Source of the DNA: Longimicrobiales bacterium
GTDB lineage: Bacteria > Gemmatimonadota > Gemmatimonadetes > Longimicrobiales > Gaopeijiaceae
Length of the DNA stretch: 64,000 nt
Assembly (NCBI GenBank): GCA_965249725.1
Contig: CBDFMQ010000001.1
Span: 128,001-192,000, forward strand
Direction: 5' to 3'
Shown here: piece after piece, positions 1-64,000 of the stretch
Position numbering within the stretch: the stretch's first letter is position 1
Layout of the letters: each line of letters starts with the position of its first letter
The notes under the pieces: generated by a model
Told to the model about the DNA's origin: nothing
Database searches by the model: none
What the model saw: the letters and a program-made list of their open reading frames with translations, nothing else
Position numbers and translations under genes: made by a program

Positions 1-1
1 G

Positions 2-772
2 GGCAACTACCACCCTGGCAACGCGCGGGTCTACACCGACCTCTCGTACTTCAGCTGCGACAAGGACCTCTGCTCGGATGCCGCTCAGGTCTTCAACTTC
101 ACGACCGGGTATGGTCGCCCCAGTGACCTGAGCAAGTTCGTCATCGCCCCGTTCGACCTGCACGACACCATCGTGAAGCTGATCGCGGAGGAGATCGCTC
201 ATGCGGAGGCGGGTCGCCCCGCCACGATCTGGGTGAAGCTCAACGCGCTGGTCGACGGCAGCATTATCGACGCCCTCTACCGGGCATCGCAGGCCGGGGT
301 CCAGATCACTCTCGTGATCCGAGGCATCTGCTGCCTTCGCCCAGGCATCCCCGGCCTCTCGGAAAACATCACCGTCAAGAGCATCGTGGGGCGCTACCTG
401 GAGCACAGCCGCATCGTGTGTTTCGGCGGGGGGCACCCACTACCTTCACGTTCCGCCAAGGTGTTCATCTCCTCGGCGGATTGGATGCCCCGGAACCTGC
501 ATCGAAGAGTCGAACACTTCGTGCCCATCGAGAACACCACGGTTCATCGGCAAATCCTCCAGGAGATCATGCAGGCCAATCTCCGAGACACGCTGCAGAG
601 TTGGTACCTTCAGCCCGATCGGACCTATGAGAGGGCAGTGCCGGACGAGGATCCGTTTAGCGCACACGGCTACTTCATGACCAATCCGAGCCTATCGGGA
701 CGGGGGAGTGCCGTCACGGATGCCCCCCAGCCTGAGATTCCGGCGCCCGTGGAGCCGATCGAGCAAGTTTAA
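2..772 (+). CDS. ppk1: Polyphosphate kinase 1, C-terminal part (5' end outside window)
   Basis: Frame open from position 2 ([17 protein letters not shown]). Carries PPK1 C-terminal motifs [21 protein letters not shown] and [16 protein letters not shown]. Confidence 0.95.
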
Positions 773-875
773 AGAAGGCAGGACAGCCGTAGGAAAGTCC
801 TTGCCCAAAGCGGGCTCTTGAGTGGGTATTCCTACAGGCCCTGTCTCGACCGAACACAGCCCCAAAGGAAGGACA

Positions 876-2934
876 ATGAGCGAAGACGAGCTGACGCCCT
901 CGGAGCCGACGTCACCCCCCGAGTCCGCAGGCGGTTCGCCACCGCCGCCCGACTCGTCGGATGGCGCTCCCGCGCAGCAGTTCCAGAAGGGGACCTTCCA
1001 GGATCGACGTGGCGCCCGCTTGCCCTGGCCGCCCCCCGGATTCGAGTGGATTCAGGGAGCCCTCTGGAAGGTCACGACGCTGGCATGGCTGGGGAGCGTG
1101 GTACTCGTGACTCCTCTCATTTGGTCGCTGGCGACACCTCAGGAGTTCTGGAGTCTCGGGCCGCTCGAGGACAATTGGGCACTGGGACTCAGCGTAAGCC
1201 TCCTGGGAGCAGCGGTTCTATTCGCGGCCTTCTTCTTCCTCCAGTCTCTGGTGAGAGCGGGTGGACGGGCGGCCGACTTGGGGTACGGTTTCCTGACCAT
1301 AGCGGAGGTCGCAACCGATCTCCGTCGGGATCAGGGATTCCTCTTGATGGAGGCGCCACTTTTCACGGTTTACCGACGAGGACCGCGCACGGCTCACCAA
1401 GCTACGGCTTGCCGCGGCCATTCTGATTCTCTCAGGAGCGCTCTGGCTTGCGGTCGGGTTCTCGTTGTCGGTGTTGCTCGCGGCCCGAGAGCTGCTGACG
1501 CAGAGAGAGATCTGGATTCTGAGCGTGGGGCCCACGTTGGTGTTCCTCGTCCTCGGTGCGGCTATCCACACGTACCAGTTCATCAAGGTCCGGCTCGCGT
1601 TGTCGGCTTGGCGCCAAACCGAGGGCGGCATCGATCGGATCCGCCAAGAGGTTGTGGACTGGACGACCGAGTTGGAGGAGGCGGGAGACCAGATCGTCCT
1701 GGGGGCCGGATCGCTGGGTCAGGGCAGACGCTTCCGGAGTGCTGCGTTCTTGGTTGTGCTCCTCTTCATCGTGGTCATCGTTCCGACGCTGACCGTTTCG
1801 ATGGCCGGCTCCGTGGGGCCCGTGCTAGCCGAGATCGCGATCCCCCAGTTTCTGTCCGTGCAGGAGATGGCGGGGGCCGCAGAGGCCCTTCGCCGCTATC
1901 GCGTTGAACCCGACGCATCGATCGGTGCCCTGGAGGCGGGTCAGGCTCTGAACAACGTGGCCTTTGTCGGTGCCGCGGGACCTCATCCCGAGCACCTCGA
2001 GCAACCCCCCTCGACGCACTACGCAACACCTTGGTTCCCGAGTCCGGACTTCCCGGACATCTTCCAGGAAGGTGTCGGGAGAAGCCTCGTTCTTCAGATC
2101 GAACAGGGCTTTTCGAGTGACGAGCTAGCCGCGCTCAGGCAGGCGTCGTCGCATCCCGCCCAGAACGACCTCCACGTGGTGGCGAGGGCCGAACGGATCG
2201 ATATGGTGTCCACGCGGTGGATCACGCCGTTCCCGGACAGCCTGACCGTGTTCACACTTCCGTTCCCGCACTTCACCGAGGTTCGATACGCTGCCCTGGC
2301 ACGAGCCGCTAAGGCGGTCCTCGAGCAGGTGGACGGACAGCCCCAGCAGGCCGAAGCCTTGATCCGTGAGATCATCTCCACCGGGTTCCTGCTCGTAGAC
2401 CAAGGCCCGACGCTCATCGACAATCTGGTCGGGGTCGTGGTCGCCAATATCGGGGCAGATGCGCTTGAGGGGTTGTATGAAGTGCAGAACCGGGACGATG
2501 AATTGGAGACTCTCCGCTGGGCTCGGGAGTCGGCCACGAACGCGGCTAGGGCGGCCCGACTCGGACTGACGGAAGAGGATATCCACACGATTCTGAGGGG
2601 GATTCCCGACATCGTCGAGAACGAGAGTGCCCTACGCGGGTTGCGGTGGGAATATCTCGCCACCTTCAACATGTTGGCGCCTTGCATCAACCTGCAGAAG
2701 ATGGTCTTCGGACCCGATGAGACCTACCAGGAGTGGCTGGAGCGAGTGCAGGCCTCTCTGGTGCGGGTACCGGGCGATGGGGCTCTCTTCGAACTGGCCA
2801 AGTCGGGGGCGTTCGGGGGGGATCAGCGGCCCGGGATGCTCACGCGTCTCATGACCTTGACGTTAGGTACTCAGACCCGTCCGGGTAGTTGTGTAAACCT
2901 GATCGCTTCACTGGAGTCCAGCGAGACGTTCTGA
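876..2934 (+). pseudogene. Multi-pass membrane protein with large C-terminal soluble domain, frameshifted near 1348-1370
   Basis: ATG at 876 follows AAGGA. The hydrophobic frame degrades after GFLLM, while the frame of ORF 1465..2934 is open from 1348 (RHFSRFTDEDRARLTKLRLAAAILILSG...) and continues the TM pattern. Function unknown; may be a sequencing indel. Confidence 0.6.
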
Positions 2935-2940
2935 TGTGCA

Positions 2941-2960
2941 CGCCCCCCCAGCGGGGGGCG
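2941..2960. repeat. Perfect 8-bp GC hairpin CGCCCCCC-CAGC-GGGGGGCG
   Basis: Inverted repeat read directly, just after the stop at 2934. Confidence 0.6.
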
Positions 2961-2980
2961 GATCTAATCCGAGGGCTGTG

Positions 2981-3020
2981 GGCCCGACGCTTGATTCTCC
3001 AGGCGTCGGGCCTTCTTTTC
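2981..3020 (+). terminator. Rho-independent terminator
   Basis: GGCCCGACGCTTG-ATTCTC-CAGGCGTCGGGCC stem (13 bp, one G-U) followed by TTCTTTTC. Confidence 0.75.
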
Positions 3021-3057
3021 GCGACTGACGATCCCACCCACCGCCGAGGAGTCCGTC

Positions 3058-4431
3058 GTGAGAAGAAGGCTCGTTTTCTGTTTGACCGCCGGATTGCTGT
3101 GGTCTACCGCTCCCAACGTCGCGCACGCCCAAACCGATCTGGCTGACGCCTACCGCGACGTAGCGAACCAGCTCATCGAGGCTGCTCTGTCCGACAGTGC
3201 AGCGTACGCTCGCCTCACGGACCTCGTCGACGGATTCGGGCACCGTTTCAGTGGCTCCGTGAGCCTCGAGCGGGCGCTCGACTGGATCATGGAGGAGATG
3301 GAGGCAGACGGCCTAGACAACGTCAGAGGCGAGTTGGCCATGGTGCCCCACTGGGTTCGAGGCGAGGAGTCCCTCGAGATGATCGTCCCCGTGGCTCGCG
3401 ATCTTCCAATGCTCGGCCTAGGGGGAAGCGTTGCCACGCCCCCGGCTGGGATCCGCGCCGAGGTCCTCGTTGTGGGGAGCTTCGCAGAGCTCGAGGAGAG
3501 AGCCGCGGAGGCCCGAGGGCGCATCGTGCTCTTCAACGTCCCGTTCACCACTTACGGGGAGACACGGCCGATTCGGAGCAATGGAGCCGTGGCTGCGGCG
3601 CGTGCGGGGGCCGTGGCGAGCCTCATCCGCTCCGTCACGCCGTATTCCCAGCAGACTCCCCATACCGGCGGGATGGGTTACCAAGAAGGGGTGCCTCGGA
3701 TTCCGCATGCGGCCATCACCGTGGAAGACGCCCAGTGGATTCAACGCCTCTCGGACCGAGGCGAGCGTGTGGAGCTGCACCTGTTGATGAACGCGCAGAC
3801 TCTTCCCGATGCTCCGTCCAGGAACGTGATGGCCGAGATCACGGGGAGTGAGCTTCCAGACGAGGTGGTGGTATTCGGAGGGCATATCGATTCCTGGGAC
3901 GTAGGCCAGGGTGCCATGGATGACGGTGGGGGCTCCGTTGCCGCGTGGGAGGCGATCCGGCTGATGCGGGTGCTCGGCTTGCGTCCGCGGCGAACCGTCC
4001 GGGCGGTGATGTGGACCAACGAGGAGAACGGGGGAGCCGGCGGTCGCGCCTACCGTGATGCGCGCGCGGCCGATGGCGACGAGCACGTGCTGGCGATGGA
4101 GTCCGACGGTGGGGTCTTCAAGCCCTCCGGGTTCGGATTCACGGGCTCCGACGCGGCCTTCGCCATCATCCAGGAGATCGGCTCGCTGCTCGATCCGATC
4201 GGATCGGGGCTGATCACCCGGGGCGGGGGAGGTGCGGACATCACGCCCCTCATGCAGGACGGAGTCCCCGGCATGGGCCTCTCGGTCGACCGGACCCGCT
4301 ACTTCTGGTACCACCACACGGATGCCGACACCATCGACAAGCTCGACCCGCGAGAGATGGCCCTCTGCGTCGCCACCATGGCCGTCATGGCATATGTGGT
4401 CGCTGACATGCCGGAGGCCCTGCCTAGGTAG
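3058..4431 (+). CDS. Secreted M28-family metallopeptidase (carboxypeptidase Q-like, PA domain)
   Basis: Signal peptide ending AHA-Q; zinc-ligand motifs GGHIDSWD, GAMDDGGG, NEENG, ESDGG and YHHTDADT. Confidence 0.9.
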   Translation: MRRRLVFCLTAGLLWSTAPNVAHAQTDLADAYRDVANQLIEAALSDSAAYARLTDLVDGFGHRFSGSVSLERALDWIMEEMEADGLDNVRGELAMVPHWVRGEESLEMIVPVARDLPMLGLGGSVATPPAGIRAEVLVVGSFAELEERAAEARGRIVLFNVPFTTYGETRPIRSNGAVAAARAGAVASLIRSVTPYSQQTPHTGGMGYQEGVPRIPHAAITVEDAQWIQRLSDRGERVELHLLMNAQTLPDAPSRNVMAEITGSELPDEVVVFGGHIDSWDVGQGAMDDGGGSVAAWEAIRLMRVLGLRPRRTVRAVMWTNEENGGAGGRAYRDARAADGDEHVLAMESDGGVFKPSGFGFTGSDAAFAIIQEIGSLLDPIGSGLITRGGGGADITPLMQDGVPGMGLSVDRTRYFWYHHTDADTIDKLDPREMALCVATMAVMAYVVADMPEALPR

Positions 4432-4467
4432 GCGGACGACGCGTGACCCCCAACCCTCAGCCCGGGT

Positions 4468-5340
4468 CTAACGGGTCCAAGGCTTCTTCTGGGTCACCTC
4501 GAGCGGCTCAAGGGTACGCGACGGCCTTTGAGCTTCGCGTGTGTCGAGATTGTACTCGTCGCCTGGTGCGAGCATGTAGAAGAGACCCGAATCACCGATC
4601 TTGGCCTGGTTGTCGTAGATGAGGACGTAGCTCTGGCCGATGACTTCAAAGCGATCACCCTGTACCACGATGGCGGTGTTCTCGTCGATCGCGATGCCCA
4701 GTAGCTCGGGTCGGGCGCGGATGACCTCGATGAGGTCGAATTGCCGGTTGCGTTTGAGGACGTGCTGATCGATGGCGGTGTTCTTGAGGAAACCGAAGCC
4801 CTCTTCGTGATCTCCCATCATGACGGTATTGGTGCGTGTATCGCCCCGAGCCAGGTAGGAACCCTGGATGGTGGCGCCGGCCGATGAGCCTCCGATGACT
4901 CCACCCCTCTCCAGCAGGTTCCAGAGCTCCTCTTCGGTCTTGGTCCCGAGGTAGGAGTCCGCCAAGTGCCATTGGCGCCCTCCCGGGAACCACACGCCAT
5001 TCGCTTCCCGGATGGCCTTCACGAACTCGTCTGAATCCGCCTCTGCCCGGTCCTTGGTGTGGAGCACCGTGAGGTTGCTCGCCCCCGCGTCCCGCCACGA
5101 GTTGAGCCCCTGATAGAACTGGTCGTAATCGTCTTGACCTCCTGCCGTCGGGATGACCACGATCGGTGCGTCCGAGCCACCCGCCAGGTCCAGAAAGCGC
5201 TCCATGATGCCAGGATCACGCATCGCTCCCCCCACGATGACGAGTGAGCCGCTGGCTGGCCCGACCTCTTGGGCGCCGAGTTGGGGGACGAACGCCAGGA
5301 GCGCGAATGCTGCTATGGTGGTCAGAGCAGATCGGGGCAT
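4468..5340 (-). CDS. Secreted cyanophycinase-like serine peptidase (S51)
   Basis: ATG at 5340 with signal peptide; LVIVGG, IPTAG, FPGGRQ, GGSSAGA nucleophile and IDQH motifs. Confidence 0.85.
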   Translation of the reverse strand: MPRSALTTIAAFALLAFVPQLGAQEVGPASGSLVIVGGAMRDPGIMERFLDLAGGSDAPIVVIPTAGGQDDYDQFYQGLNSWRDAGASNLTVLHTKDRAEADSDEFVKAIREANGVWFPGGRQWHLADSYLGTKTEEELWNLLERGGVIGGSSAGATIQGSYLARGDTRTNTVMMGDHEEGFGFLKNTAIDQHVLKRNRQFDLIEVIRARPELLGIAIDENTAIVVQGDRFEVIGQSYVLIYDNQAKIGDSGLFYMLAPGDEYNLDTREAQRPSRTLEPLEVTQKKPWTR

Positions 5341-5435
5341 GGGACCTTCTCCAGTAACGGGTGATGAACCGGGCCCCCAAGGTGCGGTCGCTCTCAGGGG
5401 TAGGGCAAACCGTCGTTGGGCTCGTGGGTGTGGGT

Positions 5436-5904
5436 CTAGCTGGTGAGTTCTACCATGGCCCATGCCTTCCCTCCAGCATCCTGCTCCTGGGCGGTTTCGG
5501 GCTCGTCCAGGAACTCGACCTGTTCAGAGGCTTCGTGAAGCGCCTCGTTGGTGACGACGAAGTCGTCGGAGTGGCCGGTGTGATACGCGTGGTTGATTGC
5601 GTGTCGCAGGGGCGCGGGGGGGGGCGATCTCAAACTCCGTGTTCCGCCCGGAGGCGAACCCGATCTCCTTCTCGGCGTCGACGTCGAGTGGATCGGGCTC
5701 GATGTTCTCGAGGTCTGCCTTCTGCATCCGGAAGGTTTTGGCGACGTGCTCGGCCAACGCCTCCTGGCTGATTCCCAGCCCGGCTGCGGCCGCCTCCCAC
5801 GCGTCGGCGGGTGGGGTGTCGAGGGGGATGTTCACTTCACCGAGATCGCCTGCCGCGGCCGCGCCGGCCACCGAGATCAGCCAGTGCTGCTGTTTCGACG
5901 CCAT
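5436..5904 (-). pseudogene. Remnant of the N-terminal region of a GspE/PilB-type secretion ATPase (internally deleted, frameshifted, truncated)
   Basis: ATG at 5904 after GGAGGAG. DPLDVDAEKEIGFASGR...EIAPP resembles the PilB/GspE N-domain. The frame shifts in a 9-C run (5616-5624) into APLRHAINHAY...MVELTS*; no Walker A ATPase domain follows. Confidence 0.5.
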
Positions 5905-6106
5905 TCTCTCCTCCCCCTAGACTTGGGAGTCCGGACCACAGCGAAATATGGCTCGAAGGGGGCGTCCTCGGCCATGTCTTCCTCTTGGGGCCGTGCTTTC
6001 GTGCCGGCGATGGACGGGGGAGGACGAGATCCCTAGTCTTCCGCAGCACACCCGGATCCATGGGTCGTCGTGCGATCCGTGCACCAGTCACTCCACCAAG
6101 GTCTCC

Positions 6107-7012
6107 GTGACGTTCGGCATCAAGAGCACAGAATCTCTGCCGGAGGGTTTGAGCAGGGAGATCCGGCAACAGGTCCTCGCAGCAGAGGAAGCTCTTTCCG
6201 AGCCCGAGGACGTCGGTTTGGCCGCCCATGAGACGAGGAAGACTCTCAAGCGAGCGCGTGCACTTGTGAAGCTGACCCGGCCTTCACTGACTCCCGATGC
6301 CTATCGCGGGGGCAACCGAACGATGAGGGACGCTGGGCGCTGCGTTTCTCCCGTTCGCGACGCGGACGTTACAGCCCAAACGGCTCGTTCGGTCCACGAG
6401 GGCGCGCAGGGGACTGGACTCGAACGACCTTGGGGAGAACTGGCAGAGGCTTTCTCGATCGAACGTGACTCGCTCTTCGCCACCGCCACCGGGTCGGACG
6501 GTCCGTTCGCGGAGACGAGTGAGCTGCTTGGATCGTTGGATGGCGGTTGGCCGGAGGTCGGCGAGATCGACGACCGTGAGCTACTGCGCCTGGGCCTGGG
6601 CGATTCGTAGGGCGCTGTCCGTGCATGCCACGCGACGGCGTGCAGCGCGGAGTCGGACCCCAAGGTCCATCACAAACTGCGGAAGCGGGCAAAGGATCTC
6701 CGACATCAGATCGAGTTCTTGATCCCCATCGCCCCGGACGTGCTCGAGCCGTATGCCGCCGAACTCCATCAACTGAGCGATCTGCTGGGGGACGGAAACG
6801 ACCTCGTCGTGCTGGCGCACTACGTCGAAGCTGTGCGGGGCATCGCCGATGCGCGGCGCAACGAGCTCCTCTCCGACCTCATCCAGCGTCGTGAGACCCT
6901 GTGGAAGGAGGCGAGGCGATTGGGAGGACGTCTCTTAGGCGAGGAGACGGAACGTTTCGCTTCACGGGTCGAGCGGTGTTGGGTAGAGGCTCGGCCTCAG
7001 CTCCGGCCTTAG
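6107..7012 (+). pseudogene. CHAD-domain (polyphosphate-binding) protein interrupted by in-frame TAG at 6608-6610
   Basis: Motifs HETRKTLKRARALVKL, SPVRDADV, HKLRKRAKDLRHQ and LSDLLGDGNDL all lie in one frame across the TAG. Start GTG 6107 is inferred. Confidence 0.75.
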
Positions 7013-7020
7013 GTCCGGCT

Positions 7021-7674
7021 TTAAGGGTAGAGGCGTTCGGTACCCCAGCCGCCATCTCTTCGAATGAAACTGAGCCGGTCGTGGAGGCGGTTGAGCCGTC
7101 CCTGCCAGAACTCGATACGCTCGGGGACGACCCGGTATCCTCCCCAGAACTCGGGAAGCGGTACGTCCTGTCCCTTGAACCGCTCCTCGACCTCGGACAC
7201 CTGCTGCTCGAGTTCGGAACGGACCTCCAGGGTGGCGCTCTGTCGAGATGCCCACGCACCGATTTGGCTTCCCCGGTCCCTCGTGTGGAAGTAGGCCTCG
7301 GACTCCTCGGAGCTGATCCGTTCCACCCGGCCCTCCACTCGCACCTGCCGTTGTAGGATGGCCCAATAAAGAAGGAGTGCAGCTCGGGGATTGGCGTCCA
7401 ACTCCACCGCCTTGCGGCTTCCGTAGTTCGTGTAGAACACGAACCCGTCTGCGCTGAAGGCCTTGAGCAGGACCATACGCGATGACGGCACTCCGTCCGC
7501 GCTGGCGGTGGCCAATGAGGTCGCCTCAGGGAGTAGGATCCCCGACTCCTTGGCCTCGTCGAACCACTCGGCGAACAGGTCGATGGGGTCCTGCTCCTCG
7601 GTCGACTCCGGAAGGCCCCGGGTGACCCCTTGCCCCATGGTGAGGACCGACTTCAGCGTGGACTTGATGGACAT
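7021..7674 (-). CDS. pdxH: Pyridoxine/pyridoxamine 5'-phosphate oxidase
   Basis: SSRMVLLK, FYTNYGSRK, RQVRVEG, SQIGAWASRQS and EFWQGRLNRLHDR motifs. Confidence 0.95.
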   Translation of the reverse strand: MSIKSTLKSVLTMGQGVTRGLPESTEEQDPIDLFAEWFDEAKESGILLPEATSLATASADGVPSSRMVLLKAFSADGFVFYTNYGSRKAVELDANPRAALLLYWAILQRQVRVEGRVERISSEESEAYFHTRDRGSQIGAWASRQSATLEVRSELEQQVSEVEERFKGQDVPLPEFWGGYRVVPERIEFWQGRLNRLHDRLSFIRRDGGWGTERLYP

Positions 7675-7884
7675 GGCACCAACGGTAGCGGAGAGGCCCG
7701 CGGTGCGGTAGAGCGGTTTCAAGGCTGTTGCGGTGGAATTCCCCACACCGACATGCGGGAATTCCCGAGGGAGTCGTCTCGGCCCGCCCGGTATTCCGAG
7801 GGGCGGCACAACGGTGACCAGAAGGACGTGAGTCTCTGTACGAGTCCCATCGGTGATAGACCGGAGCCTGAAGACCCGATGGTC

Positions 7885-8475
7885 CTAGGGGCGGATCAGG
7901 GCCTCGCCCGCCGTCAGTGCCTGCATGACCGCCGTCGAGTCGCGCAGCTCTGCGAATACCCTGGGCTCGGCGGGAGGATTGTCCGGATCTCGAAGGCGGA
8001 GCTGCCACCACCCCACGTCGTGCCAGCCATCCAACTTGTACCCGACGTCTTCGTAGACGCCGATCACCCTGAACCCGAGTGATTCGTGAAGGGCCACGCT
8101 CGCCTCGTTCGGGAGCGCGATACCGGCGAGCGCGTTCACGAAGCTCTGGATACGGAGGATCTCGAAGAGAGATGTATACAGGCCCCTCGCGATTCCCCTC
8201 CTGCGCGAGTCGGTGCGCACGTAGGCGGAGACTTCAACGGACCACTGGTAGGCCGATCGTTGTCTGAAGGCGGTGGCGTAGGCGTAGCCCGAGATCCCGT
8301 CACTCCCGTCACAGACCAGCCAGGGGAACCGATCGAGGGTCCGGCGAATCCTCCCGGCCATCTCCACGGGTGAGGGGGTAGTCTCCTCGAACGAGATGGG
8401 CGTATCGGTGACAAGAGGCGTATAGATCTCGAGGATCTGACCGGCGTCGGTCTCTGCGGCGAAACGAATGCTCAA
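7885..8475 (-). CDS. GNAT N-acetyltransferase, phosphinothricin acetyltransferase-like family
   Basis: ISFEETTP, RSAYQWSVEVSAYV, RRGIARGLY, PNEASVALHESLGF and VGYKLDGWHDVGWWQ. Confidence 0.85.
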   Translation of the reverse strand: MSIRFAAETDAGQILEIYTPLVTDTPISFEETTPSPVEMAGRIRRTLDRFPWLVCDGSDGISGYAYATAFRQRSAYQWSVEVSAYVRTDSRRRGIARGLYTSLFEILRIQSFVNALAGIALPNEASVALHESLGFRVIGVYEDVGYKLDGWHDVGWWQLRLRDPDNPPAEPRVFAELRDSTAVMQALTAGEALIRP

Positions 8476-8483
8476 GGCGTAGG

Positions 8484-9536
8484 CTAGGGCTGGTAGACCC
8501 GGACCTCCGGAAACGTCAGGACGAACCCGTACCAGCGGGTGAAGACCTGCATGGGCCGTTCGACCTCGAGTTTGGTCCCGTCCGATGCGAACAGGGCGCC
8601 CGCCTTGATGTATTGCCCGTCGTCGAGGCGGAGCATTGATCCATCCCAGCGCGCACCTCCGGCATCGGTATAGAGGGCCAACACCGAATTGGCCGTCGGC
8701 TCGATGTGAACCAGCAGACGCCGTCCGTCCATCTCGTCGAAGACGAACCGTCCCGCCTCTTCCACCACGGCCATCGGGAAGTACCTCTGGGATCCCTCGG
8801 TCCAGGCCCCCAGCCCGATGTCCATGCTCGGCCTCCTCGGGTCCTCACCGCTCATGGTCGCCTTGAGCCGGTCCGACAATCCCCTGATCCGCTCGGCCAG
8901 AGGGGCCCAGCGACTCCGGCGACGGATCGGTCGGGTCGATATCGTGACCTCCAGATCCGGGTGAGCCTCCAGCGCCTGATCCACGGTGCCTTGAAGCAGG
9001 TTGAAGATCGGTAGCCGTCGACCCTCGAGCGGTCCCTGGAGGGCGATGCCCGACACGTGGTGCCAATACGTGCCGGTTTCCCGGTCCCAGAGGACGGAGC
9101 CACCGTTGAAGAGACCGCGATACTCGAAATGGTGAATCCGACCATCGATCGTGGGCGTCATACTGACCCCTGAATTACAGGCGGGTCAGAAAGAGACCAT
9201 CCAGGGTTCGCCGTCGATCTCGCCTTGGGCCGTATGGTGATAGGCCATTTGGTCCGTGACCAAGGCAAGCCGGCCCTTCGAGTGCTCCATGATGAGCACG
9301 CGGGTTTGCACCTGAAGCAGCCCTTCGTCCAACGCCTCCCTCAGTGACCGCGTGCTCCCGACCGCGAACGGCACATAGACCGTCGAGTCGAGGAGCATGG
9401 CTCGATCAGGCTCGAACTCGACGCTGCCGGCCTCGACGATGCTCTGGGCCGTCAAAGGAGCGCCGAGGAGCAGTGACGTTGCACCGATAACCGAGGCGCA
9501 GACCACCGCGAACGCTAGCGAGAGTTTTGTTGCCAT
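8484..9536 (-). CDS. DUF3179-like exported selenoprotein (UxxC motif; Sec at TGA 9186-9188)
   Basis: ORFs 9186..9536 and 8484..9161 are in the same frame: ...GEPWMVSF-TGA-PACNSGVSMTPTIDG...GSVLWDRETGTYWHHVSG...GPLEGRRL. The TGA sits at the first Cys position of the family's CxxC. N-terminal signal peptide. Confidence 0.8.
9153..9170 (-). promoter_or_regulatory. Candidate SECIS hairpin for the DUF3179-like gene
   Basis: GGGGTCA-GTA-TGACGCCC (stem with one bulged G, G in the apical loop) begins 15 nt 3' of the UGA. Confidence 0.5.
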
Positions 9537-9736
9537 TGTGGTTTCACGTTAGCACGGCACCCGCTGCTGGGGAAAGCCGGAAGTGCCGCTCCTGTTCAGG
9601 CCGATGCCGGCTCCACGTCGTGAATGCGGGCCAGGTCGACCTTGAGTACTCCACCCTCCGCATCGTGGTCGAACATGTCGGAGAAACGGGCGGACGACGA
9701 CCTCGTGGACATCAGTCGGTCGGTTGTCCGCGCGGC

Positions 9737-10762
9737 TCAGGTGGGGCTCAGCGTCCGCGCCAGGCGCCGGGCCTCCGAGAAGGACACAAGCCTCCGGGTG
9801 TCTTCGTGCCAGAGCGAGAGGCGCAGGGTCTTGATGCCGTCCCAGATCGAGATCTTGGTCACCTGCTGAAACTCGGGGATGTCGTCCAGACACTCCTGCA
9901 GCTTGTAGTTGGGGATACGAGCGCTGATGTGGTGAATGTGGTGAATCCCGATGCTGGCCGTGATCCACTGGAGCCACTTCGGCAGCACGAGATGTGAACT
10001 TCCCTCCAGTCCCGCGTCGAAGTACTCCCACTCCTCGTGTCCGTGCCAGTACGTCTCCTCGAATTGATGCTGCACGTAGAAGAGCCACACCCCGGCACTG
10101 ACCGTGTACAGCAGGATCGGGAGATGGACCAGGACGAAGGCCTTCAAGCCGATCGTGAGCCACATGCCCCCGACTATCGCGGCCAGCACGGCGTTGGTCT
10201 GCCAGACGCTGATCCACTCCCGTTTCCAACGCCGGGGGATATCCCAGGGGTAGCGATGCTTCAACAGGAACAGGTAGAGCCCTCCCAGCCCCAGCATCAC
10301 CGCCGGGTGCCGATAGGCCCTGTACCGGAGTCTCCCGAGGAACGACTTGTCGTAGTACTCGGTCACGGTGAGCGTGTCGATGTCGCCGAATCCCCTGAAG
10401 TCCAGATCGCCCGAATGAGCGTGGTGGTAAGCGTGGGTTTTTCGCCAGTAGCGGTAGGGCGTGAGCGTCAGCACCCCGATCCAGAACCCGACCGTGTCGG
10501 CCACCTTCTGGGACTTGAAGAAGGAGCCGTGCCCGCAGTCGTGCTGGATCATGAAGAGCCGCGTAAGGAACGCCGCGGCGGGCAGAGCCAGCACCAAGGT
10601 GAGCCAATAGCTCACATCGAGGGCACGATAGGACGCGTACCAGAAAAGGAAATAGGGCGGGGCGGAGGTGAGGATCTGAGTGACGCTACGCCGCAGCTCG
10701 GGTCCGCCGTAGGGTCCCAGGAGCGCCCGCCACGACTCGGATGTTTTGTGTTCCTTGGTCAA
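9737..10762 (-). CDS. des: Membrane fatty acid desaturase (Bacillus Des-like)
   Basis: Three His boxes HDCGH, HAYHH and HHIHH, plus FYVQHQFE and TM segments. Confidence 0.9.
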   Translation of the reverse strand: MTKEHKTSESWRALLGPYGGPELRRSVTQILTSAPPYFLFWYASYRALDVSYWLTLVLALPAAAFLTRLFMIQHDCGHGSFFKSQKVADTVGFWIGVLTLTPYRYWRKTHAYHHAHSGDLDFRGFGDIDTLTVTEYYDKSFLGRLRYRAYRHPAVMLGLGGLYLFLLKHRYPWDIPRRWKREWISVWQTNAVLAAIVGGMWLTIGLKAFVLVHLPILLYTVSAGVWLFYVQHQFEETYWHGHEEWEYFDAGLEGSSHLVLPKWLQWITASIGIHHIHHISARIPNYKLQECLDDIPEFQQVTKISIWDGIKTLRLSLWHEDTRRLVSFSEARRLARTLSPT

Positions 10763-11559
10763 CTGAAGCCGACTCCTAGAGCCGAGGGAAGTGAGGCGAT
10801 GGAATCTATGATCAGGTCAGGCTTCGGGGCTCCACGCCCCAGATCCTCATCGCGGAACTTGCCGGTGCGCACAAGAACCGCCGCTGAGTCGCACGCCTGT
10901 GCGCCCACCACGTCGGTACCGATGTCGTCACCCACGACCGCCATGTTGAAGAGGTCTACTCCCATCGAGTCGGCCGCGGCTTGGAAGAAGGCTGGGCTGG
11001 GCTTGCCCATGACCTGGGCTTCCTGCCCCGTAGCATACTCGAGTGCCGTCACGAAGGCCCCCGCGTCGAGGGCCAACCCCTGACCGGTGTCCCAGTAGCG
11101 GTTCCGCTGGAGAGCGACGAACTCGGCGCCCTCCATGAGGTGATTGAAGGACCGGTTCAGGCGGCTGAAGTCCCAGCCGGCCCCAAGATCTCCAACGACG
11201 ACGGCCTGTGGTGACGTCTCGTTCACGGTGAAGTGACTGAAGTCGGCGTGCGTGGCTTCGGGGACACAGAGCGAGACGTTCCAAAGTCCCTTCTGCTCCA
11301 GCCAAGACGCGGCGGCCAAGGGAGCCGTGAGCACCTCTTCGGCTTCGAGCTCGAGACCCAGACGGTGCATTCGTTCCACCAGTGCAGCGCGAGACATGCG
11401 TGTGGTGTTGGTGCCGAAGCACATGGGTAGGCCGCCTCGCCGGAGCGCGGCTACGGCATCGGCGGCGCCGGGAATGAGCCGGTCTCCGATGAAGACCGTC
11501 CCGTCCAGGTCGAGGAGGACGCCCTTGATGTCCTCGAGCTGTTCCATGTCCTGAGCCAT
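10759..11559 (-). CDS. HAD-IIA hydrolase (LHPP/HDHD2-like)
   Basis: DLDGT, TNTT, MGKPSPAFF, VGDDIGTDV and LVRTGKFR motifs; 4-bp overlap with the desaturase gene. Confidence 0.9.
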   Translation of the reverse strand: MAQDMEQLEDIKGVLLDLDGTVFIGDRLIPGAADAVAALRRGGLPMCFGTNTTRMSRAALVERMHRLGLELEAEEVLTAPLAAASWLEQKGLWNVSLCVPEATHADFSHFTVNETSPQAVVVGDLGAGWDFSRLNRSFNHLMEGAEFVALQRNRYWDTGQGLALDAGAFVTALEYATGQEAQVMGKPSPAFFQAAADSMGVDLFNMAVVGDDIGTDVVGAQACDSAAVLVRTGKFRDEDLGRGAPKPDLIIDSIASLPSALGVGFS

Positions 11560-11734
11560 CTATCGCAGTTTCCCGGTTGGAGCCGCGCGTGGAGCGGGGG
11601 CCAAGTCTGGACCGCACCGTCGAGCCGGGACAAAGTAGAGTGACTTCCGGAGACGGTCCATGGCGTACTTCCCCCGGGTCCATCGGGTTCCTACTGTCTT
11701 GGGGAGTACTGGGCTTCTCATCGCGGAGGTAGGC

Positions 11735-12184
11735 ATGTCGATCTGGCGAAGCGCCTTGTCGATCTTGGGCGCGTTCTTTGTCGTGGCGGTATTGGTGGGG
11801 GTGGCTACGCCTGTTGCCTCCAACGTCATGTTGGGGGGCATGGGCCCGGATGTAGAGCTCACTGCGGCGTACCTCGTGGTGAATGTGACCTACAGCGCTT
11901 TGATCGCCGTAATCGGAGGATATGTTGCGGCCACGGTCTCAGATCACTCGCCACTGGGGCACGCGGCCGGGTTGGCGGGGGTCATGATGGTTCTGGGCCT
12001 CGCCTCGTGGCTGATCGTCAACCGTGGGGATCCGGTTTCGGGACAACCCTCGTGGTATCCGTTCGTGACGAGCTTGCTGGTGCCACCGATGGCGATCCTA
12101 GGGGGCGTCCTCGTCACCCGTCGAACACGAAGCAAGACACAGTTCAGCCGGCGTGCGCGGGAGGCCGCGGCCTCCGACACATAG
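11735..12184 (+). CDS. Small 4-TM membrane protein
   Basis: GGAGG RBS before ATG 11735; four hydrophobic segments. Confidence 0.7.
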   Translation: MSIWRSALSILGAFFVVAVLVGVATPVASNVMLGGMGPDVELTAAYLVVNVTYSALIAVIGGYVAATVSDHSPLGHAAGLAGVMMVLGLASWLIVNRGDPVSGQPSWYPFVTSLLVPPMAILGGVLVTRRTRSKTQFSRRAREAAASDT

Positions 12185-12199
12185 GAAGGGGCCCCAGAT

Positions 12200-12979
12200 A
12201 TGATTGCTTTCACCAACATCGCCTTCTATGCGCTCATCGGCGCAGCGACGCCGACCACGTCCGCTCCCTCCGTGGTATCCGATCCGGGTCCCGATCAGTT
12301 CGCTCCCGAGACGGTAGCCGAGGTCGTGGAAGCCATGATCGAGCGGTACGTCGGCATGTGGTATCGCGACTTCACGTTCGTTCAGACCACGAGCTTCTAT
12401 GACGCCGAAGAGAACGTGTCCCGCACCGAAACCTGGTACGAGTCCATCAGACTGCCGGGCAAGCTCCGCATCGACGTAGACCCGGTCGACCAGGGCCGGA
12501 TCATCATGTTCAACGACAACACGATCTATCAGTTCCAGGGCGGAGAACTGCAGGGGTCGCAGGCCACCGTCCATCCGCTCCTTCTCATGGGCTTCGACGT
12601 CTACTTCATGCCGGTCTATGAAGTGCTCGAGAAGCTCGAAGGCCTCGGGGTCGACCTGGACAAGATGCACGAGTCCACATGGCAGGATCGACCCGTATAC
12701 GTGCTCGGTGCCGACGAGGGAGACGAGACCTCACACCAGTTCTGGATCGACCAGGAGCGACTCGTGTTCGTCCGCGAGATCAACGGGGATTCCGAGACGC
12801 AGTTCAACAAGTACGAACGGTTGGGTCGGGCCTGGGTTGCGCCGGAGGTGGTGTTCATGAACGCGGGCAAGGTCACCCTGCTCGAGGAGTACTATGACAT
12901 GAGTGTCGAGCGAGAGCTGGACGACAGCGCGTTCTTACCCGAAGGAAGCGTACGGCCCTCCTGGATTCCTGAGGGGTAG
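12200..12979 (+). CDS. Exported protein, possibly LolA-like lipoprotein-carrier fold
   Basis: N-terminal hydrophobic segment; FTFVQTT, TWYE...PGKLRID and QFWIDQERLVFVR pattern typical of LolA-like proteins. Fold assignment is inference. Confidence 0.55.
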   Translation: MIAFTNIAFYALIGAATPTTSAPSVVSDPGPDQFAPETVAEVVEAMIERYVGMWYRDFTFVQTTSFYDAEENVSRTETWYESIRLPGKLRIDVDPVDQGRIIMFNDNTIYQFQGGELQGSQATVHPLLLMGFDVYFMPVYEVLEKLEGLGVDLDKMHESTWQDRPVYVLGADEGDETSHQFWIDQERLVFVREINGDSETQFNKYERLGRAWVAPEVVFMNAGKVTLLEEYYDMSVERELDDSAFLPEGSVRPSWIPEG

Positions 12980-12990
12980 CGGGAGCCCAG

Positions 12991-14538
12991 CTAGCGTCTG
13001 ATCAGTCGGGTCGTTCCCGCGTTCACCGCACCTACGACGTCCCCCTCGGCGTCACGCTCGATCATCATGACGTCGCCGTCGCTCGTTTCGAACCACTCGT
13101 CGGCGGAGGTCGAATAGAAGACCATCGTGCCCTGACCCGGCACGACGACTTCGAGCGTGCCATCCTCACCGGGCCGGAACTCGATCTCGAAGTCGGGCAC
13201 TCCCTCGATCTCGTACTCTCCGCTGAGCGCGTCGACCACGGACGCGTCGAGGGTCACACGAGACTTGGTCTCGGGCCTGTTGATCGGCCAGTCGCCCGCG
13301 TCGGCGACGGAGCGGGCGATCTCTCCGGCAAGAGCAGAGCCGCGGTCTCCATTCGTCATGATGGCGTATCCGAGCCGCAAATGGCGCAGCACCTGCCAGT
13401 TCGCCCTGAATCCGGCATTCGAGCCTCCGTGGCCGAACGAGGCGTGCCCCTCCCGCTCACCGAGCCCGAATCCGAGTCCATGGTCGTTGAACCCTTCGGC
13501 GCCGTCGCGATTCGGGGTGAGCATCTGTTCCAGCATCCCCTGGGAGATCACCCCGTCCGTGATCTCTCCGTCGAGAATCTTCAGAAGATGCACGGACACG
13601 CGGGCCAGCTCGGTGGGAGTGGTCCAGAGTCCCGCCGCGGCCTGCTCGGGGTAGGTATGCCATTCACCCTCCACCTCGGATCCATCTCCACGGTGCGCCC
13701 TCGCAGCCTCGTCCCAACGATCCTCCGGCAGAGGCTGCTCGTATGTAGAGAGGGACATGCCCGCAGGGCCGAGCACGCGCTCGGCGACGACCTCGGGGAA
13801 CGACCTTCCTGAGATGTCCTCCAGAGCCTGCTCCATGACCGTGTATCCACCTCCCGAGTACTGCCAGGAAGTCCCCGGGACCTTGTAGACGCGCACCGGG
13901 TCGGTGTTGCCCTCCCCGTCCAGTACATGGGCATTGGTGGCGAGAGCCTGATCCGTCCGGAACGGCTCGTCCTTTCGGTAGCCGGGGAATCCCCAGACGG
14001 TTGTCCCCGCCGAATGCGTGAGCAGCCCGCGGAGCGTCACAGCCGAGTCGCCTGTGAACTCGTTGTCGGGCAAGGTCCAGCTGGTGAGGTAGTCGTTGAT
14101 CGGAGCGTCGAGTTCGAGGCGGCCTTCCTCGACCAGCGAGAGGGCGGCGAGCGCACCCACGGGCTTGGAGATCGAAGCCGCCTGGAAGAGTGTCTCGACC
14201 GTGGCCGGACTCCCGGTCCCCGTGTCGGCGACGCCCCATGCCTTGGCCCACACGATCTCGCCCTCTTCGATCACGGCCACGCTCACGGCCGGCACCGAGT
14301 AGTGGTCCATCCGTTCCGCCAGCGTCCATCCCTGGAGGGTCTCACCCTCTAGGACGACCGCTGGCATCAGAGCATTCTCGACCGCAGAAACCCAGTCGCT
14401 AACGTCACGTGCATCAGGCTCGGCCGCGTCGGGAGGGGTGGTGCAGGCGACGGCGAAGAGGAGGAGGGCGCCCACAAGACGTTTGACTGTGCTGGGTGTC
14501 GCGGGCACTGGCTCTGCTCCTTGTCTGGCTTGGCTCAT
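12991..14538 (-). CDS. Serine hydrolase, beta-lactamase class C-like lipoprotein
   Basis: FQAASISK (SxxK), LLTHSAG, WQYSGGG and FGHGGSNAGF; lipobox-like AVAC. Confidence 0.88.
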   Translation of the reverse strand: MSQARQGAEPVPATPSTVKRLVGALLLFAVACTTPPDAAEPDARDVSDWVSAVENALMPAVVLEGETLQGWTLAERMDHYSVPAVSVAVIEEGEIVWAKAWGVADTGTGSPATVETLFQAASISKPVGALAALSLVEEGRLELDAPINDYLTSWTLPDNEFTGDSAVTLRGLLTHSAGTTVWGFPGYRKDEPFRTDQALATNAHVLDGEGNTDPVRVYKVPGTSWQYSGGGYTVMEQALEDISGRSFPEVVAERVLGPAGMSLSTYEQPLPEDRWDEAARAHRGDGSEVEGEWHTYPEQAAAGLWTTPTELARVSVHLLKILDGEITDGVISQGMLEQMLTPNRDGAEGFNDHGLGFGLGEREGHASFGHGGSNAGFRANWQVLRHLRLGYAIMTNGDRGSALAGEIARSVADAGDWPINRPETKSRVTLDASVVDALSGEYEIEGVPDFEIEFRPGEDGTLEVVVPGQGTMVFYSTSADEWFETSDGDVMMIERDAEGDVVGAVNAGTTRLIRR

Positions 14539-14554
14539 GGCGGGCACCCCAGCA

Positions 14555-14818
14555 TCACCTGCGGTCCGCAGGCACCCCGTACGGATATAGATCACTCAGT
14601 GTGGCGTGTTCGTACGGCAGTGCGTCGAGAAACGTGGTGCCCACGAAGGGCCCCGGAGCCTCGACCACGATGATGGTCCGCGCGTACCCCGTCTCGTCGA
14701 AGCCGCGTCGGAAATGCACGCGCGACTTGACCACAAAGACGTCGTAGTCGTCGGGTTCGATCGAACCGAGTCGGAAGCTCTCCGGATACAGAACCTGCGT
14801 GTAGGCGGGCGAGAGCAT
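14555..14818 (-). pseudogene. C-terminal remnant of an MlrC/M81-family metallopeptidase
   Basis: VFVVKSRVHFRRGF...IIVVEAPGP...LYP matches the MlrC C-terminus; only about 87 codons remain and the N-terminal domain is absent. Confidence 0.6.
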
Positions 14819-14837
14819 CTTCGGACATGAACTCGAC

Positions 14838-16244
14838 TTACGCCAGCTTGTCCAAGGCGACGCCGGTCTCGGGCTCGAACCAGCCCCGGCGACTCCCGAT
14901 GACATAGACGATGGCCCCCGCGCCGAGCGTGGCGAGAGCGGCTCCGGTCGGTACCGGGGCTCCGATCAACCCGTTGATCCACGCAGCGATCGTGATCACC
15001 AGGAAGATCAAGGCCGGAAGCGGATGGAGCGGTGTCCGGAAGACGTCGTCTGTCGTACTGGGCCCCTGGTCCGCGGCATCGGCCTGGCGCCGGAAGACGA
15101 AGAGCGTCACGACCGTGAGCCCGTTGAAGAGCAACAGCGAAGAGCCGATGTAGATGAGCAGAGTCTCGAACGTACCCGTCAGGGCCAGAGCCGCTGCGAG
15201 TACGCCCTGGGCCACGATGGCTGCGATGGGGACATGTCCTTTATCAGAAATGCGACCCAGGAGCTGCGGTGCCACCCCATCTCGGGCCATGGCGAAGTAG
15301 ATCCGGGGGCCCACTGCGGTCATGGCGCTCACGGACCCGAACATCGCGAGCGCGATGATGCTCGTGACCACGAGCGAGCCCTGGAGGCCGAACAACCGCT
15401 CGGCGGCCAACTGCCCGACGGCGATGGCCGGTTCCCACTCGGCGTGGGGCAGGGCGTAGAAGAAGAGCGCATTGATGAGGAGATAGAGCGTCGTCACGAA
15501 GAGTGTCCCGCCCAGTATCGCCCTGGGGAGGTTCTTCGTGGGATCGCGGACCTCCCCGGCGATGTACGCGGCGGCGTTCCATCCCGCGTACGCGTAAGTC
15601 ACCTGTAGGAGGGCCACCCACCAGTTGCTCCCGGGGTCACTGCGAGCGACGAGACCCGACCACGAGCCGTTCCCGGTAGAGAACCCGGCCAGGACCATGA
15701 CCATGATCGAACCCACCACCACGGTGGCCAGCGTCGTCTGGACTCCTCCGCTCCACCGTATGCCCACCGAGTGGACCAGGGTGAGCAGGAGAACCATCAG
15801 GGACGCCCCCGCGGCGCCCTGGCTGATCGCGAGCCCTTCGATGAGGGGGGCGTCCGGGCTCCACCCGCCGAACAGAGGCGCAAGGTAAGCCATCACCCCG
15901 AGAGCCGACGCCGCCATGGCGGCCGAGAATCCCACGATGAACGAGGTCCATCCGCTCAGAAAGCCCCACACCCGACCGAGTCCCCGGGTCAGGTAGCGGT
16001 ACTCGCCCCCGGCAGCGGGCATGTGGGTGGCGAGTTCCGAATAGCAGAGTGCGCCGCACAGGGCCAGGAACCCGGCTGCCGCCCACACCCCCAGGGAGGC
16101 CAGGGAGCTGCCGGTCGCGACACGCACGAAGGCGGGGACGGTGAAGATCCCCGAACCGATCATGTTGCTTACGACGAACGCCCCGGCGCCAACGGCGCCC
16201 AACGTGCGGACCAGGCCTTCTGCGCCGACCTCATTCTTTGACAT
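14838..16244 (-). CDS. APC-family amino acid permease
   Basis: NMIGSGIF, YSELATHMPAAGGEY, YAYAGWN, GEVRDPTKNLPRA and PRIYFAMARDG; about 12 TM. Confidence 0.92.
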   Translation of the reverse strand: MSKNEVGAEGLVRTLGAVGAGAFVVSNMIGSGIFTVPAFVRVATGSSLASLGVWAAAGFLALCGALCYSELATHMPAAGGEYRYLTRGLGRVWGFLSGWTSFIVGFSAAMAASALGVMAYLAPLFGGWSPDAPLIEGLAISQGAAGASLMVLLLTLVHSVGIRWSGGVQTTLATVVVGSIMVMVLAGFSTGNGSWSGLVARSDPGSNWWVALLQVTYAYAGWNAAAYIAGEVRDPTKNLPRAILGGTLFVTTLYLLINALFFYALPHAEWEPAIAVGQLAAERLFGLQGSLVVTSIIALAMFGSVSAMTAVGPRIYFAMARDGVAPQLLGRISDKGHVPIAAIVAQGVLAAALALTGTFETLLIYIGSSLLLFNGLTVVTLFVFRRQADAADQGPSTTDDVFRTPLHPLPALIFLVITIAAWINGLIGAPVPTGAALATLGAGAIVYVIGSRRGWFEPETGVALDKLA

Positions 16245-16307
16245 CAGACGGCGCCTTCCAAGTGGTGCCTCTCGCTGGGGCTTCTCGCTGAGCTCCTCGC
16301 TGGGCCC

Positions 16308-17975
16308 CTAGGCCAGTCCTACGATCTCACCGTCGTCCTTGATCGACATGCCCATTGCGGCCGGCCGGGCCGCGAGCCCGGGCATCGTCATGATGTTAAC
16401 CGTTTTCGCGACCACGAAGCCTGCGCCCGCCGATGGTGTCACATCGCGAACGGTGAGCTTGAAACCACTCGGTCTTGCGAGTAGGGCAGGGTTGTCGGAG
16501 AAGGAGTACTGCGTCTTGGCGATACACACAGGCACCTCGCGCATACCGATGGACTCGAGTCGGTCGATGGCGTTCGAGGCCTCGTCCAGGAAGTCCACAC
16601 CGTCGGCTCCGTAGATCTCCGTCGCGATGACCCCGATCTTCTCCCGCAGGCCCATGTCATCGGGGTACAGAGGCTGATAGTTGGCTTCCCCGGACTCCAC
16701 GACCTCGCTGACGACGTCGGCGAGCTCCAGGCAGCCGGTCCCGGTCTGCCCGTGTGGGTCGGCTTCGACGACCAACACGCCCCACTCCTCGCAGGCCTCC
16801 CTCAGTGCGGCCACCTCGGCATCCGTGTCGGTGGCGAACCGATTGATGGCCACCACGGGCGGAACTCCGAATTTCATGACGTTTTCGACGTGGGCCTGAA
16901 GGTTGACCGCCCCCGACTTGAGGGCTTCAACGTTCTCGGATTTCAGATCGTCCTTGGCCATCCCCCCGTGCATCTTGAGCGCGCGGATGGTCGCGACGAC
17001 CACCACCGCCTGGGGCTCGAGCCCGCCCATGCGACACTTGATGTCGAAGAACTTCTCGGCGCCGAGATCGGCCCCGAAGCCGGCTTCCGTCACGACGATG
17101 TCGCCCAGAGCGATTCCCGCGCGGGTAGCGATGAGCGAGTTGCAGCCGTGCGCGATGTTGGCGAACGGGCCTCCGTGCACGAACGCAGGCGTGCCGCCAA
17201 GGGTCTGCACCAGGTTCGGGTTGATGGCCTCCTGAAGAAGCAGGGTCATCGCGCCCGGGGCTTCGAGCTCCGCCGCGCGGATGGGGTCACCCTGACGTGT
17301 GGAGGCCACGATGATGTTGCCCAGTCTGGCCGTGAGGTCCTTCAGGGAGTCGGCCAGACAGAAGATCGCCATGATCTCCGATGCAGCCGTGATGACGAAA
17401 CCGTCCTCGCGAGGGATCCCACCGGTCCTGCCGCCCAAGCCCAGGACGACGTGGCGCAGGGCTCGATCGTTCATGTCCACCGTGCGGGGCCATGTGATCT
17501 GCCGATGATCGATCTCCAGGCTGTTGGGCCGGAACAGGTGGTTGTCCAGCATGGCCGAGAGGAGCGCATGTGCGGAGGTAATCGCGTGAAAATCACCGGT
17601 GAAGTGCAAGTTGATGTCCGCCATCGGAATCACCTGTGAGTATCCGCCCCCTGCGGCTCCGCCCTTAATGCCGAAGACCGGGCCCAAGCTGGGCTCCCGC
17701 AGGCACAGGACTGGGTTTCGCTCCCGTAGCGTCAGCGCATCGGCGAGTCCGACCGCGACGGTAGATTTCCCCTCGCCCGCCCGTGTCGGGCTGATGCCCG
17801 TAACCAGAACGAGCTTCCCGTTCCGGCTCTCATGATTGTTGATCACCCCCAAGGGCACCTTCGCCTTGTAGTGGCCGTACGGCTCGATGTCCGTGGCGCC
17901 GAGGCCTACCTTGGCGGCAATCTCGGTGATCGGCCCCAGCTCGGCAGATTGTGCAATCTCGATATCGGTCAGCAT
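16308..17975 (-). CDS. fhs: Formate-tetrahydrofolate ligase
   Basis: TDIEIAQ, PTRAGEGKST, GIKGGAAGGGYSQV, HFTGDFHAI, HGGPFANIAHGCNS and TEAGFGADLGAEKF. Confidence 0.97.
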   Translation of the reverse strand: MLTDIEIAQSAELGPITEIAAKVGLGATDIEPYGHYKAKVPLGVINNHESRNGKLVLVTGISPTRAGEGKSTVAVGLADALTLRERNPVLCLREPSLGPVFGIKGGAAGGGYSQVIPMADINLHFTGDFHAITSAHALLSAMLDNHLFRPNSLEIDHRQITWPRTVDMNDRALRHVVLGLGGRTGGIPREDGFVITAASEIMAIFCLADSLKDLTARLGNIIVASTRQGDPIRAAELEAPGAMTLLLQEAINPNLVQTLGGTPAFVHGGPFANIAHGCNSLIATRAGIALGDIVVTEAGFGADLGAEKFFDIKCRMGGLEPQAVVVVATIRALKMHGGMAKDDLKSENVEALKSGAVNLQAHVENVMKFGVPPVVAINRFATDTDAEVAALREACEEWGVLVVEADPHGQTGTGCLELADVVSEVVESGEANYQPLYPDDMGLREKIGVIATEIYGADGVDFLDEASNAIDRLESIGMREVPVCIAKTQYSFSDNPALLARPSGFKLTVRDVTPSAGAGFVVAKTVNIMTMPGLAARPAAMGMSIKDDGEIVGLA

Positions 17976-18166
17976 GGTCGTCCCGTGTCAGTCGATTCTG
18001 ATGTTGGCCGCTCCTTCGGCGTCCCGAACGGCTCCGGTCGCTCGCACCATGGCGTTCCGCGCACGGCGGTCTAGGCATCACGGCGGTTCAGGCTGGGGTT
18101 TCGGTCCGGATTCTGCAAGAGGGTTCATCCCAATTTCCGGACCGACTCACAGACCCACGGCCCGTT

Positions 18167-18574
18167 CTACTCGACCAGAACCGTGCCCCTCATGAAGGGG
18201 TGGGGCGCACAGTGGTAGGGGAACGATCCTGTCTCGCCGAATTGGAACGTGAAGGAGTCACCGATTCCGAGGAGGGGGGCATCCCATACTTCGGAGTCCG
18301 AGACCGAGTTGTGCAAATCGGTCTCGGGGGGCTCGCAGTAGACCCACGTAACGCTGCTACCCCGCGGTACCCGGATTTCGGCCGGGACGAAGGCGAAATC
18401 AACGATCTGCACGATGGTCGTGTTGATTCCCACGACGCCCGGCGCCAGCGGAAGCGAGCAGTCGGCGGTCACGCCGACAATCGGATCATCGCGGTCCGAA
18501 AAGCACGATAGCATTGCCACGACAGAAAGAACCGCCGAGACTGCGATGACGCGCCTGACAGTGTTCGGCCTCAT
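18167..18574 (-). CDS. Amicyanin/plastocyanin-like blue copper lipoprotein
   Basis: Real start at 18574 (ATGA overlap with upstream stop); lipobox-like MLSC; type-1 Cu ligands LHNSV...YHCAPHPFMRGTVLVE. Confidence 0.85.
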   Translation of the reverse strand: MRPNTVRRVIAVSAVLSVVAMLSCFSDRDDPIVGVTADCSLPLAPGVVGINTTIVQIVDFAFVPAEIRVPRGSSVTWVYCEPPETDLHNSVSDSEVWDAPLLGIGDSFTFQFGETGSFPYHCAPHPFMRGTVLVE

Positions 18575-19635
18575 GGTGTTTCTCCTTCGACGATGACGAC
18601 GCCGGTCATCTCCGGGTGCGGCACACAGAAGAACGGGAACTCCCCAGGCGTGTCGAAGGTGTACCCCCAGGACTCGCCGGGCGGTAGGAGAGGTGAGCCC
18701 CAGACGGATGTGGTGGACGTGCTCGTGTGCGCGACCACATCGCGGTTCACCCAGACGACGCGCGAGCCCACCGGGATCGAGATGCGCTCCATTCCAAACT
18801 CCAAGTCCTGGATGATGACGTACACGGTGTTCTGCTCGATCCCGGTCGCTGCGACGTCGGTGTCCGATTCCGTCGAACCTCGGGGCAGGAATCGGCTCAC
18901 GGTCAACGGGATTGTGAACTCGAACCCCCACCGCGTTCCGGAGCCCCCACGCGACGCCCCCTGCAGGGTCGACGTGTTCGTATTCGTCAACTGAATCGAA
19001 AGGGTATGGGGCGTATAGGGCACGGCGACTTGCACGGCTCTTCCCCACGCGACCTTCTCGGAGTCGGTCCGGTCCATCAAGGTGGTGACGTCCCCGGCCA
19101 ACGCGACGAAGTCGTTCAGGCGCAGGACAGCGCCCCCTCCCAGCGCGACTCGGCCTTCGCCGGCGCCGTAGCCGTCACTGAACGTCCGTACTGCACCGAG
19201 TAGGCGAAGCGGGCCCGCGGGGAGGGAGAGAGAGAGTTCTGCGTCGGCGCTACGCGCGGCGTCGTTGTACGCGAACGTTACCGCCGCGTCCAACGGTCCG
19301 TCTCCCTCCGAAGTCAGCGGAGCCCACCGACCGAAGAGTTCCCACTCGTTCGGAATCCGCGAGACGAGGTCCGAATTAGACGAGTACTTCGCTCCGATCA
19401 GAGTCCGCCCCGGAAGGGAATAGCTCGTGACGAGAGTCGGAACGTTCGACACCTTCTTCGTCGGCGGTTCGCCCGATCGAAACCTGTGGAGGAAGTTGAA
19501 ATGGAGTATCTGCGGCCTGCCCACCCAGCCGCCCGACAGGTTCGGCGTCCGATCCAACACGGACTGCGCCGCGGCGATGTCTGGCAGGCTCCCCCAGAGG
19601 AGAAGCAGGCAGATGCACGACGAGAGTGACTTCAC
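18571..19635 (-). CDS. Outer-membrane beta-barrel (DUF5777-like) fused to a C-terminal cupredoxin
   Basis: Signal peptide AAA-Q; alternating amphipathic strands (HFNFLHRF, HTLSIQLTNT, WGFEFTIPL); C-terminal VAHTST...FFCVPHPEMTG type-1 Cu site. Confidence 0.7.
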   Translation of the reverse strand: MKSLSSCICLLLLWGSLPDIAAAQSVLDRTPNLSGGWVGRPQILHFNFLHRFRSGEPPTKKVSNVPTLVTSYSLPGRTLIGAKYSSNSDLVSRIPNEWELFGRWAPLTSEGDGPLDAAVTFAYNDAARSADAELSLSLPAGPLRLLGAVRTFSDGYGAGEGRVALGGGAVLRLNDFVALAGDVTTLMDRTDSEKVAWGRAVQVAVPYTPHTLSIQLTNTNTSTLQGASRGGSGTRWGFEFTIPLTVSRFLPRGSTESDTDVAATGIEQNTVYVIIQDLEFGMERISIPVGSRVVWVNRDVVAHTSTSTTSVWGSPLLPPGESWGYTFDTPGEFPFFCVPHPEMTGVVIVEGETP

Positions 19636-19785
19636 GCTGGGCTCCTAGATCGTTGGCGGGGCGCAGCCAAGGCGTGAGGCACCGCCGGATGCATATCGCA
19701 CCCGACGATGCCCCTCAGCCCGGCTCAGAGAGGCCCCACCGCTTGGTGTGGCCGAAGTCGGACCCGAGAATCCAACCCCTCGGGC

Positions 19786-20538
19786 CTAATTGTTGTTCGC
19801 GCCGCCCTGCGTCCACGCCCGGATGATGTCGATCACGGCCTTGGCCAAAGGCGTACCGCCGCGTGGCATCTGTGCACCCGAGCCCCCTACGTCGGCTTGG
19901 GTACCCAGGAGCTTGTGAATGAGATAGCTGGCGGCGGGGTCGCCCGGCTCGATGCGAGCCAAGCCCGCCTGCCCCGCAGTCACGCTCACGATGTTCGCGA
20001 AAGCGACACCCGCGGTGAGATCCATACCCTGGGGCGAGCCTGCGCCCGTATGGCATCCAGCAAAGGCACAACTCATGGTGAAGATCGGTTGGACGTCGGC
20101 ATCGAAGCGAGCAGAAGCGACCGCGTCACCCTCGCTCGTGCCAGAAACCGACTCGCTCGTGGCCGTGATCGTCGCCGAGCCTGCTCCGACGGCTTCCACC
20201 GTGGCGCTGGTGCCATCTCCGGTCACCGTTATGGCCGTCGCGTCACTCGACTCCCACGTGACCGTGGCGTCAGCGATCGTCCCGCCCGACGCATCGGTGA
20301 CGTCGACGCTCAGTTCGAGCACATCGCCGATCGCCAGTGCGAACGATTCAAGGGAGAATGCAACCGCCGCAGGTCCCGCAGGAGGCGGAGGCGGCGGTGG
20401 TGGTGGGGGAGGAGGAGGAGGTGGTGGGGGAGGAGGTGGTGGAGGGGTGACCACTTGGGTCGGGTCGTCGCCTCCGCCGCACGCCGTCATGACACCTCCC
20501 AGCAACACCACTACGGTAATCAGACGAAAAAGCCTCAT
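19786..20538 (-). CDS. Lipoprotein: poly-Pro linker, bacterial Ig-like domain, cytochrome c-like domain (CX4CH)
   Basis: Lipobox-like MTAC; 22 prolines; VTWESSDATAITV...GSATITATS (Big_2-like); FDADVQPIF..SCAFAGCH...PGDPAASYL...QMP...IRAW. Confidence 0.78.
   Translation of the reverse strand: MRLFRLITVVVLLGGVMTACGGGDDPTQVVTPPPPPPPPPPPPPPPPPPPPPPAGPAAVAFSLESFALAIGDVLELSVDVTDASGGTIADATVTWESSDATAITVTGDGTSATVEAVGAGSATITATSESVSGTSEGDAVASARFDADVQPIFTMSCAFAGCHTGAGSPQGMDLTAGVAFANIVSVTAGQAGLARIEPGDPAASYLIHKLLGTQADVGGSGAQMPRGGTPLAKAVIDIIRAWTQGGANNN
20380..20445 (-). repeat. Run of 22 proline codons (CCN)
   Basis: Plus strand (NGG)22 with mixed first positions, encoding P22 on the minus strand. Confidence 0.9.
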
Positions 20539-20718
20539 ACATCTCTCCCTGTCGTGAAATATGAATCGATCAAGCTTGGAGGTCGGCACGACGCACGGAC
20601 CTTAATCGCCTTCTTACGTGCGGAACAGGGTGGCATTACAGGTGCCTACAAGAGGTTGGGCTCGAGGTAGCCTCGAGCGACTGACCGGGGCACGGGCGGC
20701 CTGAGAGGGTAGACGTCG

Positions 20719-22848
20719 CTAGCTGCGGCCCAGACGGAGCGCGTTCGCTGTCACGGCAAGGGACACGCCCAGGTCGCCCACCACCACCGCCAACACGAGG
20801 GAGACCCACCCCATCGGCACGCCCACGGCCAGGATCCCTTTGACCAGTAAGGCAGCGCCGACGTTCTGTCGGATCACGCGATCGGCGCGCTTTGAGAGGT
20901 CGATCAGGTAGGGCAGGGTCTCCAGGTCGTCGCCCATGAGGGCAATGTCCGCAGCCTCCAGAGCGGTGTCGCTTCCGGCCGCGCCCATGGCGATGCCGAC
21001 GGTGGCCGCGGCCAGTGCCGGCGCATCGTTGATGCCGTCACCCACCATCGCCACCGATCCCAACTCCGCCTCGAGGGCACGGACCAGATCGACCTTGTCC
21101 TCGGGCAGCAATCCCGCATAGACCCGGTCCACACCGAGCTTCTGTCCTACGACATCGGCTGTTTCTTTGTTGTCTCCGGTCAGCATGACCACATGCTCGA
21201 TCCCTACGTCGCGGAGGTGCGACACCGCCGACGTCGATTCGTCTCGGGCTCCATCTCCCAGAGGGATCCACCCGAGGAATCGGTCTGTCCGACCGACGCC
21301 CACGACCGTTCGCCCGCGGGACCTGAGCTCGCCGACCCCCGCACTCGCTCCGACTTCGCCGAACAACTCGGGACGACCGACCCAGTATTCCTCATCGTCG
21401 AGTAGCGCGCGCGCTCCTTTGCCGGGAATCGTCTGGAACTCGGTGACCTTCCATCCGTTCTCGTCGAGTCCGCGTTCATGCACGGCGCGTCGGATCGATG
21501 ATCCGATGGGGTGCTCCGACCCCGCCTCGACCGCAAAGGCTCGTTCGAGCAGCTCAGCCTCGTCCACCCCGGGTGCCGGCCGCAGATCGATGACCTCCGG
21601 GTGCCCATGCGTGAGGGTCCCGGTCTTGTCGAACGCCACTACCTGCACTCGGCCCGCCGCCTCGAGGTAGGTGCCGCCCTTGATGAGCACGCCACTGCGA
21701 GCCGCAGCCGTGACGCCACTCACGACCGCCACAGGGGTCGAGATGACCAGGGCGCACGGGCAAGCGATGACCAGCAGCGTAAGCCCTCGGATGAACCAAA
21801 CGACGAACGGAGCGTCCGCGACCAGAGGGGGACCGAACGCGACGAGGATCGCTCCTACCGTGACCACGGGCGTGTAGTAGCGCGCGAACGTGTCCACGAA
21901 TCGCTCGCTCTTGGTCTTGCCCGCCTCGGCCTCTTCGACCAACTGGATGATCCGGGCCAGCGTGCTCTTGCCCGCCTCCCGATCCACCCGAATGTGAAGC
22001 GCCCCGTCCTGGTTGATCGATCCCGCGAAGACCTCGTCTCCGACCGAGCGCTCGACCGGCAGGAACTCGCCGGTGATGGCGGATTGATCGACCGACGCGA
22101 CCCCGCTTTCCACCCTCCCGTCCGTCGGGATGCACTCCCCCGGCCGCACGATGACCAAGTCTCCGACGACCAAGGTGTCTGCGGGCACCACGATCTCTTC
22201 GTCGCCTCTGAGAACTCTCGCGCTGGCAGGCGCCAGATCGATCAGGGCTTCTACGGAGGCTCGGGCGCGATCCACGGAGAAACGCTCGAGTAGCTCCGCG
22301 ATTGAGAACAGAAACGCGATGGCGCCCGCTTCCAGGTACTCGCCCACGGCCACGGCGCCGAGGATGGCGATGGTCATGAGGAAGCTCATGTCCAAGGACA
22401 ACATCCGGGCGGACCGCCATCCCTTGCCGAAGAAGTTCAGACCGCCGACGAGGGCGGCCAGGACGAAGAACAGATCGTCGACATGGATGTCGTGCAGCGG
22501 GTGTGCGATGAGCGTCGGGGTGGTCCAGGAGAAGCGGAGCACCAATCCGGTCGCGAAGAGGAACATGGCCACATAGGTGATCCTCGCCCGCTTGCTGCCC
22601 CAAGTCGTGGCAGAGCGCTTGCCGCTGCCGTCGAGTGGGTGAGCCGCATATCCAAGTCGCCCGACCTCTTCCCTGAGCCGCTCTGGGTCGACCCGGTCCG
22701 CCTCGAAACGGATGCTCAGCGTCCGTGCCACCGGACTCCCGTCGACCGCAACCACGCCGTCGATCTTCTCGAGCCGCCCTTGGATCTTCCTGAGGCAGTT
22801 CGCGCAGTCCATGTCGGCGACACGGAGCTGTACGTCGCTTACCGACAT
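20719..22848 (-). CDS. Heavy-metal P1B-type ATPase (ZntA/CadA, P1B-2-like)
   Basis: N-terminal [25 protein letters not shown] and [10 protein letters not shown]; Lys and Asp-x-Gly in the last two TMs. Confidence 0.93.
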
Positions 22849-22993
22849 GGTCTACGCTTGTCGGACGCGGGCTGCTGAGGTGGGCTCGGTCTGTTCGTAA
22901 CGGGCATGCATCGGGTCCTTTGGTGGCCGGTCCGTCGGGGTCGATGGGTGGCCGGCGGTGACGTCGACGGGAGAGTAACGTGGTCCTGGGCAC

Positions 22994-23022
22994 TGGACAA
23001 TAAATTTAGGCTTGCCTAAATT
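22994..23022 (+). promoter_or_regulatory. Sigma70-like promoter (TGGACA-N17-TAAATT) overlapped by a DtxR/MntR-type operator AATTTAGGC-TT-GCCTAAATT (23003-23022)
   Basis: Perfect 9-bp inverted repeat in an AT-rich island. The core TTAGGCTTGCCTAA resembles DtxR-family boxes and lies just upstream of a DtxR-family gene. Confidence 0.75.
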
Positions 23023-23080
23023 AAGCCCGATCGGGGAAGGAGTCCAGTTCCGGAGGGAAGGGCGAGTGGAAAACACTGCG

Positions 23081-24127
23081 ATGGTGGATCCGGGGACGGC
23101 GCTCATCGTTTTCGCCGTTGGCGCAGTGTTGCTGTCCATCTTCTTCTGGCCGAAGCGTGGGCTCGTCGCCTCCCTTCGCAGGATTGCCAGTTCGACCGAG
23201 CGCATCCGCATGGAAGACGCGCTCAAACACCTCCATGATGTCGAGTACAGAGGCCGTCACGCCTCGATCGAGAGCTTGGCGGGGGTCCTCGAAGTGTCTC
23301 GGATGGTTGCGGCTCGCACCGTCCAGCGCCTGACCGAACGTGAGTTGGCCGAGATGCACGGCGATACGCCGGTGCTCACCGCCGACGGTCGGGACTACGC
23401 GATCAGGATTCTCAGGACCCACAGACTCTGGGAGCGGTACCTGGCGGATCGCACGGGAGTCCGGCCGGAGGATTGGCACGCGTCCGCGGAGGACGCCGAG
23501 CACCGAGTCAGTTCCGATGAGGCCGAAGCTTTGGCGGCGCGGCTGGGACACCCACGGTACGACCCGCATGGAGACCCGATTCCCACCATGGAGGGCGAGA
23601 TGCCCCCTCCCGAGGGCGTGGCGTTGAGTACGGTCGAGCCCGTCGCGCAGGTGGTGATCACGCATCTCGAAGACGAGCCGCCCGAGTTGTTCGAGCGAAT
23701 CGCGGCGATCGGTCTCTCCCCACATCTGCGTTTCACGGTGGTCGGGAAAGACCGAGAGAGTGTGCACATCAACCTGCGGGGTGAGGGGCTGATCTTGCCT
23801 CGCATGGTAGCGGGCAATGTCACCGTGCGCCCACTCGCCGAGGGTGAGTCGGTGGACGTAGCGACTGCCACGCTGGCGGACCTCGAGCCCGGTGAATTGG
23901 CTCGTGTGATCGGTATCGCCGCACGCTGCCAGGGTCCCCAGCGTCGCAGGCTGCTGGACCTCGGCGTCGTACCGGGGACCGAGATCGTCGCCGAGTTGGA
24001 GAGTGCCGGCGGTGATCCCATGGCTTACCGGATCCGCGGCGCCCTGATCGCCCTCAGGGAAGAGCAGGCGTCGTGGATCGAGATCGAGCCCGTCGGCGCG
24101 GCGGCCCCACAGCCGATGGCGGTCTGA
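23081..24127 (+). CDS. DtxR/MntR-family metalloregulator with N-terminal TM helix and two FeoA domains
   Basis: MEDALK, LTADGR..A..ILRTHRLWERYL, AEHRVS, DPHGDPIP; C-terminal RRRLLDLGVVPGTEI...GDPMAYRIRGALIALR. Confidence 0.88.
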   Translation: MVDPGTALIVFAVGAVLLSIFFWPKRGLVASLRRIASSTERIRMEDALKHLHDVEYRGRHASIESLAGVLEVSRMVAARTVQRLTERELAEMHGDTPVLTADGRDYAIRILRTHRLWERYLADRTGVRPEDWHASAEDAEHRVSSDEAEALAARLGHPRYDPHGDPIPTMEGEMPPPEGVALSTVEPVAQVVITHLEDEPPELFERIAAIGLSPHLRFTVVGKDRESVHINLRGEGLILPRMVAGNVTVRPLAEGESVDVATATLADLEPGELARVIGIAARCQGPQRRRLLDLGVVPGTEIVAELESAGGDPMAYRIRGALIALREEQASWIEIEPVGAAAPQPMAV

Positions 24128-24128
24128 C

Positions 24129-26357
24129 ATGGCGACGCTCGCCCTCGACGGGTGCGCGAGCTGCGCCCAGCACCGAACGGAGAGTCTCGTCCGACTGGGC
24201 TTGAGTCCCGATCGGTGGGATTACCTGGTCGCGCTCGCTGGCAATCCGAACACCGGCAAGAGCACCGTCTTCAACGCGCTGACCGGACTGAGACAGCATA
24301 CGGGCAACTGGCCCGGCAAGACGGTCGTCCGGGCTGAGGGCGTCTTCCTTCACGAGCAAGATCGGGTGAAGGTCGTGGACCTCCCCGGCACGTATTCCCT
24401 TCAGGCCGGGAGTACCGACGAAGAGGTCGCTCGGGACTTCATCCTCTTCGGGCGTCCGGACGTGACGATCGTCGTGGTCGATGCCACGCGTCTCGAGCGC
24501 AACCTCAACCTCGCTTTGCAGATCCTCGAGATCACCGACCGCGTCGTGGTGTGCGTGAACCTCATGGACGAAGCCAGGCGTCACGGCATCGCAATCGACC
24601 TGAAGCGGCTCGAGAAGGAACTCGGTGTGCCGGTGGTCGGCACTTCGGCGCGGCAGGGTGAGGGCGTGGATGTACTGATTTCGGTCGCCGTGGACGTGGC
24701 GAGCGGCAAGACGCATACCCGACCCTACCGGATCGAGACTCATCAGGAAGCCGTCGAGGCCGCCGTGGCGGGTTTGGTTGCGGAGCTGGAGGCTGCGTTC
24801 CCCGACCTGCCCAATGCTCGTTGGGTGGCGCTCCGTCTGCTGAACGCGGATGAAGCGGTAGAGGAGGCAGTGCGCTCGGGAGATCTGGGCCTGCTCATGT
24901 CCGACTCCAACGCGGACGCTTTGCCTCCCGATGCCGGGGATCTGGAAGCCCGGCTCGGGGTGTTGCGCCACGCCTCGGATCTCCGGTGGGATCTTCCACA
25001 TGACTTCCACGATGCCCTGTCCCATCAGCTGTACGACTTGGCCCAGGAGATCGCTGCGAAGTCGCAGGCGCGCGGCCTCAAGAAGGCTGGATTCGACCTG
25101 GACCGTACGCTCGACAGAGTGCTGACCAGCCGGGTGCTCGGCTTCCCGACGATGCTGCTGATGCTCGCGGCGGTGTTCTGGATCACGATCGCGGGAGCCA
25201 ACGTACCGTCCCAGATGCTCGCCACGCTTCTGGTGGACAACGGGCACGCTTGGCTGACGTCTGGGGGTGCGGCCGTCGGCATGCCGTGGTGGCTGAGCGG
25301 CTTCCTCTTCGATGGTGTCTATCTCGCGACCGCTTGGGTGATCGCCGTCATGCTTCCGCCCATGGCCATCTTCTTCCCTCTCTTCACGCTACTAGAGGAT
25401 TTCGGCTACCTGCCCCGGGTCGCGTTCAACTTGGACGGCATGTTCCGTAGAGTGGGGGCACACGGGAAGCAGGCACTGACCATGAGTATGGGCTTCGGCT
25501 GCAACGCGGCTGGGGTCGTGGCGACCCGCATCATCGACAGTCCCCGTGAGCGGCTCATCGCCATCATCACCAACAACTTCTCGCTCTGTAACGGTCGATG
25601 GCCCACCCAGATCCTCATCGCGACGCTGTTCATCGGGGCACTCGCCCCGCCGCACCTTGCGGGACTCGTGTCGGCCAGCGCCGTGGTCGGGATCGCGCTC
25701 TTGGGAATCGTCATGATGCTCTTGGCCTCGTGGCTGCTATCCAGCACCGTGCTCAAGGGCGAAGCGAGCACGTTCAGCCTGGAGCTGCCACCTTATCGTC
25801 CGCCGCGGATTCTCCAGACGCTTTATACCTCCATCATCGATCGAACCCTGATCGTCCTGTGGAGGGCCGTGGTATTCGCCATACCGGCGGGTGCGGTGAT
25901 TTGGCTGGTGTCGAACATCACCGTCGGGGACGTGAGCGTTGCGGCTCACCTGATCGACTGGATGAACCCGGTGGGCCTGTTGTTCGGGCTGAACGGGGTG
26001 ATCCTGCTGGCCTTCGTGGTCGCGATCCCGGCCAACGAGATCGTGATTCCGACGGTACTGATGCTCACCGTGTTGGCGGCGGGCCTCTCGGGCGTCGGTG
26101 AGGGTGCCGGCGTCATGTTCGAGTTGGACTCGGTCACGGCGATGGGCGAGATCCTGCAGGCGGGGGGTTGGACGCTGCTCACGGCTGTGTGCCTGATGTT
26201 GTTCAGCCTTCTCCACAATCCGTGCTCGACCACGATCTACACCATCTACAGAGAGACCGGCAGCGCGAAGTGGACCACGGTTGCGACAGCGCTACCGCTC
26301 GTGATGGGCTTCGTGACGTGCTTCTTGGTCGCTCAGGTCTGGCGGTTGTTGGCCTGA
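24129..26357 (+). CDS. feoB: Ferrous iron transport protein B
   Basis: GNPNTGKSTVFNALTG, TGNWPGKTV, DLPGTYSL, LEDFGYLPR and MGFGCNA. Confidence 0.95.
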   Translation: MATLALDGCASCAQHRTESLVRLGLSPDRWDYLVALAGNPNTGKSTVFNALTGLRQHTGNWPGKTVVRAEGVFLHEQDRVKVVDLPGTYSLQAGSTDEEVARDFILFGRPDVTIVVVDATRLERNLNLALQILEITDRVVVCVNLMDEARRHGIAIDLKRLEKELGVPVVGTSARQGEGVDVLISVAVDVASGKTHTRPYRIETHQEAVEAAVAGLVAELEAAFPDLPNARWVALRLLNADEAVEEAVRSGDLGLLMSDSNADALPPDAGDLEARLGVLRHASDLRWDLPHDFHDALSHQLYDLAQEIAAKSQARGLKKAGFDLDRTLDRVLTSRVLGFPTMLLMLAAVFWITIAGANVPSQMLATLLVDNGHAWLTSGGAAVGMPWWLSGFLFDGVYLATAWVIAVMLPPMAIFFPLFTLLEDFGYLPRVAFNLDGMFRRVGAHGKQALTMSMGFGCNAAGVVATRIIDSPRERLIAIITNNFSLCNGRWPTQILIATLFIGALAPPHLAGLVSASAVVGIALLGIVMMLLASWLLSSTVLKGEASTFSLELPPYRPPRILQTLYTSIIDRTLIVLWRAVVFAIPAGAVIWLVSNITVGDVSVAAHLIDWMNPVGLLFGLNGVILLAFVVAIPANEIVIPTVLMLTVLAAGLSGVGEGAGVMFELDSVTAMGEILQAGGWTLLTAVCLMLFSLLHNPCSTTIYTIYRETGSAKWTTVATALPLVMGFVTCFLVAQVWRLLA

Positions 26358-26373
26358 CCGGCGCCTTCACCGA

Positions 26374-26397
26374 GCCAGGAGGAATCGCCCTCCTGGC
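26374..26397. terminator. Hairpin between convergent feoB and the RidA-family gene
   Basis: GCCAGGAGG-AATCGC-CCTCCTGGC perfect 9-bp stem; no clear U tract. Confidence 0.45.
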
Positions 26398-26454
26398 CCG
26401 GATCCGTCGAGGTGGTTTGGTCTAAGGGCTCCACTCTATGAGTCGGCGAAGCCT

Positions 26455-26952
26455 CTAGTTCACCACCTTCATCGCGACGATCTCGACTTCGACGAGCAAC
26501 GCCGGATTGAAGAGGGCTTTGATTTCGACGAAGGTTCGGGCCGGCGTCCAACCGCCCTCGCCCCGCTGAAAGTACTTCGCGTATGCCCGGTTGAAGCCGG
26601 CAGAGTCCATGGTGCCGTCCTCTCCCGCTACGCCGTAGACGTTCATTCTGACGACGTTGTGCAGGGACCACCCACGCGCTTCGAGGCGATTCTTGAAACC
26701 CTCCAGGATGGCGGTGCCCTGAGCCTCCATGTCACCGGCCATGCATCCAGGCGTGCCGCGCTGTTCTCTCGAGCAGCCCTCCGGGTACGCGAAGTTGATG
26801 GAGCCTGAGTAGAACAGAGTCTCGGCGTTCGCAGGCACGATGAAACCGCCGTCCCCGCCTTTCTGGAACTCCTGAGCGTTCGCGGTCGCGGGCAGGAGTG
26901 CCGCGAGGAGCAGTGTCGCTGCCAGAGAGAGCGTTCTTACGAATCTCGCCAT
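26455..26952 (-). CDS. RidA/YjgF-family protein with signal peptide
   Basis: YSG, NVVRMNVY, FNRAYAKYF, PART and LVEVEIVA; N-terminal ANA-Q signal. Confidence 0.82.
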   Translation of the reverse strand: MARFVRTLSLAATLLLAALLPATANAQEFQKGGDGGFIVPANAETLFYSGSINFAYPEGCSREQRGTPGCMAGDMEAQGTAILEGFKNRLEARGWSLHNVVRMNVYGVAGEDGTMDSAGFNRAYAKYFQRGEGGWTPARTFVEIKALFNPALLVEVEIVAMKVVN

Positions 26953-27133
26953 GTGTACCTCGGATTCCGGTGTCTAGAGGAGCGGCCGTGGGCTGCGAAT
27001 CGCCGACTCTCATTGTAGGAGTTCGACGCTTTGGTACGGGCGGCTGCTAGGGTAGATCGGTGCGTCGGGTGACACAAGGAGCGAACGTGCCTGATGTGGC
27101 CCCCAGGCCGGCGCAGCGCACGAGGGTGCTGAA

Positions 27134-28135
27134 CTACCCGGCGCTGAACTCCTCGAATCGCTGGTTCCCGATGCGATAGCGACGCCAGTCCTTGTAGTCG
27201 AAATGCCACCACTCCGCGTCATACACGGTGAAGTCCTGAGCCTCCATGGCCTCACGGAGCAACTCCCTATGCCAACGCTGTCGCGCCGTCCCTCCCGCAT
27301 AGTCAGGGAACGAGCGGGGAGACATCTCGTCGTATCCCCCGGTCATGGTGATGGGTGTTCCCGTCTCGAGGTCATAGAGCGTGAGATCAACCGCGCAGCC
27401 ACGATTGTGTCTCGACCCGTTTTCCGGATTCGCGACGAATATCCTCAGCTCCTCCGGCGTTGCCTCCCAGAACATTTTCGTCACGTACCAGGGACGGTAT
27501 CCATCATGCACCAGCAGGCCGTACCCGCGCTCTGCCAGCCAACGGTTCGCTCGCACGAGGGCCTCCGCGGCCGGCCGCTGCAGGAAGGCTCTCGGCTCCG
27601 AATAGAAGACCTCGCCCATGAAGTTGTTCGTGCTGGCGTACCGGACATCCAAGGCGATGGTTGGATCGAGGGTCACGAGTTCTACGAGGTCGGAGGCGAG
27701 GAAGTCTCCTGATCCCTCCGGAGGATTCGAGTTCAGGGCCTCCTCGAGGAGCTCTTCAGGGGCCCTGATCGGCGTAATCTGGAACGTGCCACCGTCCTCT
27801 GAGCCCAACGACAGTCGCGCGAAGGTACGGTCGTCTATCGAGAGACTCGCTATCCGGCTGCCACCCCGGACGGCCACGTCCACGGCGGCGTCCGTCTGGA
27901 ACGTGGTGTCGGTCACCGCGGTGAGGGGGAGTCTCTCTCCATGCCAGAAGAGCAGCGAGAGCCCTCCGTCCTCTTCGAGGACCGACACGGTGTCGCCCCC
28001 GTCTGCGTACTCTCCGATGTAGGGGCGCCAGGCATCGACGATGTCCGGGGGGGCTACGGAGGGGGGAGCATCCGGGGTGATGTCTTCGCCCGCGCAGGCG
28101 ACCACCAGGTAGACGAGCAGCCAGGTCTTCTTCAT
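27134..28135 (-). CDS. D-Ala-D-Ala dipeptidase (M15D, VanX/DdpX-like) lipoprotein
   Basis: RYASTNNF, DGYRP, SRHNRGCAVDLT and EWWHFDY; lipobox VVAC. Confidence 0.9.
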   Translation of the reverse strand: MKKTWLLVYLVVACAGEDITPDAPPSVAPPDIVDAWRPYIGEYADGGDTVSVLEEDGGLSLLFWHGERLPLTAVTDTTFQTDAAVDVAVRGGSRIASLSIDDRTFARLSLGSEDGGTFQITPIRAPEELLEEALNSNPPEGSGDFLASDLVELVTLDPTIALDVRYASTNNFMGEVFYSEPRAFLQRPAAEALVRANRWLAERGYGLLVHDGYRPWYVTKMFWEATPEELRIFVANPENGSRHNRGCAVDLTLYDLETGTPITMTGGYDEMSPRSFPDYAGGTARQRWHRELLREAMEAQDFTVYDAEWWHFDYKDWRRYRIGNQRFEEFSAG

Positions 28136-28235
28136 GACACATGCTCGGCACTGGGGAAGGACGTCGCAAGGAGCCCCGTAGGCCCGACTGGCCTCGTGGG
28201 CTAGATGCCGTTGCGACTATAGATGGCCTCGCGGG

Positions 28236-29336
28236 TTACATGGCCCAGTTGTCCGCCCAGGCGTTGGGATAGGTTGCCAGCCCGCCGAAGGAGTCGAGCG
28301 CATTGGCGATGTGACAGGAGTTGTAGTAGATGCGCTTGGTTCCGTTGCCGATGGCGTTCGTGCCCATCGCGGCCGCGATCGAGTCCGGGTTGGCGCCCAG
28401 TTTGACGTTGAGCCCCGTCACCAGCGCCCCGGCTATGCCGATGTTGCCGTTTCCGGTCGTCATGCCGCCCGTCAGAATGATGCCTTCCCAGTCCTTGCTA
28501 CCGCTCATGGTCAGGTCACCCGTCACGATGAGCGTGCCGCGCCCGTCGCCCGGTAGCGTGAAGTTGCCCGTGACCAAGATGACCGGCCAGTAGTTGGGGT
28601 CTGAGAACGACGGCCACGACCCGCCGGGGATGGCGATGTCTGGGGTGAGGGCCGCGCCGGCTATGATTCCCGCCCAGTCGATGGAAACCGAGTCGGAGAA
28701 CTCGGAGACGGTCCCCATGTCCTCGATGGGGGGAGAGCCGCTGGGCACGCTGCTGCCGCCACTCTGTGTGTACCCGGGGCTGGTGGGCACGGCCATGCCG
28801 GCGAGGTCTGTCTCGACCCCGCACTGATCGGCTCCGTCGATCGTGCCCGATCCGCCATTCTTATGGAACCCCGTGAGGGCGCTCACGGCGGCGCCCACGT
28901 CGAGCGTTGCTGTGCTCCAGCGAGCGTATTGGGCGACGGTGCGTGCTGCCCGGGGTACGTCGGGAAGCTCGGGATCCGTGGTCACCCCACGTGACCGAAC
29001 CACGTAAAGCGCGGGAGACCCTCCCACGCTGGGCCGGATCCGCTGGAGCACCACGTCGGCCACCCCTCCGGGCAGCGTGACCTGGATCGATTCCTGGACC
29101 GCCGGCGGCGAGCTGGTGAAGCCGAACGAGTCCCGTGAGACGAGAAACAACTCCAGGCCCGACTGTGCGACCCCGAAAGCCCGGATCTCGTCCCGGGAGT
29201 TGTCGACGAACCGACTCTCAGAGGAGACCACCATGAACGACGCGGTAACCGTGATCGTCAGCATCGCGATGAGGAAGACCGCCATCGGTAGTGCGATCCC
29301 GTCCGAGTTTTTCGAGTTGGACACTGTAGGCTTCAT
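28236..29336 (-). CDS. PilX-like minor pilin / pilus assembly protein
   Basis: SDGIALPMAV hydrophobic N-terminus lacking Glu5; RAFGVAQSGLE; last gene of the pilin set. Confidence 0.7.
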   Translation of the reverse strand: MKPTVSNSKNSDGIALPMAVFLIAMLTITVTASFMVVSSESRFVDNSRDEIRAFGVAQSGLELFLVSRDSFGFTSSPPAVQESIQVTLPGGVADVVLQRIRPSVGGSPALYVVRSRGVTTDPELPDVPRAARTVAQYARWSTATLDVGAAVSALTGFHKNGGSGTIDGADQCGVETDLAGMAVPTSPGYTQSGGSSVPSGSPPIEDMGTVSEFSDSVSIDWAGIIAGAALTPDIAIPGGSWPSFSDPNYWPVILVTGNFTLPGDGRGTLIVTGDLTMSGSKDWEGIILTGGMTTGNGNIGIAGALVTGLNVKLGANPDSIAAAMGTNAIGNGTKRIYYNSCHIANALDSFGGLATYPNAWADNWAM

Positions 29337-29338
29337 GG

Positions 29339-30175
29339 TCAGTTACTCCGGTTCTTGAAGAACACGGCGGCGGTCAAATCGAACGTCACCGGGCTCGATT
29401 GCCCTTGGGGTGTCACCTCGCTGGCACCGTTGAGAAAGAGGTGCATACCTCGCAGGTCAGCGAGGTCGACCGGAGGAGAGACTTGGGGCGCAGACCCGTT
29501 GAGCACGTAGAACTGAAACCCCGCGGTCGTGTCGAACGGTGCGGCGATCTCCTCTGGGACGCCTGTGACCTGAGGCGTCCTCCAGAGCCCCACTCTTCCC
29601 GGGATCACGGCGGAGCTATCGAACTGGTAGGTCAGGGTCTGGTAAAGGAACACAGGGGTCCCCGCAGGTGCCGTGGTAGCGGGACTCACGCCGAGCACCT
29701 GCCCGCCGAATAGGGTAGTAATGGACTCTGCGGCGCACGCAGATGCGCTCCCGGTTCCCAGGCTGATGCCTGCCTCGTACGTGTAGTCCCCCAGAGTTGT
29801 CCTCCACGCGTAGCCCGAGACCTGCGCGTTGGAAACCGCGGCGGAGTCCGTCGGCAGCAGGCTCACCGTGGTCGTGGAGCCCGATGTGCCGCAAACGATG
29901 CCGAAGCGGTAGGGCACACGAAGGCGCACACTCTTCGCACTGGCGCTTTCCACACCGCCCGAGACCTCGACCATGCGTAGCTCGGACAGCAGGAAATTCA
30001 GGGTGCCCTGTGACACCGCACGAGCGCTTCGCACGGCCTCTTGCCGGTTCGTGAAATTCGACTGGACGAGCAAGAGTCTCATGAGCGACGATCCGATTAG
30101 ACCGACGAGGACCATCGTGATCAGCATCTCGACCAATGTAAATCCCGCCCGCGCCCGTGATCTCTCGGCGTTCAT
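29339..30175 (-). CDS. Prepilin-type minor pilin (PilW-like)
   Basis: AG-FTLVEML class III signal; start at 30175 overlaps the upstream stop. Confidence 0.85.
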   Translation of the reverse strand: MNAERSRARAGFTLVEMLITMVLVGLIGSSLMRLLLVQSNFTNRQEAVRSARAVSQGTLNFLLSELRMVEVSGGVESASAKSVRLRVPYRFGIVCGTSGSTTTVSLLPTDSAAVSNAQVSGYAWRTTLGDYTYEAGISLGTGSASACAAESITTLFGGQVLGVSPATTAPAGTPVFLYQTLTYQFDSSAVIPGRVGLWRTPQVTGVPEEIAAPFDTTAGFQFYVLNGSAPQVSPPVDLADLRGMHLFLNGASEVTPQGQSSPVTFDLTAAVFFKNRSN

Positions 30176-30570
30176 TGGCCGAACGGGTTGGCGGTGGTCG
30201 GCTTCGTGCGCCGCAGGACTATCGTGTCGGCCGCCACCAATGGTGTGGCCGGTTGGATCACGACCGTGACCCTGCGGACCTTGGGTGCGAGGTCCGTGAT
30301 CGAGACGCAACTCCGATGGGGAAAGACCGATGAGATGACGGTGTCGCAACCGGCTACGGAGGGGAGCGAATCGAACGGCAGCACGGTCAGGCGACCGGAC
30401 ATGGACGTCATGGCGCCGGTCCTGTGCATCTCCACGGTGGATCGGACCGAGCGGGAGGCCACCTGGTAGGACATGCCGGCGAGCGGAAGGAGCACGACCG
30501 CGAGAAGCGTGAGTGCTACGACTGCCTCGACGAGTACGAATCCTTCACGTGCGAGCTGTAGCGTCTTCAT
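30172..30570 (-). CDS. Prepilin-type minor pilin (PilV-like)
   Basis: EG-FVLVEAVVAL class III signal. Confidence 0.8.
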   Translation of the reverse strand: MKTLQLAREGFVLVEAVVALTLLAVVLLPLAGMSYQVASRSVRSTVEMHRTGAMTSMSGRLTVLPFDSLPSVAGCDTVISSVFPHRSCVSITDLAPKVRRVTVVIQPATPLVAADTIVLRRTKPTTANPFGQ

Positions 30571-31010
30571 CGTGCAATCACGCGGACCATGCCCGCCCTC
30601 ATCATCTGTACGCGTCGATCGTACGAGTTCGCGGCGAGCGTCACGGTGAGGGCGCTCGAGGCGATGCCCGACGGTGCGATGTCGATGGTCGAAGGGACGA
30701 AGGTCGCGGTGGGCAGTTTGAACTCGCTCAGGTCGCGCGTATGTAGCAGCGTTCCGGTCGCGGCGTCCGTAAACGTGTAGCTGGCCAGGTCGCTCCGGTA
30801 CGTAACGCGCACCGGACGACGCTGTCTGGACGCGAGCGACGATGCCAGCCGCAGATCCATTGCCACCACGGCCGTGCCTCGGTTCACGCCCGCGTGTCTG
30901 ATGGACTCTGCGGCGGGAGGCATCACCGCGGACGCGAGGATGCCGAAGGCGGCGACACCCGCGGTCACTTCCAGGAGACTGAACCCCTGTTTCGAACGTC
31001 GATTGCTCAT
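30567..31010 (-). CDS. Prepilin-type minor pilin (FimT/GspH-like)
   Basis: QG-FSLLEV class III signal; DLRLASSLASRQRRPVRV; FVPSTIDIAPSGIAS. Confidence 0.8.
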   Translation of the reverse strand: MSNRRSKQGFSLLEVTAGVAAFGILASAVMPPAAESIRHAGVNRGTAVVAMDLRLASSLASRQRRPVRVTYRSDLASYTFTDAATGTLLHTRDLSEFKLPTATFVPSTIDIAPSGIASSALTVTLAANSYDRRVQMMRAGMVRVIAR

Positions 31011-31102
31011 TTTCGGCCTCGGTCTGTCAAGTTTCTTTACGTCCGGCAGTGCCACCGCGTCCGCGGGGCCCGCCGTGCCCGTCAGAGTCACTTTGCTCAG
31101 TG

Positions 31103-31117
31103 GCGAGATCCGTGCCG
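31103..31117 (-). promoter_or_regulatory. Candidate sigma54 -24/-12 promoter for the pilin operon
   Basis: Minus strand CGGCACGGATCTCGC gives GG-N10-GC, with two deviations from TGGCACG-N4-TTGC. Confidence 0.35.
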
Positions 31118-31443
31118 TCGACGTTTTTCAGGGAAGACGGGCCTCCTCGCATTTTCGCCCAATGTGGACAAGTGAAGCAGATGCCCAACTTCGACATTGA
31201 TTACCGTTTCGATATGAAAACTGTGGAAAACTCGGGCTCAGGGGCGACGTGAAGGCCCGACGGGGCGGTGCCCGCCGCTCTGCGCCGGAGGTGATTCTCG
31301 GATCGCCCCGGAGGTGATCTGGTGGATGGAATGGTGCGAGAGCCCCGCGGACTTCCTACATTCTTGCCGCGGGGCCCACGTATCGGTTGTCCTTCACTTC
31401 GGGACCACCGATCGGAGGGTGTTCACTGACGACAGTCGAGTCC

Positions 31444-33102
31444 ATGACGCGATCCAACGACCAAGAAATTCTGGATGGGTGGAAGGATGAGCCCGCGCCG
31501 CTCCTCCCGATCCTGCAGGCTCTGCATGATCGAGATGGGTATCTGTCCGAAGAGGCGTTGAGGGCCGTGGCGGTGGGGCTCCGCATCCCGATCGCCGACC
31601 TGTTCGGGACGGTGACGTTCTACCACCACTTCTCTCGCGAGCCGGGCGGCCTCCACGCTCCGAGGGTGTGCACGGGCCCCATCTGCAAAATGAGGGGGGC
31701 CGACGCGGTGGTCGCCGGCCTCGACGGCGCGACGCCCATGCCCTGCTCAGGCCGATGTGACGATCCGATCCCTGTCTTGAGAGGCCACGAGACGCTGGTG
31801 GGGCCCTCTGCCGACAGCCTCGAGTCTCGACCGTCACCCTTGCCGCCGGCAGCACCCGAGGGTGTCGAGGAGTGTGTCTTCTCTGGCATCCGCGAGCCCG
31901 GTCGCGCAAGCCTGGACGGCTACGAGAACACGGGTGGGTATGACGCTCTCAGGTCTGTCGTCGAGAAGAATCCGGAAGAGCTGCTCCAGCTGATCGCCGA
32001 TTCGGGCCTGGCAGGGCGGGGCGGGGCCGGTTTCCCCACAGGCGTGAAATGGAAGGCCGTGGCGGATGCGGAAGGGTTCCCGAAGACCATCGTCTGCAAT
32101 GCCGACGAAGGTGAGCCCGGGTGCTTCAAGGATCGTTGTCTCATGGACTATGATCCGCACGCAACAGTGGAGGGAATGGCCTTGGCGGCCTACGCCACAG
32201 GGGCTACGCGAGGCTTCATCTACCTCAGATACGAGTATCCGGAGACCGAGCAAGTGCTCGCTCAGGCGCTGGCCGATGCCGGCGACGCCGGGCTCCTGGG
32301 GTCGGGCATTCTGGGCACGGACTTCTCCTTCGATCTCTACCTGAGGCGAGGCGCCGGCGCGTACATCTGTGGTGAAGAGACGTCTTTGCTCAATAGCCTC
32401 GAGGGCAAGCACCCGTTCCCGCGGAACCGGCCTCCGTACCCGGTCACCCACGGCTTCGAGGACCTTCCCACCGTGGTCAACAACGTGGAGACGCTGGCCT
32501 CGGTTGCGCCTATCGTGAGAAACGGTGCGGACTGGTATCGAGATTTGGGTCGCGGAGAGCAAGCCGGGACCAAGGTGATCAGCCTGTCCGGCGATGTCGC
32601 TCGACCGGGCAACTACGAGGTACCGCTGGGCTTTCCCCTCATGGAGCTCATCGACTGGGCGGGTGGCACATCAGGTGATGGCACGATCCAGGCGGTCACG
32701 ATGGCCGGGCTCTCCGGTGGCTTCTTGGCCGGAGAGGATCTGGACGTGACCCTCGACGAGCCGAGCATCCGATCGAAGGGGTCCTTCCTCGGAGCGGGGG
32801 GAATCATGGTCTTCGACGACACCCGCGACATGATCGAGGTATCCCATCAGGCCATGGAGTTCTTCGCGCACGAGTCGTGCGGCAAGTGCTTCCCGTGTCG
32901 TATCGGTACGCAGAGGCTCATGGAACGACTGGCTGGGAAGGAGGGTCCCAAGGAGTTGGAGCCTTGGATCGACGAGGTGGCCGATCTGGGCAAGACGATG
33001 ATGGAGACGAGTGCGTGCGGCTTGGGCATGGCCGCTCCGCTGATAACGAACAGCCTGCTGAAGTACTTTCCCCAGCAGGTGTCCGATCACGTGACGAGGT
33101 AG
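31444..33102 (+). CDS. NADH-binding subunit of formate dehydrogenase: NuoE-like/NuoF-like (FdsG-FdsB) fusion
   Basis: TFYHHF, VCTGPIC..CSGRC (2Fe-2S); SGLAGRGGAGFPTGVKW, NADEGEPG, GAGAYICGEETSL and ESCGKCFPCR...CGLG. Confidence 0.9.
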   Translation: MTRSNDQEILDGWKDEPAPLLPILQALHDRDGYLSEEALRAVAVGLRIPIADLFGTVTFYHHFSREPGGLHAPRVCTGPICKMRGADAVVAGLDGATPMPCSGRCDDPIPVLRGHETLVGPSADSLESRPSPLPPAAPEGVEECVFSGIREPGRASLDGYENTGGYDALRSVVEKNPEELLQLIADSGLAGRGGAGFPTGVKWKAVADAEGFPKTIVCNADEGEPGCFKDRCLMDYDPHATVEGMALAAYATGATRGFIYLRYEYPETEQVLAQALADAGDAGLLGSGILGTDFSFDLYLRRGAGAYICGEETSLLNSLEGKHPFPRNRPPYPVTHGFEDLPTVVNNVETLASVAPIVRNGADWYRDLGRGEQAGTKVISLSGDVARPGNYEVPLGFPLMELIDWAGGTSGDGTIQAVTMAGLSGGFLAGEDLDVTLDEPSIRSKGSFLGAGGIMVFDDTRDMIEVSHQAMEFFAHESCGKCFPCRIGTQRLMERLAGKEGPKELEPWIDEVADLGKTMMETSACGLGMAAPLITNSLLKYFPQQVSDHVTR

Positions 33103-33106
33103 CCGC

Positions 33107-35827
33107 ATGAGTGGACCCAACGGAAAGGCTCAGGAAGACCTCACGCTCTTCCTGGACGGCGAGGAAGTCCCGTTCGCCCGTGGAGAGACCATCTACGAGG
33201 TGGCGGAACGCCACCAGCGCGAGATCCCGACGCTCTGTTACGACCCGCGGCTCGATCCGTTCGGCGGATGCCGGATGTGCATCGTCGAGCTGGAGGGCGC
33301 CCGCAACCCGGTGGCCTCCTGCACCACCCAGGCCACATCAGGGATGAAGGTGAAGACGAGTGGGGGACGGCTGCAGATGCACCGTCGCGTTCTGTTGGAG
33401 ATGCTCGCTTCGGAGAACCGGGACGTATCGGTGGATCCGCTTTCCGGGTATGCCAGTCAGGAGATGGGCACCCTCCTGGACCGCTTCGACGCGCGCACGG
33501 ACCGCTTCCAGGGTAAGCAGTCCGGGACCAGCCATGCGGACGATCCCAACCCGTTCATCCTCCGGGACTACGAGAACTGTATCTCGTGCTACCGCTGCGT
33601 CCGCGTGTGTGCGGAGCAGGAGGGGGATTACGCGATCTCGATCATGAACCGGGGCTTCGACACGCAGATCACGACCGAGTTCAACGGCGTGCTCAAGGAT
33701 TCTACCTGCACGTTTTGCGGGCAGTGCGTGCAGACGTGCCCCACAGGTGCGTTGGCCGATCTCAAGGCGCTGGCCAATGTGGATGTGCCTGGCGCCACCG
33801 AGAAGACACGCACCATCTGCACGTACTGCGGGGTCGGGTGCTCGATCGACATCCTGACGCGGGGTGATGAGATCGTCGGTGTGCTGCCGGCCATGGACGG
33901 CCCGGCCAACAACGGCGCGCTGTGCATCAAGGGGCAGTACGCCTACGACTTCGTCGGACACAGGGATCGACTGACGACTCCCTTCGTGCGGGGCGAGGAC
34001 GGCCAGCTCCGGCCTTCGACGTGGGACGAGGCACTCGACCGGGCCGCGGAGGGCCTGGGCAACGTCGTTAAGGAGCACGGGCGACATAGCCTCTACGCGA
34101 TCGCTTCGGGCCGCGCTCCCAACGAAGCCGCCTACGTGATGCAGAAGTTCGTGAGGGCGGGGTTGGGTACCAATTATATCGACAACTGTAGCCGTGCCTG
34201 ACACGCTCCTACCGTCGCCGGTCTGGCGGCAAGCATTGGACGGGGCGCCATGTCGAACCCGCTCGCCGACATGGACAAGCCCGATATGATCTTCTGCATC
34301 GGGACGAACATGACGGAAGCACACCCCGTCGCGGCGACGAGCCTGAAGAAGGCCCTGGCCAAGGGGGCGAAGATGATCGTGGCCGATCCGAGGCGGATCC
34401 GGCTCGCCGAACTGGCGCATCTCTATCTCCCCATCCGGGTGGGCTCTGACACGGCGTTGCTCTTGGGTATGGCCCACGTTATCGCGCGGGACGGCTTGGT
34501 GGACGAGGGCTTCATGCGGGAGCGAACCACCGAAGGCCGAGACTTCCTCGAGCACGTAAAGAGCTTCACGCCGGAGTGGGCCGCGGAGATCTGTGAGGTG
34601 CCCGCCGAGGACATCGAGAAGGCGGCCCTTTGGTACGCAAAGGCCGAGCGCGGGGCCATCTACTACACCCTCGGGATCACGGAGCACATCTGCGGCGTCG
34701 AGAACGTCATGAGTCTCTGTAACCTCGCCCTCATGACGGGGCATATCGGCCGTGAGGGGACGGGCATCAACCCTATGCGGGGCCAGAACAACATCCAGGG
34801 TGCCGGGGACATGGGGGCGCTGCCCAACAACTACCCGGGGTTCCAACCGGTCACGGATCCAGCTAATCAGGAGAAATTCGAAAAGGCCTACGGCACCAAG
34901 GTCGACCTCGAAAAGGGCATCACCAAGGTCACGGCCTTGGAGATGTGTGGAGATCAGATCCGCGCCATGCTCATCGACGGTGAGAACACGGTCGTGACGG
35001 ACCCGGATCGCACGCACTGCGAGCACGCGCTCAAGAGCCTGGATTTCCTCGTGGTCACCGACCTCTTCATGACGGATACGGCCGAGTTGGCGGACGTGGT
35101 CTTCCCGGCGGCAGGCTGGGCCGAGGTGGACGGGACGCAGACCAACACCGAGCGGAGAATCCAGCGACTGCGGGCTGCCGTGCCTCCGCAGGGTGACGCG
35201 ATGCCCGACTGGTGGATCATCTCTCAGCTCGCCAAGCGCATGGGGTTCGAGGGATTCGAGTACGAGGGGCCGCACGACGTGTTCAACGAGCTTTGTGAGC
35301 TGTCGACCACGTACCACGGTGTGAACTGGGACATGGTGGAGGACGGTGAGTACCAGTGGCCGATTCCCTTCGAGGGACATCCCGGCACGTTCCGGCTACA
35401 CGAAGAGGAGTTCGTCAACGGCCGCGGCATCCTCCAGCTGGTCGAGTACCGTGACCCGGCCGAGACCATCGATGACGACTACCCGGTGTGGCTCACGACC
35501 GGCCGCCGGCTGGAGTCCTACCACACTCGTACACAGACGGGGCGCTCGTCCGGAATCGACTATCTGCTTCCGGAGGAGCTCCTCGAGGTCCATCCGAAGG
35601 ACGTGGAGGACTGGGGGCTAGAGGATGGTGGCTGCGCCATCGTCTCCAGCCGGCGTGGGTCGGTGCGGGTGAAGGTGCAGGCCAACAACCGGTCTCCGAA
35701 GGGCACGGTGTTCACCTCGTTCAGCTTCAGCGACGTACCGGTCAACGTGCTCACGGGATCGGGTTACGACCCGGTGACGCAGACCGCCGAGTTGAAGGTC
35801 TGCCCCGTGAAGGTGGTGCCCGAGTAG
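33107..35827 (+). CDS. fdhF: Selenocysteine-containing formate dehydrogenase alpha subunit (Mo/W-bisPGD) with N-terminal Fe-S domains; Sec at TGA 34199-34201
   Basis: ORFs 33107..34201 and 34250..35827 share a frame: IDNCSRA-TGA-HAPTVAGLAASIGRGAMSN. Also CTYCGVGC, PMRGQNNIQG and LTTGR motifs. Confidence 0.93.
34214..34230 (+). promoter_or_regulatory. SECIS element of the formate dehydrogenase gene
   Basis: GTCGCC-GGTCT-GGCGGC hairpin starting 12 nt after the UGA; its GGTCT apex resembles the E. coli fdhF SECIS. Confidence 0.75.
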
Positions 35828-35873
35828 CGCAGAGGGTGCGGAGCGTCCACGGCCCGCCGGGCGCCGATACCGG

Positions 35874-36353
35874 CTAACCGCCGCTCGGAGCCCGGCCGTT
35901 CGACTCGTGTGACTGAACGATGGTCCACTCGCCGCCCCGCCGCTGATAAACGAACGTCCAGATCTTACCGTTCGTCCACTGTGCCACGCCGGCGGTGTCG
36001 ACGACCTCTGCGTGGAACACCCCTGTGAATGCCGCTCCGTCCGGACCGAGTACGAGCACATGCGCCGGATCCCAGGTCCCGCCAATGCTCGCTGAACGAG
36101 ACGCAAAGCCCGAAAAGGCGCTGTTGAGGGCGTCCCGGTCGGGGTAGATGCGACCACCGTCCACGTAGACGAGATCACCGGCATCGCTGAAGCGGGCGAC
36201 GAATGCGTCGCCGTCCAGGGTCGACAAGCCCATCACGAAGTCATTGGCCGCGTCCATGATCTCCTGGGCGATCACCGCGCGTTCTTCATCGGTCATCTCC
36301 GGGGCCGCGCAGGCCGCGGTCAGAACCAGCAGTACACAGGTAAGTGAGCGCAT
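35874..36353 (-). CDS. NTF2/SnoaL-like (DUF4440-type) lipoprotein
   Basis: Lipobox TAAC; C-terminal WTFVYQRRGGEWTIVQSHES. Confidence 0.75.
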   Translation of the reverse strand: MRSLTCVLLVLTAACAAPEMTDEERAVIAQEIMDAANDFVMGLSTLDGDAFVARFSDAGDLVYVDGGRIYPDRDALNSAFSGFASRSASIGGTWDPAHVLVLGPDGAAFTGVFHAEVVDTAGVAQWTNGKIWTFVYQRRGGEWTIVQSHESNGRAPSGG

Positions 36354-36399
36354 CGTGGCACCTCTCTTCGGGAGTTTCGGCGGTCGAGACTGCTATCTG

Positions 36400-36843
36400 C
36401 TACGGAGCCTGATCCTCGTCCAGGAGCAGGTCCGGTGTCGCTACCCTCTCCGGGTCTGCGGATGCCCGGCCAGCGCTGGCCCGAATTTCATCCACGACTT
36501 CCTTGAGGCGCTTGTAGGCCCCTTCCATCTCCTCTTCGACCTCGCTCGGGCTTCGGATGCCACGCTCTAGGTCCACGGCCAGCCAATTCAAGCGGCGCAC
36601 GACGTCGAGGAGCAGCCTGACGTGGGAGCGTAGGGCCCCGTACTGCCGGTGGCGAACCTGGGTTCTCGGTAGGTCGCTGATCATGTCGGCGATCCCCAAG
36701 GCGTCCGCGGCCCAGATGATGGGAAGCAGGAAGAGCATCCCCAGCACGACCCTGAGCGTGGGATCCGTGAAAACGAAGATGACGACGGCATCCATGACGA
36801 AAGCCGCGATGAGCACAACGCTGTAGAGCAGCTTGGATCGCAT
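36400..36843 (-). CDS. Hypothetical 2-TM protein with helical C-terminus
   Basis: Two N-terminal hydrophobic helices and a protein-like composition. Confidence 0.65.
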   Translation of the reverse strand: MRSKLLYSVVLIAAFVMDAVVIFVFTDPTLRVVLGMLFLLPIIWAADALGIADMISDLPRTQVRHRQYGALRSHVRLLLDVVRRLNWLAVDLERGIRSPSEVEEEMEGAYKRLKEVVDEIRASAGRASADPERVATPDLLLDEDQAP

Positions 36844-37022
36844 GCGGTTCGTGTCAGTCCCGTTTCGGGGGCTGTCGGCGCCGTGGGGTTCCGGTGGTGC
36901 GAGGCAGGTCGGCGAGACTAGTCCACCTTACCCAACCGCAGGCAAAGGCGCCAGGAGGATTTGCGCTGCGGGCCAGACCCTCGCAGGTAGCGGGCCGATC
37001 CTGCGTCTCGAGACCGTTCCCC

Positions 37023-37994
37023 TCAACGGGGGTCCGGGATCTGACCGTCCAGGATGGCGCGCAGCGCGCCCCGGGAGAGATTTCCTCCAGAAACGACGCA
37101 AACCACCTTGCCGCCCCCCGCCGATCCGGCGATCGCGGCGGCCACCGGCGCGGCGCCGGCACCTTCGGCGATAAGGCGGTTCCGGAGAGCGAGCAACCGG
37201 ATCGCCTCGACGACGGCCTCGACGCTCACGACCAGGGAGCCGTTCAAGAGTGTCCGCGCCAATGGCCACATCTCAGCGAGTACTCCCTTGCCTCCGATAC
37301 CGTCGATGAAGGTTGGGATTCGGTCGATCATGGTAGGCGTTCCCTTCTCGAGCGAGGCCTTCAAAGGCGCCGCCGTTTCGACCTCACACGCGAATACTCT
37401 CGTGCCCGGCTTGAGGGCTTTCACGGCCGAGGCGATCCCGCAGCTCAGGCCGCCGCCACCGTAGGGGACGAGCACGGTATCGACGTCGGGAAGATCCTCG
37501 ATGATCTCGATGCCCACAGTGCCGTTTCCGGCGATGACGGCAGGATCGCTCACGGGGTGGATGAAGAGTCCCGGCACTCCGGGGTGGTGATGATTCTCGA
37601 TCACCTGCCACCACTCGTCGAAGGGCAGGGGGATGGCCTCGGCTCCGAGTCGGCGGATCGCCTCCATCTTGGTGTCGGGAGCGTTGTCCGGGACCACGAC
37701 CCGGCAGGGGATGCCCAGACGTCGGGCATTCCATGCGACGCCCTGAGCCATGTTGCCGGCGCTCGCCGTGTAGACCCCCTCGGAGAGGAGGGTGGGGTCG
37801 GCCTGTGCCATGGCGTTCCCCGAGCCCCTCACCTTGAATGATCCGATGGGCTGGAGGTTCTCGAGTTTGAGGTAGATCTCGGCAGGCGCGTCGTCCACGT
37901 TGAGCGGCAGCAGCGGGGTCCGTAGCGCGACGCCCCTGATGCGTTCCCTCGCCTCTCGTATGGCTTCAAGAGGAATGGGCTCGATGGCTCTAAT
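37023..37994 (-). CDS. PLP-dependent serine/threonine dehydratase-family enzyme (start uncertain, possibly ATT at 37994)
   Basis: LKLENLQPIGSFKVRG, ASAGNMAQG, PYGGGGL and VSGGN. Confidence 0.88.
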   Translation of the reverse strand: MRAIEPIPLEAIREARERIRGVALRTPLLPLNVDDAPAEIYLKLENLQPIGSFKVRGSGNAMAQADPTLLSEGVYTASAGNMAQGVAWNARRLGIPCRVVVPDNAPDTKMEAIRRLGAEAIPLPFDEWWQVIENHHHPGVPGLFIHPVSDPAVIAGNGTVGIEIIEDLPDVDTVLVPYGGGGLSCGIASAVKALKPGTRVFACEVETAAPLKASLEKGTPTMIDRIPTFIDGIGGKGVLAEMWPLARTLLNGSLVVSVEAVVEAIRLLALRNRLIAEGAGAAPVAAAIAGSAGGGKVVCVVSGGNLSRGALRAILDGQIPDPR

Positions 37995-39006
37995 GGCGTA
38001 GGCCTCCCAGCGGCACCGACACCCCGATGCCCTCGGCCCGGGCACGCTCCAGCACGTACTGGGCGGACACGAGATCTTCGACCGCGAGACCCAGCGATTT
38101 GAACAACGTGATCTCCTTGTCGCTCTCCCGACCGGTCACTTCACCGAGGAGGATCTCACCGAGTTCCCCGACGATGTGGGTATCGTCGATGGCGCCTTCG
38201 ACCTTGGGAAAGAGAAAGTCGCCGGCCTCGTTCAAGGTCGATTCCCTGCGATCGACGAACAGTCGGGAACTCACCACCGCGTCGGTGTCGAGTTCCCGCG
38301 TGAACTTCACGCTGGAGCCGGCCGCGTTGATGTGGGTGCCCAGGGAGACCCAGTCTCCCTTGAGCACCGGCTCACGCGATGACGTCACCGTGCAGATGAT
38401 GTCCGCGTCTCGTGCGGCCTCTTCGGCCGACGTCACGGCCTCAACCGCGATACCGTGGCGTTCGCTCCCCTGCTCGGCGAAGGCGGCGCGGTTGGCTTCA
38501 GTCGGACTATACACTCGGACCTGCTCGATCGGCCGTGCCTCCAACATGGCCTCGAGGTGGGTCCGAGCCTGGACCCCGGAACCCAAGATGGCGAGCTCGG
38601 TGGAGTCCTCTCTAGCCAAGAGCTCCGTGGCCACTCCACTCGCGGCGGCGGTTCGGATGGCGGTCACCTCGCTCGCATCGAGGATCGCGATGGGCAACCC
38701 GTGCTCCGTGTCGAAGAGCACGACGAGGCCCTGATGAGAATCGTACTCCGTGCCGTGGTTGCCCGGGAAGACCGTTACCACCTTGAGCCCCAACGCCTCC
38801 GGAGATCCGGACATTCCAGGCATCAACCCCAGAATGCCGCGCTCCCCCGGAAGCCGCATCGCCGTCCTCAAAGGGTTCACGCCCTCGCCCCGCCCCAGGG
38901 AGCGGAAGGCCTCGGCCATCAGGTCCATGCACGCCCGCATGGGCAGAAGGTGGCGGACTTCAGGCTGGGTGAGGATCAGCGTGTCGGGGCCGGGCTGCGC
39001 ACTCAC
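37990..39006 (-). CDS. Ornithine cyclodeaminase/mu-crystallin family protein
   Basis: GLMPG, GLKVVTVFPGN, TAIRTAAASG, ILGSGVQA and LFKSLGLAVED. Confidence 0.92.
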   Translation of the reverse strand: MSAQPGPDTLILTQPEVRHLLPMRACMDLMAEAFRSLGRGEGVNPLRTAMRLPGERGILGLMPGMSGSPEALGLKVVTVFPGNHGTEYDSHQGLVVLFDTEHGLPIAILDASEVTAIRTAAASGVATELLAREDSTELAILGSGVQARTHLEAMLEARPIEQVRVYSPTEANRAAFAEQGSERHGIAVEAVTSAEEAARDADIICTVTSSREPVLKGDWVSLGTHINAAGSSVKFTRELDTDAVVSSRLFVDRRESTLNEAGDFLFPKVEGAIDDTHIVGELGEILLGEVTGRESDKEITLFKSLGLAVEDLVSAQYVLERARAEGIGVSVPLGGLRH

Positions 39007-39722
39007 CGTCGCACCACTTCCACGATCCGTACCGGCTCCTCGAGGATCTGCCCGCTCGTGTACTCGCTGTCCGAGGCGGCCGGAGCCCGGAGTTGGTCGA
39101 TGGCGCGCACCACATCCATTCCGCGAACGACCTGCCCGAAGGCCGCGAATCCCTGCATGTCCGCGTTCCGGGACTGGCCGTGATCGAGTCCCGGTTGGTC
39201 ACCGATGCAGATGAAGAACTCCGACGTGGCGGTCCCGACTCCCCCACGGGCCATGGAGATCGATCCATCGACGTGCAGGAGCCCAGTGTCTTCGGTGCTC
39301 TCGTGTGCGATGGCAGGGAACGCCCCGCGGCTCTCCTGGTTCGCGCCGCCCTGGATGACTTCGATCTTCGGGTTGCCGTTGTCGTTGTCGTATCGCACTA
39401 CCCGGTAGAAGCCACCGCCGTTGTAGTGCCCGGCATCGAGGTAGGCGAGGAAGTTGGCCACGGTGACCGGCGCCCGATCGGCGTAGAGCTCGAGGTCGAT
39501 GTCGCCCATGGCCGTGCGGATGGTGACAGCCACCGAACCGGAGTCTTGAGCGGCCAACGGGCCGGCACCCACCGTTGCACCCACCGTTGCCGCCGCGACG
39601 GCGACGACGAAGCGCGCCGCCCGCAAGGCTTTCCATGCCCTCGGCCCGATTCGCCCGTTCGACCCGTTGCTACCCGCTGTCGCTCTGATCATGGTCCATC
39701 TCCTGTGTCTCGCGGGGCTCAT
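39003..39722 (-). CDS. Cyclophilin-type peptidyl-prolyl isomerase, exported
   Basis: APVTVANFL, FYRVV, IQGG, SMAR, ATSEFFI and FAAFGQVVRGMDVV. Confidence 0.88.
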   Translation of the reverse strand: MSPARHRRWTMIRATAGSNGSNGRIGPRAWKALRAARFVVAVAAATVGATVGAGPLAAQDSGSVAVTIRTAMGDIDLELYADRAPVTVANFLAYLDAGHYNGGGFYRVVRYDNDNGNPKIEVIQGGANQESRGAFPAIAHESTEDTGLLHVDGSISMARGGVGTATSEFFICIGDQPGLDHGQSRNADMQGFAAFGQVVRGMDVVRAIDQLRAPAASDSEYTSGQILEEPVRIVEVVRR

Positions 39723-40945
39723 GCGTCGTACGCGTCGAGTAGCCCGAGAACGTGATCGATATCGGCTTCCGTATGATCTGCATTGATCTGCGTGCGAATC
39801 TCTTCGTCACCCTTCGGCACCACGGGATAGGCCAGCCCCGTTACGAGGACCCCGTTGTCGTAGAGGTAGTCCACGAGCGCTCGGGTCCGCTGCGTATCGC
39901 GGATCATGAGAGGGACCACGGGATGTTCACCGGGAATCGTCTCGATGCCCAGGCGTCCCAAACCCTCCTCGAAGCGCTTGGTGAGGCCGCGGAGCTTGTC
40001 CAAGAGGGCGAGACCCTCCGGGCTGTCCACGATCTGCAGTGACTTCAGACCCGCCATGGCTTCTCCGACCGTGATCGGGTTGGAGTAGATATAGGTCGGC
40101 GAACTCTCGCGCAGGAAGTTGATGACGGACTCGGGGCCCGTGACGTAGCCTCCGTTCACGCCGAAGGCCTTCCCTAGCGTGCCCACGAGGATGTCCACTT
40201 GTGGAGAGCCCGTGAACTCCTCGACGCCACGTCCGGTCTTGCCGAACGAGCCGACACCGTGCGAGTCGTCGACCAACACCACCGCGTTCTCCTCGAAGGC
40301 GCTGTCGTGGCGGGCGGCGACCTCCATGATCTCGTCGAGCGGCGCGTGATCCCCCCTCATGCTGAAGATCCCGTCGGTGACGATCAGCGCTCTCTTGGCC
40401 TTGCCCGCCCACTCGGAAAGAGCGCGGTCGAGGCCCGTCACTGAGTTGTGGTCGTAGACGACCTTGCCCGCGGGACGCGACAGTCGCATGGCGTTGATGA
40501 TGCAATTGTGGTTCAGGGCATCACTGATGAGGACCGTCTCTGAGGTGACCAGCGACGAGATGGTCGCGACGACGCAGCCGTAGGCGGACGAGAAGATCAT
40601 GGCCGACTCCCGCCCGTGGAAGTCCGCGAGTTTACGCTCGAGCTCCAGGTGTGCCGAGTACGACCCACTGATGAAGCGTACGGCACCGGGGCCCGCCCCG
40701 AACTCGGCGGAGCCGGCTTCCTCGGCACGGATGACTTCCGGGTTGAGCCCCAGCCCCAGGTAGGAATTGGAATTCATGCGGATGAATTCCTTGTCTCCCT
40801 CTCCCTCCAAGAGGAAGCGGGGGCCATGGTCGCCTTCGGCCCTACGGACGCCCGTGACCACGGTCTCCGCCCCCTTGGCGGTCCCGGCTTCAACGAGCCC
40901 GGCGACGTGGGCGTCCAGCACTCCTGTTATGCGATCGAGAGGCAT
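39719..40945 (-). CDS. kbl: Glycine C-acetyltransferase (2-amino-3-ketobutyrate CoA ligase)
   Basis: SNSYLGL, AVRFISG, SDALNHNCII, TDGIFSMRG, DDSHG, GTLGKAFG and YPVVPKG; adjacent to a tdh-like gene. Confidence 0.85.
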   Translation of the reverse strand: MPLDRITGVLDAHVAGLVEAGTAKGAETVVTGVRRAEGDHGPRFLLEGEGDKEFIRMNSNSYLGLGLNPEVIRAEEAGSAEFGAGPGAVRFISGSYSAHLELERKLADFHGRESAMIFSSAYGCVVATISSLVTSETVLISDALNHNCIINAMRLSRPAGKVVYDHNSVTGLDRALSEWAGKAKRALIVTDGIFSMRGDHAPLDEIMEVAARHDSAFEENAVVLVDDSHGVGSFGKTGRGVEEFTGSPQVDILVGTLGKAFGVNGGYVTGPESVINFLRESSPTYIYSNPITVGEAMAGLKSLQIVDSPEGLALLDKLRGLTKRFEEGLGRLGIETIPGEHPVVPLMIRDTQRTRALVDYLYDNGVLVTGLAYPVVPKGDEEIRTQINADHTEADIDHVLGLLDAYDA

Positions 40946-40991
40946 CTTTGCTATCTCCGGGTGTTTGAAGGCAGCCGTCGAGCGGGCAGTC

Positions 40992-41939
40992 CTAAGCCTG
41001 CCTGCTCGAGAGCTCCTTGATCATGTCGGCGGTCATGCTCGCGATGTCGTGTTGAGGTGACCAGCCCCACTCGTCGCGAGCGGCGCTGTCGTCGATCCGA
41101 TGAGGCCAGGAGCGGGCGATCGTCTCCCGGACCGGGTCGACATCATAGTCGATCTCGAAGTCCGGGAGGTGCTTGCGGATCTCCTCCGTGAGCGTCGCGG
41201 GAGCCAGCTGCATGGCTGTGACGTTGAAGGCGTTGCGATGGGCCAGACGGCCGGGGTCCGCCTCCATGATCTCGATGGCGGCGGCGATGGCGTCCGGCAT
41301 GTACATCATGTCGAGCTGCGTATCGGGCCCGAGAAAGCACGTGTACCGGCCCTCTTGGACCGCGTGGTAGAAGATGTCTACGGCCCAATCCGTCGTTCCG
41401 CCGCCCGGTAGCGCACCATGGGAGATCAGGCCCGGATAACGCACTCCTCGCGTGTCCACGCCGTACTTGAGGTGGTAGTAGTCGCAGAGGAGCTCGGCGG
41501 CCACCTTAGTCACACCGTACATGGTCGTGGGCCGCATGATGGTATCCTGCGGTGCGGGATCGCTCGGGGTCGAAGGCCCGAAGACGCCGATGGAGCTGGG
41601 CGTGAAGACCGCACAGCCCTGGTCCCGGGCGACCTCGAGGACCGAGTGGAGCGTGCCCATGTTCACGCGGTAGGCCAGTCTGGGGTCCTTTTCACCCACC
41701 GCAGAGAGGATCGCTGCCAGATGGTAGATCGTGTCCGCACGGTGCCGGATGGTCGCGTGACCCACGGCGTGTTGATCCGTGGCATCGATGACCTCGAATG
41801 GCCCCCCGTGGATGAGTCCGCCTTTTGGGGCCCGGATGTCACTGGCCAGCACCGCCTCTTCGCCGAATCGCTCGCGTAGGGCGGGCACGAGCTCGGAGCC
41901 GATCTGCCCGCCGGCTCCCGTCACCAGGATTCTCTTCAA
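40992..41939 (-). CDS. SDR/epimerase-type L-threonine 3-dehydrogenase
   Basis: GAGGQIG, LSAVGE, PSSIGVFG, YGVTK, GGGTTD and MMYMPD; directly upstream of kbl. Confidence 0.85.
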   Translation of the reverse strand: MKRILVTGAGGQIGSELVPALRERFGEEAVLASDIRAPKGGLIHGGPFEVIDATDQHAVGHATIRHRADTIYHLAAILSAVGEKDPRLAYRVNMGTLHSVLEVARDQGCAVFTPSSIGVFGPSTPSDPAPQDTIMRPTTMYGVTKVAAELLCDYYHLKYGVDTRGVRYPGLISHGALPGGGTTDWAVDIFYHAVQEGRYTCFLGPDTQLDMMYMPDAIAAAIEIMEADPGRLAHRNAFNVTAMQLAPATLTEEIRKHLPDFEIDYDVDPVRETIARSWPHRIDDSAARDEWGWSPQHDIASMTADMIKELSSRQA

Positions 41940-41981
41940 GTGGGCTCTCTATCGTCTAGGGTGTGCGTGTGGGTGTTCACC

Positions 41982-43355
41982 TTAATCGTCCCATCCCATC
42001 CCGGGCAGGATGTCCGATTGTAGCTCGAACATACGGTCGATGAGATGGACGGACTGCCTGTAGGAATGGCAGGTGGGGTCCAGGAGCAGCGCCTGCAACA
42101 GTTTGCTGCGGGAACTCTCCTCGTAGGCCTCCACCAGCAACTTGTTGATACTGACTTGGGTGCGGAGGAGCGCCAGGACGGCCTCGGGCAGGGGACCCAT
42201 CGTCCGGGGTATCAGCCCGTCCGGCCCCACCGTGGCGGGCACCTCAACCACGGCCCCGTCGGGGAGTCCCGGAATCCAGCCCTGGTTGGGCACGTTCACC
42301 GCAGCCAGCTCTCGTTCCACGTCGCAAGCAAGTCCTTCGATGATCGGGATCGCGAGCTCGCCGGACGGCTTGATTTCGCCTCCACTGGTTTCTCGGTCCT
42401 CGCGGGACGGCTTCAGGCGGGCCAGGGGACCGTCGGGGAAGAGGGGAGCGTCGGTCGGATGGTCGGAGAGGTTGTAGAGCCAGGTCGGTACTTCGCCCGT
42501 CTCCCAGGGATCGCCCTCTCTCGGGTCGTAGAAGAACTGAAGTAGGCTACTACCCAGGAAGTTGTCTGCCCAACGGACGTACTCACCGATGTGGTTGGCC
42601 CCGGGAGAGGGGAAGAGCCCGAAGCTGCGAAGCAGGATGCGGCTCAGCGCGATCTCGTCCCAGTCGGAGAGCCAGTGGGCTTCCTTCTCTCGCTGCTTGA
42701 GCCGGGGGTAGAGGTCTTCCCCCGTGCCATGTGAACGCAGTTCCTGAAACCACGTGAAGTGGTTCAGCCCGCAAGCGTACCCGCACAGGTCCTCCTGGGG
42801 ATGCTCCAGGAGACGGCAGACCTGCTCCTTGCCATGGCAAATGCCATGACAGAGCCCCACCACTTTCGTCGAGGTCAAACGGGTTTGACCCTCGCACAAC
42901 TTCGTCAGAGGGTTCGTGTAGTTCAGCAGCCAGGCGTCTGGGCAACGGGCCTCCATCTCTCGAGCGATCTCGATCGAAGGCCCCATGTTCCTGAGTGCAT
43001 GGAAGAGCCCACCGGGGCCGCCGTTCTCCCCGTAGATCTGCTTGAAGCCGAAGGTCCGAGGGACGTGGAAGTCTTGAGCCCAGTAGAAGTAGCGATTCAC
43101 TTCGATGGCCATGACCACGAAGTCCGCGCCGTCGAGTGCTTTTGCCAGGTCCGTGGTGCTGGATACCGCGTGGCTTCGATCCGTCCGGCTCGACAACGAC
43201 TCGGCATACGCCTGAGTGGTGGCCAGCTCTTCGGCGTCCAGGTCCATGAGTGTCACTTCGACGTCTCGCTCGGCGAGAGCTTCACTCAGGTATATGTCCC
43301 GCAGGGTGGCCGGTCCGAACTCTCGGCTGCCCGCGCCCACCAGTACGATCTTCAA
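41982..43355 (-). CDS. Family 4 glycoside hydrolase (NAD+/Mn2+-dependent, alpha-galactosidase-like)
   Basis: KIVLVGAGS, GENGPGG, NYTNP, GLCHG and GLNHFTW. Confidence 0.9.
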   Translation of the reverse strand: MKIVLVGAGSREFGPATLRDIYLSEALAERDVEVTLMDLDAEELATTQAYAESLSSRTDRSHAVSSTTDLAKALDGADFVVMAIEVNRYFYWAQDFHVPRTFGFKQIYGENGGPGGLFHALRNMGPSIEIAREMEARCPDAWLLNYTNPLTKLCEGQTRLTSTKVVGLCHGICHGKEQVCRLLEHPQEDLCGYACGLNHFTWFQELRSHGTGEDLYPRLKQREKEAHWLSDWDEIALSRILLRSFGLFPSPGANHIGEYVRWADNFLGSSLLQFFYDPREGDPWETGEVPTWLYNLSDHPTDAPLFPDGPLARLKPSREDRETSGGEIKPSGELAIPIIEGLACDVERELAAVNVPNQGWIPGLPDGAVVEVPATVGPDGLIPRTMGPLPEAVLALLRTQVSINKLLVEAYEESSRSKLLQALLLDPTCHSYRQSVHLIDRMFELQSDILPGMGWDD

Positions 43356-43383
43356 GCCGTGTCTCTCTCGGTCGTTTCAGTAG

Positions 43384-45213
43384 TCAGCCGCCCACCGGAG
43401 CGGTGGTCGGCTCGGGCCCCGCGTCGTCCGCTACCTGAGCCGTGGCGACGCTCAAAGTAACGAATCCCGTCAAGACGCCCAGCAGCAGCAAAGCACTCCC
43501 GGAGCCGGTGCGTCCCGTGAGCAGATGTCCGATCCCCACGAGGGAAGCGTACAGGAACACCATGCCGGCGGCAAAGCCGATCCAGCGTCGGCCAGCCGGC
43601 AGTCCCCCCACCACGACATCGTCGCACCGCGCGGCCACTGGCCCCCACCATCCGCCGGGTCGGACGGTCCGGTAGAAGTGGTCCAGGTGCCCGTCGGCAT
43701 CGGGCCGTGTGACGTGGGCGACGACGACCCAGACGACGGTGCACACCACCAGGATCAACAGCGCGCGGACGAAGTCGTAATCGGCTGAGTAGAACCGCTC
43801 GACCGAGCCGATGGATGCTTCCCCGAGCAGGCCGAATCGTGCGGCCGCGCGTGTCCAGATCGCGCCGTTGGCCAGCACCACGGAGCCGGCCATGGCCGCG
43901 ATCTCGGCCCACGCGTTCACCCGCCACCAATACCACCGGAGGAGCCACACGAGTGCGACCCCCGCGGTCAACTCGATCACATAGATCCAGGCGCCCTCGA
44001 TGGTCTCCATCTGCCAGGCGGCGAAGGCGGCCGCGACGGCCAAGAGCCCGACGGAGACCCGGGCCGCCAGGACGTAGTGCCCGGCATCGGCGTCCGTCCG
44101 AATGAACCGACGGTACACGTCGTTCACCAGATACGACGCGCCCCAGCAAAGGTGCGTGTCCATGGTGCTCATGAAGGCAGCCAGGAACGACGCCACCATG
44201 AGTCCCCGGAGACCGGTGGGCATGAGTTCCACGATCATCATCGGGTACGCGAGCTCGGGATCGGCGGCCAACTCCGGAATCGCGGTCGCCACCGGGAGCA
44301 CGAGAAGCGATCCCAACCCGACCACGACCCAGGGCCAGGTCATGAGGATCGTTCCCGCCAGCGCGAACCAAAGGGCCGAGAGGGCCGATTGCCTCTCGTT
44401 GCGGGTCGCGAAGAGCCGCTGGGCTAGATAGCCGTCTCCCTGTCCGCTCCGCGTCCATAGGAACAGGATGAGACAGAGAAAAGAGGCGAACTCCAGCGGG
44501 CTCAGGTGCGCGGCGTTGGGGAGAACGTCCAGCGTGCCGGGGGGTGCATCAGGGAGTGCGCGGATGCCGTCGGCCATGGCACGGGGACCCCCTAGCCGGA
44601 CCAGCACGAGTCCCGCCAAGACCAATGAGCCCGTCATGCCCGCCACGAACTGCAGCAAGTCGGTCACTACGACTCCCCAGAGCCCCGACGCGACCGTGTA
44701 GACGAGTGCGAGCGACACGCACACAACCAGCGTAAACGTGGCATCCCAACCCAACAGGACTTGGCTGAACTTCACCATGGCGAGCATCACCCAGCCCATG
44801 ACGACACAGTTCTTGAGGAGCCCCTGGTAGAGGGCGGAGAATCCTCGAAGGAACGACGCCGGACGACCCGAGTAGCGGAGCTCGATGAACTCGGCGTCGG
44901 TAAGGACGGCAGCCCGTCGCCAGAGGCGAGCGTAGAAAAAGACCAAGAGCATGATGCCCGCTGCCTCGTACCACCACAGCCAATTGGCGTAGATACCGCG
45001 TTGGCGGACCAGGGATGCCGTGGCCAGGGGTGCGTCGGTCGCGAACCAGGTCGCCGCGATGGAAGTGCCGGCGACCCACCAGGGGAGGGTGCGGCCTGCT
45101 ACGAAGTATTCCTCTATGCTCTGGCCGGCCCTTCGAGTGAACCAAAAGCCGATGGTGAGGGTGATGGCTCCGTAGACCGCCACCACCACCCAGTCCGCCG
45201 CGACCAGCTGCAT
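43384..45213 (-). CDS. Sodium:solute symporter (SSS family)
   Basis: EEYFVAGRTLPWW, EFIELRY, GLWGVVVTD, YLAQR and AAFMST. Confidence 0.92.
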   Translation of the reverse strand: MQLVAADWVVVAVYGAITLTIGFWFTRRAGQSIEEYFVAGRTLPWWVAGTSIAATWFATDAPLATASLVRQRGIYANWLWWYEAAGIMLLVFFYARLWRRAAVLTDAEFIELRYSGRPASFLRGFSALYQGLLKNCVVMGWVMLAMVKFSQVLLGWDATFTLVVCVSLALVYTVASGLWGVVVTDLLQFVAGMTGSLVLAGLVLVRLGGPRAMADGIRALPDAPPGTLDVLPNAAHLSPLEFASFLCLILFLWTRSGQGDGYLAQRLFATRNERQSALSALWFALAGTILMTWPWVVVGLGSLLVLPVATAIPELAADPELAYPMMIVELMPTGLRGLMVASFLAAFMSTMDTHLCWGASYLVNDVYRRFIRTDADAGHYVLAARVSVGLLAVAAAFAAWQMETIEGAWIYVIELTAGVALVWLLRWYWWRVNAWAEIAAMAGSVVLANGAIWTRAAARFGLLGEASIGSVERFYSADYDFVRALLILVVCTVVWVVVAHVTRPDADGHLDHFYRTVRPGGWWGPVAARCDDVVVGGLPAGRRWIGFAAGMVFLYASLVGIGHLLTGRTGSGSALLLLGVLTGFVTLSVATAQVADDAGPEPTTAPVGG

Positions 45214-45224
45214 CTGCTGCCGCT

Positions 45225-45981
45225 CTACACCATGAGATCGCCGCCGGCGATGTCATAAGCCGAGCCGGTGATGTAGCCCGCGGCGTCCGACGCGAGGAAG
45301 CAGACCAGGTCGGCGACTTCCTCCGGCTTTCCGAGGCGGTTGATCGGAAAGCCGGTACGATAGTCCTCCAGTCTCTCGGGCGTGGTGTTCTCGTGGGCCA
45401 TTTCTGTATCGATCAGGCCCGGGCACACGGCGTTCACCGTGATGCCGTGAGGCGCCAGCTCGAGGGCACACGCTCGAGTCAGACCGAGCACGCCGTGCTT
45501 GGAGGCCGTGTAGTGTGCTCCCCCCAGAGTGCTCACGGTTTTCCCGGCGGTAGAAGCCAGGTTGACGATGCGCCCGTACCCCTTGTCCGATCATCGAACT
45601 GATCGCGGCCTGGGTGCAAAAGAAGGCCCCTGTGAGGTTCACATCGAGGGTCTTTCGCCACTCCTCTTCGGAGATGTCCTCGAGGCGCGTGGGGAAGAGG
45701 ATCCCTGCGTTGTTCACGAGGATGTCTAGGTGTCCGAAGTGCTCCAGGATGTCCCGGACCATCCGACGGACCGAGTCCGACGAGGTCACGTCGGCGGGCA
45801 CGGCCAGCACGTTCGAATCGGTCTCCATGGCCGCACGCGTCGTGGCTTCTGCATCGAGGTCGTTCAGAGCGACGGACGTTCCCAGTTCGTGGAGGCGCCC
45901 GGCGATCGCTCTGCCCATGCCTCGGGCGGCTCCGGTGACCAACGCTACGCGACCGTCCAATCGACTGACTACGCCCTCCAT
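45225..45981 (-). pseudogene. SDR oxidoreductase (FabG-like) with +1 frameshift in a G4 run at 45579-45582
   Basis: TGAARGMG and NNAG lie in one frame; removing one G restores GYGRIVNLASTAGK...YTASKHG...NAVCPG. Confidence 0.82.
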
Positions 45982-46276
45982 CCGGCCTCCGGTTCCGTGA
46001 TCGACCCTGGGAAGATCGAGCCTGCTGGTGTGTTACTCGTCCGGGACCGCACCCGGGACGAAAGTGGCCCTCATCATGTCCGTGGCTCGCATCACGCGCC
46101 ACCCCATCGACGGCGGGAGATGGGCCGGGATCGTCGGACCTGGCCAATTCGGCTGCGGGTGTGCTGGGCGTCTGGCCACCAAGGCTGGAGAGCCGCATTA
46201 TTGAGACCCTTTTTCCGGGTCCGCCCGCCTATGATCGGACCCGACGCATGGCTGCTTCACGGATGGGAGGACGGCA

Positions 46277-47062
46277 ATGGCTTCTTCACCGCATGGACGC
46301 TTCGTCTGGTACGAGATGATGACGGTAGACAAGGACCCCACGACGGACTTCTACAAGAACGTCGTCGGGTGGGACTCACAGGACTGGGAAGGCTCGGATC
46401 CGGCGTACACCATGTTCACGGTTGGAGAGTCCATGAGGGCAGGCATCATGGATCTTCCGGAGGAGGCCCGAGCCGGCGGCGCTCCGCCCCATTGGCTCGG
46501 CTACGTCTCTTGTCCCGACACGGATGCGACCGTGGAGCAGGCGAAAGGCCTTGGCGGTCAGGTCCTGGTCGAGCCCATGTCGATTCCGGAGGTGGGGCGT
46601 ATGGCCGTGCTGTGTGACCCCCAGGGCGCAGTCTTCGCGGTCTTCACGGCCGAGACCGAGTCCCCTGGGCGTGAGGGCGCTCCAGAGGTCGGTGAGTTCT
46701 CGTGGCACGAGCTCACTACTTCTGACCACGAGGCCGCCTTCGAGTTCTACTCGGCGCTGTTCGGGTGGGAGAAGACCACCGCGATGGAGATGGGGGAGCA
46801 GGGCACGTATCAGATGTACGGGACCGGCGAGCGCGAGCTCGGGGGCATGTACAACCTGCACTCCGACATTCCAGCCCCACCGCACTGGCTGCTGTACGTC
46901 AGGGTTGCCGACCTGGACACGTCCATCGAAACCCTGAAGTCGTTGGGTGGCCAGGTGCTCAACGGGCCCATGGACGTACCCGACGGTGATCGGGTCGCAC
47001 AGTGCATGGACCCACAAGGCGCGGCCTTCGCGCTGCACGAGCGGGCTGGAGGCGCAGGGTAG
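46277..47062 (+). CDS. Two-domain VOC/glyoxalase protein (CFP32-like)
   Basis: Duplicated GxFxWxEL...FY...GW, PHWLxY and DPQGAxF modules. Confidence 0.9.
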   Translation: MASSPHGRFVWYEMMTVDKDPTTDFYKNVVGWDSQDWEGSDPAYTMFTVGESMRAGIMDLPEEARAGGAPPHWLGYVSCPDTDATVEQAKGLGGQVLVEPMSIPEVGRMAVLCDPQGAVFAVFTAETESPGREGAPEVGEFSWHELTTSDHEAAFEFYSALFGWEKTTAMEMGEQGTYQMYGTGERELGGMYNLHSDIPAPPHWLLYVRVADLDTSIETLKSLGGQVLNGPMDVPDGDRVAQCMDPQGAAFALHERAGGAG

Positions 47063-47126
47063 GCCCCCAACCGCTCGGCACGACCGGCCGACCCGTTGGC
47101 GAGGGCAACCTTTTCGGCGGTCGCGA

Positions 47127-47158
47127 CCCCGGCCTGGTGGGCAGCCACCAGGCCGGGG
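47127..47158. terminator. Perfect 14-bp inverted repeat between convergent genes
   Basis: CCCCGGCCTGGTGG-GCAG-CCACCAGGCCGGGG. Confidence 0.6.
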
Positions 47159-47167
47159 AGCCGGGCA

Positions 47168-47884
47168 TCAGCCTCCGAAGGTGAACTCGAGTGCCACGGG
47201 CTGATCCGCCAGTACAGTGACCCGCTGTGTCTGGGTGCCCAACGTCGGATGCCGAGCTTCGACCACGTAGTCACCCGGCGGTAGGTCCGCTAGAGAGAAT
47301 CCCCCGTCCTCGCCGGTGGTTGCCCAGAAGGGATGGTCGAGCACCAGGACTGTGGTCTCCATCCATCCATGGATGTCGCAGGCGACTCTGATCGGAAGCT
47401 CGGGATCGGCGAAGACCTTTCGGCTCTCGAGGCCCTTCAGAGGCTGACCGATATTGAAGCCCCGATTCACCTCGGGGAATGCATGAACGTTGTGCAGCGT
47501 GGCATCGCTGTTCCGGATGACCAACGTCTGGCCCGCTTGAAGCGGCAGGACCAGAGGGTCGTACATGCACCCGCTCTGATCCAGCAACACCTCTTCCCCC
47601 GGGGTCTCGTACTCTCCGCGGACGCCCTCTGTGACGTAGACGGCGACGTCGGCCAAGCCTCCGCTCGCGCCGACGCGTACGGATGACACGCTCGGAGACT
47701 CCCCACCATGCGCTTCCACGCAATAGTCGTCGCCCGTCATGTCCACCACCTCCGCCGCAGGAGGCATCCCCTCGAACCGCACCGTACCCGTCACCGCTAT
47801 CGATGACGGGGAGGCGACGCTCTGCGACCACGCGAGGCCGAGCGCTGCACCCGATATGGCCATTCCGGCCAGTAACCCTTTCAT
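47168..47884 (-). CDS. Exported cupredoxin-like protein within a carboxypeptidase-regulatory-like beta-sandwich
   Basis: Signal peptide; NSDATLHNVH and ACDIHGWM give His/Cys/His/Met type-1 Cu ligands; GGFSLADLPPGDYVVEA. Confidence 0.78.
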   Translation of the reverse strand: MKGLLAGMAISGAALGLAWSQSVASPSSIAVTGTVRFEGMPPAAEVVDMTGDDYCVEAHGGESPSVSSVRVGASGGLADVAVYVTEGVRGEYETPGEEVLLDQSGCMYDPLVLPLQAGQTLVIRNSDATLHNVHAFPEVNRGFNIGQPLKGLESRKVFADPELPIRVACDIHGWMETTVLVLDHPFWATTGEDGGFSLADLPPGDYVVEARHPTLGTQTQRVTVLADQPVALEFTFGG

Positions 47885-47886
47885 CT

Positions 47887-49014
47887 CTACCATCCTTCGA
47901 AGAATCCGCCGTCGAACCAATCCCACAGGATGTACACGATCAACTGACTGGACCGAAGGTCGGCGTCGGTCACCGGCACCCTCAGCCCGATGTTGGCGAG
48001 GACATGCTGCCGGGTGTTGAGACTCACCTGGATCTGAGGCACGATATCCCAATCCACGGGAGTGGCGTCATCCTCGAATTCCGCCGTACCGAGAACCTCG
48101 ACCATCGGGCTCCAGCTCCGCCCGAATGCTCCCTGAGTAAGGGTCCACCCGAAGGCTCCGCGCCACTTTGCTTCACGTGCCGCCTGTCCGTCGGCCGGTA
48201 GCTCGCCGATGGCCTGCAGCTGGAAGAATCCGTCTCCGGCAACGATCTGACCGTAGGCCAAGTAGCCCTCGAAGACGGTCGTACCTTTCCCCAAGCCCGT
48301 GTCTTCGTCACCCAGCGGCAACTTCACCTCGGCACCCGCGCTCACGATCGAACCGGACGAGAGGCTCGAGAAGAGATTCTGCTTGACGCCCAAGGTCACG
48401 TCCCGGATTCCGGCGTCCCAGTCGTCGCCCGCGCTCTGCTCTACCGCACCGACCGGAAGCTTGATTTCGATCTGCGTTCTAGGACCGAAGCGTTTCTCGT
48501 ATAGGAACTCGACGGTGGCGGCACCCGGATTCTCGGTGTTCATGGTGAACGTGCTGACCGCCTCGTCCTCCGGGAATGCCTTCTCGGTTACCAGCGCACG
48601 GGGAAGGTTGAGTTCGCCTCTGGGCCAGCGATCATCCGTGCACATCGTTCGGATGTAGTCCATGGCGAGCTGGATCAGGTCCTCGGAGAGGGCATCTCCG
48701 AACGCCGGCATCGTCTCCGAGAAGCCGCGGACCGGGCCTCCTTGGTGGGCCACGGCGATCCAATCTCCATCGGGTTCGCGAGACGCGAAGCTGCAATCGG
48801 TGAAGTCCGGCACTGGATCGTCGAACGATATCTCTTCCGGGTTGGGGCCGGCGCCATCCGATCCATGGCACTTGGCGCAAGCCGCCTCGTAGAGTTCTTC
48901 GGGCGTGAATTCCTGGGCCACGGCTGAGCGCGCGAAGACACCTCCCGCAAGGCAGACAACCAGGATTGCGGACCACTGAATCAACATCTTGTGCGGGCCT
49001 CCCACGTCACGCAT
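47887..49014 (-). CDS. Monoheme cytochrome c fused to an outer-membrane beta-barrel
   Basis: AAGGAG RBS; signal AVA-Q; CAKCH plus MPAF axial Met; amphipathic strands (GIRDVTLGVKQ, AGAEVKLPLG, LANIGLRVP); C-terminal aromatic residue (FFEGW). Confidence 0.8.
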   Translation of the reverse strand: MRDVGGPHKMLIQWSAILVVCLAGGVFARSAVAQEFTPEELYEAACAKCHGSDGAGPNPEEISFDDPVPDFTDCSFASREPDGDWIAVAHQGGPVRGFSETMPAFGDALSEDLIQLAMDYIRTMCTDDRWPRGELNLPRALVTEKAFPEDEAVSTFTMNTENPGAATVEFLYEKRFGPRTQIEIKLPVGAVEQSAGDDWDAGIRDVTLGVKQNLFSSLSSGSIVSAGAEVKLPLGDEDTGLGKGTTVFEGYLAYGQIVAGDGFFQLQAIGELPADGQAAREAKWRGAFGWTLTQGAFGRSWSPMVEVLGTAEFEDDATPVDWDIVPQIQVSLNTRQHVLANIGLRVPVTDADLRSSQLIVYILWDWFDGGFFEGW

Positions 49015-49319
49015 GTGCAGGCTCCTTAGAAGCTCGGGTGCTCTGGGTCGAGTTCCCGCTTGGTGTCGGTTTGGCTGCTATGTTGGTTCTGTAAAGATGA
49101 CACGGTAACCGAGCCCCGTGTTAGATCGAGAGGCGCCTGTTTCGGACGTACCCGGTGCCCGGCGAAGTCGGCCGGGCGGAGCCTCCTTAACGCTACCGGG
49201 GTCTTGGTTGTCCATTGGACACGGTATCGCGAGCTTCAGCTTCCTCAGCGGAATGCGGCCCGAGTCTCGGGGAGCCGCACGATGAGATAGCAGTGGACCG
49301 ATATGGATGACACCGCTCG

Positions 49320-49832
49320 ATGAGCACGACTCCCTCCAATAGCGATGCCGGCCCGGCACGACCGGCTCTGCCCGCCGTGGAACCATGGCGCCGCCTCGCG
49401 TTGTATCTACTCCTAGTCGGCACCGCCGGAGTGGCCGTCGAGTTGGTCTTGATGGAGCACTATGAAGATGTTTGGCAGTGGACGCCGATCGCTCTACTCG
49501 GGGGTGGACTCGTGCTTGGAGCATTGATCGTCTTTCGCCCACGCCGTATCGCTGTGCGGATGTTCCGAGGACTGATGGCCGTCTACGTGTTCTCGGCCGG
49601 CCTGGGCATCTACTTCCACCTGAAAGCGAACGTGGAGTTCGAGTTGGAACTCCGGCCGACGATGGGTGGATCCGAGTTGATCATTGAGACCCTGAAGGGA
49701 GCCATGCCCGCTTTGGCGCCCGGAGCGATGCTCCAATTGGGACTGCTCGGCTTGCTGATAGGATTCCGGCACCCGGCGTTCGCTGCGGTCGAGCCTGATA
49801 TGAAGACACCAAACACAGTGGAGAATCGATAA
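49320..49832 (+). CDS. 4-TM membrane protein with His/Glu motifs
   Basis: Four hydrophobic helices; ELVLMEHYE, YFHLKANVEFELE and PALAPG; TAATG coupling to the next gene. Confidence 0.72.
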   Translation: MSTTPSNSDAGPARPALPAVEPWRRLALYLLLVGTAGVAVELVLMEHYEDVWQWTPIALLGGGLVLGALIVFRPRRIAVRMFRGLMAVYVFSAGLGIYFHLKANVEFELELRPTMGGSELIIETLKGAMPALAPGAMLQLGLLGLLIGFRHPAFAAVEPDMKTPNTVENR

Positions 49833-50470
49833 TGTACTCACCACCTCGCACACTGATGGCCCTCGTGGTCGGAAGCCTGACCATCGTCGCGCCGGCGGCG
49901 GCCCAGGTCGGACCAAACCTGGGTCTCTTGAACCCCAACCTTGCGAGTGCCGACGAGCTCGGGACAGTCCCGGGGCTGAACGGGGAGGCCGTCGAGGCGA
50001 TCATGGACTCACGCCCGTTCCTTCGGATGAGCGACCTGCACGCCGTTGTGGCCCGATTTGCAGGGGAGGGTCAGCATGACGCCGTGTACGGCGCCATGTG
50101 GCTACCGATCGATCTCAACGACGTCACGAACGAAGAGATCTTGCTCATTCCGGGAGTCGGAGAGCGGATGCTACACGAGTTCGAGGAATACCGCCCGTAT
50201 GAGGCGCTCCTCCGATTTGACCGCGAGATCGACAAGTATGTCGATGATGCAGAACTGGCCCGCTTGGAGCAGTACGTCTACGTCCGCATTGACCTCAATT
50301 CGGCGTCCGAAGAGGACATTCTGAGCATCCCGGGCATCGGGAGCCGGATGCTACACGAGTTCGAGGAATATCGGCCTTATGTGGCGATGGCCCAGTTCCG
50401 TCGCGAGATGGCCAAGTACGTGGACGACGACGAGGTCGAGCGGATGGCACGGTATGTAGAGGTCCGTTAG
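49832..50470 (+). CDS. Secreted helix-hairpin-helix repeat protein (ComEA/PsbU-like fold, about 3 x 60 aa)
   Basis: Signal AAA-Q; repeated (I/L)(D/N)xNxxxxxE/D..IPGxG units; RMLHEFEEYRPY occurs twice. Confidence 0.78.
   Translation: MYSPPRTLMALVVGSLTIVAPAAAQVGPNLGLLNPNLASADELGTVPGLNGEAVEAIMDSRPFLRMSDLHAVVARFAGEGQHDAVYGAMWLPIDLNDVTNEEILLIPGVGERMLHEFEEYRPYEALLRFDREIDKYVDDAELARLEQYVYVRIDLNSASEEDILSIPGIGSRMLHEFEEYRPYVAMAQFRREMAKYVDDDEVERMARYVEVR
50165..50370 (+). repeat. Identical 26-nt direct repeat, 180 nt apart, inside the HhH gene
   Basis: CGGATGCTACACGAGTTCGAGGAATA at 50165-50190 and 50345-50370. Confidence 0.9.
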
Positions 50471-50548
50471 CTACCCGGTCTACTCCAGGCTTTGCTCCGC
50501 GCCGTTGGCTGAAGTAGCCTTGTGCGGCGCACTTGTCAGGAGGTCGCA

Positions 50549-51544
50549 TTGCCAAGCATCACGCTCGTCATCGCCGTCGTCAGCTTCGTCATATCCATCT
50601 ACGCATTCATTGCCACCCGAGTGGGGCGTCGTGCCAAGCTCGAGATCTTCCGCTTCGCACCCGAGGGATTAGTGGTCGACGACGACTTCGACACCCTTCA
50701 TGTGTACACGGACGCCGACTTCATCGTCACCAACCTCAGCGACAAGCCCAACACCGTCATTCGGTTGGAGGCTTCGGCCAATCTCGGGAATGGCTGGATC
50801 GACGGAGTCGTCCACGGCAAGCGGCTCGCGGAGCGGATGCGAACGCGAACCGACCATGGCGGTGCGGACGGTCAACCGAGTCATCACAACGAGATCGTGC
50901 ACGAATGGGTCGGCGCCGACGTGTGCCCCATCATGCTATCGCCGCAGGCCTCCGGCATTCCGAACCAGGGTGTCTCCCTCAGGTGGGACTTCCAGAGCAC
51001 GGTCCCGGTCGAGGCGTTTCCGAGCATTCGACTCCGCCTCGCGCTGCACGATCAGTACGGGGAGAAGCACGAGTTCGACGTGGGCAAGCGAGAGCTTCCT
51101 GACATCGAAGTGAAACGGTATCCGAAGTTCTTCGACGACGAGAGTGAGATCGGACGTCTCAAGGATCGGATTCCGGGAGAGGACATGGCGGCCCTGGTTC
51201 GAGTGGTGCACCGGCGCTACGGGGAGAACCCCTCCCAATCGACGCTCTCGGTTCGGCGTTACTATCCGTTGAAAGGGGGGAGGCAGGCCGCCGGTGTGGC
51301 TCACATGGGGCGGGACGGCTATGCGTACGACAGCTACCGGCCACGCGACTTCAAGAAACGGCTCGATGGGGGCACGGACGGCCCCTGGGAGCTAGGGACG
51401 ACAGACGGGTTCGTCATCTCCTTCAGTGCGAGGGACGGATTGCCCGACGTGCTTCACGTCAAGCTTCCGGACAGTTGGTCGCAAGACAAGATGGACGTGC
51501 CCATCCCTGAGGACTTCGCGCGGCTGTGTGCCGCGGAGGGTTAG
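50549..51544 (+). CDS. Hypothetical protein with N-terminal membrane anchor
   Basis: GGAGG then TTG at 50549; one TM; no family recognised. Confidence 0.65.
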   Translation: MPSITLVIAVVSFVISIYAFIATRVGRRAKLEIFRFAPEGLVVDDDFDTLHVYTDADFIVTNLSDKPNTVIRLEASANLGNGWIDGVVHGKRLAERMRTRTDHGGADGQPSHHNEIVHEWVGADVCPIMLSPQASGIPNQGVSLRWDFQSTVPVEAFPSIRLRLALHDQYGEKHEFDVGKRELPDIEVKRYPKFFDDESEIGRLKDRIPGEDMAALVRVVHRRYGENPSQSTLSVRRYYPLKGGRQAAGVAHMGRDGYAYDSYRPRDFKKRLDGGTDGPWELGTTDGFVISFSARDGLPDVLHVKLPDSWSQDKMDVPIPEDFARLCAAEG

Positions 51545-51565
51545 CCTGGGCCGGGCCGGTGATGA

Positions 51566-52729
51566 TCACCGCGCGCCGGCCGGCTCCATCCGATAGACCG
51601 CAGTCGGCGCACCGTCCCGATCCTCGACCGCCAGATAGATGTATCCGTCCGGTCCCTGACGGACGTCGCGGATGCGGCCCAGGCCGCTGAGCAACGTCTC
51701 CTCGACCGCGACGACCTGGCCGTTCATGGTCAGGCGAGCGAGCTGCTCACCGGCCATGCCTCCCACGAAGATGCTGCCGCGCCATGCAGGGAACTTGTCC
51801 CCCGTATAGGCCATCATGCCGGCGGTCGCGATGGACGGCACCCAGAAGTGGATCGGCGGCTGGATACCGTCGCGGTGTGTCCCCTCATGGATCCTCTCGC
51901 CGCTGCCGTAGTTCACCCCGTAGCCCACTACAGGCCATCCGTAGTTGACTCCCGGACGGATGAGGTTGAGCTCATCGCCTCCTTGCGGGCCGTGCTCGGT
52001 GGCCCAGATGTCCCCGGTCTCCGGGTGGATGATCAGCCCCTGCGGGTTGCGGTGCCCGTAGCTCCAGATCTCCGGGCGGACATTGGCCTCGCCCACGAAC
52101 GGGTTGTCGTCCGGGATGCTGCCGTCGTCGTTGATCCGGTTGATGGTCCCGTGGTTGTTCGATCGATCCTGCGCGGGATGGGCCTCGAGATCGCCCGTGG
52201 ACGGCGCTTGACGGTCTCCGACACTGATGAACAGGTGCCCTTGTCCGTCGAAGGCGAGCCGGGACCCGTAGTGTCCGCGACCTCTCGAAGCAGCCTCGAA
52301 GACTTCCTCCACGTTGCTGAGGCGGTCGTTCTCGAACGTGCCCCGAACCACGGCGGTCGTCGCACTCGAGCCGTCACCGATGGGCTTCGAATAGCTCAGG
52401 TAGAGAAGGTGGTTGGAAGCGAAGTTGGGGTGCGGCATGACATCGAGGAGTCCACCCTGGCCCTGTGCCAAGACCTCGGGCACACCGGCCACCGGCTCGA
52501 AGAGCAAGGTCCCGTTCCGGACGATGCGGAGTCGTCCGGGTCTTTCTGTCACCAGCACGTCGCCGCCGGGGAGAAACGCCATGGACCAGGGGTTCATGAA
52601 TCCATCCGCTACGGTCACGAGTTGAAAGTCGTGGAGAGCGGACCGGTGGACCGGTGACTGGCCGTGTGCGGCTGTCGAGGCCGACAGGAAAAGACCGGCA
52701 GAGACGAATGCCAACGTGATACGGGACAT
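51566..52729 (-). CDS. PQQ-dependent sugar dehydrogenase (GSDH/YliI-like), secreted
   Basis: PWSMAFLP, TERPGRL, GQGGLLDV, HYGSR, YGHRNPQG, EHGPQGGDE and GRIRDV. Confidence 0.93.
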   Translation of the reverse strand: MSRITLAFVSAGLFLSASTAAHGQSPVHRSALHDFQLVTVADGFMNPWSMAFLPGGDVLVTERPGRLRIVRNGTLLFEPVAGVPEVLAQGQGGLLDVMPHPNFASNHLLYLSYSKPIGDGSSATTAVVRGTFENDRLSNVEEVFEAASRGRGHYGSRLAFDGQGHLFISVGDRQAPSTGDLEAHPAQDRSNNHGTINRINDDGSIPDDNPFVGEANVRPEIWSYGHRNPQGLIIHPETGDIWATEHGPQGGDELNLIRPGVNYGWPVVGYGVNYGSGERIHEGTHRDGIQPPIHFWVPSIATAGMMAYTGDKFPAWRGSIFVGGMAGEQLARLTMNGQVVAVEETLLSGLGRIRDVRQGPDGYIYLAVEDRDGAPTAVYRMEPAGAR

Positions 52730-52906
52730 CTGAATTCTCCTGATTCAACTGAGGTTCCGGGCGAGTCGCTACATGTCATCTACTCGGATTCTCGTCGCCA
52801 CGAAAGTCCCGGGAAGTCGAGAGTGCATCGGTGATCGCCCCCAAAAGGGGAGTTTCCCCTACAGAATCCACCGCGAACGCCACGTAGCTTCCCTATATCT
52901 AGGTTT

Positions 52907-53089
52907 GTGGCTGAACACGATACCGAGCCGGGGCCCCGACAGCACCCTGGGAGCATGACCCACGCAGATGTGCCCAAGGACGATCAGGTGGCGATGGGAA
53001 TCACTCCGTCCATGGTCCGCCTATCCGTGGGGATCGAACACCCGGAAGACCTCATCGCGGACCTCGAGCAAGCGCTCGATAAGGTCTGA
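52907..53089 (+). pseudogene. Remnant of a trans-sulfuration enzyme (Met gamma-lyase/cystathionine gamma-synthase): short start fused to the last ~50 residues
   Basis: HPGSMTH...[27 protein letters not shown] is the family's C-terminal signature; the rest of the gene is missing. Confidence 0.75.
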
Positions 53090-53188
53090 GCCCGCCTCCC
53101 GGCGGCTTGCGTAGCGAACCGGGGTGCACAACGATGCCGAGTCAGGAACACCGGTTGCGTCCCGGCTCGAATTGATGAGGGATCCCCA

Positions 53189-54316
53189 ATGCTGAATCAT
53201 CCACAGTTCTCTCCGGCCTATCTGGGTCGTCTCCTACTGGTTGTACTCTCAGCCGCGGTACTCCTGGGCCCGACCTCTCTCGCAGGTCAGGATCGGGGCG
53301 CCGGACAGCAGGCCCGTCCTGACGATCGAAGAGTGAATCGAGTACTCGGGGGCGTCGAGATGACGGCCGCCGACAGCGCGGTCCAAGCGGTGGTCGCACG
53401 GCTCGACTTCGACAGCTACAAGGAGATCCTTCGGGGTCTGACCGAGTTCGGCGACCGAGAGCAGGGAACCGAGCGGAACCGTCGAGCCATAGATTGGATC
53501 GAAGCGCAACTCCGGGGTTGGGGATACGAGACTGAGCGTATCCACTACCAGTTCACACCTCGGGGAAGCACCGAAGCCGAGCCGCGCGAGGAGGTCTACG
53601 CCACCAAGGTCGGTAGTGACGTGCCCGGCGAGATGTACATCATCGGTGGTCACATGGACGGGCGCGGAGGTGGTGAGGCGGCCAACGACGACGGATCCGG
53701 AACCGCCCTCGTCATGGAGATCGCGCGTGCGCTGGCCGACGTGAGGACCGCACGGTCGGTCCGCTTCGCGCTCTGGAACAACGAAGAGACGGGGCTGAAC
53801 GGGGCCAGAGCGTATGTCGAACAGCGCGCTCCGCTCCAGGGCACCGAGGAGCCGGCGGGCTCCGGTCTGTATCCCGAGCCGAAGTGGCTCGGCATGATCC
53901 AGCACGACATGATGCTGTGGGATCACGGCAACCCGGTGACCTTCAACCAGGCGTTGGACGCCGACGTGGATATCGAGTTTCAGCTCGCCTCGGAGAAGGC
54001 GGGCGACTCCGCCGCTCTCGCGCTGAAGCTCCTGAACGCCAACCGGATGTTCGCAACCGACTATCCGGCGGTCATGAGTAACGCGATGAGCAATACCGAT
54101 TCGGGGCCGTTCCAGGACTTGGTCGCGGCCGTCAGCCTTCGAGAGAACCGGCGCTTGTACGAGACAGGCAATCGGGCCAACCCCCACTGGCACCAGCCCA
54201 CCGATCTCTTCGTGACCTTCTCGGACGCCGATTTCCGCCTCGGCTTCAATGCGGCTCAGACCACACTTGGGGCGGTGGCGCGACTGGTCGAGGCACGGGT
54301 AGTGGACGGCCGCTAG
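53189..54316 (+). CDS. Secreted M28-family peptidase
   Basis: Signal peptide; GGHMDG, ANDDGSG, NNEETG, HDMM and PHWH. Confidence 0.85.
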   Translation: MLNHPQFSPAYLGRLLLVVLSAAVLLGPTSLAGQDRGAGQQARPDDRRVNRVLGGVEMTAADSAVQAVVARLDFDSYKEILRGLTEFGDREQGTERNRRAIDWIEAQLRGWGYETERIHYQFTPRGSTEAEPREEVYATKVGSDVPGEMYIIGGHMDGRGGGEAANDDGSGTALVMEIARALADVRTARSVRFALWNNEETGLNGARAYVEQRAPLQGTEEPAGSGLYPEPKWLGMIQHDMMLWDHGNPVTFNQALDADVDIEFQLASEKAGDSAALALKLLNANRMFATDYPAVMSNAMSNTDSGPFQDLVAAVSLRENRRLYETGNRANPHWHQPTDLFVTFSDADFRLGFNAAQTTLGAVARLVEARVVDGR

Positions 54317-54346
54317 CCCGGGCCTCACAACCCGGAGGGTGAGCCA

Positions 54347-54895
54347 ATGGAAGACGACCGTGGGCCGGATTCCGGGTCTGGAGAGTCCGACTTTACTCTC
54401 GAGACCGATCGTCTGTCCCTGGCGCCGCTGACGAGCGAGGAGCAGACACCTCTTCACGCCCTTTTCACGGACCCTGACGTGCGCCGGTACCTGTTGGACG
54501 ACCAGATCGTGCCCGAGGAGTGGGTGGGCGGCGAGATCGAGCGGAGTTATGCCCTCTTCGCCGAGCTCGGCTGCGGTCTGTGGTCGATCCGTCGGAGGTC
54601 CGACGCGGAGATCGTCGGATTCGTCGGATTCCGGCACTTCTTCGAACCGCCCGAACTCCAACTCGTCTACGGTCTCCATCCTGCCTGCTGGGGTGCCGGA
54701 CTCGCAACCGAGGCGGCCCGTGCCGTTCTCCGGTACGTGTTCGGACGTCTCGGCTTCGAACGGGTCGTCGCGGCGACGGACATACCCAATGAGGCCTCTG
54801 TCCGTGTGATGAATAGACTCGGCATGGTGAAGGACAAGGAGACCGACGATGGCGAGGCCGGCACCGTCTTCTATACGTTGGACCATATGATCTAG
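54347..54895 (+). CDS. RimJ/RimL-type GNAT acetyltransferase
   Basis: LETDRLSL, WGAGLATEAA and PNEASVRVMNRLGM. Confidence 0.88.
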   Translation: MEDDRGPDSGSGESDFTLETDRLSLAPLTSEEQTPLHALFTDPDVRRYLLDDQIVPEEWVGGEIERSYALFAELGCGLWSIRRRSDAEIVGFVGFRHFFEPPELQLVYGLHPACWGAGLATEAARAVLRYVFGRLGFERVVAATDIPNEASVRVMNRLGMVKDKETDDGEAGTVFYTLDHMI

Positions 54896-54943
54896 ATCGG
54901 AACGAGGCGCGGTCGGGCCCGGAATCCGGAGGGGAGGCGCAGT

Positions 54944-55357
54944 TTGAGGCGAGTCATCGTTGGGGCGTCGATCCTCGTGGGTGTGGCAGTGGTGTTCTTG
55001 CCGAGAGTGTCGGACGACGCCGAGGTGTCATCGGGGGGAGAGGTCGAGGACCGGCGTGCATCAGGCGACATCGATCGGCCGGACATCCGCCTCGACGCTG
55101 ACAACATCCCTCCGGATTTGCGCGACCTGATCCCGTTTGCCGAGGAGTGGGGGATCGGTGACGACGTCATTCGGTCCGACGTCGAGGAGGCCGCCTCTGA
55201 CGAGGAGAAACGGCGATTCAGCCAGGCTCTCAGGGGTCGCACCGACAGGGTCACGGAGTGGCTCGACTCCTTTGGTATGGAACTCATGTCGGACGAGGCG
55301 GCCGCGTTCATGTACATGCTGTCTGCTCTGGACGAGATGGGAGTCTGGCCCGACTGA
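54944..55357 (+). CDS. Hypothetical protein with N-terminal anchor
   Basis: Hydrophobic N-terminus; conserved-looking LIPFAEEWGIGDDVIR. Confidence 0.65.
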   Translation: MRRVIVGASILVGVAVVFLPRVSDDAEVSSGGEVEDRRASGDIDRPDIRLDADNIPPDLRDLIPFAEEWGIGDDVIRSDVEEAASDEEKRRFSQALRGRTDRVTEWLDSFGMELMSDEAAAFMYMLSALDEMGVWPD

Positions 55358-55589
55358 TGACGACCCTACAGGGTGGACCGGCGGTTCATCCTCCGCACCC
55401 TGCGCGAGGCGGCCGAGCCCGCGGGATTCCGCGAGTCGAAGATGGACAGCTAGGCACGACAGCGCCGAGGGCGCTCGTACTTTTTTGCATCGTGAGGGCC
55501 ACCCCGGTTGCATATTGTTAGTACGGGTGAGTGGTGTTCAAAGGCGAAAACATGAGGCGCGTACGAAATTGGGTTCGGAATCAACTCTG

Positions 55590-56036
55590 ATGTCCATCTT
55601 GGGCGACCTTTGGGCTTGTCCCGAGTGCGGGGCCAAGTTCGTTACCAAAGACCAGTGGCATTCCTGTGGGGAAGCGACCCTGGGACACTGGGTGGACGAT
55701 CTGGGCCCTCGTGGGACGGCCCTGTACAACCAGTTCGAGCAGATGATCGCCGCCTGCGGGGAGTACCATGTTGCTCCCGCCAAGACTCGCATCGCCTTCA
55801 TGGGACGTGTCCGCTTCGCGACCATCACCCGCATTTCCGAACGAGGGATGACCTGGTCGTTCGCCCTGCCTTACGCCATCGAGTCTCCACGCATCGATCG
55901 AGTCGAAGAGGTGGTAGCGGGTTGGTACGTCCACTGGGTCCGGGTCGTCGACGCCACTCAGCTCGATGCCGAGGTCCAGAAGTGGATCGACAAGAGCTAT
56001 CGGCTCATGGGCATGCAGGAACGTCTGGACTTGTAG
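55590..56036 (+). CDS. DUF5655-like protein with N-terminal zinc ribbon
   Basis: WACPECG...WHSC; KTRIAF..RVRFA; QLDAEVQKWIDKSY. Start at 55590. Confidence 0.7.
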   Translation: MSILGDLWACPECGAKFVTKDQWHSCGEATLGHWVDDLGPRGTALYNQFEQMIAACGEYHVAPAKTRIAFMGRVRFATITRISERGMTWSFALPYAIESPRIDRVEEVVAGWYVHWVRVVDATQLDAEVQKWIDKSYRLMGMQERLDL

Positions 56037-56101
56037 AGTCGCTGGCAGACACTCGTGGAGTCGCGGCCGACGCCACGGGGAGTGTCCTCGGAGGAACCAA
56101 G

Positions 56102-56881
56102 ATGGACGACAAGCGCCTCATGCTCCGTCATCTTCTCGCGTCGCTCGCCTATCGCACCCAAAAGGCGCTCCGCGAAGCACCACCCGAGTTCGCTCACTTC
56201 TCCGCCGGCAACCAGGTGCGATCTCCCATAGATCTCCTACGGCACATGACCGGGGTGCTCGGCGACGCCCGGGCCAAGTACCGCGGCGGGACGTACCGGC
56301 CCGAGCCCCTCGAGGACTTCTCGCAGGAGATCGAGCGTTTCCACACGATGTTGGAGGATCTCTCGGATCATCTCCTGCGGGGTGAGCCCCTCGTGGATTC
56401 AACCCCGGAACGGCTTCTTCAGGGGCCGCTGTCCGACGCCATGACCCATGTGGGACAGTTGGCGATGCTACGGCCTCTAGCCTTGATGGACTCACTGCGC
56501 GGCGTGGGAGTCGTGGCACGCTCCTTGGCCTTGATCTCGACTCCCGTCTTCCTGCTGTCCTGTGCTGGAGGCGAAGCGGACACGGGGTTGGGCCCGGCCA
56601 CCTCGCTCACCATCAGCCTGTCTCCCACGACGGTTACCGTAGGGGTGGGTGAGTCGTTTGCGATCACCCCAACCGTTCGGGACGGGACCGGTCGCGTGGT
56701 GTCAGGTCGGCCGACCGCGTGGACCTCGAGCGACGCGTCCGTGGCTACCGTGGGCGATTCTGGTACGGTCCACGGCCAAGCCCCGGGCCAGACGACGATC
56801 ACGGCGACGGTCACGGTCAACGGAACGCCCAGCTCTGCCACTGCGACCGTCACCGTGGTCCAGGGAGCGACGTCCGAGTAG
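56102..56881 (+). pseudogene. Chimeric ORF: truncated DinB-like protein fused in frame to an Ig-like (Big_2) lipoprotein
   Basis: LLRHM...DAMTHVGQLAMLR runs directly into an internal lipoprotein signal (VFLLSC) and WTSSDASVATV...GQTTITAT. Confidence 0.6.
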
Positions 56882-56886
56882 GAGGG

Positions 56887-57564
56887 CTACCCGTTCGCTT
56901 CCTTCCGTGCCCACATCTTGTCGATGTAGGGTACGGCGGCCGGCGTGGTGCAGTTCGTCTCCCCGTGGTCGACCTCGATGGTACCGATTCGGTTCGCGGC
57001 GGCCGTGGCTCTCTGACGTAAGGTGGCGTTCCGCGCCCCGATGCTGATGATCGCCCCGTTCATCGAGTGGCGGACCCGATTGGCTCGGTCGTGGATGTCG
57101 GCTTCGATCGCCTTCAATTGATCTATGAAGAAGGCGTTGTTGAGGTCTTCCACCTGCCCGGCCAGGTAGGAGAGGAGGCCCCACCCAATCTGTCCCACGA
57201 ACTCCGACTTCGAGCGAGACCATCTTTCGAACTTCTTGAATGCGAAGGGTGTTCGGGCGACCAGATCTCTGAGCGCGTCTGCCAGGACATAGGAGTCCAC
57301 GTCCCTTACCCAGGCGTCGAGGGTCCCCGACTTGGCCTGACCGGGGTCGGCCACCATGGTCGCGAGTACGCGTGCATCGTGGTTACGCGAGGCCCAGAGT
57401 TGTTCAGCGAGTGCCTGATCCGTGCCGATTTGCTTCTTGAGCTTGTTGAGGTTGGCGTAGCTGACGCCATACATCTTCTTCCCGACGCCGTGTCGAGCGT
57501 AGACCTTGCGGTTCTGCTCGGTGCCCATCGTTCTCAGCCCTGCCATGATCACGCGGAACGACAT
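56887..57564 (-). CDS. DNA alkylation repair protein (AlkD-like HEAT repeat)
   Basis: YGVSYANL, LAEQLWAS.NHDARVLA, RVRHSMNGAII and VDHGETNCTTP; GGAGG RBS. Confidence 0.8.
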   Translation of the reverse strand: MSFRVIMAGLRTMGTEQNRKVYARHGVGKKMYGVSYANLNKLKKQIGTDQALAEQLWASRNHDARVLATMVADPGQAKSGTLDAWVRDVDSYVLADALRDLVARTPFAFKKFERWSRSKSEFVGQIGWGLLSYLAGQVEDLNNAFFIDQLKAIEADIHDRANRVRHSMNGAIISIGARNATLRQRATAAANRIGTIEVDHGETNCTTPAAVPYIDKMWARKEANG

Positions 57565-57755
57565 CGATCCCTCCTGATCGGCCCGGTTTGGCCCATTGAT
57601 ACCGAAGCGGCCGTCCGAGGTTGAAGACCTACGGATGATGGCCTTGATGGGAAGGATAGCCACCCGGCAGCCCAAGAGCAGCCCCGACCCGCCGATCCGG
57701 GCTCGCGATCCCGAACTGATTGACACCACCTCGACCCCGTGCGTACGCTCTCGCC

Positions 57756-58108
57756 ATGACAGACCACCGCACCGAGATCGTCAAGCGGGTCATGCGCTCC
57801 CTCGAAGAGACCACCGACCCCGAAGAGTTGGTTGCGGCGTACTTCGATGCCGAGCGGGACATCGTCGTGCAGGCGACCCAGCAGACGCTCGAGGCCACGG
57901 GTGAGTCGGTCTCGCAGGCTGTGATCGCCGAGCGAGTCGAGACGGAGCTCTCTCCGAGCTCGCGGCGGCGTTCGCCGGACCGGGACCCGAGCCTCTGGAG
58001 CCGGACGAACACACGGTCGTCTCACTACTCTTCCGTGACGCCGAGGGGAAGGTCTCCCGCCGCGTGACCCGGCGACGCTCCGGTACGGTACGTGGCCGAG
58101 ATCGATAG
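57756..58108 (+). pseudogene. Hypothetical protein remnant with apparent frame change near 57950
   Basis: MTDHRTEIV...VETEL becomes Ser/Arg-rich, while an alternative frame reads LSELAAAFAGPGPEPLEPDEHTVVSLLFRDAEGKVSRRV. Confidence 0.4.
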
Positions 58109-59084
58109 TGTAGTGATGCCGAGTGAACTACGCGTTTCCGGGATTCACCATGTGACGGCCATCTCGGGGCCGGCCCAGGCCAACCTCGACTTCTATGCAG
58201 GAGTGCTGGGCCTCAGACTCGTGAAGCGCACCGTCAACTTCGATGACCCTGATACGTACCACCTCTACTACGGTGATCGCGTCGGCACACCGGGAACGAT
58301 CATGACGTTCTTTCCCTGGGAGCGAGCGGCTCCGGGCTGGCGGGGTTCGGGATTCACCGATGCCACCTCCTTCAGTGTCCCGGAGGGGTCGGCCGACTTC
58401 TGGGTGGCCCGCCTCGAGGCTACGGGGATCGACGAGGTCGGGAGGGACGCGCGCTTCGGCGAAGAAGTCATCCAAGTAGCGGATGGTGACGGGTTGGCGC
58501 TGGAGTTGGTGGCCGGACCCGGCACGGTGGAGACGCCGGCTGGACCGTCGCCGTATCCCGCCGTTCCCTCCGAGCATGCCATCCGGTCTTGCCACGGAGT
58601 CGTGCTCGACGTGGCCGATCCGCAGGCAACCGGGCGCTTCCTCACCGATGTGCTGGGCTATGAGCCGCTGGGCGAGGACGGCGGTCGGCTTCGCTTTCGA
58701 GCGACGGCAGCGGGGGTCGGTGCGGTGGTAGATCTCCTGGTGACCGGGTCGGCTCGAGACGGACGCATGGGGAGGGGGAGCGTACATCACGTCGCGTTTC
58801 GGGCCAGGGACGACGACGAGCAACTGGCGTGGCGGGAGGCGATCGCCACGGCGGGGGTTCCCGTTACGACCGTGCAGGACCGGCACTACTTCCGGTCGAT
58901 CTACTTTCATGAGCCGGGGGGCGTGCTCTTCGAAATCGCGACCGATGCTCCCGGCTTCACCGTCGATGAGACGGAAGAGGCGCTCGGCACCGTGCTCAAG
59001 CTCCCGGATTGGCTCGAGGCCCGACGGGCGGAGCTGGCGGGCTTGTTGGCGCCCTTGACCGTCCCTGACGGGGCGGCGGAATGA
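58092..59084 (+). CDS. Ring-cleaving dioxygenase (MhqO/MhqA-like VOC); start 58092 or 58116
   Basis: GIHHVTAI, KRTVNFDDPDTYHLYYGD, GSVHHVAFR and DRHYFRSIYFHEPGGVLFEIATD. Confidence 0.92.
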   Translation: MAEIDSVVMPSELRVSGIHHVTAISGPAQANLDFYAGVLGLRLVKRTVNFDDPDTYHLYYGDRVGTPGTIMTFFPWERAAPGWRGSGFTDATSFSVPEGSADFWVARLEATGIDEVGRDARFGEEVIQVADGDGLALELVAGPGTVETPAGPSPYPAVPSEHAIRSCHGVVLDVADPQATGRFLTDVLGYEPLGEDGGRLRFRATAAGVGAVVDLLVTGSARDGRMGRGSVHHVAFRARDDDEQLAWREAIATAGVPVTTVQDRHYFRSIYFHEPGGVLFEIATDAPGFTVDETEEALGTVLKLPDWLEARRAELAGLLAPLTVPDGAAE

Positions 59085-59743
59085 ACGGCCCGGACCCCGC
59101 GAATCCGCATCGAGACACACCGTCGGTGCGCTTCGGTCCTGAGCTGGAGGACGCCCAGGGGGCAGTGGTCCTGGTTCATGGCCGAGGCGATAGCCCCCGG
59201 GGCATTCTCACTCTCGCGTATGAGCTCGAGGCGCCCGGAGTGACATTCATCGCACCGCAGGCCGCGGGTTTCTCATGGTATCCGCACAGCTTTCTGGCTC
59301 CGACGGATGCCAACGAGCCGTGGCTTACGTCGGCACTCCAGCGAGTGGACGCCGCCCACCGCGAGGCGATGTCGACGGGACTGCCACCCGAAAAGACCGT
59401 GGTGATGCGATTCTCTCAGGGGGCTTGCTTGTCCCTTGAATTTGCCGCCCGCAATGCAGGTCGCTACGGAGGCGTCGTGGCCTTCTCCGGCGGGCTCGTC
59501 GGTCCGGAGGGTACCGTCTTCAACCACGAGGGTTCGCTGCGTGACACACCTGTGTTCTTAGGCTGTAGCGACGTTGATCCTCACATCCCCCGAGCTCGGG
59601 TGGATGAGTCCGCGACAGTGATGGATGCGCTCGGAGGGGCGGTGGAGGAGCGCATCTATCCTGGCATGGGGCACACCGTGAACACAGACGAGCTCGCGTG
59701 GGCCCGGAAGCTCCTGCTCGATCTCTCTGCGGGAAGCGACTAG
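59081..59743 (+). CDS. Alpha/beta hydrolase (phospholipase/carboxylesterase, MhqD-like); nucleophile motif reads RFSQG
   Basis: VHGRG, FSQGA, DVDPHIP and YPGMGH; ATGA-coupled to the dioxygenase. Confidence 0.85.
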   Translation: MNGPDPANPHRDTPSVRFGPELEDAQGAVVLVHGRGDSPRGILTLAYELEAPGVTFIAPQAAGFSWYPHSFLAPTDANEPWLTSALQRVDAAHREAMSTGLPPEKTVVMRFSQGACLSLEFAARNAGRYGGVVAFSGGLVGPEGTVFNHEGSLRDTPVFLGCSDVDPHIPRARVDESATVMDALGGAVEERIYPGMGHTVNTDELAWARKLLLDLSAGSD

Positions 59744-59790
59744 ACCACACCGGGCGTTACGGCCGAATGTGGTAGCCTGCCCGCCGAGGT

Positions 59791-60384
59791 TCAGCCCGCG
59801 GCCAGGTCGCTCCGGAATCGATGTGCCGCACGCTCCAGTGACACCTGTAGGTAGAGGGCTTCCTCCGCCGGGCTTCGGCTGATCGGGCCCTCGCCGCCCG
59901 GTTCGACCCGCAGCGAGACCAGCACTGGACCTGAGGTCGTCATGATCCCCGGCAGCGCGGCTTCGTATGCGCCGGCGTCATCGTAGAAGAAGGCCTCGGG
60001 GAACCCTGCTGCTCGGGCCAAGGCTGCGTAGTCCACACCGCCACGGCCCGGCACCGATTGGTTTCCCGTGATCTCGTACGTCCCGTTGTCGATCACGAAA
60101 AGCACCAGGTTCGTCGCCTCGGCCGCCGCCGCCGTCACGAGCGTGCCGAGTGTCATGAGCATGCTCCCGTCTCCGTTCAGGCAGAGTACCCGACGGTCCG
60201 GCCGAGCGATGGCGATGCCCAGGGCGAGGTCGGCCGCGTGTCCCATCGCGCTGTCGGCCGAGGCGAAGTCCAGTGCGTGACTCGGCAGGCGCCCCCACGG
60301 TCGTACGACGCTCATGGTGGTCACCACGACCTCGTCGGTGCGCAACCGGGCGAGCGGAGCCAGCACCTCACCGGTGGTCAGCAC
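59791..60384 (-). CDS. TPP-binding subunit, sulfopyruvate/phosphonopyruvate decarboxylase beta-like
   Basis: SAMGH, NGDGSMLM.LG and DNGTYEITGNQ. Confidence 0.82.
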   Translation of the reverse strand: MLTTGEVLAPLARLRTDEVVVTTMSVVRPWGRLPSHALDFASADSAMGHAADLALGIAIARPDRRVLCLNGDGSMLMTLGTLVTAAAAEATNLVLFVIDNGTYEITGNQSVPGRGGVDYAALARAAGFPEAFFYDDAGAYEAALPGIMTTSGPVLVSLRVEPGGEGPISRSPAEEALYLQVSLERAAHRFRSDLAAG

Positions 60385-60923
60385 TATTCGAGCCTTTCCC
60401 TGAGCAGGGCGACGACCGGCCTCGACTCTCGTCGAGCCTCGGACCAGAGACCGATCACGCCTTCGACATCATCGTCGGAAGTCATGACCCGGCTGGGTAT
60501 CCCCCAGGTGCGGAGGGTCGGCTCTGTGAGGAGCGGGGTCGAGTCCACGTCGGGCCGGACGAGCGCGGCACGGTCCGGGGGATCGTACGCCGGACTCAAA
60601 CCTGCCTCGGTCATCTTTCGGTATCCGCGATAGGTCACCAGACACAGTACGGGGGCCCCCATGCGAGACACTGTCCCTCGCAGGCTGTCGCCGCTCTCGA
60701 GAAGACCCGTGTTCTGCACGACGACAACGGGCTCACGACCACCCATCCACAGACCGGCAGCCAAGGCGAAGGCCTCGCCCTCTCTGGTTACCGGCACGTA
60801 GCGCGTGTCTGGGCTGGTCTCCGCCGCGTCGACGAGGGCGGAGGAGATGGTATCGGGAAGCCCCACGAGGTGGGTCATGCCGTGTCCGACGAGGGCCTGC
60901 AGCAGATGTGAGGCAGAGGGCAT
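60384..60923 (-). CDS. Sulfopyruvate/phosphonopyruvate decarboxylase alpha-like subunit
   Basis: GLPDT, TREGEAFALAAG, QNTGL, YRG and TEPTL. Confidence 0.82.
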   Translation of the reverse strand: MPSASHLLQALVGHGMTHLVGLPDTISSALVDAAETSPDTRYVPVTREGEAFALAAGLWMGGREPVVVVQNTGLLESGDSLRGTVSRMGAPVLCLVTYRGYRKMTEAGLSPAYDPPDRAALVRPDVDSTPLLTEPTLRTWGIPSRVMTSDDDVEGVIGLWSEARRESRPVVALLRERLE

Positions 60924-61107
60924 GGTCGACCATCATGGATGGTAATTCCTGGGGAAGCCTGATGCGTGATGTACCATCCGGCCGTCGTTGGTTCAAGCGG
61001 CAGGCCGATCACCAGAGAATGAATGCCTTGTCTTGGTCCTTAAGTGTTGACTAATGTTAAAGTTACGCTGATGCCCCAGGATCACACGCCCTTTGGGGGA
61101 AGTTTCC

Positions 61108-61554
61108 ATGGACCAGACGACCATTCTTGTCGTCGAAGACAACGAAGATCACGCCGCGTTGATCAAGGCGGTCTTCGCTCGCGGGTATCAGCAGGCGCGT
61201 GTGCATGTTGCCGTCCGGGGCGAAGGTGCGAAACGCTACCTACGCGGCGAGTGGCCCTCGTACGAGGACGACGAAGAGTACTGCCCGTTGCCGACCCTCA
61301 TGGTCCTGGACCTTTGGCTGCCCGACATGACCGGTCTCGACATTCTTGAGTGGATGCGTGATCACGAGCAGCTCAGCAAGATTCCGGTCATCATGTTCAC
61401 GGCCTCGACCAACCCGGAGCACGCCCGCAGAGCTCTTGCGCTGGGCGTGCGTCGCTGCCTCCAGAAGCCGGCCCACTTCGGCGACCTGGTGGAGGCGGTC
61501 AAGCAGGAGATCGCGGAGTTGGGCGAGAAGCGGACCAACACGGCCACCGGCTGA
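61108..61554 (+). CDS. Single-domain response regulator (receiver only)
   Basis: ILVVEDN, LDLWLPDMTG, IPVIMFT and LQKP. Confidence 0.9.
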   Translation: MDQTTILVVEDNEDHAALIKAVFARGYQQARVHVAVRGEGAKRYLRGEWPSYEDDEEYCPLPTLMVLDLWLPDMTGLDILEWMRDHEQLSKIPVIMFTASTNPEHARRALALGVRRCLQKPAHFGDLVEAVKQEIAELGEKRTNTATG

Positions 61555-61682
61555 CCCGATCCGGCTGGAGCGGACGGATGCGCCGCTCCACGCTCCAGTA
61601 GGTCTGTTCGCGTTGCGCCCCCCTCATACCCCCCGTAGCCTGCCTCCTAGTCTCTCCTCCTCGGATGGCAGGACGCTTCGCC

Positions 61683-62010
61683 ATGACGCCGACCCGCCCA
61701 CTACACCCGCGGCTTGGTGGGCATGTTCACCTTCATCATCTTGCTGGCGACACTGAACACGCTGATGCCCTACACATTCTGCTCTTTGGCCCACTTCTTG
61801 GCTCCCCGAAAACCCGGAGACGGAGGCAGGAAAGGTCCGCGAGGCCACTCGGTGGTGTCGGCTTTGGCGTTTGGTTATGCGGCCTGGGCGATCATGGGAG
61901 CAGGCAGGGAAGCGGTCTACTGGGGCAGCCTATTGCTCCTGGCCGGGATTCCCGTTTTCGTTTGGTTGAAGAGGCGCTCTTCTGGAGGATTCGACACCGC
62001 CCACCCCTGA
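61683..62010 (+). pseudogene. C-terminal remnant of an APC antiporter (ArcD-like) upstream of arcA
   Basis: YTRGLVGMFTFIILLATL...PY...AFGYAAWAIMGAG.EAVYWG.LLLLAGIPVF represent only the last 3 TMs. An out-of-frame ATG lies at 61683. Confidence 0.65.
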
Positions 62011-62026
62011 TCCTGGAGCACCTGCC

Positions 62027-63388
62027 TTGGCCGCTGGGAACCCAGATGAGCTGACGACCACCCCCGAGCAAGAGTCGAAGCTCGGGGTGCCGCCGAACGA
62101 GGACCCGGGATCCGAGGCTGCGGCGTTCGGAGTCGCTTCCGAGGTCGGCCGGCTTCGCAAGGTCTTGGTCCACCGCCCCGATTTGAGCCTCCAGCGACTC
62201 ACCCCCTCGAACGCCCGGGATCTCCTCTTCGACGACGTTCTGTGGGTCCGTAAGGCGAGGGAGCAGCACGACGTCTTCGTGGACCACCTTCGGGAACGCG
62301 GAGTCGAAGTGTACCTGCTTCGAGATCTCCTTTCGGAGACGCTGACGCTGAACCCTCAGGCTCGTCAGGCCGCTGTCGAACAGGTCGTGACGGCGTTGAC
62401 GGTCGGCGTCTCGCTGGTCGACGAGATCCGCGCCTACCTGCTCGAAATGGACCCCGACACGCTTGCAACGCATCTCATCGGAGGGCTGACCCACCGAGAG
62501 GTAGAAGGGCTGGACCTGGGCAGTTCGCTCACCGCCCGGGCCGAAGAGCATACCCCGTTCATTCTGCCGCCGCTCCCGAACTCACTCTTCACTCGAGACT
62601 CGTCCTGCTGGATCTACAACGGTGTGACCTTGAACCCGATGTACTACCGGGCCCGACGTCTGGAGACGGTCAACGTGGGCCTCATCTACACGGGTCACCC
62701 TCTGTTCGTCGGAGCCGACTTCGAGTTCTGGTATCCTCGCGACGACGGTGGCGGTGGCCGTAACGGCGACGGTGGCCGAAGTGCCGAAGACTTCGGTCGA
62801 GCCTCCCTCGAGGGTGGCGACGTCATGCCCATCGGCAACAAGACGGTCCTCATGGGCCTGAGCGAGCGGACAACGGCCCGGATGGTCGAGTTGCTCGCCA
62901 AGACGCTGTTCGAAGCGGGGGCCGCAGAGCGCGTGATCGCCTGTGAAGTGGGTCGAGACCGGGCCCACATGCATCTAGACACCGTATTCACCATGGTGGA
63001 TGTGGACGCCGTTACGGTCTACCCGAAGGTGGTAGACGCTATCAAGGCGTATAGTCTGCGTCCTTCCGACCAGGAGGATGGTCGGCTGTCCGTGCGGGAA
63101 GAGACGAGCTTACTCGACGCCGTGCAGGATGCACTGGGCGTAGGGAAGCTGCGCGTCATCGGAACGGGGGGTGACGAATTCCAGGCCGAGCGAGAACAGT
63201 GGGACGACGGCAACAACCTGCTCGCGATCGAGCCGGGGGTCGTGGTGGCATACTCGCGAAACGAATACACCAACACGCGGCTTCGAAAAGCCGGAGTCGA
63301 GGTCATCACGGTGGACGGGGCCGAGCTGGGGCGGGGTCGTGGTGGCGGACACTGCATGACTTGCCCGCTCCTGCGCGATGCGGTTTGA
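62027..63388 (+). CDS. arcA: Arginine deiminase
   Basis: [50 protein letters not shown] and [10 protein letters not shown]. Confidence 0.96.
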
Positions 63389-63504
63389 GGCCGTCGGTGT
63401 CCCGCCCGCGATCGGCTGGACTTCTATAACAGGCTTCTAGGCCCGATCATTAGGTGACGTCCCGCTACGCTCTGGCAACAGATCTACTCTATCGGAGAAC
63501 CTGC

Positions 63505-64000
63505 ATGACCGTGGACCTCAGGGGGCGGCACTTCCTGAAGCTCGAGGACTTCGCGCCGACGGAGATCCGCCACCTCCTAGACCTCGCCGCGGAACTGAAG
63601 CGGGCGAAGACAGAGGGCTTCGAGGAGCCGCAGCTCGGCGGCAAGAACGTCGCCCTGATCTTCGAGAAGACCTCGACCCGCACGCGGTGCGCCTTCGAGG
63701 TCGCAGCTTACGACCAAGGGGCTCGTGTGACCTATCTGGGGCCCACGGGCTCGCAGATCGGAAACAAGGAGTCGATGAAGGACGTCGCGAGGGTGCTTGG
63801 CCGCATGTATGACGGCATCGAGTACCGCGGCTTCGCTCAGGAGACCGTCGAGGAGCTAGGCGCCTTCGCGGGCGTTCCGGTGTGGAACGGCCTGACCGAC
63901 GAGTTCCATCCGACCCAGATTCTCGCAGACTTTCTCACCATGGAGGAACACGCGGGCAAGCCTCTGTCGGAGATCTCGTACTGCTACCTCGGGGATGCTC
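63505..64000 (+). CDS. arcB: Ornithine carbamoyltransferase, catabolic (3' end outside window)
   Basis: GGAG RBS, ATG at 63505; [24 protein letters not shown] and [11 protein letters not shown]; follows arcA. Confidence 0.93.

Follow-up and report, generated by a model that had tools for sequence, protein, structure and literature searches.

The window, a 64,000 nucleotide stretch of DNA from a Longimicrobiales bacterium, carries a two-gene unit on the minus strand. The upstream gene (P0001, 47887..49014) encodes a 375 aa protein in which Pfam searches and structural modelling identified a cytochrome c domain fused to a predicted 12-stranded beta-barrel; its ATG is preceded at a distance of 7 nt by an AAGGAG ribosome-binding site (49022..49027). 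The second gene (P0002, 47168..47884) encodes a 238 aa exported protein which conservation and modelling indicate to be a two-domain type-1 copper protein. Its ATG at 47884 is 2 nt past the TAG of the fusion gene and, since its ribosome site (GAAGGA, 47893..47898) lies within the last codons of the fusion gene, the two genes are likely to be translationally coupled. The G+C content of the unit (0.62–0.65) was similar to that of the remaining window and the fusion gene was single-copy in the host genome. A scan of positions 46800–49500 returned no promoter and no terminator site, the same result as was obtained with shuffled sequences.

Two loosely linked accessory genes are located on the plus strand. 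The first (49320..49832) encodes a 170 aa membrane protein with two conserved His residues and no Pfam match, and the second (49832..50470) encodes an exported helix-hairpin-helix protein whose gene adjoined that of its 170 aa partner in 19/20 fetched loci. The 170 aa gene is not obligatory to the unit, as 48 of the 70 genomes carrying it did so without the fusion. A neighbouring glyoxalase gene was rejected as part of the unit because linkage was observed only in the closest relative (1/149 other loci).

Domain structure and predicted topology of the fusion protein

A signal peptide, a class I cytochrome c domain (CAKCH, MPAF) and a terminal Trp had been recognized in the fusion by the sequence-only reading, and the last two were confirmed by the open reading frame, Pfam and homologs. 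The predicted Sec signal peptide (residues 1–33, 48916..49014) was identified by eye from a hydrophobic stretch with an A-x-A end and was modelled as a helix at residues 7–23. The class I domain (residues 37–125, 48640..48906) matched Pfam cytochrome c over residues 37–121 (E 2e-8) and contains the N-terminal CxxCH at 46–50 (C46/C49/H50), the C-terminal axial Met (M102, from MPAF) and, in the model, a helical fold; Cys74 and Cys125 likely form a disulfide. Weighted residue frequencies were determined for 157 full-length homologs out of 269 proteins examined. C46, C49 and H50 were 100% conserved, M102 97%, C74 90% and C125 93%; exactly one CxxCH was present in 157/157, and Trp was the last residue (W375 here) in 137/157. 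The mean net charge of the cytochrome domain was -9.1 (24 rows). A PDB sequence search with the fusion matched only this domain, and an NCBIfam search provided no name for either the fusion or P0002.

The AlphaFold2 model of the fusion, built on an alignment of 119 homologs, had pLDDT 90.5 and pTM 0.85. In it the cytochrome domain was helical, the linker (residues 126–150) was largely coil, and twelve strands followed (residues 151–365). About 250 aa of strands had been proposed originally; the predicted barrel (47920..48564) accounts for 215 of these, while the remainder is a 25 aa plug or linker (48565..48639) and a 10 aa aromatic, conserved C-terminal tail (residues 366–375, 47890..47919) which is predicted to be periplasmic. 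The barrel itself held up on structural comparison, as the model matched closed 12-stranded barrels of the FapF/COG4313 type. FapF and the COG4313 channel Pput2725 occupied the top Foldseek ranks, and VIA comparison gave Z 21.0 for FapF (5O65; rmsd 2.5, 219 aligned, model 136–366 on 93–406) and Z 20.1 for Pput2725 (4RL8; rmsd 2.8, 217 aligned, model 142–366 on 2–268). Weaker VIA matches of the barrel were obtained with KdgM/NanC (Z 16–17), autotransporters (approximately 15) and PcoB (12.1). The suggested check against the MetA_deg model was also positive, with Phenol_MetA_deg (PF13557) matching residues 178–344 above its cutoff (E 7.5e-5, 23.3 bits against 22). Among 119 fusion homologs the cytochrome match was present in 119 and the MetA_deg match in 75 (E<=1e-3).

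The PF13557 match and the predicted twelve strands and lumen plug place the barrel in the COG4313/MetA_deg/FapF superfamily. Like COG4313/PF13557 channels (Pput2725, SphA, TcpY) and FapF, it has the 12-stranded fold, a plug formed by the N-terminal segment on the periplasmic side and, following strand 5, a P-T-G loop. These proteins differ from the fusion in having no heme domain and no conserved C-terminal tail, with identity of only about 12%, and the roles described for them are uptake or amyloid secretion (PMC4493636, PMC5557850).

The N-terminal segments of FapF (PMC5557850) and Pput2725 (PMC4493636) are described as plugs inserted from the periplasm, and the linker of the fusion superposed on both (residue 136 on FapF 93, residue 142 on Pput2725 2). 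Cytochrome residues 73 and 81, where aligned at all, fell on the N-terminal ends of other barrels (4/50 VIA rows). Conservation was highest in the plug (mean top-residue frequency 0.80 over 130–151), to which C125 is directly N-terminal, and was 0.59 for the periplasmic turns and tail compared with 0.40 for the outer loops, which also showed greater length variation. The superposition of the linker on plugs inserted from the periplasmic side, together with the better conservation of the periplasmic face, leads us to infer from the model that the heme domain is periplasmic and docked beneath a plugged barrel. A single heme in that position cannot span the membrane, so a transmembrane electron wire is unlikely, and the initial description of the protein as a conduit was too strong. 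The MtrAB, MtoAB and Pcc conduits pass a heme chain through a large barrel, whereas the fusion would combine one heme with a 12-stranded plugged barrel.

The opposite topology, in which the cytochrome would be threaded outward in the manner of an autotransporter passenger, for electron exchange with minerals or other cells, appears highly improbable. Autotransporter barrels are also 12-stranded and structurally near (Z ~15), but the re-entrant plugs matched the linker better (Z 20–21), no pore-spanning helix was present in the fusion model, and a heme at the surface would be out of reach of a periplasmic partner unless a heme chain were provided. The same conclusion is indicated by one member of the family, P0391, a single long ORF on one contig in which a pentaheme cytochrome is joined to the C-terminal, periplasmic end of the barrel. 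P0391 was one of three candidates among 7995 found in a search for longer fusion proteins, none of which contained a fused cupredoxin; of the other two, P0390 was rejected as an N-terminal overcall and P0392 because it looks frameshifted.

Lumen positions of the barrel were set by hydrophobic alternation, making them approximate; conservation was 0.60 at lumen-facing and 0.46 at lipid-facing residues. The inferred lumen was rich in conserved Glu/Asp and contained no conserved Met, His or Cys. The latter result does not favour the earlier suggestion of a metal conduit in the sense of copper import, and a copper-import channel was rejected on this basis together with the low PcoB score and the lack of an adjacent copper partner in most members. 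We also considered that the barrel may be mainly an anchor, which would keep a periplasmic electron carrier on the inner side of the outer membrane to serve lipid-soluble or periplasmic redox compounds and would require no flux through the pore. The predicted closed plug and the weak conservation of the outer loops are consistent with this, as is the lateral bilayer access proposed for COG4313 channels (PMC4493636). However, a lipid anchor would be cheaper, and the respiratory cupredoxin paralogs described below have lipobox-like N-termini; the conservation and acidic character of the lumen-facing residues also argue against it, and we regard it as quite unlikely.

The predicted copper protein and alternative redox partners

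The presence of an exported protein with copper ligands 2 nt downstream of the fusion was borne out (H131/C169/H172/M175, with a type-1 fold modelled), and its description was refined to a two-domain protein in which Pfam and the model place a cupredoxin domain (approximately residues 97–183, 47336..47596) inside a CarboxypepD_reg-type sandwich. The signal peptide of P0002 was predicted by eye. In 120 homologs H131, C169, H172, C55 and C106 were invariant and M175 was at least 90% conserved; C55 and C106 likely form a disulfide. The model (pLDDT 92.5) matched amicyanin, plastocyanin and pseudoazurin, and a profile search reached amicyanin at E 0.004, while a PDB sequence search gave no significant match and no solved full-length relative. 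The cupredoxin fold and His/Cys/His/Met ligands thus identify P0002 as a predicted type-1 copper protein which resembles amicyanin and plastocyanin in both respects (H...C-x2-H-x2-M), unlike them in having the surrounding CarboxypepD_reg-like sandwich and the conserved Cys pair. The MauL-like group is a further comparison class for cupredoxins of this type, which are often labelled in databases as carboxypeptidase-like or TonB-dependent receptor proteins. The C-x2-H-x2-M loop was retained in 27/27 linked cupredoxins of the first set and in 11/12 of the acidobacterial linked cupredoxins added later, the exception (L221) having Q for M. Mean cupredoxin net charge was -12.9 (27 rows).

Five paralogs of P0002 were found in the host genome. 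One of these, 44% identical to P0002, has cytochrome c genes on one side and coxB-coxA-coxC on the other; another heads a similar bd-like/cytochrome c operon (labels from translations in both cases). In 3/3 checked genomes with a linked cupredoxin (G000, whose copy is this 44% identical one, G100 and G258) a cupredoxin paralog was found between a diheme cytochrome gene and coxB-coxA.

Homologs of the fusion made up 5534 of 7996 scored candidates, and 2118 representatives (50% identity), many of which were incomplete, reached E 0.001. The titled loci among the best 80 of 562 were from Gemmatimonadota, Acidobacteriota, Balneolota, Rhodothermota, Myxococcota and Pseudomonadota, and the closest relative among these was from a Longimicrobiales genome (81% identity). 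Within the host's phylum the fusion was present in 77/401 genomes; in that of G401, 61/381 genomes matched at E 1e-20, about 10 of the 61 by partial matches only. No sign of lithotrophy and no known iron oxidisers were seen among these hosts.

Pairing with the cupredoxin was only partly conserved. In the first 80 loci an adjacent pentaheme cytochrome was found in 63, a cupredoxin in 14 and neither in 3. Extension to 182 de-duplicated loci (flanks of 1.5–7 kb, with 20 acidobacterial loci hand-picked as divergent) gave 127 with pentaheme, 33 with cupredoxin, 22 with neither and none with both. The cupredoxin is thus the minority partner, the pentaheme cytochrome is commoner, and in these loci the two were mutually exclusive. 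The pentaheme form also occurs in a cultured organism, Fodinibius sediminis DSM 21194.

The same 80 loci bear on whether the fusion might be an uptake channel gated or assisted by redox change, with the barrel importing an aromatic, lipid-like or chelated-metal nutrient. The heme domain, stapled to the plug linker through the likely C74–C125 disulfide, would either move the plug or alter the redox state of the solute, and the partner would reset the heme. Known COG4313 members import solutes (PMC4493636), the periplasmic domain of FapF is reported to regulate its plug (PMC5557850), and the conservation maximum at the plug and periplasmic face, with C125 directly before the plug, would suit such a device. 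Yet no recurring transporter, catabolic, amyloid, regulatory or other metabolic gene was found beside the fusion pair in these loci, and a 550 aa pentaheme cytochrome would be a costly means of resetting a sensor. Overall such a channel, including the plug mechanism, seems unlikely.

The pentaheme partner (approximately 550 aa) is related to Thermochromatium tepidum c552 (E 1.3e-4). The family of c552 (5ZE8) is described as including ExtKL/MccSep, PtdA and the cable-bacterium PHC (10.1101/2025.11.18.688581, PMC11976967, 10.1101/2023.11.21.568154), and in both Geobacter (ExtI with ExtKL/MccSep) and the marine PtdAB system the pentaheme is reported to be encoded near a porin. The majority partner of the fusion is therefore a relative of these pentahemes, again beside an outer-membrane barrel, although, unlike the fusion, the porins of the ExtI and PtdAB clusters are not described as heme-bearing in the available text of these reports. 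This family relationship raises the reverse direction of electron flow, in which the unit would use electrons from its partner to reduce a small acceptor outside the cell, such as a ferric chelate, an oxyanion, polysulfide or a quinone, as in the Geobacter ExtKL/MccSep cluster. The pentaheme's sole solved relative is called low-potential, which would suit reduction as well. Against this, the catalytic Cys/Sec of MccSep is absent from the pentahemes of the fusion family: of 108 found, 87 were near full-length; in 79 of these every Cys belonged to a heme motif, and the alignment showed no further conserved Cys position. The operon in the window uses copper instead. His/Met hemes and type-1 copper centres usually have positive potentials, and the cupredoxin paralog sits beside terminal oxidase genes, so that we consider the reductive direction very unlikely.

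Genome-wide co-occurrence was determined in the 401 genomes of the host's phylum. The fusion was present in 44 of the 46 pentaheme-bearing genomes. The 33 fusion genomes which lacked the pentaheme comprised 13 with a linked cupredoxin, all of which had a second cupredoxin copy, and 20 with a short divergent fusion; these 20 spanned eight genus codes, and in 12 of their loci that were examined no partner was linked to the fusion. A member of the cupredoxin family was found anywhere in the genome in 32/33 fusion genomes without pentaheme, 8/44 with pentaheme and 100/324 fusion-negative genomes, so that one of the two carriers was present in 76/77 fusion genomes; the Fisher p for these counts overstates the association because of kinship among the genomes, one genus accounting for 10 of the 13 with a linked cupredoxin. 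In the host genome neither a pentaheme partner nor a Cyc2 motif was found, and just two ORFs carried at least three heme motifs, indicating that no multiheme wire is involved.

In the first trees a single nested clade contained 23/24 and 12/13 of the cupredoxin-paired fusions, and a single nested switch to copper was compatible with the AU test (p 0.87). It was rejected as a settled history when deep-branching cupredoxin-paired acidobacterial members were found later. A fusion tree constrained to one split between cupredoxin-paired and pentaheme-paired members was not rejected either (p-AU 0.59; 61 rows, from which 12 unpartnered rows and L199 were excluded), the linked cupredoxins fell in at least three subclades, and a further fusion tree carries no branch supports. 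These sequence comparisons are compatible with both repeated cupredoxin recruitment and an old copper pairing.

Relationship to Cyc2

Cyc2 is defined by the motif AXPXFAR[Q/K][T/Y] before CxxCH, PXL just after it, and a 16-stranded porin (PMC8406198). The fusion has the single CxxCH N-terminal to a predicted outer-membrane barrel. In the 157 full-length homologs, however, neither the AXPXFAR[Q/K][T/Y] motif nor PXL just after CxxCH was found in any (PxFAR anywhere, 1/157), and the model contained 12 strands rather than 16, with its best matches also 12-stranded. An NCBIfam search with 119 members gave no Cyc2-named match, though NCBIfam may contain no Cyc2 model. As judged from these motifs and the model, the fusion is not Cyc2; the likeness is one of architecture and the origin would be independent, in keeping with what had been suspected from the sequence.

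That likeness to Cyc2 and Cyt572 is considerable, comprising one polypeptide with signal peptide, one CxxCH, a C-terminal outer-membrane barrel and a predicted periplasmic heme (PMC8406198, PMC13741234) and, for Cyc2, a blue-copper partner ahead of an aa3 oxidase (rusticyanin, Acidithiobacillus; PMC13741234). Cyc2 is described as having an OprO/P-type barrel that is poorly conserved, a short cytochrome plug and rusticyanin as partner, whereas the fusion family has a well conserved FapF/COG4313-type barrel, a complete class I domain followed by a distinct plug, and an amicyanin-like two-domain cupredoxin or a pentaheme as partner. Cyc2 and Cyt572 were the only fused cytochrome-porins named in the available text of PMC13741234, PMC5566968, PMC10654088, PMC9040806 and 10.64898/2026.01.22.701106. 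No description of this cytochrome-barrel fusion was found in the literature listings and abstracts searched, as the sequence-only reading had supposed, although supplementary genome-survey tables could still list such genes. The fusion family is a real, widespread and apparently undescribed variant of the cytochrome-porin idea.

Possible function of the unit

The reading we prefer, to which we assign a probability of roughly 45%, is that the fusion acts as an oxidase gate for a small solute, resembling Cyc2 but of separate construction. A small solute from outside would enter the acidic funnel of the barrel and be oxidised at its inner end by the heme of the fusion. From the His/Met heme the electron would go to the predicted type-1 copper site of P0002 and from there in the direction of an aa3-type oxygen reductase. 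The Cyc2–rusticyanin–aa3 chain (PMC13741234) is the model for this order of funnel, plug, heme, copper and oxidase. The parts resemble those of that chain and the host has neither a Cyc2 motif nor large multihemes, which together favour oxidation of a small solute. The partner, where one was found, was always a redox protein, and a cupredoxin paralog lies beside coxB-coxA. The individual steps differ in strength. Electron transfer between the fusion and the cupredoxin is very probable; that the unit works in the oxidative direction is moderately likely, as is access of the solute to the heme through or against the plug.

Several observations fit this reading less well. The cytochrome domain and the cupredoxin are both acidic, a poor fit to simple electrostatic docking, and 22/182 loci had no partner within the 1.5–7 kb flanks. 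The low potential described for the pentaheme's relative and the lack of lithotrophic hosts or a conserved metabolic neighbour also count against it. Plugs of the FapF/COG4313 superfamily close the pore and, from tunnelling theory, the distance to the heme may be too great for a donor held on the outer side of the plug. As substrate we would consider first either a metal ion in solution (Fe2+ or Mn2+) or a phenolic or quinol compound in its reduced form. The acidic funnel is no pointer to metals, because the outer cavity of Pput2725 is also acidic and that channel is nevertheless thought to carry hydrophobic molecules (PMC4493636).

It is possible, if doubtful, that in this family a cytochrome-porin evolved independently for a second time, by conversion of a COG4313-type channel into a redox enzyme whose periplasmic acceptor (blue copper or five hemes) can be exchanged, and that it feeds electrons from dissolved Fe(II), Mn(II) or reduced humic or phenolic compounds into aerobic respiration. 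If so, heterotrophs of soil, sediment and animals (Gemmatimonadota, Acidobacteriota, Balneolota, Rhodothermota and others) would gain a lithoheterotrophic route that searches with Cyc2/Mto markers have missed, Cyc2 being in use as a marker of microbial iron oxidation. A second family on a different barrel would show that the cytochrome-porin design evolved twice, and would mean that the extent of redox chemistry at the outer membrane of heterotrophs has been underestimated, given the frequency of the family in two abundant environmental phyla (77/401 and 61/381 genomes). It would also connect a two-domain cupredoxin, abundant but wrongly annotated, with electron transfer in respiration. With only two genes the unit is compact and amenable to experiment, and Cyc2 has already been expressed in E. 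coli.

The nearest standalone relatives of the heme domain that were fetched (4 loci) included small cytochromes adjoining octaheme cytochrome genes in Acidobacteriota. Several clusters of the fusion family were filed in the Atlas under generic cytochrome c names.

A two-gene accessory module and its neighbours

Upstream of the fusion gene the window contains a two-gene module (49320-50470, + strand). Its first gene encodes a 170-aa membrane protein in which two His residues, predicted to lie near the periplasmic side, are conserved; the second encodes a helix-hairpin-helix protein that is exported and carries an internal repeat. The two genes were neighbours in 19 of 20 fetched loci and the module was present in 70 of 401 genomes. 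It adjoined the fusion in approximately 10 of 150 loci, which came from two phyla and differed in its placement. No family name was found for the module. In one locus (L151:4634-4756) a remnant of the fusion heme domain lies directly upstream of the 170-aa gene, and a complete fusion gene is absent from that genome.

A PQQ glucose/sorbosone dehydrogenase is encoded at 51566-52729 (- strand, E = 3e-130), and its homologs also follow the module in four other loci (L142, L150, L151, L152). For the 340-aa ORF at 50522-51544 (+ strand), neither Pfam nor NCBIfam gave a match, and 150 loci contained no homolog. A short-chain dehydrogenase gene (45225-45981, - strand) was broken over two frames in the window and intact in the closest relative (L001:9676-10554), indicating either a frameshift or a sequencing error.

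Fusion variants and a further fusion type

An 832-aa ORF (P0391), found on a single contig, combined the cytochrome-barrel with hemes 2-5 of the pentaheme cytochrome and could be a genuine deletion-fusion or an assembly artefact. Fusion homologs in L129, L130 and L147 (genomes G245, G314 and G246) had long insertions around residues 193-200, which fall in the predicted outer loop 2. The fusion and cupredoxin pair was present twice (L178, L186) on contig C9 of G401, a genome from another phylum.

An additional fusion type in the protein atlas (rank 23, 50 members) joined DUF5777 to cytochrome c and is possibly another cytochrome-barrel; most members with known origin were from Acidobacteriota.

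Other copper proteins and candidate respiratory operons of the host

The window encodes another blue-copper protein (18167-19048, - strand) with a plastocyanin/azurin domain at its C-terminus (E = 8e-9). Elsewhere in the host genome (G000), two operons (C1:617481-623840, + strand; C1:249318-258700, - strand) each combined a paralog of the cupredoxin with c-type cytochromes and a membrane subunit of bd-like type, the latter operon running on into coxBAC.
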